Shown one piece after another: positions 1-29,468 of a DNA stretch of 29,468 bases. Positions within the stretch are counted from its first letter, which is position 1. Every line of letters starts with the position of its first letter. The translations under genes and the position numbers were made by a program. Below the pieces are notes generated by a model. It was not told the DNA's origin and did no database searches. It worked only from the letters and a program-made list of their open reading frames with translations. The DNA comes from a virus (taxonomy: Duplodnaviria > Caudoviricetes), in IMG/VR virus record IMGVR_UViG_3300011339_000926, positions 1 through 29,468 of that record. The stretch is one strand, 5' to 3'.

Positions 1-1217
1 TCATTTACAATTAAGGCATATCCAGAAGTTGGAGAAAAACTAATGTCTTGAACTCTAACTCTATTAGTGGAAGCCCCACTAATTGTTAAGCTACCTATAA
101 TTTTTAAAGGAGAAGAATCTGTGTTATTATACACAGCTGGCATAATGTATAAATTTGAAACAGCATTATTTACTACAATATCTTCTACCATAGTAATATC
201 TTTTTTCAAATGAACTAAAATTGCCGTATTTCCACCAACATTTTGTAATTGAGCTGCATTTACGGCAGCCTGTATTGTTTTAAATGGCTTATAAGGAGAA
301 CCGTCTACAGTTACTCCAGTATAGTCATAGTTAACATGTAATTCGTGATAATAAATAGAAGCATCTAATTGACTTTGTATTGACGCAGAAGATGCGTCTA
401 CGTAAGTTTTTACCGCTTTTTGAGAAGGGTAAAGCGTATCTGAATTTCCAGCTAATGTTCCATCGATAGATTTATTAGATGTATTTTCTTTAGCGTTTAA
501 AGCTGTTTGTGTTGCAGATGAAATTGGTTTATTAACATCACTTGTATTGTCAACATTTCCAAGACCAATATCAGTCTTATCCAGAACAACCGCACCAACT
601 TTTGTATTGACAGAAGTAACTTCAGATGGAGATAATTCAATATAAGAAGGCGATAACCATCTGTATATTTTTTTTGTATCGTTTGCTACATAAATAACAC
701 CGACTGTTCCTACTGGAGGAAAAGCCGCTAAATTAGCATATGCTTGATAACCGCCACCACCACCGCCTCCAACTGCCGACAAATCTATAGAACCAGTTAA
801 AGGGTCTGTATTAAACAGAATAGTTTCATCTAGTGATGTAAGAGTCAATGTATTAAAATTATCTAAAGTTCCATCTGGGGTAACCACAGTTATCTTATTA
901 CTATCAAAACTACTAGCTACCAATCTAAAATCATATCCATTAGCAGGATCAAATACAGAACATATAACTTCTAATTCATCATAGGTAAAAACTTCAACTA
1001 AATCATTTACATTACCAGTAAAGGTAGCTAAAGTATTCCATGTTTGTTGATTATTTATTCTACCTCTTACCAGAACTTCATTAGAGGCTCCAGCTCCAGT
1101 AATAACAAATCTAACCTTACCTTCATCTTTAACGACACCAATCCCTAAAGAACCCGGTTCAGTTACAATTTCATTTAAACCATAAATTAAATCAGTTTGG
1201 TAACGTATATTACTCAT
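1..1217 (-). CDS. Tail fibre/spike protein, N-terminal part, truncated by the window edge (not in ORF track)
   Basis: The ATG at 1217 overlaps the TAA of the Dps gene (TAATG). Manual translation from MSNIRYQTDLIYG stays open to the edge. It contains the fibre motifs GLGNVDNTSDVNKPISSATQTAL and YPSQKAVKTYVD, plus DGSPYKPFKTIQAAVNAA, typical of the start of a beta-helix domain. Confidence 0.8.
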   Translation of the reverse strand, partial: MSNIRYQTDLIYGLNEIVTEPGSLGIGVVKDEGKVRFVITGAGASNEVLVRGRINNQQTWNTLATFTGNVNDLVEVFTYDELEVICSVFDPANGYDFRLVASSFDSNKITVVTPDGTLDNFNTLTLTSLDETILFNTDPLTGSIDLSAVGGGGGGGYQAYANLAAFPPVGTVGVIYVANDTKKIYRWLSPSYIELSPSEVTSVNTKVGAVVLDKTDIGLGNVDNTSDVNKPISSATQTALNAKENTSNKSIDGTLAGNSDTLYPSQKAVKTYVDASSASIQSQLDASIYYHELHVNYDYTGVTVDGSPYKPFKTIQAAVNAAQLQNVGGNTAILVHLKKDITMVEDIVVNNAVSNLYIMPAVYNNTDSSPLKIIGSLTISGASTNRVRVQDISFSPTSGYALIVN

Positions 1218-1636
1218 TATTTTAATCTTCTAGAAATTTTATATTTTAATACTTCAATTTCATCAGCAATTCCACCAACTAATTGTTTAGTGCCTTCTGA
1301 TAATTGTCCAGATTTACATAGAGAATCAATTAATTTACAAGCTTCTTCTAATTGAGAAAGAGAAAATACAAAAAATTCTTTATTTTCTTTAACTCCAACA
1401 GACGGAGCAGAAGCTAATTTTTGAGATACTGCAGACATTAATGGTTGTAGTTTAAGCTGTTCTTCTTGTCCAAGTCCAATCATTCTTTCTGCGATTGAAT
1501 CGTAGTAACCTTCAGCTTTTCCATATAATTCTCCAAAAAATTCATGATCTTGGAAGAATACAGTTCTGGCACAATGATTATGAGCAGAATGAGAAGCTAA
1601 TTGTAATGCTCGAAATAAAATTGCTAATTGTAACAT
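1217..1636 (-). CDS. dps: Dps/ferritin-like protein
   Basis: HSAHNH...FFQDHEFFGELY...YDSIAERMIGLG matches the Dps ferroxidase pattern (H...H..F.E.Y...D.IAER...LG). At 139 aa it fits a four-helix bundle. Confidence 0.75.
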   Translation of the reverse strand: MLQLAILFRALQLASHSAHNHCARTVFFQDHEFFGELYGKAEGYYDSIAERMIGLGQEEQLKLQPLMSAVSQKLASAPSVGVKENKEFFVFSLSQLEEACKLIDSLCKSGQLSEGTKQLVGGIADEIEVLKYKISRRLK

Positions 1637-1639
1637 ACA

Positions 1640-1909
1640 CTATCCTTTTTTACTAGTTAATGATTTTTTTAATCTTTTAAATCTAACTTTACTATATTGT
1701 CTACCTTCTCTAGTAGCTTTATTTTTATCTGCTATAGCTCTTTTCTTTTCAGATGAACTAAGCTCTCCCCAACTTTTTGGAGTTTCTGAAGAAATGCGTT
1801 TTGAAGGTCTACATTTAGCATCATCTTTACCTTCGTCTGAACCACATTCTACATATTTATTTTTAACTTTTTTTGTCCACTTTTCTTTAAACCAACGATC
1901 AAGGCTCAT
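1640..1909 (-). CDS. Small basic viral protein with LxRWFKEKW motif (DUF5872-like, second half)
   Basis: LDRWFKEKW...ECG...KCRPSKRISSETPKSWGELS is a pattern I recall from conserved viral proteins. It has a 4-nt overlap with the upstream ORF. Confidence 0.6.
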   Translation of the reverse strand: MSLDRWFKEKWTKKVKNKYVECGSDEGKDDAKCRPSKRISSETPKSWGELSSSEKKRAIADKNKATREGRQYSKVRFKRLKKSLTSKKG

Positions 1910-2094
1910 CTATAACCTCCGCCTCGGCTTTTATAAGTCTTTACAATCCAAGCAGATGCATACGCGCTAGGATAATCATCTTTAAATTTAGCCTTAGCTT
2001 CGCTTTTTACACGAGAGTAAAGCTTTTGATTATTAGGAACAGATCCACTAGATGTTTTACCTTGTATAGTTTTCTTTAATTTTTGAAATGTCAT
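1906..2094 (-). CDS. Small basic viral protein with YPSAYAS motif (DUF5872-like, first half)
   Basis: LYSRVKSEAKAKF..YPSAYASAWIVKTYKSRGGGY, recalled as a conserved viral family. Confidence 0.6.
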   Translation of the reverse strand: MTFQKLKKTIQGKTSSGSVPNNQKLYSRVKSEAKAKFKDDYPSAYASAWIVKTYKSRGGGYR

Positions 2095-2103
2095 AACAAA
2101 TTC

Positions 2104-2541
2104 CTATCTAGTAAACTCATTTATTATTAATTCACCATTGTTACAATCTATTAAAATCTCGTAACCTTTATAAACCGCCGGACTAACAACTCCATCTTTA
2201 GCCATTCTATAAATCGCAGGGAATATCTCATCCCCATACTCTCCATATACTGGATATTTTGCTAAAACTTTAACCGGACCTCTAACTTCCGGTTTAATAC
2301 ATATTTTTTCTACTTTATAAGGGACTAGCTCATCACTGGGAAGTAAATCTAAGTTCTGAGCTGCCCATTCTTCGTTAACTTTAAACAAACTAATAACTTC
2401 ATTATATACAACAAAACTTTTTTCGTCAATAATGAAGGGCTTAATTTTATCAGTAATCTGATTAATACTAAGCCACTTAATTACTTTATCAAACTCATGC
2501 ACTTGCTCAATGTCGCCTTGACGAACTATAAGCTTGTGCAT
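2104..2541 (-). CDS. Hypothetical protein (fibre-associated by position)
   Basis: 145-aa ORF tightly packed in the operon; no recognised motif. Confidence 0.6.
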   Translation of the reverse strand: MHKLIVRQGDIEQVHEFDKVIKWLSINQITDKIKPFIIDEKSFVVYNEVISLFKVNEEWAAQNLDLLPSDELVPYKVEKICIKPEVRGPVKVLAKYPVYGEYGDEIFPAIYRMAKDGVVSPAVYKGYEILIDCNNGELIINEFTR

Positions 2542-2551
2542 GAATTAATTC

Positions 2552-2851
2552 CTATTCTATAACTTGCTGAGAATCTAATAAAGCTTTTAGCTCCTCCAAA
2601 CTTGGACATGGGATATTTTTAAATCTCCAGCCAGATTGGTCGCCAGCTTCTAACAAAGCAGGATTCCAGTTATCTCCAGAATCTAAAAGCTCTTGTTTGT
2701 CTTTTAAAAACAAGTCAATGGCTAAAGCAATGTCCGAAAGCTTTGGAAGCTCAGGCATTGGTTCTACAGCAATTTCTTCGGCTTGTGCCGGAATTTCTTC
2801 CGGCAAAACCTCAAATTCAACTTCTACGTCTGATTTAATTTCTTCTGACAT
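2552..2851 (-). CDS. Acidic protein, possible XkdW-like tail fibre accessory
   Basis: Lies directly after the large fibre gene with SD GAGG. The C-terminal W...PCPSLEELKA resembles the XkdW-type W...P.PT..EL pattern. Confidence 0.45.
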   Translation of the reverse strand: MSEEIKSDVEVEFEVLPEEIPAQAEEIAVEPMPELPKLSDIALAIDLFLKDKQELLDSGDNWNPALLEAGDQSGWRFKNIPCPSLEELKALLDSQQVIE

Positions 2852-2859
2852 ACTAACCT

Positions 2860-5800
2860 CTACTTAATTTTTTGAATTTTCAAAATGGAGTAAACTTCGT
2901 TGTCACCAAAAGTTGCATTAGTTCCAAAACCATTGACTGCTTTTGTACTAGCAACTCTATGTTGAATCTCAAAAACTGTTGACGATGTTATAACAACAGA
3001 TCCTTTTATAGAAGATTTAGTGCCCGTTGTTGATGCAGTATTAGAGTATTCCGAAGTTCCCATTAAGCTATCAGAAGAATTAGTTATATTTCTTATTTTT
3101 GCTTTATGTTCAAGTACTCCAAAAGCAGAAGCTTCTGCCTCAATATAATATTCCCCAGCAGGTAGCGTAAACTGGTTACTAGCCAAGCTTGTAACAATAC
3201 CAGTTGGATCGCTAAGTGTGTTCAAAGTTCTTGTTTGGTAAGAACCAGAAGTTGCTGTACCGCCAGCAGTTCCACTTGCTTTTACATCGCTAAGCGTTGC
3301 AATTCTCGGCAACAATACATTAAGACCAGTCAACGCTGGATTTTTGCTTGCGTTAATTACGAGGTAGCCTGATGATTGAGTAGAAAGATCGCTGAAAGAG
3401 AAAAAATTACTATTAGATGTTGTAACTTTTTGTTCTCCAGAATCTATATATAATATACCAGTTACTTCATTGTATGCTTTGTAAGCAATACCAGATAAAG
3501 AACCTGTATTAAATTGTACTGCATCAACACTACCTTCTATTGATTTTCCAACACTCTTATACAAGTTCTTAGAAACACCCTTTAATCCTTTACCAATTTG
3601 TATTGCAATTGCTGCTGGATTTCCTGCTGTACTAGCTGCATTATACGCTCTAGTATAAATCAGCATTCCATTCACATTCATATCAGCGTCAGTCTGGGTC
3701 GGTCTTGTCGTTGTCTGAGTTCTTGTGTTTGTATTCGCTGCGTAAGTGAATGTAATGTAAGTTCCAACAGGTGCATTTTGCAACGTGCTAAGTGTGTAAG
3801 CTGCAGAAGATGCATAGCTTAGAGAAGCTGTGTCTGTGCTGAAGCTTTCTGGAGCTGTTAGGATTTGATCGGAGAGTGCTGTAGCTAATACAGATATTCT
3901 TGTAGTATTAGAAGATCCTCCTGCTGTAAATATATAAAAAGTACTTCCCGCTTGAATAGTTTGATTCAAACTAACAGTAGAAGCTCTATTAAGTATGGCT
4001 TCAGTATTAGAAAAATTAGTACTAACTCCATTTATATTTATTAGTACTTGTACAGTAGCTGCTGCGGCGGCAGAAACACTTGCTGAAATAGATACATCTG
4101 CATTTTTAAGCATTGTATAAATTCCAGTGCTAGGATTATAACTAAAAATACCATTGTTGGTATTTGATTGTAGTGCTCCTATAATTGTACCAGCTGCTAA
4201 TGTAGCAGAAGAACTAAAGTAACTACTCTGACTATCAGGCTGTGGCACATTAACAAACGGAGTTACATCCACTCCAGTTACGTTAGGCTTACCAACTTTG
4301 GAGATAAGAACTTGTGCTAAAGATGATGCAGAAGACATGTTTGCAGCAGGAGTTGCGATTAATTGAATAATATCTCCTCTATTCAAATATGGCTGAGCTG
4401 TTGCTGTTATTGATCCAGTAGCAAGCGGAATTGTGGCTTGTGAAATAATAACGCTGTTTATAAGTATTTGAAGAGATGGAGTACTAGAAGAAGATTGATC
4501 TGTATAAGAAATGTTATAAACACCAGCAGATTGTACAGTAAATGATGCTCCCGCTGTAGCTGAATCGGCGTATAAAATATCTGTGCCAACGTTGCTAGTT
4601 ACTGAAGCAAATCTACGTACGGTCGTAGCTGATGAACCAAATCCATTCCCAGTAGCTACTCTAACATAGCTATCGCTTTCAGAAAACTGGGGCAGTGTGT
4701 TGGTTACTGAAACGGAAATGTCTTGCTCTTGGAAGGAGAGGTTTAGGGATTGTGATAAATCGTTTGTAGGGTTAGCACCAGCAGAAACTCTAATTATATC
4801 CCCAACTGATACAAATCCTGACCACGACATATTTTCGTAAGAAGTTGAAGCATCTGTTATTGCAAAAGCTAAAACTTCACTAGCAATTGTTGCAACTGCT
4901 GTTAAATTAGCTTGATTTTTACTAATTGAAAAATAAGTAGCTGCTGCACTTTGTCTTACGTTTGCACTCACATCTAACTTACCAGCTTTCTTCATCGTAA
5001 TTCTTGTACCAAGAACGCTGTCGCTTTCTACAGTAAAAGCATCGCCACGAAGCTTAGCCATTGTGTCAAACTTAACAATTGCTGTTGCTGTTGAGCCTCT
5101 GCTTGACGCACCTTCAAAGCGTAGCTCAGAGGTTGGAATAGTGATTTTTTGGTCGGAAGAGACAGACACTTGTTTGAGGGAGGATTGTTGAGTAACTTGT
5201 AAAGTGTGTGCTGTCGAGTTAGCTAATGTACCATTATTATCCACTAATCTAAATGAAATTACATCTCCAGAAGATAATGATAAACTTAAACTATATGAGT
5301 GCGTTGAAATTAAAGCACCAACTCCAGTAGAAACTAGATTTCCATTTTTAAATAAACCTAATCTAGTACTGACGTTTGCTGATGTTGTAACTGTTGCGCT
5401 AAAATCAAATACTCCCGCTTTTAAAATAGTGATTTGGCTACCATTAAAAGAAAAGGCATCTCCAATAGAAGATTGAATATTAGCAAATGGAATATTTGTA
5501 ACAGATGCAGTAATAGCTTGTCCAGCATTTCCACTAACAAATAAATAGCTATCACCTTCCTGCACCAACCCACTCTGCGTCAATGGAATTGTCTTCGTGC
5601 TTGTTGCGCTTAAACCTGCGCAAGGAACGGAAGCGAAGAATGATAGAGTATCTCCCGTAGCCAATAAATTGATACCTTGAGCTTTAGTTAATTCATTACT
5701 AGTGGATGTTTGAGTACCTACTGTCATATAAGAAACAGACGGCTCAATTAAAATTGCTTTTCCAAAATAAGTAGCCGCTGATCCTGAATGTCCTGCTTTA

Positions 5801-6666
5801 CCAACCATTTGCAAACTTGGAATTAAGCTTGTGCCAGCAGAAGTTAATCCACCCGGAAGTCCAATTCTGGCTTCAACCGCAGTTGGAGCCCCTGAAGTAA
5901 ACTTACCACGAATCTCAACGTTTTCTCCAACTTGTCTCCATTCAAACTCTACGTTAGAAGGAGTTCCAAAACCTTGAAATGTTGGAGTATAACCTTGCCA
6001 CGCTGTAAGATTTGGCACAAGAACAGAAGTTTCAAGCAATGAAACGTCAGAAAGCATTGCAACAATGTCGTCGATGCGAGTAACTGGAGAACCAGCTTCT
6101 GGCAACGCTGTAATTGTGTAAGATAAGCTTGAGCAAGTAGAAGGAATTGTAAAGCTAACTGAGCTTCTTCTTCCAGAAACGTCGTTAGAAAGTTGTAACG
6201 CTTCAGAAACAATTAAGTCAGAAGAGTTTGACTCGTCTCTAACTTTAATTACTACGTTACCAGCGGAAGCGGCTGATTTAACGTTTAAATCAAGAACCAT
6301 TGCCTGACCGCGGAATTTCGGGTCAACTGGAATAACTTGCTTAAAAGACTGGTTAACAGCAGCTTGGTGCGTTAAAACAGCAGAAACTTTACCGTGTAAT
6401 GGATTTGTTGTTGAAAGCGATAAACCAGTTTGTGTAAAGCTTGATAAGCTTGCTGATTCAAAGTCTTGGACAAACATAATATCGACGCTACCAACGCCGC
6501 CAGAGCCAACTTCAACCCATGAAGCAGACGCAGCGTCATAACGCTTAATTTTATTACTGTCATTAATGTCACAGGCGATTTCACCCGCTTCTGGGCTAAC
6601 TAACGTGGATAAATCCTTTGGCGTTAGTACTGCCGAGTTTTTAATTTTAAATGAATTCGTACTCAT
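2860..6666 (-). CDS. Large multi-domain tail fibre/receptor-binding protein (~1268 aa)
   Basis: S/T/A/G-rich with repeated beta-sandwich strand motifs (ITILKAGVF, ITMKKAGKL, FTVQSAGVY, YTMLKNADV, FTLPAGEY). Start moved from GTG 6699 to ATG 6666, which has SD AAGGAAG. Confidence 0.75.
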   Translation of the reverse strand: MSTNSFKIKNSAVLTPKDLSTLVSPEAGEIACDINDSNKIKRYDAASASWVEVGSGGVGSVDIMFVQDFESASLSSFTQTGLSLSTTNPLHGKVSAVLTHQAAVNQSFKQVIPVDPKFRGQAMVLDLNVKSAASAGNVVIKVRDESNSSDLIVSEALQLSNDVSGRRSSVSFTIPSTCSSLSYTITALPEAGSPVTRIDDIVAMLSDVSLLETSVLVPNLTAWQGYTPTFQGFGTPSNVEFEWRQVGENVEIRGKFTSGAPTAVEARIGLPGGLTSAGTSLIPSLQMVGKAGHSGSAATYFGKAILIEPSVSYMTVGTQTSTSNELTKAQGINLLATGDTLSFFASVPCAGLSATSTKTIPLTQSGLVQEGDSYLFVSGNAGQAITASVTNIPFANIQSSIGDAFSFNGSQITILKAGVFDFSATVTTSANVSTRLGLFKNGNLVSTGVGALISTHSYSLSLSLSSGDVISFRLVDNNGTLANSTAHTLQVTQQSSLKQVSVSSDQKITIPTSELRFEGASSRGSTATAIVKFDTMAKLRGDAFTVESDSVLGTRITMKKAGKLDVSANVRQSAAATYFSISKNQANLTAVATIASEVLAFAITDASTSYENMSWSGFVSVGDIIRVSAGANPTNDLSQSLNLSFQEQDISVSVTNTLPQFSESDSYVRVATGNGFGSSATTVRRFASVTSNVGTDILYADSATAGASFTVQSAGVYNISYTDQSSSSTPSLQILINSVIISQATIPLATGSITATAQPYLNRGDIIQLIATPAANMSSASSLAQVLISKVGKPNVTGVDVTPFVNVPQPDSQSSYFSSSATLAAGTIIGALQSNTNNGIFSYNPSTGIYTMLKNADVSISASVSAAAAATVQVLININGVSTNFSNTEAILNRASTVSLNQTIQAGSTFYIFTAGGSSNTTRISVLATALSDQILTAPESFSTDTASLSYASSAAYTLSTLQNAPVGTYITFTYAANTNTRTQTTTRPTQTDADMNVNGMLIYTRAYNAASTAGNPAAIAIQIGKGLKGVSKNLYKSVGKSIEGSVDAVQFNTGSLSGIAYKAYNEVTGILYIDSGEQKVTTSNSNFFSFSDLSTQSSGYLVINASKNPALTGLNVLLPRIATLSDVKASGTAGGTATSGSYQTRTLNTLSDPTGIVTSLASNQFTLPAGEYYIEAEASAFGVLEHKAKIRNITNSSDSLMGTSEYSNTASTTGTKSSIKGSVVITSSTVFEIQHRVASTKAVNGFGTNATFGDNEVYSILKIQKIK

Positions 6667-6687
6667 TTCTTTCCTTCCTTTTTCCAG

Positions 6688-6715
6688 ATTATATGACACG
6701 TACTATCAGTGTCAA
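6688..6715 (-). promoter_or_regulatory. sigma70-type promoter TTGACA-N16-TATAAT with overlapping palindrome TGACAC-N9-GTGTCA
   Basis: Minus strand reads TTGACA ctgatagtacgtgtca TATAAT. It is intergenic and ends ~21 nt before the ATG at 6666. Confidence 0.7.
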
Positions 6716-6722
6716 CTTAAAA

Positions 6723-8225
6723 TTATCCTGTTATTTGTCTTGCGTAAATAAATTTAATATAGCCGCTGTAATCTGCACCAGTTAAATTATTGCTTGTATA
6801 TTGTACTTGGTTAACATTCATTGAAAACTCAACCCCTGCATCTTGTCCTGAATAATTATCGCTCAAATACCAAGTTGAGGTATTAGCGTTATAAACAGCT
6901 CTAAGTTGTCCATATTGGATTCTAGAGTTTATGTCAGTAGCTCTCCAGATTAAATAATCAATTGTAAAACCACGATATAAAGTATCGTTAAGAATCATGC
7001 CAGTTATGTCTGTGGCAGAAGATTGATTGTTTGCAATTGTAGCCGAGTATTCGATATCTAGAGAGTTTCCTCCGACAATAACCCATTTACCGCCACTAAC
7101 ATCGCTGTAGCTTAATAAAATTGTTTGCTTGTCTAAAAGCGTAAAGTTTCCACCAGTGCCTGTGTAGATTTGTTGTGTTGCAGTTGCGCCTGTTTCGTTT
7201 AATAAGTCAATTGAATGCCCAGTTCTATTCGCTATCATTATAATTGTTGAGATAGCTGTAACACCAGAAATCATTTCAATGGATAATAAACCTGTATCAA
7301 CAAGCGTGAAATAAGCACCATTACCAACTGGAAGAACTGCGTTAGCCCCGGTAATTGAAACTTCTGCGTTTGTAAAATTAACCTTAGAAGCAATTTCTAA
7401 TCTAGGAGTTGTAATGGTAATCGTACTACCAACGTCTATGTGACTTCCTGCACTGGCAGTAGTTCCAACTTTACTACCGTCAAGGGTAAGTGTGTCAACT
7501 GTAAGCTTTGTAGCTCCAGTGATTTGACCCGCATCATCAATTTTAACTAAAGAGTTTTGGAGTAATTTACCCGTAGTTAAATCATATCTAGCAATAGCTT
7601 CGTCTGTGGCAGAAGCTGGACCTGTAACTTTATTTGAAGTTAAGCTGTCAATGTCACCTTGAATTTCTTGAAAAGCAGCTTGAACATCTGTAGCTGTTAG
7701 ATTTGTAATAGCTGGAGTAATGGCAATGGCAGAAGCGTTGTGCGCAGCAGAAGTGTCTGCAATATGATCTACAATTGCGGTGTTAATGTTTGATAATGCT
7801 GATTGTACGTTTGTCGCACCAGCAACAGCAGGTGATACTGTAATTTCTGAAGCCTCATTAACTGACCCAATTGCAGCATCTACATATGATTTTACTGCAA
7901 GTGCTGAAGGCAATTGAGCATCGGTGCTCGATGGAGTTATTCCTGTTCCTCCACCAGCGACTGATTTTACTAACGCACTAGGAGCTAAATCGGCAGTTTC
8001 TACATTAGAAAGAGAGTTGCCAGTTCCATTAGCATCAAATGTTTTATTTGTAAGAGTTGCAGAATGGGCTTCTGTAACTATTGCAGAATTAGAAGTTCCA
8101 TTATGATAATGCAGTTTATTAGCATTACTTGAGAGCACTTCCATATCTCCGGTTGAATCCGAAGTAGAAGATGCTTTTACAACCAACTTCAATCCATTCC
8201 ATATTTTTTTAAAGTTCAAAGCCAT
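6723..8225 (-). CDS. Virion structural protein (fibre/tail-like)
   Basis: Contains motifs common in phage fibre-like proteins: ATLTNKT, AVKSYVD, HNASAI...ATDVQAA, GPASATDEAIARYD.TTGKLLQNS. Confidence 0.65.
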   Translation of the reverse strand: MALNFKKIWNGLKLVVKASSTSDSTGDMEVLSSNANKLHYHNGTSNSAIVTEAHSATLTNKTFDANGTGNSLSNVETADLAPSALVKSVAGGGTGITPSSTDAQLPSALAVKSYVDAAIGSVNEASEITVSPAVAGATNVQSALSNINTAIVDHIADTSAAHNASAIAITPAITNLTATDVQAAFQEIQGDIDSLTSNKVTGPASATDEAIARYDLTTGKLLQNSLVKIDDAGQITGATKLTVDTLTLDGSKVGTTASAGSHIDVGSTITITTPRLEIASKVNFTNAEVSITGANAVLPVGNGAYFTLVDTGLLSIEMISGVTAISTIIMIANRTGHSIDLLNETGATATQQIYTGTGGNFTLLDKQTILLSYSDVSGGKWVIVGGNSLDIEYSATIANNQSSATDITGMILNDTLYRGFTIDYLIWRATDINSRIQYGQLRAVYNANTSTWYLSDNYSGQDAGVEFSMNVNQVQYTSNNLTGADYSGYIKFIYARQITG

Positions 8226-8237
8226 AATAAACCTATT

Positions 8238-8732
8238 TTAAGTATTAAGTATTGAAATTGCTCTATATGAAACAATCCCTGTATGATCATTACCTGTTAA
8301 TGCTGTTGTTGTAAATCTAATTTGACCTAAATCTGTTATATTAAAATCAATAAATCCATCTCCCCCACCAGTTCTAACTATTTCCCATTTAGAAGTTGCA
8401 GAACGAGAATCATTAAATGCTATTTCTAATGTCCCAGCTTCAGTAACTTCTTGAGCACCTATTCCGGTTGTTTTACGGAAAACAGAATAAAATATTGTAG
8501 CAGCGCGAACATCTGCCGGAGGAAAATTAAGATTAGCTAATTCAATGTTTGTACTTGAGTTATTTGCGTCGATATTTTGAGTTTGAGGAGCAACGTCGTA
8601 AGTTCCCGTAATAGCATTAACTGCATCCGTTAGAGCTTTAAATGCTTCAATAATAGCTGGTGACCAGTTTGGTGATGCACCAGAGGAAGGTATGTTTATT
8701 ACCGTCCCTTTAATTATAAGTTTAACCGACAT
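8238..8732 (-). CDS. Putative virion structural protein
   Basis: First gene after the capsid terminator, beta-rich, SD GGAG. Its C-terminus (GQIRFTTTALTG..HTGIVSY) resembles that of 6723-8225 (NQVQYTSNNLTG..YSGYIKF). Confidence 0.55.
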   Translation of the reverse strand: MSVKLIIKGTVINIPSSGASPNWSPAIIEAFKALTDAVNAITGTYDVAPQTQNIDANNSSTNIELANLNFPPADVRAATIFYSVFRKTTGIGAQEVTEAGTLEIAFNDSRSATSKWEIVRTGGGDGFIDFNITDLGQIRFTTTALTGNDHTGIVSYRAISILNT

Positions 8733-8758
8733 CTAAACTCCAGAGTATATACGTTTAT

Positions 8759-8767
8759 AGTTGTTAA
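8759..8767 (-). promoter_or_regulatory. TTAACAACT motif (putative late promoter)
   Basis: Exact copy, 26 nt upstream of the 8732 start and just downstream of a terminator. Confidence 0.6.
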
Positions 8768-8780
8768 TAATTAATGGGTT

Positions 8781-8812
8781 AAAATAAAAAAGCCCCACCA
8801 TAAGGCAGGGCT
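8781..8812 (-). terminator. Rho-independent terminator after major capsid gene
   Basis: AGCCCUGCC-UUAU-GGUGGGGCU stem followed by UUUUUAUUUU. Confidence 0.85.
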
Positions 8813-8836
8813 CGATAAATAGAATAAATCTATTAA

Positions 8837-10078
8837 TTATGCAGCGTTAACTACACCAGTAACAAGTACGTTTTTACCCGGAGCCATACAGAATAGGGCT
8901 TGGTCAGTGAAAAGACGTAGTTCGTAAGCAGCTGAGTTTTCAAGATCACGGAAGAACTCATCGCCATAACCCGGACGCTTGAAGCTGATATCAGAAGAAC
9001 CAACTCTCATAAATTCATCCATAGCAAGCATGAAACAATATCCTTCTTTGATATAGATAGAAGGGATAATTTCTAGCTCACCATTCTGAGAATGGAACTT
9101 CAATGATTTAGCACCGTTTTGAAGTTGAGCAGAAGAGTAAGATTGATCATACATGCGTAGAGCAGCTTGATCTTGAAGAAGATCTGCCCATCCACGAGGG
9201 TTAACGAATACTGAAAGTTTAGAATCCAAACCTTTTTCTACGGCTTTTGAAGCAGCTTTAGAAAGTTTAGCAAAAGAAAGAGCACCAGCAGCATCGTAGC
9301 TGTTAGCTTTCCAAAGATTATAAGTACCAGCATTGATGTTGAATAAAGTACCTGTGTTAGAAAGAATTGCATGGATACCAGCAAATTCATTTCCACGAGC
9401 ACCTTTATGGAAGATAAGATCATTAGTAGTTACACCAGCAGCTTGAGCATTAGCAGAAACTGTGATTGTACGAGCGTCCATATCAACTGAAGTGATTGTG
9501 AATTCGCCACGCACTACTGAACCAGCAGAGTCAACGATTTCAATTGGCATACCTTCGCCCCCTGCCCAAATTCCCGGAGCCCATTCAGCAGTCTTAATTG
9601 TGATTACAGAACCAACTGCAGCAGCAGAAACTTGTCCATAACCTTTTTGACCGTATAGAAGGTGAATTTCTAATTTTTTAGACATAGAACGAAGCATGTT
9701 AGCTACGATATATTTTGTAGCATCCATAAAAGCATTCTTTCCGCCAACTGAACGAGAAGCAGCTGTATAACCAAGAAGTGAACGCATAACCATTGGGTTA
9801 CCACGAACTTGAGCATCTTTAATTACACCAGCAACAGGTGGGTTCAAGTTGAAAGCATCGTCATCAGAAGAAGCAAAAGTAACACCATGCTCCATACCAA
9901 GAATTACAGGTTGGTGAAATAGATTACCACCTTGTTTTTCTTTTCCAATGAACTTGATCATATTAACAAGTTTAAGACCTTCTGGAATTAACTCTTGTAA
10001 TTTATCAGCATATACTTCTTTAAAAAAACCATTTAGGTTACCAACAACGTCGGTCGAAAATTTATTACTTGTAGACAT
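8837..10078 (-). CDS. Major capsid protein (HK97 fold)
   Basis: 413 aa, downstream of the scaffold-like gene and followed by a strong terminator. Starts LNGFFKEVY and ends ...APGKNVLVTGV, with strong SD AAGGA. Confidence 0.8.
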   Translation of the reverse strand: MSTSNKFSTDVVGNLNGFFKEVYADKLQELIPEGLKLVNMIKFIGKEKQGGNLFHQPVILGMEHGVTFASSDDDAFNLNPPVAGVIKDAQVRGNPMVMRSLLGYTAASRSVGGKNAFMDATKYIVANMLRSMSKKLEIHLLYGQKGYGQVSAAAVGSVITIKTAEWAPGIWAGGEGMPIEIVDSAGSVVRGEFTITSVDMDARTITVSANAQAAGVTTNDLIFHKGARGNEFAGIHAILSNTGTLFNINAGTYNLWKANSYDAAGALSFAKLSKAASKAVEKGLDSKLSVFVNPRGWADLLQDQAALRMYDQSYSSAQLQNGAKSLKFHSQNGELEIIPSIYIKEGYCFMLAMDEFMRVGSSDISFKRPGYGDEFFRDLENSAAYELRLFTDQALFCMAPGKNVLVTGVVNAA

Positions 10079-10098
10079 AATTTAATCCTTTTTATTTA

Positions 10099-10455
10099 TT
10101 ATTCAGCAACTTTATAGCAAAACTTTACACAAACAGAAGAAAGTCCAGTACCATCAACAGTTACCGAGATTTTCTTAGAAGTAGAAATATCAGGGGCTGC
10201 TGCAGTAGCAACAATTGCTCCAGTAGCGCGATTTCTAACTTCAGCGAAAAAACATTTTGAGATTTCTTCACCAACTTCAAGTGTAATTACTCTTGCTGTC
10301 AAAACTCCAGAAATTGAAACAATAGATGGAGAATCTGAAGATGCAGCTTTAAGACCAGCATCGGAAGCAGTTAAGTTACATTCAGCAACGATTTCTTGAG
10401 CTTCAAGCTGTCTTGATAATACAGGAGAGCTTTTAGCCTGATACGAAATAGACAT
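10099..10455 (-). CDS. Putative capsid decoration/minor head protein
   Basis: Small beta-rich A/S/V-rich ORF directly upstream of the capsid gene, SD AAGGA. Confidence 0.5.
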   Translation of the reverse strand: MSISYQAKSSPVLSRQLEAQEIVAECNLTASDAGLKAASSDSPSIVSISGVLTARVITLEVGEEISKCFFAEVRNRATGAIVATAAAPDISTSKKISVTVDGTGLSSVCVKFCYKVAE

Positions 10456-10603
10456 ATTAATTTCCTTTTTTGTTATTAATTAAATTAAATAGCCTGTTAT
10501 TTTCGCTTACCCTGCTTTGGTACTGCCATTTCATTCCTTGGTTTAGGTTAGAAATTAGCCGATCTCATGTCATTCCAGCTAAATATCATAGATATTTTAT
10601 ATA

Positions 10604-10612
10604 AGTTGTTAA
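10604..10612 (-). promoter_or_regulatory. TTAACAACT motif (putative late promoter of the decoration/capsid unit)
   Basis: Exact intergenic copy followed by a ~145-nt leader. Confidence 0.6.
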
Positions 10613-10619
10613 ATTATTT

Positions 10620-10979
10620 CTATTTTTTCTTACTTTTTTCATATCTTTCCAATAACCTACGACCTTTAGCGGCTAACTCTGCAGCATCACTAGCATTTTG
10701 TGGCACTGGTTCGCCCCAAGCAGCAGCAGAAAGAGCAAGTCTCGTTGGCTCACCCTTATCATTTTTCATAGGACCAGAAGGATTTGTAAAGAAACGTGTT
10801 AAAAATGAACCCTTTCTACGTAGTTTTTCAGGAGTATCGGCTGCGCCTCTGACTCCGGGCTTTAAATTAGACCCAGTTTTCTTATTGTATTTAGCCCTTC
10901 CGGCGGCAGTTAAGCCGCCTTTGGGGTCTTTATCTTTTTTCGTCATTACAACATTCTTAAGTTTCTTAAATTTTGACAT
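10620..10979 (-). CDS. Basic phage protein, DUF6321-like
   Basis: KDPKGGLTAAGRAKYN..TGSNLK...RRKGSF..RF...GPMK..KG.PTRLAL...AW, a pattern recalled from conserved phage proteins. TAATG overlap with the scaffold stop. Confidence 0.6.
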   Translation of the reverse strand: MSKFKKLKNVVMTKKDKDPKGGLTAAGRAKYNKKTGSNLKPGVRGAADTPEKLRRKGSFLTRFFTNPSGPMKNDKGEPTRLALSAAAWGEPVPQNASDAAELAAKGRRLLERYEKSKKK

Positions 10980-11917
10980 TATACACCAAAAAAGTCTCTA
11001 AGGGTTTGTTTTTTCTGTTCTTTAACTTCTTCTTTCTTTTGAGCACCAACATCTTTTACAGAAGCCTTAACAGGAACAGGTGCTTTAGCAGAAGCTACAC
11101 GTTTTTTACGTAATTTTTCAATATTTGATTTACCAAGAATCTGTTCAATAACCTCGGCTGGCATAACTTGGAACATTTCTTGTATATCATTTTGAATTTC
11201 TTCACGAATTAGAGGAATAACATCCTTAGGTTCAACATCAATTCCATTCTCAATTCCCAACATGAGATATTCTGTCATCTTTTTAACTACATACGGGGAT
11301 TTTGGAAGATCAGATGATTCAATAGCCGAAGACATTAGATTGTCGTAACGCTCGTACTCACGTTCTGTAAGTCTTTCAAGTTCACGAGCACTCATTTCTT
11401 CTTTTTCACGCGCTCTTTCTGCTTTAAGTTCTTCTAATTCACGCTGTAAAGCTTCTTCTTTGATTTGTTCTGGAGTTTTTTGAGCCTGTTCGATTTCTTC
11501 TTGTAGAATTTCTGCAGCAAATTGCTTAATATCTAATCCAATTGCTGGGTTTGACAGAGCTTTTTTAGGATTTTTACGTAATTCTTGAATAAATGCACCA
11601 ATTTCACGCTCTAACTGACTATATTCATTAGCTTTATGATCAGCAAGCATTGCTTTTTGGCGTTGTTTTACTAACCAATCAGCATGTGCTTCTTCTATTT
11701 CAAATGGAAGATCTTCTTCAATTTCTTTTCCATTAAATTTTAGCTTTAATTTCTTGATTTTTTTGACTTCAGCTGGGGTTAATTCTTGTTCTATTTCAGA
11801 ATCATCGCCAGCTTCTAAGTTCTCAGCATTAGATTCAGTTGATTCAGAAGATTCTAGAGAAGCTCCTCCTCCGTCAATGTCACCAGCTTCATTTCTTAAT
11901 TCAAAACGTCTAAACAT
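10979..11917 (-). CDS. Capsid scaffolding protein
   Basis: Acidic disordered N-terminus, KLKFNGKEIEE motif, long E/K-rich coiled coil, short C-terminal helix (TLRDFFGV); lies upstream of the capsid gene. Confidence 0.7.
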   Translation of the reverse strand: MFRRFELRNEAGDIDGGGASLESSESTESNAENLEAGDDSEIEQELTPAEVKKIKKLKLKFNGKEIEEDLPFEIEEAHADWLVKQRQKAMLADHKANEYSQLEREIGAFIQELRKNPKKALSNPAIGLDIKQFAAEILQEEIEQAQKTPEQIKEEALQRELEELKAERAREKEEMSARELERLTEREYERYDNLMSSAIESSDLPKSPYVVKKMTEYLMLGIENGIDVEPKDVIPLIREEIQNDIQEMFQVMPAEVIEQILGKSNIEKLRKKRVASAKAPVPVKASVKDVGAQKKEEVKEQKKQTLRDFFGV

Positions 11918-11930
11918 ACAACTTCCTTTC

Positions 11931-11978
11931 TCCCGTCAAATGATAGGGATAAATTAACCGTCCTTAATTGGATAGGTT
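11931..11978 (-). promoter_or_regulatory. Twin bulged RNA hairpins in the scaffold 5' leader
   Basis: AACC-UA-UCC-AAUUAA-GGA-C-GGUU and UCCC-UA-UC-AUUU-GA-C-GGGA share the same UA/C internal loop. The second abuts the SD region. Confidence 0.55.
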
Positions 11979-11987
11979 TATATAAAC

Positions 11988-11996
11988 AGTTGTTAT
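11988..11996 (-). promoter_or_regulatory. ATAACAACT variant of the putative late promoter
   Basis: 8/9 match, overlapping the upstream stop codon, 70 nt before the scaffold ATG. Confidence 0.55.
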
Positions 11997-12238
11997 TTTA
12001 AGATATTATGCTGTTTTAAAAATAAAACAATGTATTGTGTATAGGGATGATGTTTTAAATATTGTATAGATGGTTCAATTAAACCATAATTATTTAAAAT
12101 TAAATATGTATTTATTAAAAACATTAAAATTAATAAATATTTATAGATATTTTTACGACGTTTAGTATTACGAATTTTTGTACGTTTTTTGCTTTTATCA
12201 TTTTTAATCACACTTGTATCTCGTACTCTAATTTTCAT
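11993..12238 (-). CDS. Small membrane protein (basic N-terminus, one TM helix)
   Basis: K/R-rich stretch followed by YLLILMFLINTYLIL. Start moved to ATG 12238 (SD AAGGA) because GTG 12286 abuts a terminator U-tract. Confidence 0.5.
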   Translation of the reverse strand: MKIRVRDTSVIKNDKSKKRTKIRNTKRRKNIYKYLLILMFLINTYLILNNYGLIEPSIQYLKHHPYTQYIVLFLKQHNILK

Positions 12239-12286
12239 GATAAATGATTCCTTATTGCTATATAATATAAGTGTGTTATCTGACAC

Positions 12287-12315
12287 AAAAAACCCCTCCT
12301 TTTTAAGGGAGGGGC
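12287..12315 (-). terminator. Rho-independent terminator ending the fibre/spike block
   Basis: GCCCCUCC-loop-GGAGGGGU followed by a U-tract. Confidence 0.85.
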
Positions 12316-12326
12316 TGTAAAATCAA

Positions 12327-13928
12327 CTACTTTAAAATAAAATCAAAAGACTCTGCGTCATCAATTTCACTTCTCTTCATAACTAATAGAGATCTATCAG
12401 AAGTAGAGATAATGATTTTGTGAAGTTGGAATTGATCCCCAGAAACCATTCCACTCTTCAATTTAACTGACTTTTCAGCGTCAAAATCTCTGAATGCAGA
12501 TACAATTCTTTGCGAACTAGACGTTTTTTTGAAGACAAAAGATACAAGGTTCCAGTTAGCCTCATTTGAAAAATCAATATTTTGGGAAACTTTAGACAAA
12601 GCTTTTATCATACCTTTAGACATAGTTACTGACATTGGCTGACCCGCAGTAGTCTGGACAGATGAAACAAGAGTTGTAGTAATAGAAGTATTGCTACCTA
12701 CAGTCATTCCAAATGATTGAGATCCTGTTGGTCCAATTAAGTAACCAGCATTCTCTTTACCCGGAAGAGAGTAGTTTACGTTATTACTAACTGTAGCTCC
12801 AGCACCTCTTGCTCTTAAAGCATATCCGTACTTAAACTCACCATTCATAGTGTTTCCTGTAATAACTGCGTTAGCTGTATCAATAGTAGCCGCTGTATTA
12901 TAAGAAATACCGCTACCAGTTTTACCCTTAACAGTGTTATTTAGGAATTGAGTAGCAGCATTATTTCCTTGAATAACAACTAATTGTCTTGCTACGTTAG
13001 GAAAGTTAAATTGTACGTTTGCAAAAGAGAAAGATCTGCTAGTCCCAACTGCGTCAGGAATGTTTGCTGTAACCGTTACAATATTTCCGCTAATTGAAGC
13101 AACTCTTAAACCCGGAGTAATTTCACTTCCTTGGCTGTTTCCAGCGTGTGGAGCAGTAATACCACTTAGGTCACTGAATTGAATAGTTCTAGCAGAAAGA
13201 ACTGTGCCTGTTTTTGTCATTGTACCAAAAGCAGGAACTTGAGCAGCAGATGCACCAACAAAAGTTTGACCTTGGATTGTGTTTCTACGGATAATACCGT
13301 TACCAACACCAGCTGCAGCGTCAGTCATAATAGCACTTTCGCCTCTTGCCTCAACAACACAATCTTCAAGAACATAGCCAGAAGCCGGAACTTCTCCGTT
13401 ACCTGTGTTCCTAAAGAAAATTGCAGCGTTATCCGCTAAGCATCTAGTTTCTAAAGCTTGAGGTGCAGTGATCTTAAGATCTTTAATAACATGGTTTGCT
13501 CCACGAACTACTACTGCAGAAGGAATTGCAGTCATAACAAGACTTTGATTCGTTCTAGCAGACGTTGTCGCAGCAGAAACAGTAATAGATGTAGGTGAAA
13601 CTGAAGTGATTCTAGTATTAGTAGCTAGACCCAATCCTGAAAGAAATCTACCAACTTTAAACCCCTCAGTACCTGAAGGAAATGATAAAGTGGTAACTCC
13701 AATTAAAAACGTACAAGACTTTGTTACGTTAGATTCTAAAACACCTCTAATTTCTGTCAAACTCTTACCAGCACCTTTAAGAGTAATTCCTGATTTATAA
13801 AAATCAACATTCTCCTCAAAAAGACCAGCTTCAACTTGAACAGTATCACCTGACTGAGCAAGCATCATACCTTGCTGGATAGTCGTTGCTTGACCTGATC
13901 CGTCTTTTTTTACATTAATAATAGCCAT
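12327..13928 (-). CDS. Right-handed beta-helix (pectin lyase-like) spike with C-terminal adaptor-like domain
   Basis: VKKDGSGQATTIQQG...SGDTVQVEAGLFEENV...GITLKGAG is the pectinesterase-like N-terminal pattern, followed by N-ladder repeats (IRRNTI, FLNNTV, ITGNTM). ATG 13928 has SD GAGGAG. Confidence 0.75.
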   Translation of the reverse strand: MAIINVKKDGSGQATTIQQGMMLAQSGDTVQVEAGLFEENVDFYKSGITLKGAGKSLTEIRGVLESNVTKSCTFLIGVTTLSFPSGTEGFKVGRFLSGLGLATNTRITSVSPTSITVSAATTSARTNQSLVMTAIPSAVVVRGANHVIKDLKITAPQALETRCLADNAAIFFRNTGNGEVPASGYVLEDCVVEARGESAIMTDAAAGVGNGIIRRNTIQGQTFVGASAAQVPAFGTMTKTGTVLSARTIQFSDLSGITAPHAGNSQGSEITPGLRVASISGNIVTVTANIPDAVGTSRSFSFANVQFNFPNVARQLVVIQGNNAATQFLNNTVKGKTGSGISYNTAATIDTANAVITGNTMNGEFKYGYALRARGAGATVSNNVNYSLPGKENAGYLIGPTGSQSFGMTVGSNTSITTTLVSSVQTTAGQPMSVTMSKGMIKALSKVSQNIDFSNEANWNLVSFVFKKTSSSQRIVSAFRDFDAEKSVKLKSGMVSGDQFQLHKIIISTSDRSLLVMKRSEIDDAESFDFILK

Positions 13929-13995
13929 AAATTCTCCTCGACCGTGCACGTTTCGGTCAAATTACCGTGCAAAAAGAAAAACGAAATTGTTTTTC

Positions 13996-14340
13996 TTAAA
14001 ATAAAATATCGAATTCCTCAGAATCTAATTGATCCCTTGGAATTTCTAAAAATCCCCCATCAAAGTCAAGAATTTTAACTTTAATAACTTGAAATTCATT
14101 GCGAGCTTTTTCAGATACTAAAAAAGAACCAACCGGGGTTGTTTGGGATGCATCAAATTCCACAATCTCATATTGACTACCTTCTGAACTTTTATATATT
14201 ACATTTATTCTAGACCAATTTATAGAATTTGAAAAATATGGATCTGATTCAACTAAAGGATGTTGTAACAACTCAGATTTATTTAAAGAAAACTGAGCCG
14301 AAATACCTTTTGAGACATTTGGCTTTGTAATTATACTCAT
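13996..14340 (-). CDS. Small structural/adaptor protein, paralog of 16605-17042
   Basis: Shares II.KP, NW..V/I..YKSS.G.Q...FDAS, VSE.ARN.F, D.DG..L.IPR..L...FDI with 16605-17042. Confidence 0.65.
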   Translation of the reverse strand: MSIITKPNVSKGISAQFSLNKSELLQHPLVESDPYFSNSINWSRINVIYKSSEGSQYEIVEFDASQTTPVGSFLVSEKARNEFQVIKVKILDFDGGFLEIPRDQLDSEEFDILF

Positions 14341-14349
14341 AATAAATCC

Positions 14350-16587
14350 TTATATTTTAATAATTAATCGAATATTAGCGTTACTGTCTGGATTTGGAAG
14401 GTTAAACGTAGTTGAACCATTTCCAGTTCCATACGTAGTGCTAATAACCGCAAATAAAGCAGAATACGTACTACGACTTACAGCAGACCCATCACAAAGT
14501 AAATACCCACTTGGAGCAACAGAACCAGCATACATACAAATAGCTCCAACAGGGAGAGATGCTACTCCAGACAAAGCAGTTGAAATTGATGCATCTGTAT
14601 AACTTCTAGCACTTTGCAAGGTTGTTACATCCGCAGCACTTCTAGCAGATTGCTCTGTTAAAATATTAGAATCTGTATATGATTGTGCGGAAGATAAAGT
14701 TGAACTATCTCCTGCAATTCTAGCAGATACTTCAGCTGTAATTTGAGATTGAAGAGAAACTTCAACACCTTCTGCTCTGATTTGTTCTTGTCCAATCATC
14801 TCTTGAACACTTTCAATAGCTGCTTCACGCTGATACATTTCATTGTTTACATCAGCAATACGATTGGATACTTCAGCTGTAATTTGTGATTGTAAAGAAG
14901 CTTCTATTCCCACAGCTCTTGAAATTTCTTGAGTTATCTGGGACTGTAACGAGGAATCAGCTGAAATACGAGCCGACTGTTCTACTGAAACTGCAGCTTG
15001 TCTTGACGTAATTTCTGCGTTAAGATTGTTTGTAGTTGTAGTAGTTAAAGTTGTAATTGCTCCAGATAAGCTGTCATCTGCAGCTTCAAAAGCAGCAACA
15101 AGCTCTGTCAAAGAATCTAAACTAGCTGGATCGATGTTTGAAAGAACATTATCAATTCTTTGTCCTAAAGCAGCCTCGGCAGATAAAGCTCTACTTTCTT
15201 CATTTTCAATAGCACTTTGTAGAGAAGAATCTGCAGAAGCTCTTGCACTCTCTTCTATATCAACAGACGAATCAACATAATTTGTTGTTGCAATAAGATA
15301 ACCACCTACAGTAGCACCTTCTTGCAAATCAAGCTCACCATTCTCATTAGAAGAAATTGTAGTTTCTCCTAGAATAATAGTATTCCCACTTAAGTATAAA
15401 TCTCTGAATCTGTAATCCGCACTACCTAAATCATAAGTAAGAGTTTCTCTTGGAATAATATGTCCAGTAGTAGCGTTATAAATTGCAGCAGTACGATCAG
15501 AAACTTCTTGAGAGATAGCAGCTTGCCTGTCCGAAACTTCCTGAGAAACTTGAGACTGGAGGGAACTCTCGACAGATAAAGCTCTAGACACTTCAGAATC
15601 TAAGCTTGACTGAAGAACTGAATCTCCAGATTGACGCAAAGAAGCTTCTCCAGATACTGCAGAAATTCTATCAGAAATTTCTTGGCTAATCTGAGATTGT
15701 AAAGATGATTCTACGGCAATTGCTCGTGATTCTTCCGCACTTACGGCAGATTGTCTATCGGAAATCTCTTGAGTAATCTGACTTTGCAAAGAGCCTTCTA
15801 CTGCGATTGCTCTAGATGTTTCTGAACTTAAGCTATTTTGTAAAGATTGATCTGCAGAAACTCTGTCAGAAACTTCCTGAGAAATTTGACTTTGCAGACT
15901 GGAATCTGCTGAAACTCTAGAAGATTGTTCAGAAGAGATAGCAGACTGTCTAGATGTAATCTCAGCATTCAAACTATTGGTTAAATTACTAGCTAAAGTG
16001 GTAATTGCTCCAGAAAGACTATTGTCTGCTGTTTGAAAAGCAGAAACTACTTCAGTAAAAGAATCTAAAGCAGCTGGATCTACGTTGCTTAAAAGAGCAC
16101 TTATTTGTAGTTGTATATCAGAAACCTCTGAATCTACATAACTTTTTGTAACAGGATCAGCCTCTAAAGAACTGACGCGAGAAGCTAAAGCCTGTCTGTC
16201 AGATACTTCTTGAAAAATCTGATTTTGTAAAGAACTTTCTGCATTTACTGCTCTACTTGATTCTACACTAACGCTCGACTGTATGCTAGAATCTGCAGCA
16301 ATTCTGTTAGAAATTTCAGCTGTAATTTGATTCTGTAATCCAGATTCTGCGGAAGTTGCTCTTGCAGCTTCAGCATTAACTAAAGATTGTGCTGTTGAAT
16401 TTGCAGCACTAATTGCAGCAGCCTGAGCTTCACTAGCTTTATTATCTGCGTAAGTCTTTAAAGGAGCTTCTACTACAGAAGCCTTAATAGACTTAGACAA
16501 TCCGTTTGCACTTACGTAAAGCAAGTCATTCGGATCTAAGCTGGTAAGCTTTTCAGGTAACTGCGTTAATTTTTTATTTTCACTCAT
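14350..16587 (-). CDS. Coiled-coil fibre protein with C-terminal tail-collar domain
   Basis: E..SR.AAD.SLQ repeats; two SN(V/I)DPA.LDS.TE motifs; YDLGSADYRFRDLYLSGNTI; collar motif PVGAICMYAG...PSGYLLCDGSAVSRSTYSALFAVI.TTYG.GNGSTTFNLP. Confidence 0.8.
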   Translation of the reverse strand: MSENKKLTQLPEKLTSLDPNDLLYVSANGLSKSIKASVVEAPLKTYADNKASEAQAAAISAANSTAQSLVNAEAARATSAESGLQNQITAEISNRIAADSSIQSSVSVESSRAVNAESSLQNQIFQEVSDRQALASRVSSLEADPVTKSYVDSEVSDIQLQISALLSNVDPAALDSFTEVVSAFQTADNSLSGAITTLASNLTNSLNAEITSRQSAISSEQSSRVSADSSLQSQISQEVSDRVSADQSLQNSLSSETSRAIAVEGSLQSQITQEISDRQSAVSAEESRAIAVESSLQSQISQEISDRISAVSGEASLRQSGDSVLQSSLDSEVSRALSVESSLQSQVSQEVSDRQAAISQEVSDRTAAIYNATTGHIIPRETLTYDLGSADYRFRDLYLSGNTIILGETTISSNENGELDLQEGATVGGYLIATTNYVDSSVDIEESARASADSSLQSAIENEESRALSAEAALGQRIDNVLSNIDPASLDSLTELVAAFEAADDSLSGAITTLTTTTTNNLNAEITSRQAAVSVEQSARISADSSLQSQITQEISRAVGIEASLQSQITAEVSNRIADVNNEMYQREAAIESVQEMIGQEQIRAEGVEVSLQSQITAEVSARIAGDSSTLSSAQSYTDSNILTEQSARSAADVTTLQSARSYTDASISTALSGVASLPVGAICMYAGSVAPSGYLLCDGSAVSRSTYSALFAVISTTYGTGNGSTTFNLPNPDSNANIRLIIKI

Positions 16588-16604
16588 TGTTTACTCCGTT
16601 TGTA

Positions 16605-17042
16605 TTATTCTAAAACTAAAAAATCACCAGATTCTAAAAGAAAGTTAGTACCTTCTTCTAATAATAACACAAACTCATCACTATCCGAGTCGCTATATAA
16701 ATCTATATCAAAAGTAACAGTATTTAGATCGTTTCTTGGAATTTTTAAAATTTCCCCATCTAAATCAACAATTGTGATGCTTTCTACTATAAATCTATTT
16801 CTAGCCCTTTCCGAAACTGAAAATGTTCCATATTGAAAATTTGTACTAGCGTCAAAGTTAACATTAACGCGTTGATTTCCAACAGAGCTTTTATAGTTTA
16901 TATAAACATCTTTCCAATTGCTAAAATCAATAAATCTGGAATTTGCAGAAACTACGTGATTGTCTTTTAAATTAGCCTTAAATAATGTAAAGGTAACAGA
17001 AGTTCCTTTATAAATTATTTGCGGTTTTGAAATGATAGCCAT
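16605..17042 (-). CDS. Small structural/adaptor protein with C-terminal LLEEG..FLLESG..LVLE motif
   Basis: Paralog of 13996-14340 with an acidic-hydrophobic C-terminal repeat; SD AAGGA. Confidence 0.65.
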   Translation of the reverse strand: MAIISKPQIIYKGTSVTFTLFKANLKDNHVVSANSRFIDFSNWKDVYINYKSSVGNQRVNVNFDASTNFQYGTFSVSERARNRFIVESITIVDLDGEILKIPRNDLNTVTFDIDLYSDSDSDEFVLLLEEGTNFLLESGDFLVLE

Positions 17043-17052
17043 ACAATTCCTT

Positions 17053-17080
17053 AAAAAAAGGAGGGGATAAACCCCTCCCC
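17053..17080 (-). terminator. Rho-independent terminator after the 796-aa fibre gene
   Basis: GGAGGGG-UUUAU-CCCCUCC followed by U7. Confidence 0.8.
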
Positions 17081-17092
17081 TTATTACGTCAA

Positions 17093-19483
17093 TTAGTAGT
17101 AGTAAGTAACGATTACAACGTCACCTTCAGCGATTGCTTCTTCGCCCAATTGAGCAAAAGAACCGATCCAAGTAAGACGAGTAACCCCACCAACAACAGA
17201 AACTGTATAATCAATATCTTTATGAGCAGCCAAGCGACTGACAAATACTATCAAAGAGTTAGCAACAACTTCTCTAGACATATCTACGTGAGTTAAGTTG
17301 CTAGTAATACTGAAAGTTTCTTTACCAAAAGCTTTAGCTTCAAGAACATCAAGTCTTGCATCAAGAGCATTCTCAGCAGCAGTAGCGCGAGAAATTTCAG
17401 AAGACAAGCTTGACTCAAGATTATTGATATCAGTTTCAGCTGTAGTCATACGACCTTCAAGCGAATTAACATCAGAATCAAGATTTAGAACTTGAGATTG
17501 TAAGCTAGAAATATCAGACTCTGTTTCGTCTACACGAAGCTCAAGAGCATCAATTTCACTTTGGAGAGATGCATCTGCAGCTATACGAGAAGATTGCTCA
17601 GAATCTATATTGCCTTGAAGTACTGAATCTGCAGCTGTACGATCTGAAACTTCCTGAGAAATTTGAGACTGTAGGCTAGATTCAACTCCCATAGCACGAG
17701 ACATTTCAGAGTCAACATCAGCTTGACGGTCAAGAACTTCCTGACTAATCTGAGATTGTAAAGAAGACTCTACACCCATAGCGCGAGACATCTCTGAGTC
17801 GATATTAGACTGGAGAGAACCTTCAACGCCCATAGCACGAGACATTTCAGAGTCGATGTTAGACTGAAGCGTTTGGTCAGCAGCTATACGAGCAGATTGC
17901 TCTACAGCAATAGCAGAGTTAGCACCTGTTCCAAGAGCAGAAATTGCGTCTTGTAAATCAGAATCAACAGATTGGAAAGCAGAAACGATTTCTGTTAAAG
18001 AATCAAGAGCTGCTGGATCGATATTGCTAAGTACGCTGTTGATTTGTGACTGAAGGTCAGAAACTTCAGAGTCAACGTAAGTCTTAGTAACAGGGTCAGA
18101 CTCAAGAACATCTAAACGTCCGTCAAGAGCTAAATCTCCAGCGATACGATCAGAAACTTCCTGAGAAAGTTGTGATTGTAAAGAACCTTCAACTCCCATA
18201 GCACGAGACATTTCTGTATTGATGCTGCTTTGAAGAGAAGAATCAGCAGACATTCTATCCGATACTTCCTGATCTAAGTCAGAGCGAATTTCCTGAGCAT
18301 AACCATCTAAGTCATTAATGTTAGACTGGAGAGACTGATCTCCAGAAATACGAGAAGATTGCTCTGCGCTAATTGAACTTTGAAGAGACGAATCCCCTGC
18401 AATTCTGTCAGAAACCTCTTGAGAGATTTGAGATTGAAGAGAACCTTCAACTCCCATAGCACGAGACATTTCTGTACTAACGCTACCTTGAAGAACTAAG
18501 TCTGCTGCAACACGATCAGAAACTTCTTGAGAAATCTGAGATTGTAAAGAAGACTCTACACCCATAGCGCGAGACATTTCTGAATCAAGATCAGAAACAA
18601 CATCATTAACTTGAGATTGTAAAGAACTTTCTACACCCATAGCTCTTGACATTTCAGAATCAAGGTTGCTTTGGAGAGAAGAATCAGCAGACATTCTGTC
18701 AGAAGATTCTTGGTTGATTTGAGATTGCAATGAACCTTCAACGCCCATAGCTCTTGACATTTCTGAATCAATGTTGTCTTGTAATACTTCATCAGCAGCA
18801 ACGCGCTCAGACTCTTCAGAATCAATATTTGATTGAAGTGTTTGATCTGCAGCAATACGAGCAGACTGCTCAGCAGCAATTGCAGAGCTTGCGCTTGTAC
18901 TAAGAGCTGAAAGAGCATCTTGAAGATCAGAATCAGCATTTTGGAATGCGCCAACGATTTCAGTAAGAGAATCTAAAGCTACTGGATCAATGTTACTGAT
19001 AAGGTTATTAATTTGATTTTGAAGATTTTGATCTCCAGCAATTCTAGCTGATTCCTCAGAAGATACTGCTGACATTCTATCAGAAACCTCTTGATCTAAA
19101 TCAGAACGAATTTCTTGTGCATAACCGTCTAAATCATCAATGCTTAGTTGAAGTTGTCCATCTCCTGCAATTCTAGCTGATTGCTCAGTAGAAAGTGAAG
19201 ATTGAAGACTTTGTTCTGCAGCAGTAGCGCGAGAAACTTCAGAATCAAGGCTAGATTGTAAACCTTGATCTCCAGCTTGACGAGCAGAAGATTCTGCATC
19301 TAACTGACCTTTAAAAGCAATTTCTTCTCCAGAAGATACAAGTTTTCCTTGCGCGTTAATTTTTAGAAGTTCTACTTCTTGACCAGAAACTTCTGTACGA
19401 AGTGATTGTCCTTCTAGAAGTTTAATCTTCGATCCATCAACAGCATCGTCTTTAATAAACTTCTTTTTAATTTGTTGAGCCAT
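17093..19483 (-). CDS. Long repetitive coiled-coil fibre protein (796 aa)
   Basis: ~18-residue repeats, 8 copies of EMSRAMGVE, 2 of LDGYAQEIRSDLDQEVSDRMSA, 2 of SNIDP.ALDSLTEIV.AFQ, and a small beta-rich C-terminal domain. Confidence 0.8.
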   Translation of the reverse strand: MAQQIKKKFIKDDAVDGSKIKLLEGQSLRTEVSGQEVELLKINAQGKLVSSGEEIAFKGQLDAESSARQAGDQGLQSSLDSEVSRATAAEQSLQSSLSTEQSARIAGDGQLQLSIDDLDGYAQEIRSDLDQEVSDRMSAVSSEESARIAGDQNLQNQINNLISNIDPVALDSLTEIVGAFQNADSDLQDALSALSTSASSAIAAEQSARIAADQTLQSNIDSEESERVAADEVLQDNIDSEMSRAMGVEGSLQSQINQESSDRMSADSSLQSNLDSEMSRAMGVESSLQSQVNDVVSDLDSEMSRAMGVESSLQSQISQEVSDRVAADLVLQGSVSTEMSRAMGVEGSLQSQISQEVSDRIAGDSSLQSSISAEQSSRISGDQSLQSNINDLDGYAQEIRSDLDQEVSDRMSADSSLQSSINTEMSRAMGVEGSLQSQLSQEVSDRIAGDLALDGRLDVLESDPVTKTYVDSEVSDLQSQINSVLSNIDPAALDSLTEIVSAFQSVDSDLQDAISALGTGANSAIAVEQSARIAADQTLQSNIDSEMSRAMGVEGSLQSNIDSEMSRAMGVESSLQSQISQEVLDRQADVDSEMSRAMGVESSLQSQISQEVSDRTAADSVLQGNIDSEQSSRIAADASLQSEIDALELRVDETESDISSLQSQVLNLDSDVNSLEGRMTTAETDINNLESSLSSEISRATAAENALDARLDVLEAKAFGKETFSITSNLTHVDMSREVVANSLIVFVSRLAAHKDIDYTVSVVGGVTRLTWIGSFAQLGEEAIAEGDVVIVTYYY
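17660..18770 (-). repeat. Intragenic degenerate repeats encoding EMSRAMGVE(S/G)SLQS
   Basis: Eight plus-strand copies of cccatagc.c..gacat. Boundaries are approximate. Confidence 0.8.
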
Positions 19484-19495
19484 ATTATTACCCCC

Positions 19496-19888
19496 TTAGT
19501 AATAGAAATATATGACATTAATAATATCATCAACTTCTAAAAAACCATCTAAACCCAATCCATTCCAATGTACGTCTTTACCTATTATAGTAAAATCAAC
19601 ATCATAGATTTGCTCAATTCCTCCTTGAGGTATCAAAATTATATTTTCTACATTTTGAGGATTGTGAATTAAAGTTACTTTTTTATCATTGATGTTTCCC
19701 TGAGTAAGGGAAATTGTTTCTTTTTTTAATTTCAACTGAATATCTTTTCCGATTTCAAAACCACCGAGAGTTAGACCATCTCCTCCATAAAAAGTTGATG
19801 TGTCTATATCGAAAACGATTTCCGCTGGACTCAAAATAATCTGAGTTCTCTCTGTAGTTGTTATTTTTGGTAAGCGGAATATTGCCAT
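19496..19888 (-). CDS. Fibre-associated protein with Mtd_N/hyaluronidase-like N-terminal motif
   Basis: AEIVFDIDT.TFYGGDG.T.GG matches the GE...D.DT.....GDG motif. The C-terminal half resembles the C-terminal domain of 17093-19483. Confidence 0.6.
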   Translation of the reverse strand: MAIFRLPKITTTERTQIILSPAEIVFDIDTSTFYGGDGLTLGGFEIGKDIQLKLKKETISLTQGNINDKKVTLIHNPQNVENIILIPQGGIEQIYDVDFTIIGKDVHWNGLGLDGFLEVDDIINVIYFYY

Positions 19889-19895
19889 TTTTTAA

Positions 19896-20072
19896 TTAAA
19901 CTCTATTTTGAAAATCTATTACAGAAACAGTGTCTTCCGACCTAGTTCCTGCATCTAATGTAATATCGTCATGTACTCTAACATCAAAATCAACAAATCC
20001 AGTAGTTGCGCTAGATGGCGGTTGATAATCAACGATTTTTAATTGACCAGTTAAAAAATCAAAGATAATCAT
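19896..20072 (-). CDS. 58-aa protein (not in ORF track)
   Basis: MIIFDFLTGQLKIVDYQPPSSATTGFVDFDVRVHDDITLDAGTRSEDTVSVIDFQNRV. ATGA overlap with the upstream stop; it fills the gap between neighbours. Confidence 0.7.
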   Translation of the reverse strand: MIIFDFLTGQLKIVDYQPPSSATTGFVDFDVRVHDDITLDAGTRSEDTVSVIDFQNRV

Positions 20073-20545
20073 AATAATTCCACAGCTATTACATCAAGTT
20101 TGGCAGCATCAACATATGTAACTTTAACTGTTTTTAACACGATACCATTAGCCCCATTTTTTTTATAATAGATAATATCTATAGTAGGCTGATCCTTATT
20201 AACTATCATACTATCACAATCTTTGGGAGGAGCAAACGGACTAGGTATATTATTAATACCTTGATTAATGTTACCTAAAAATACATTTGTAACATCTTGT
20301 TTTGTTTCTGTAGCTGACCCTTGACTAGAAACATTTACAGAACCATCTGAATTTATTTTTAATTTATTTCCTGTAGTTTGATCGGCAATAGAAACACTAT
20401 CATCGGAGGCATCTAAGCTTATATCTATATCAGCATCTACAACAGTGGCTGCGGTATCTACTCGGAGTCTTTGGCTATCATCATCAAACGCATTCTGGAG
20501 TACTTGGTTTGCATCTAACCTCGATGGAGTGTGTTGATTAGCCAT
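20069..20545 (-). CDS. Putative virion structural protein, first gene of the fibre block
   Basis: SD GGAG; LKINSDGSVNV and ATETKQD motifs of the type seen in phage structural proteins. Confidence 0.55.
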   Translation of the reverse strand: MANQHTPSRLDANQVLQNAFDDDSQRLRVDTAATVVDADIDISLDASDDSVSIADQTTGNKLKINSDGSVNVSSQGSATETKQDVTNVFLGNINQGINNIPSPFAPPKDCDSMIVNKDQPTIDIIYYKKNGANGIVLKTVKVTYVDAAKLDVIAVELL

Positions 20546-20620
20546 AAATATATCTCCAATATTGTTTTTTTACGTATTTTCATATAGTTATAAATTGTAA
20601 ACTTAATTACAATCATATAA

Positions 20621-20629
20621 AGTTGTTAA
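20621..20629 (-). promoter_or_regulatory. TTAACAACT motif (putative late promoter of the fibre block)
   Basis: Exact intergenic copy. Confidence 0.6.
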
Positions 20630-20667
20630 TATTATATCTTGTTTATTTTATTGGAAATTTATTAGAA

Positions 20668-20802
20668 TTATTTCTTTTTTTTATGCTTAAAATACTCAAC
20701 TTGACGTAATCGCTCCTTAGCTTTTTCTAAAGATGTGGCAGATCCAAGATTTTTACCCTTTTTTGATAAAATTTTATATATTTTTCCGAATTTTTTAATC
20801 AT
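20668..20802 (-). CDS. 44-aa highly basic protein (not in ORF track)
   Basis: MIKKFGKIYKILSKKGKNLGSATSLEKAKERLRQVEYFKHKKKK, starting 2 nt after the transglycosylase stop. GKNLG...RLRQVEYFKH is a pattern I recall from small phage proteins. Confidence 0.7.
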   Translation of the reverse strand: MIKKFGKIYKILSKKGKNLGSATSLEKAKERLRQVEYFKHKKKK

Positions 20803-20804
20803 AT

Positions 20805-21434
20805 TTACTCTTCTTTAAACAAATCTAGTAAACTTGGAGTAATTTCAATACTTTCTTCCCCAGCTTCCAGCTTTTTTCTAATATTTTCTTTGGCTTGACC
20901 AACTGTTTTCACTTTATATAAGCCGGGGTTTGAATTAATCACCTGTTTAGGTATAACTTTTGTAATTAAATCATCATCAGAGGCTTGTAAAAACTTTCTA
21001 GCACGAGTTGGACCTAAATTATGCATAGCATAAGCATCTTCTGTATTAGTCATCTTATTTCTTTCTAGATATTTCTTCATTAATTCAGCTTGAGTATTAG
21101 GATCTGTCAAGCTTTTTGAACTACCCGGAATCAAATACTCTGCAGTTTGTGGTTGAAATTGAAAAATTCCCCTAGCAGATCCGCCCTGTAATGGTTTTGA
21201 ATATTTACCATGCTGTGATTCTACTCCACCAATCTGAGCAATATCACTTGGTTCAAAATGTTCGAATTTTCCAGCAACATCTCTGTAAACATCTTCTGGA
21301 GTTTTTTCAACATAAGAAGCTTTTCTGTCAGTCATCATTTTTTTTAATTTTTGTAATTTATCCATTTCCAAATTTCCCGCGTAAGAGGCTACTGAGGTTA
21401 ATAAACTTGCGAGGAGGATTAAGACTTTCATCAT
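20805..21434 (-). CDS. Lytic transglycosylase (SLT family); alternative start at 21365
   Basis: Catalytic motifs GGVESQ, ARGIFQF and AMHNLGP. Confidence 0.8.
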   Translation of the reverse strand: MMKVLILLASLLTSVASYAGNLEMDKLQKLKKMMTDRKASYVEKTPEDVYRDVAGKFEHFEPSDIAQIGGVESQHGKYSKPLQGGSARGIFQFQPQTAEYLIPGSSKSLTDPNTQAELMKKYLERNKMTNTEDAYAMHNLGPTRARKFLQASDDDLITKVIPKQVINSNPGLYKVKTVGQAKENIRKKLEAGEESIEITPSLLDLFKEE

Positions 21435-21624
21435 CTTCTCCCTTTTTCTTTAAATAATTAAATCCTATTAAATTAGATGGTCCATTATAACTTCCAATAT
21501 TTGTAGGATCAGGATTTAATTCTTGAGTTTGTTGAATAGATTCTAAATTATTAGAAGAAGGTAAAACAATTTCTTGTTCAGGTTCAGAATTAGTTTTTAA
21601 TAATCCTAATAATTTAGCCCACAT
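21358..21624 (-). CDS. Hypothetical protein
   Basis: TAATG coupling to the portal stop; 88 aa, low complexity. Confidence 0.55.
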   Translation of the reverse strand: MWAKLLGLLKTNSEPEQEIVLPSSNNLESIQQTQELNPDPTNIGSYNGPSNLIGFNYLKKKGEDDESLNPPRKFINLSSLLRGKFGNG

Positions 21625-23672
21625 TATTTAGCTCTCGGCTCCAAACTTGGATTAGGTAATAACTCCGCAGGTACTTCAGGCTGATTTGGTAATTGATTAG
21701 CAGCAGAAGCTTGAGGACCCATCACACTAGCATCCATTGGAGCAATATTCGGAGCTTGACCTTCAGGCATTCCAGCTTGCATTTGTGCTTGCATTGGACC
21801 CGGAGGTAATTCTCCACCAGCTGCAGGAGGAGTCATTGGTTGTAATGGCTGCTCGCCAATAATCTGAAGAAGATCAGGGCGAACTTGACTTAACATATCA
21901 ATATGTTCTTGAATATGATCATGTACTTTTCTAGATAATTCTGGATCACGACGAAGTTCTGGATCACTAATTACTGATCTATGTTCTTTAATATGTAAAG
22001 CATGTAAATCAAGTGGATCGGCATATACATCCTTTCCTTCCATAAGCCATTCATTTTCTGATTGAATAAGCATAAGGTCAGACATAGTACCTTCTGTCAT
22101 TGTATCCAATGAACCAGTTTCAAGTACCATAAAATATTCTCTAGGATCTTTAATTAATCCTTGTTGCATTAAATTATTTGCAATTTCTAGTTTACCTGCT
22201 GTAGTTCTAGAAAGAGGATTACCGACATCCACAACTACTCTTTTAATATCACCAATCATATCTCCAGTAAATTCTTTAAGAAGAGGTTTCTTATTTTTAC
22301 CAACAAGAGTGATTAATTTTGGAGTTGTAGCATAATCTTTTAGAATATCTAGGAGAGTTGTTCCAATCTTTTCTAAGAATTTAACATAATTTCTTTGAAA
22401 AGGAGATTGGAATTGAAGTGACATTGATTGAACAAGAGCAAGTGCGTTGCCAGAACGAAGCGAAGCCTCTGGAGCACCCTTAGTTACAGAACTGACTCCA
22501 ACTTGCTGATCCATAGCTGACGCTAATAAATTAAGAAAATTAAATGTTTCAGGAGCAGTTGCTGTTAATTGCAATGCTTCTGGTTTAGCATTACCTTCTA
22601 CGATATTTAATCCTCCTTCTAACTGAGAAAGATTAATATCTGCACCACGAGGAACCCATAGATTTTGAACATTAAACGCATTTTGATTTGTCATAACTGC
22701 CGAATACAATGAATTTAATGCTTCCTGCATAGGAAACACATCATACATATCAGTATAACCGTAAGGAGTTCCCATAATCGCATTTGGACATAACCTAAAT
22801 ACAGGGATAGATCTATAAGGCATTGGAAGATCTAGCAAAACAATATCAGAAGATAAGAATAACAAGTATCTACCATTTGGCATAGCCTCGGTTTTCTTAT
22901 GAAAAAATTCGTATACAGATATGTCGTCAGTATCATCATTGGAGAATAAAGATAATCGATGATTGTTCCAGCCATTTTTTGTTTCCATCCTCATTATTTG
23001 TTCGGCTTTTTCTGGATATTTTGCAAGTAAATTATAACGGTTTACAAACGAACGAGTCATAACCCATTCTTGTGAATGCCAATTTTCTTTTGTTCCATCT
23101 ACTACAACATCAAGAGGAGATAATAAACTAAACTCTAATTCACCTTCATACGTTGGTTCATTAGTATCCGGGTCGACATCGTGCATTTCTCCAGACATCG
23201 CGTTCCATTCCATTTTGATATATGCACTTCCTAGCACTACAGCCATCTCTGCTGCATCGGAAACAATCTCTTCTAGACCTTTTTCTCTCATATAATAATC
23301 AAGAATACCATTAGCTAGATAAGTCTGAGATAATGATTTATAATCAGAGTTAATAGCTCGGGCTTCTAAAGTCGGACGATTAGCCGTAATCATACTGTGG
23401 ATATGTCTAGCTAAGTTACGAAAAAGATTTACAGGAAGACGAACTAATTCACCTTGTTCTCCGGTAAAAGAAATTTCATGAGAATTAATACGGCTATCAA
23501 AGTTACCATAATAATATCTAAACATATCTTGAAGTTTAAATAAATATTGGTTACTTTCTAGAATATTAAAAAATGTCCTGCCTTTGTGTAATAAAGCAGT
23601 CGCTGTTTTTTCTGGTTCTCTAGCGGCAAAATATCTATTATCATCTGAATTTGAAAAATCATCAGCAGCCAT
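21624..23672 (-). CDS. Portal protein
   Basis: 682 aa, two genes after terL. Portal-like features include RYYYG, LG.AYIK..W, GVSSVTKG...RSGNAL and a Q/P-rich disordered C-terminal tail. Confidence 0.8.
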   Translation of the reverse strand: MAADDFSNSDDNRYFAAREPEKTATALLHKGRTFFNILESNQYLFKLQDMFRYYYGNFDSRINSHEISFTGEQGELVRLPVNLFRNLARHIHSMITANRPTLEARAINSDYKSLSQTYLANGILDYYMREKGLEEIVSDAAEMAVVLGSAYIKMEWNAMSGEMHDVDPDTNEPTYEGELEFSLLSPLDVVVDGTKENWHSQEWVMTRSFVNRYNLLAKYPEKAEQIMRMETKNGWNNHRLSLFSNDDTDDISVYEFFHKKTEAMPNGRYLLFLSSDIVLLDLPMPYRSIPVFRLCPNAIMGTPYGYTDMYDVFPMQEALNSLYSAVMTNQNAFNVQNLWVPRGADINLSQLEGGLNIVEGNAKPEALQLTATAPETFNFLNLLASAMDQQVGVSSVTKGAPEASLRSGNALALVQSMSLQFQSPFQRNYVKFLEKIGTTLLDILKDYATTPKLITLVGKNKKPLLKEFTGDMIGDIKRVVVDVGNPLSRTTAGKLEIANNLMQQGLIKDPREYFMVLETGSLDTMTEGTMSDLMLIQSENEWLMEGKDVYADPLDLHALHIKEHRSVISDPELRRDPELSRKVHDHIQEHIDMLSQVRPDLLQIIGEQPLQPMTPPAAGGELPPGPMQAQMQAGMPEGQAPNIAPMDASVMGPQASAANQLPNQPEVPAELLPNPSLEPRAK

Positions 23673-23681
23673 TGTAAATCC

Positions 23682-24422
23682 TTAGAATTTATTTAAAATA
23701 CGTTCAAGTTGAGAAAGAGGAACAATATAATTATCTCTTTCTTGCTTATCACTTCCAGCAAATAAAACTCCAATAACATTACCATATTTGTTAACTACAG
23801 GAGATCCTGAATTTCCGGGATAAACTACAGCAGTAGAAGCGTAGGACAAAAAAGATCTAATACAAATAAATTCTCTTCCAAACATAAGTACTTCAAATGC
23901 ATTAAGATCATATACTTGACCACGACATGATTGTCTAGTTATAGCAGAAGAATCAATTAATCGCACAGTATCATATCCAATGTATTCACCTTGAGAAACA
24001 GTAAGTTGGCGGAGTCCCGGATGTCCTACCACATAATGAAAATCTCCTTTATTAGGATGAGATCCCAGATTTAATGGAGATAATCGTTTATCGCCTTCTA
24101 ATAAACATAAATCATGTCTATTATCTTTGTAGATAACTTTTTTAAAAGAAGGAGATAATCCTTCATCTTGTTTAATTACCATCCAGCCGCCAACAGCACC
24201 TTCACAGACATGTTTATTTGTAACAATAAAATGATTACCTGAAGCAGCTTTAATTGCAAACCCTGTCCCGCCTCCACCAGCCGGAGAGAGAACTTGAACT
24301 ACGGATGAACCAACATTATTTCTTAAATAAGAATTATGTAATTCAATATGTGAAATACCTATATAAATAGATAGAATAGCACATGCTATCCCAAGACTTA
24401 ATTTTTTTAGTTTTTTTAGCAT
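23682..24422 (-). CDS. Trypsin-like serine protease with N-terminal membrane anchor/signal
   Basis: GTGF, VTNKHVC (His), DLCLL (Asp), PGNSGSPV (Ser); N-terminal LSLGIACAILSIYIGI. Confidence 0.85.
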   Translation of the reverse strand: MLKKLKKLSLGIACAILSIYIGISHIELHNSYLRNNVGSSVVQVLSPAGGGGTGFAIKAASGNHFIVTNKHVCEGAVGGWMVIKQDEGLSPSFKKVIYKDNRHDLCLLEGDKRLSPLNLGSHPNKGDFHYVVGHPGLRQLTVSQGEYIGYDTVRLIDSSAITRQSCRGQVYDLNAFEVLMFGREFICIRSFLSYASTAVVYPGNSGSPVVNKYGNVIGVLFAGSDKQERDNYIVPLSQLERILNKF

Positions 24423-24451
24423 GTTATCCTCTCTGGTTTGTTTCTATATCT

Positions 24452-24460
24452 AGTTGTTAA
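24452..24460 (-). promoter_or_regulatory. TTAACAACT motif (putative late promoter of the protease/portal unit)
   Basis: Exact intergenic copy, followed by TATAGAAACA. Confidence 0.6.
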
Positions 24461-24463
24461 ATA

Positions 24464-25927
24464 CTATCGTCGTTTAGACTTAGCACCGAAAATTTGTTTA
24501 TATATTTCTTCAGGAGTTGGTTTTAAAAAACTTTGCCTATTATTTATATATAAATTAGCCGTATCATATCCATAAGTTGATGGATAAGGATTTTTATTAT
24601 AGTTAATAGATCTAACAAAATATAATAAAGCATCCACTCCATCGTAATGTCCCTCATCTTGAGATCGAGCAAAATCGTCTTTAGTTGATTTGTCTTTCCA
24701 TTTACAATGTTTTAAATGTCTTATTAATGTTTCACATTTAGGATTTATAATAATGTGTTTATTAGCCAACATTACACGAAGTTTATTAATATTAGCTAAC
24801 TTATCGTTTTTACTAGCAATAGCAAAATCAATCTTATGCATAGGATTATTTTTTTCAGAATAAATACTAATCTCTTGAATTACAAAAGGATTGATATCGG
24901 ATACCCGCATTTCAGGTCTAATAAATTCATTTGTCAAATCATTTGTCCATAATGAGGATTCTTTATCCTGAATTTCTTTTGTAAAGACGGGTAGATGAAT
25001 TTGTTTACCATTTCTTACTAGCTCGTCTTGAATGATTATTTTATCTTCTTTGAAATCATAATACCCAAATAGTACGACTGTCAAGTCTTTAAATCCAATA
25101 TCCATTGCAACGTATCGATGATAAAAAGGAGGCAGAGGATACTCCTTGACTATCTCAGTCAATAACTCGTCGTCAACCTCAGGCAATACTGAAAGTGTTT
25201 CGTCCTTAATGATTTCGCACATATACTCTCTACGAAACTGAGAGTTATTTCTACCGCCTTTAAATTTTGAAACAATATTATCTTTTTGTTCTCTGGTTAG
25301 TAAAGGATTGTCATCTAAAGTTTTTTTAGTTAGTAATTTATTAGATTCTGCTTCTTCAATAAATCCAACAAACTCATGATCCGGTTCAGCTGGTGGAGTT
25401 GATGCTAAGATGATTCTACCGCCCGTGTGGGTAGTTGTGGGAAATAAAACGGATTTTACGTTATAATCTAGTTTGTCACAAAACCCTGCCTCGTCTACTA
25501 GAATTAAATCCGATTTTTGACCTCGCAATCTTTCTGCAGAATTACCATCAGATCCAGCCATTTGAATTTGGCTGCCATTTTTAAATATATATACAAAACT
25601 AGATGCTATATATTCAGGCTTTAATTCTTCAGGACAATCATCAAATATTTCACGAAAAATAGGTTCAAATATAGTTCGAGCATGTAATTTTGTATCTGTT
25701 AATAGTTTAACGATTGTATTCGCTTTTGAAATACATTCAATAGTTGCAATTATTCCTAAACAATAAGATTTTCCTGTTTGTCTAGCTAACAACCAAACTA
25801 ACGTAGCTCCAGAGGGTGAATTCAAATATATATTATACATTTCTTTTTGAATTGCATGCATTTTATATTGAATCATACCTCTTCGCCATAGCTCATGACG
25901 AACGGCTTGCTTTGAAATAGAAGACAT
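24464..25927 (-). CDS. terL: Terminase large subunit
   Basis: Walker A ARQTGKS, Walker B LILVDEAG, motif C ASTP, FRREYMC, and nuclease motifs AMDIGFKD and HYDGVDAL. Confidence 0.93.
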   Translation of the reverse strand: MSSISKQAVRHELWRRGMIQYKMHAIQKEMYNIYLNSPSGATLVWLLARQTGKSYCLGIIATIECISKANTIVKLLTDTKLHARTIFEPIFREIFDDCPEELKPEYIASSFVYIFKNGSQIQMAGSDGNSAERLRGQKSDLILVDEAGFCDKLDYNVKSVLFPTTTHTGGRIILASTPPAEPDHEFVGFIEEAESNKLLTKKTLDDNPLLTREQKDNIVSKFKGGRNNSQFRREYMCEIIKDETLSVLPEVDDELLTEIVKEYPLPPFYHRYVAMDIGFKDLTVVLFGYYDFKEDKIIIQDELVRNGKQIHLPVFTKEIQDKESSLWTNDLTNEFIRPEMRVSDINPFVIQEISIYSEKNNPMHKIDFAIASKNDKLANINKLRVMLANKHIIINPKCETLIRHLKHCKWKDKSTKDDFARSQDEGHYDGVDALLYFVRSINYNKNPYPSTYGYDTANLYINNRQSFLKPTPEEIYKQIFGAKSKRR

Positions 25928-26364
25928 TAAGCTTCCCCTGCCGATTTCATAAGCTCAAGTAACTGTTCATTAGTTAAGCCGCCAATGCTTTCTTCTTTTT
26001 CCTTAGGCTTAGAGGATCTCAGTTCTTTTAAGATCTTAACGTAGATTTCAGACTTTTTACATTCTTCCAAAGTTAGTTCACGTTGCATAGCATAATTTCT
26101 AAGTAGTGCTAATTGAACTACTGCGATAGTTTCTGCATCTTCTGTTTCAAATGTTTCGTCAGGATTTAACGCCTTAAGTCTTGTGTTCTCAATAGTTAAT
26201 TGTTCTGTTTGTTGCGAGAGTTCTTCTAATTTTTTACGGAGTTCATTAATCTGTTTAGTTTGAGCAATAATAGTTGAAGCTTGTGCTTTTTGATATGCTT
26301 TAGCATCATCTTCTGTTTCTATATACTGTTCAGCTAATTTATCAATACTAGAGTTATCTGACAT
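25927..26364 (-). CDS. Probable terminase small subunit
   Basis: Helical/coiled-coil 145-aa ORF translationally coupled (TAATG) to terL. The call is positional. Confidence 0.5.
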   Translation of the reverse strand: MSDNSSIDKLAEQYIETEDDAKAYQKAQASTIIAQTKQINELRKKLEELSQQTEQLTIENTRLKALNPDETFETEDAETIAVVQLALLRNYAMQRELTLEECKKSEIYVKILKELRSSKPKEKEESIGGLTNEQLLELMKSAGEA

Positions 26365-26366
26365 AT

Positions 26367-26663
26367 CTATCTCCTAAATGATGAAGCTAACTTAGCTAAT
26401 CCAGCATCATTAGCAACTGTATTAAACTTAGTTTCTAGTTCAATTTGTCGTTGAGTTAATTTTTCTAATTCAGGATTAATAGATGGAGAAGGTTTATGTT
26501 TATCTTTAAGAAGACACACAATATCAAATGCAATAAATCCTATTAAACATAGGATAGCAATAATAATAGCATTTGTGTGATAATTTAAGAAAGATATAAT
26601 TGCGGAAGCTGTGAACAAAACGAGGTACAAGCTCCTGACCAAGTTTCCATAAGTTAGGCGCAT
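26367..26663 (-). CDS. Two-TM membrane protein, holin candidate
   Basis: Two hydrophobic segments followed by a charged helical tail; adjacent to the M15A peptidase. Confidence 0.4.
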   Translation of the reverse strand: MRLTYGNLVRSLYLVLFTASAIISFLNYHTNAIIIAILCLIGFIAFDIVCLLKDKHKPSPSINPELEKLTQRQIELETKFNTVANDAGLAKLASSFRR

Positions 26664-26755
26664 TTTAATACCTTGTTAAAAAATTGAGATTTTCCGTTAA
26701 CCGCTTTAAAAATTATGCCACTAGACACTTTCGGAATTGTACTGATCTCATTATA

Positions 26756-26764
26756 AGTTGTTAA
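26756..26764 (-). promoter_or_regulatory. TTAACAACT motif (putative late promoter of the terminase unit)
   Basis: Exact copy overlapping the peptidase stop codon. Confidence 0.6.
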
Positions 26765-27270
26765 TAGTTCCATCTTCTTTTTCCTATTCTTAGATCGACA
26801 TGTAAAAAATTTTTTGCTATACCTATTGAATCAAATTGTTTAGAGCATACAGCTTCAAACCCATCAATATTTCCATCTTGAGGAACTATGTCAGCAGCAT
26901 CTCCTAATTCATGAGTTGATTTTTTAGCAACTACCGAATTAACTCCAGCTGCTCTTAAAAATGCTTGATACCTACCACAACGAAAACCTGAAGTAACAAT
27001 CAATGGTTGAGCAATATCAATTCTGACCATATCTAATTTAGTAATCAATGATTTAGATATTCTTTGTTTAGAACAATCCGGAAAATTGCAACGACAGGTA
27101 AACTCTTTTGTATGAAAATACTTAGACAATACAAAGTCCTCGCCTTTCTTCCAAACATAGTAACCATCTTCTTCTTTAATTTTTGATAAGAGAGAAGGTT
27201 GATTCTTGGAGCTGTTTCCTGACTCTCCAGTAGCCGAGGTCAATAGGAATTTCATTAACTTTGCAATCAT
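26761..27270 (-). CDS. Peptidase M15A family Zn peptidase (endolysin candidate)
   Basis: EFTCRC, VTSGFRC, STHELGDAADI and FLHVDLR motifs; SD GAGGAG upstream of 27270. Confidence 0.85.
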   Translation of the reverse strand: MIAKLMKFLLTSATGESGNSSKNQPSLLSKIKEEDGYYVWKKGEDFVLSKYFHTKEFTCRCNFPDCSKQRISKSLITKLDMVRIDIAQPLIVTSGFRCGRYQAFLRAAGVNSVVAKKSTHELGDAADIVPQDGNIDGFEAVCSKQFDSIGIAKNFLHVDLRIGKRRWNY

Positions 27271-27466
27271 TTATATACTCCTCAAAATCATCTAACAATA
27301 TTTCACGCATTTCACGAACTGAAGAAAGAACCTCTATAAACATTTGTTCACAATACTCTATTTGATCTTCCGTTCCTTCATTTTCACAACAACTATGCCA
27401 ATAATTTAAATCCTCTACTAAATTCCCAAACATCTCAATTTTTAGGTTCATCGACGGATTTTGCAT
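27176..27466 (-). CDS. Hypothetical acidic protein (start may be 27433)
   Basis: Fills the gap between neighbours; helical E/D-rich composition. Confidence 0.55.
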   Translation of the reverse strand: MQNPSMNLKIEMFGNLVEDLNYWHSCCENEGTEDQIEYCEQMFIEVLSSVREMREILLDDFEEYINDCKVNEIPIDLGYWRVRKQLQESTFSLIKN

Positions 27467-27650
27467 TTAACCTCTTTTCTTTGATTTGAGCTTTTACCTT
27501 GTTTTTATGACAAGACGGACATTTTCGCCCATTCCAAAGTTTACCTTCAGCATCCACAAATTTCTTATTTTTACCGTCAAATGAACCGACATGTTTACGG
27601 ACCTCAATCCGCCCACACCCCGAACACTTACTTAAATCAGATTCTTCCAT
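27435..27650 (-). CDS. Small zinc-finger protein
   Basis: CSGC...CPSC with a basic C-terminus. Confidence 0.65.
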   Translation of the reverse strand: MEESDLSKCSGCGRIEVRKHVGSFDGKNKKFVDAEGKLWNGRKCPSCHKNKVKAQIKEKRLNAKSVDEPKN

Positions 27651-27682
27651 TCCCAGCGACCTTGTTATGTTTCTATATACAA

Positions 27683-27691
27683 AGTTGTTAA
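27683..27691 (-). promoter_or_regulatory. TTAACAACT motif (putative late promoter)
   Basis: Exact intergenic copy followed by TATAGAAACA and preceded by a terminator-like hairpin. Confidence 0.6.
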
Positions 27692-27713
27692 AAATAGAAA
27701 CTCGAAGAGTTTC
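27690..27713 (-). terminator. Possible intrinsic terminator
   Basis: GAAACUC-UUC-GAGUUUC followed by UAUUUUU. Confidence 0.5.
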
Positions 27714-27729
27714 CGCTTATAGAAATAAT

Positions 27730-28245
27730 CTATATTATTATAGGTTTCGGCTTCCCGCTTTTTACAATAAACTCCTTAGTTAAGGAGTTGACCGCATATA
27801 CAGGAAGACGATAATGGTTATCTTCCGCATAATAAGTCAGAATAAAGTCATCTGCTTCTTTCTGAGTTTTGAACTTCCCGACTACTTTTCTAATCCCTCG
27901 AGCTGTAACAAGCTCCACATTAATTCCAGACAAGTCGGGGGATACCAAACTCCGAACATCATACTGAAGCGACTTACGCCCAACTACAATCAAATCACTA
28001 TATCCAATGTTTCTATACTTATCTCTCCAATATTCAGTGTGAAGCTTCAATGTTTCTATATCGGTAGTAACCGAAACTATCTCTAGTTCCAGAGCTTCAA
28101 TCCCGGGCTTCCCATTCAGCTCCTCATGCAGTCTAGCTAGTGCTAATGGTAAATTTTCAGAATAATTGATATAAACAAGCTTTTCTTGCTTATTTTGCAA
28201 TAAAAATACACAAGATCTTGGTAACATAAAGAAATTACTAAACAC
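27730..28245 (-). CDS. Degenerate GIY-YIG-like protein
   Basis: CVFLLQN....LVYINYS.NL and EYWRDKYRNIGY echo the GIY...YIG.S.NL and E..WI......GYN patterns. Confidence 0.5.
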   Translation of the reverse strand: MFSNFFMLPRSCVFLLQNKQEKLVYINYSENLPLALARLHEELNGKPGIEALELEIVSVTTDIETLKLHTEYWRDKYRNIGYSDLIVVGRKSLQYDVRSLVSPDLSGINVELVTARGIRKVVGKFKTQKEADDFILTYYAEDNHYRLPVYAVNSLTKEFIVKSGKPKPIII

Positions 28246-28444
28246 GAGGATGAATTCTCCTAAAAAGACCTATTTTATACTGTTTTTTTGAAGGAACCCA
28301 AGACAAATCATTAATAATCCATTCATATGCAATTCCACTCAACAAATAATCAGTTTTTTGTAAAAGGGTGCTGCGTCTATCTAACTCATGATCAATTTTA
28401 TCCATCAATCGTCTTTTACTCGAGTTTCTATATTTACGTTTCAT
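28238..28444 (-). CDS. Small basic hypothetical protein
   Basis: ATG 28444 has SD AAGGAG; 8-nt overlap with the next gene. Confidence 0.5.
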   Translation of the reverse strand: MKRKYRNSSKRRLMDKIDHELDRRSTLLQKTDYLLSGIAYEWIINDLSWVPSKKQYKIGLFRRIHPRV

Positions 28445-28496
28445 AGGGCTCCTTATCACAACGTAATACTATGTTTTTCTCATGTTCTCACATCAA

Positions 28497-28505
28497 AGTT
28501 GTTAA
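28497..28505 (-). promoter_or_regulatory. TTAACAACT motif (putative late promoter, first unit)
   Basis: Exact copy upstream of the first ORF of the module. Confidence 0.55.
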
Positions 28506-29057
28506 GTACTTAGAACATCTAAAAATTATATGTTTCTATACTTACAACTACCCTAACCTAGCATAATCACATTCTAGTTGTCAACTAAAACCTCTGTCCT
28601 TATATATGTAATATTATCATTAAATGATAAACCATAGTAACTTTGTTATACTTTGACCACCCTAACTCACAAACTACACCCCTTCTGATTCAAACAAAAT
28701 TATACCTATTTACTATTTTTATAGTATAGTCTGATAGGTAACCGCCACCCCATACCTAAAACGCATTTAAAGTCAAATATGACGTTTGAAAGGGAAACCT
28801 TATTAGGAAGGGTATGCTAGTATATATATAAAATATAATAATATACTAGTTACTACGCGTGAGATACTATGTTTCTATATTTATAAATACTGGAATTTAC
28901 TTGTGTAGTATACTTAGACATTGCAAACGAAAATGTCCCATAGGGGTGTCATATACAACAATTACAGCAACTTATATAAAAATATATAAATTATGCTTAT
29001 GAAGCATATAATTTCTGGGATAATATGGCATACTAGTTTTGAGATATATCTAATTTT

Positions 29058-29125
29058 TAGATGGTTGTATATAAGATTTATATACATCTAACCATATACA
29101 TTACCCATATACATTAACCATATAC
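29058..29125. repeat. Inverted repeat followed by ~3 tandem 13-bp repeats (CCATATACATTA core)
   Basis: tagatg-gt-tgtatataa-gat-ttatataca-tcta, then accatatacatta cccatatacatta accatatac. Confidence 0.7.
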
Positions 29126-29213
29126 CTCATAACTTAACCTAGTATCTTCATAGCTTGATAACCTCCCTATGGTATCAGATAACCTATGTTGTTATCTCAC
29201 TCAATACTAGTCA

Positions 29214-29230
29214 TGCAGATATCATGCCAA
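29214..29230 (-). promoter_or_regulatory. sigma54 (-24/-12) promoter, leftward
   Basis: TTGGCATGATATCTGCA has exact GG-N10-GC spacing and is close to consensus YTGGCACGNNNNTTGCW. Confidence 0.65.
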
Positions 29231-29268
29231 ACTATAGGATACTATATATCTATATATATCAGATAACG

Positions 29269-29419
29269 TGGTGTCTAAATGACACTACATGGTGTCACAT
29301 TGTCACTATTATGGTGTCACAATGACTCTAATAGGCTAAGTGCTTGAAAGTACATATATAGTGTCATATAGTCACTACATGGTGTCACATTGTCACTAGA
29401 TGGTGTCAGAGTGAACCAG
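29269..29419. repeat. Six phased 19-bp imperfect palindromes in two triplets (enhancer/operator array)
   Basis: Units start at 29269, 29290, 29312, 29359, 29380 and 29401, with consensus TGGTGTCACAWTGWCACTA. A 26-bp exact repeat occurs at 29283 and 29373. Confidence 0.85.
29337..29349 (-). promoter_or_regulatory. IHF-like site between the two triplets
   Basis: TTTCAAGCACTTA vs consensus WATCAANNNNTTR (1 mismatch). Confidence 0.5.
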
Positions 29420-29433
29420 TGCGGTTTACGTAG

Positions 29434-29446
29434 TTTCAATAGGTTA
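29434..29446 (+). promoter_or_regulatory. IHF-like site between the array and the rightward promoter
   Basis: TTTCAATAGGTTA vs consensus WATCAANNNNTTR (1 mismatch). Confidence 0.5.
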
Positions 29447-29449
29447 ATG

Positions 29450-29466
29450 TTGGCACGGTTCTTGTA
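29450..29466 (+). promoter_or_regulatory. sigma54-like promoter, rightward
   Basis: TTGGCACGGTTCTTGTA has a perfect -24 box; the -12 box is TTGT instead of TTGC. Confidence 0.55.
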
Positions 29467-29468
29467 GT

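Follow-up and report, generated by a model that had tools for sequence, protein, structure and literature searches.

The described system whose geometry comes closest to that of the palindromic boxes reported here is E. coli norVW, which depends on NorR, IHF, and sigma-54 and has three tandem palindromic sites within ~66 bp, IHF between these sites and the promoter, and a hexamer model (PMC2831303). In Desulfovibrio, orp1 and orp2 are reported to have divergent sigma-54 promoters that flank IHF sites, with a functional IHF site at -43 of orp2 and a known activator encoded by the host cluster (PMC3897727). For the PilR-dependent pilA promoters of P. aeruginosa, the PilR consensus is TGT-N11-ACA, as cited in PMC8035640. 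In phages, sigma-54-like promoters are already known, such as the mapped P015 of the lytic Pseudomonas phage YuA (10.1101/2023.10.13.562163), and so are clusters of host regulator sites, as phages of Alphaproteobacteria include a lytic one with an intergenic region loaded with CtrA sites, for which host-state sensing has been proposed (PMC9437464). A further report, PMC3627812, concerns FliA attack-phase promoters. Our literature search, which left most subscription papers outside, returned no enhancer/IHF/sigma-54 cassette at the head of phage early genes, nor the box described below.

Genomic context of the element

The DNA that we analyzed (the window) is an entire contig of 29,468 bp, and contigs from runs X1 and X6 extend past its right end. 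It codes on the minus strand for a virion module with the terminase large subunit (TerL, 24464 to 25927, identified by PHROG and Pfam matches), a P22-like portal, the major capsid protein, and tail fibers. A trypsin-like protease (23682 to 24422) sits between terminase and portal, and a Dps/ferritin-like gene (1217 to 1636) is found within the same module. TerL marks the late genes to the left of the element, which is the final 255 bp of a 1-kb noncoding stretch upstream of the virion module and ends with a rightward site only 2 bases from the end of the contig. To the right of the equivalent point, the relative G001 (85% TerL identity) carries small genes, amidoligase, GATase, and ATP-grasp genes, RNR, ERF, a primase-helicase, and PolB, all of them pointing away from the virion genes. 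Because of this layout, the element is likely to lie at the early/late divide, and early-type genes likely follow to its right in this phage as they do in its relatives.

The family is probably of podophage type, mostly lytic, and about 80 to 95 kb in genome size. Of 19 related records, 1 was found to carry a tyrosine integrase, in line with a lifestyle that is lytic for the most part. This sole recombinase among the 19 is a 177-aa tyrosine recombinase frame (G023:77175-78055) with a sigma-54-type site on the same strand, ~430 bp beyond its 3' end. The named habitats that share most with the contig are riverine and freshwater metagenomes. Searching the element against named phages with blastn gave no match, an Rfam search gave two microRNA matches attributable to chance, and a sigma-70 scan found 5 sites against 10 expected.

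Rightward site and its conservation

The element is probably an enhancer-dependent sigma-54 early promoter, served by a host activator and IHF, in a phage family that appears to be lytic. Host sigma-54 RNA polymerase would occupy the rightward -24/-12 site, with a bend introduced immediately upstream by host IHF, and a host AAA+ activator bound to triplets of 19-bp palindromes would open the promoter. Three dimers per triplet may assemble a hexamer, as with NorR, and early expression would depend on the state of the host regulator. A preliminary description of this DNA had already proposed a sigma-54, IHF, and enhancer anatomy, and for the rightward site it is upheld by the conservation of spacing, asymmetry, IHF gap, and box position both in relatives and in a second phage family.

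The main, early-directed site is located at 29450 to 29466 on the plus strand. It is present where it had been reported, with the qualification that it ends as GG-N10-GT and not as the GC that is usual in relatives; contigs of runs X1, X3, and X6, the first two of which may be where this DNA comes from, show no alternative letter for this -12 T, and the orthologous sites of L003, L106, and L114 end in GC. The site is kept in the same position in L003, L106, L114/L033, and L132. From consensus geometry, its start site is predicted at ~29477, just past the end of the contig.

Two sigma-54-type sites occur between 28461 and 29468, a count reached by none of 3,000 dinucleotide shuffles of that stretch. 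As the patterns used in the shuffles (sites, boxes, and IHF-like cores) were chosen post hoc from this same sequence, conservation in relatives is the stronger test. For this comparison, 52 dereplicated loci (<90% identity, >3.5 kb upstream) were drawn from 163 with a TerL match. Among sites anchored on TGGCAY more than 2 kb upstream of TerL, 75 of 275 had TGC at the GG-N10-GC offset, versus 4 of 295 downstream of TerL, and one base to either side of that offset TGC was found at 2 and 1 of the 275 upstream sites. The GG-N10-GC spacing of the original proposal is conserved in the relatives. Strict sites point to the early genes in 60 of 76 cases and to the late side in the other 16. At the level of loci, 29 of the 52 have at least one strict site, 17 have a cluster, and 23 have none, some of these perhaps explained by contig ends. 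Across 27 loci selected because they contain sites, asymmetric sigma-54-type forms (75 plus 21) outnumber symmetric ones (4 plus 1) by 96 to 5, so the sites are not a palindromic operator. The sites in relatives also fit the sigma-54 consensus given as TGGCAC-N5-7-TTGCT in PMC12316311 and as tGGcacg/tTGCt in PMC4641369.

A wide scan for IHF plus sigma-54 gave 102 distinct sites, mostly single (a second site in 16, two A boxes in 5, and two B boxes in 5), and it was not counted as support. An additional sigma-54-like match at 27386 to 27400 on the minus strand is kept in L003, but it falls within a small late ORF and its conservation may be that of the coding sequence.

IHF-like cores

Two oppositely oriented IHF-like cores had been noted previously, and both are there. 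The proximal one (29434 to 29446, plus strand) ends 4 bp ahead of the -24 TGG and spans roughly -43 to -31 relative to the predicted start, and the second one (29337 to 29349, minus strand) is reversed and lies between the two triplets of boxes. Both are candidate sites, identified by their match to the IHF consensus. Judged by shuffles, the cores alone are weak, as their count of two was reached in 53 of 3,000 shuffles of 28461 to 29468. Among the relatives, 13 of 67 early-directed sites, spread over 11 of 27 loci, have an IHF-like core whose end is 4 to 6 bp upstream of the TGG, a position matching that of the functional site at -43 reported for orp2 (PMC3897727). The second core between the groups of boxes is found also in L003, L024, and L114 and was not seen there in L106.

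Palindromic boxes

Upstream of the rightward site there are six palindromic boxes in two groups: a distal triplet at 29269 to 29330, with 15-bp cores starting at 29271, 29292, and 29314, and a promoter-proximal triplet at 29359 to 29419, with cores at 29361, 29382, and 29403, which are likely activator sites. Their number and their spacing of 21, 22, 47, 21, and 21 bp agree with what had been described. The GTGTC-N5-G(A/T)CAC pattern first assigned to them is literal in four of the six, with boxes 3 and 6 deviating, and from 29 boxes of six phages the true unit is a 19-bp palindrome, TRGTGYCA-N3-TGRCACYA. None of 3,000 dinucleotide shuffles (28461 to 29468) reached six boxes. The repeats are noncoding, and there is no repressor-sized ORF inside the element.

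The same boxes stand shortly upstream of early-directed sigma-54-type sites in seven relatives of one clade, in most cases with an IHF-like core in the gap; this is where the preliminary description had suggested searching for them. The closest box lies 48 to 71 bp from the early-directed TGG in six of six clade loci, and L065 is the seventh carrier. L106 and L114 have kept both full triplets while their sequence has turned over. A TerL tree with 37 hand-labelled rows places each of the seven carriers in one 13-row clade (99/95). The other members of this clade are two with arrays only, two that lack a cassette, one of PilR type, and one with a single site. L108 and L032 (69 to 72% TerL identity) are nested in the box clade and keep the first early gene with the cassette missing, so the cassette is dispensable family-wide. 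An apparent triplet in L063 was dropped, since it lies within a coding region.

We found no published activator consensus that matches the boxes. The NorR core, GT-N7-AC, is present in 7 of the 29 boxes (2 of 6 in the contig, by direct reading), and the locus further differs from norVW as described in PMC2831303 in having two triplets, no adjoining activator gene, and a phage context. The NmpR site, given as GCGCA-N5-TGCGC (PMC11841059), differs from the box. The slot itself can hold other sites, as TGT-N11-ACA pairs 18 to 19 bp apart occupy it in 5 of 16 distant relatives. This is the form of the PilR consensus cited in PMC8035640, but it has no occurrence in the contig and is absent also from L003, L106, and L004.

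A second phage family and the binder of the boxes

We searched IMG/VR with a pattern of one box, then a -24 element and TG, leaving the -12 C unspecified. The -12 C was nevertheless present in 14 of the 16 hits. A control in which the spacing was off by one base returned 7 hits; two boxes were found in none of these, and IHF in none. Six of the 16 come from a second family, whose small terminase is Sf6-like, whose portal is HTVC010P-like, and whose large terminase is unrelated to that of the contig (E>=1.2). In these six loci, the cassettes stand at the start of the early arm and have two to four boxes at about -112/-90/-68/-47 and one early-directed site, the closest box being 45 to 49 bp from the TGG in all six and a loose IHF match being found in four. 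In another 5 of the 16 hits, which are from large phages (L332, L342, L343, L334, and L345), the box and the sigma-54 site immediately precede an Hsp20 gene; three of these loci are near-identical, and three have a Pfam assignment. Given that unrelated phages share both the box and its geometry, we infer that the protein that binds it belongs to the host.

The second family also has internal cassettes (L358:11068-11224, L360:6774-6887, and L361:5658-5708), in which boxes are interleaved with reverse sigma-54 sites. Those of L358 and L360 precede an operon with ubiquitin-like, ThiF-like, and JAB-like genes (ThiF by match, the others by eye).

A phage winged-helix protein might instead bind the boxes, which would then be either replication iterons or operators that shut off an early sigma-54 promoter. 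A scan for box pairs gave four hits (L007 to L010), every one within an HTH_36 lambda-O-like initiator gene. The repeats in these genes are near-identical 19-bp palindromes that score 16 to 26 bits on the box matrix at a spacing of 21 to 27 bp. G001 encodes two small winged-helix proteins in tandem genes (L013:16494-17148), the 85-aa one with a faint HTH_36 match (E 0.0098). We nevertheless find this explanation unlikely. None of 19 relatives and none of 5 records of the second family has HTH_36 above the cut-off, G001 itself encodes a PolB and a primase-helicase, and its 79-aa winged-helix protein, present in 5 of 19 records (one of them with the other box type), was not found in the box-carrying G018. 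In addition, the boxes recur in unrelated phages always at a fixed distance from a sigma-54 site, and a sigma-54 promoter would still require an activator site. The boxes do resemble lambda-O iterons in being 19-bp hyphenated palindromes about two turns apart, but no HTH_36 initiator gene was found at the repeats, whereas those of L007 to L010 lie inside the initiator gene, in loci with no sigma-54 site. We take the likeness to be a case of convergent helix-turn-helix recognition.

Arrays of sites

Dense bidirectional arrays of sigma-54 boxes lie directly past the poly-C tract in L068, L160, L075, and L041. Some of the sites in them are 18 to 19 bp apart, in both orientations, so not all of them can be working promoters. 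As many as six tandem sigma-54-type sites are found in L004. Both kinds of cluster would suit docking or decoy sites that trap the host sigma-54 holoenzyme near the genome end (as a sponge, for end protection, or for DNA entry), with sigma-70-type promoters driving the early genes; the reverse sites interleaved with boxes in the internal cassettes and the close relatives that manage without a cassette are also in line with it. However, the gap to the IHF core and the distance to the boxes are both conserved, which a decoy would not require, and Hsp20 genes are found directly behind single sites. Decoys thus seem to us quite improbable as the main role of these sites, and an enhancer-dependent early promoter is the reading that we retain.

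Leftward site and the late side

A second site, at 29214 to 29230 on the minus strand, is a perfect GG-N10-GC match, as the preliminary description had stated. Together with the rightward site, it had been read as a candidate bidirectional switch. In such a developmental switch, one shared enhancer would serve two divergent sigma-54 promoters, early to the right and late to the left. The perfect match itself agrees with such a switch, as do the arrangement of boxes and IHF-like cores between the two sites, the presence of two leftward sites in both L003 and L024 (one in L003 ahead of a 56-aa ORF), and the 16 strict sites of relatives that point to the late side. Divergent sigma-54 pairs with IHF are moreover known in bacteria, as in the orp system (PMC3897727), although there the activator is known and here the leftward site is not conserved. 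Among the clade box carriers, it is shared only with the sister pair L003/L024; the strict site is present in two of the seven, missing in L106, L114, L004, L132, and L065, and missing as well in all six terminal cassettes of the second family. Past the leftward site, there are only minus-strand ORFs of 22 and 41 aa over ~750 bp before the late genes, with a possible genome end in between, and reverse sites are found also in internal cassettes that have no divergent ORF of at least 80 aa. We did not find, therefore, a divergent pair in which both promoters are conserved and each has a downstream operon. The site itself stands, but these observations argue only faintly for a bidirectional switch of two programs, and we give that version little credence. 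We regard this site as a likely accessory copy, giving a short leader transcript or acting as a polymerase parking site, and not the driver of the late program. Three 13-bp tandem repeats (29089 to 29127) lie downstream of it, and similar short repeats occur in the L032 segment.

The late side has an oriented motif of its own, which also speaks against the switch. Late-oriented TAGAAAC motifs lie within 28424 to 28877 on the minus strand (at 28430, 28538, and 28877), with further copies at 27675, 28015, 28058, and 24446. Upstream of TerL, 150 copies are late-sense versus 37 antisense in 30 loci. TAGAAAC is a candidate phage-specific late promoter, or else a candidate packaging signal or set of sites for packaging proteins.

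Between these motifs and the element, a conserved GTCCCATAGGGG landmark at 28935 to 28946 is a candidate genome end or packaging cut site. Its TGTCCCA is invariant in five of five aligned loci, and several related contigs stop at the equivalent poly-C/G tract (L040, L049, L055, and both ends of G015). The X1 contig runs uninterrupted across the landmark, and breaks in the assembly may account for the contigs that stop at poly-G/C, so we treat it as a candidate end only.

Because the boxes are arranged in triplets and lie ~330 bp from this candidate end, they might be thought to be terminase-binding sites or repressor operators of the lambda OL/OR type, the second of which had been raised as an alternative. 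Both roles are, in our opinion, highly improbable. The boxes are common to two families with unrelated terminases, and the distance from box to landmark varies more than twofold while that from box to promoter does not. The single tyrosine integrase among the 19 records goes against the OL/OR alternative; the element has no ORF of repressor size, as noted above, and no repressor family was seen among the proteins scanned in G001 and G008. Activator sites of a sigma-54 promoter thus remain our preferred reading of the boxes.

Activator and host

The preliminary description had allowed for an activator of either phage or host origin. The sigma-54 activator domain PF00158 was above the cut-off in 0 of 5, 0 of 23 (0 of 11 near-complete), and 0 of 5 records, with no sigma-54 activator in 28 related records (11 near-complete). 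With no phage-encoded activator found, the activator would therefore have to be a host one. For the clade of the contig itself, this absence is well supported but provisional, because G018 is the single near-complete record, out of 11, with the box type of the contig and the rest of the evidence comes from the partial G001 (70%) and G006 (44%). Two matches to PF00158 were set aside. The weak one in G001/G006 is a ClpX-like ATPase without GAFTGA, which in G001 (L013:7624-8553, ~308 aa) belongs to a phage family with many homologues, and the one above the cut-off in G034, an unrelated Hsp20 phage, is a two-AAA frame, likewise without GAFTGA.

In a set of 50,697 phage records, the named phage that best matches TerL (29.4% identity) and the capsid (29.9%) is one of Silvanigrella aquatica, which matches the portal too, at 28.5%. 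This agrees with the earlier suggestion of a host in the Bdellovibrionota, but that phage has no sigma-54 site and no box, so we take the match as a hint only. One GTDB match, at 41% to a 4-kb contig in a MAG, would indicate a Flavobacteriaceae host. A Shine-Dalgarno core precedes 20 of the 28 genes of the contig, versus 11% of random 20-mers, and to our knowledge Bacteroidota lack Shine-Dalgarno sequences; we did not accept the MAG match on account of this usage. A search for the host taxon through homologues of the ClpX-like and cytochrome c genes returned no taxa. The homologues of PolB are found in Salinibacter and cyanophages (21 to 27%) and do not decide the host, nor do those of a PhaR-like gene of L065, which are found in proteobacterial replicons (37 to 45%). 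This gene (L065:2616-2891) lies among the early genes and codes for a PhaR-type DNA-binding domain (PHB_acc_N).

Possible host-state control of early transcription

A sigma-54 promoter stays silent unless a host ATPase has been activated. With such a promoter at the head of the early arm, a host signaling pathway could decide when a lytic phage starts its cycle. As a tentative extension, which we hold to be possible and somewhat short of probable, two or more unrelated lytic phage lineages may make the onset of their transcription depend on a single, specific host sigma-54 activator that is undescribed and recognizes TRGTGYCA-N3-TGRCACYA. In one of the families, the enhancer would have been lost or exchanged for PilR-type sites, tuning the host signal that licenses infection, for example, stress or piliation. 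Compared with YuA, for which the available text of 10.1101/2023.10.13.562163 gives one promoter and neither activator sites nor IHF, a family-wide cassette would here head the early arm. The likeness to the CtrA phages lies in an intergenic region of a lytic phage with many sites for a host regulator, but binding was shown there (PMC9437464), whereas here it is predicted from sequence alone.

If the early promoter works as proposed, host-state sensing of the kind suggested for the CtrA phages would be extended to enhancer-dependent transcription; CtrA is not a sigma-54 activator. The family itself offers natural variants for comparison, with box type A, PilR-type sites, arrays only, or none of these. 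Were the 19-bp box to turn up at the sigma-54 promoters of a host, that host and its activator would both be named for these two families of uncultured freshwater phages.
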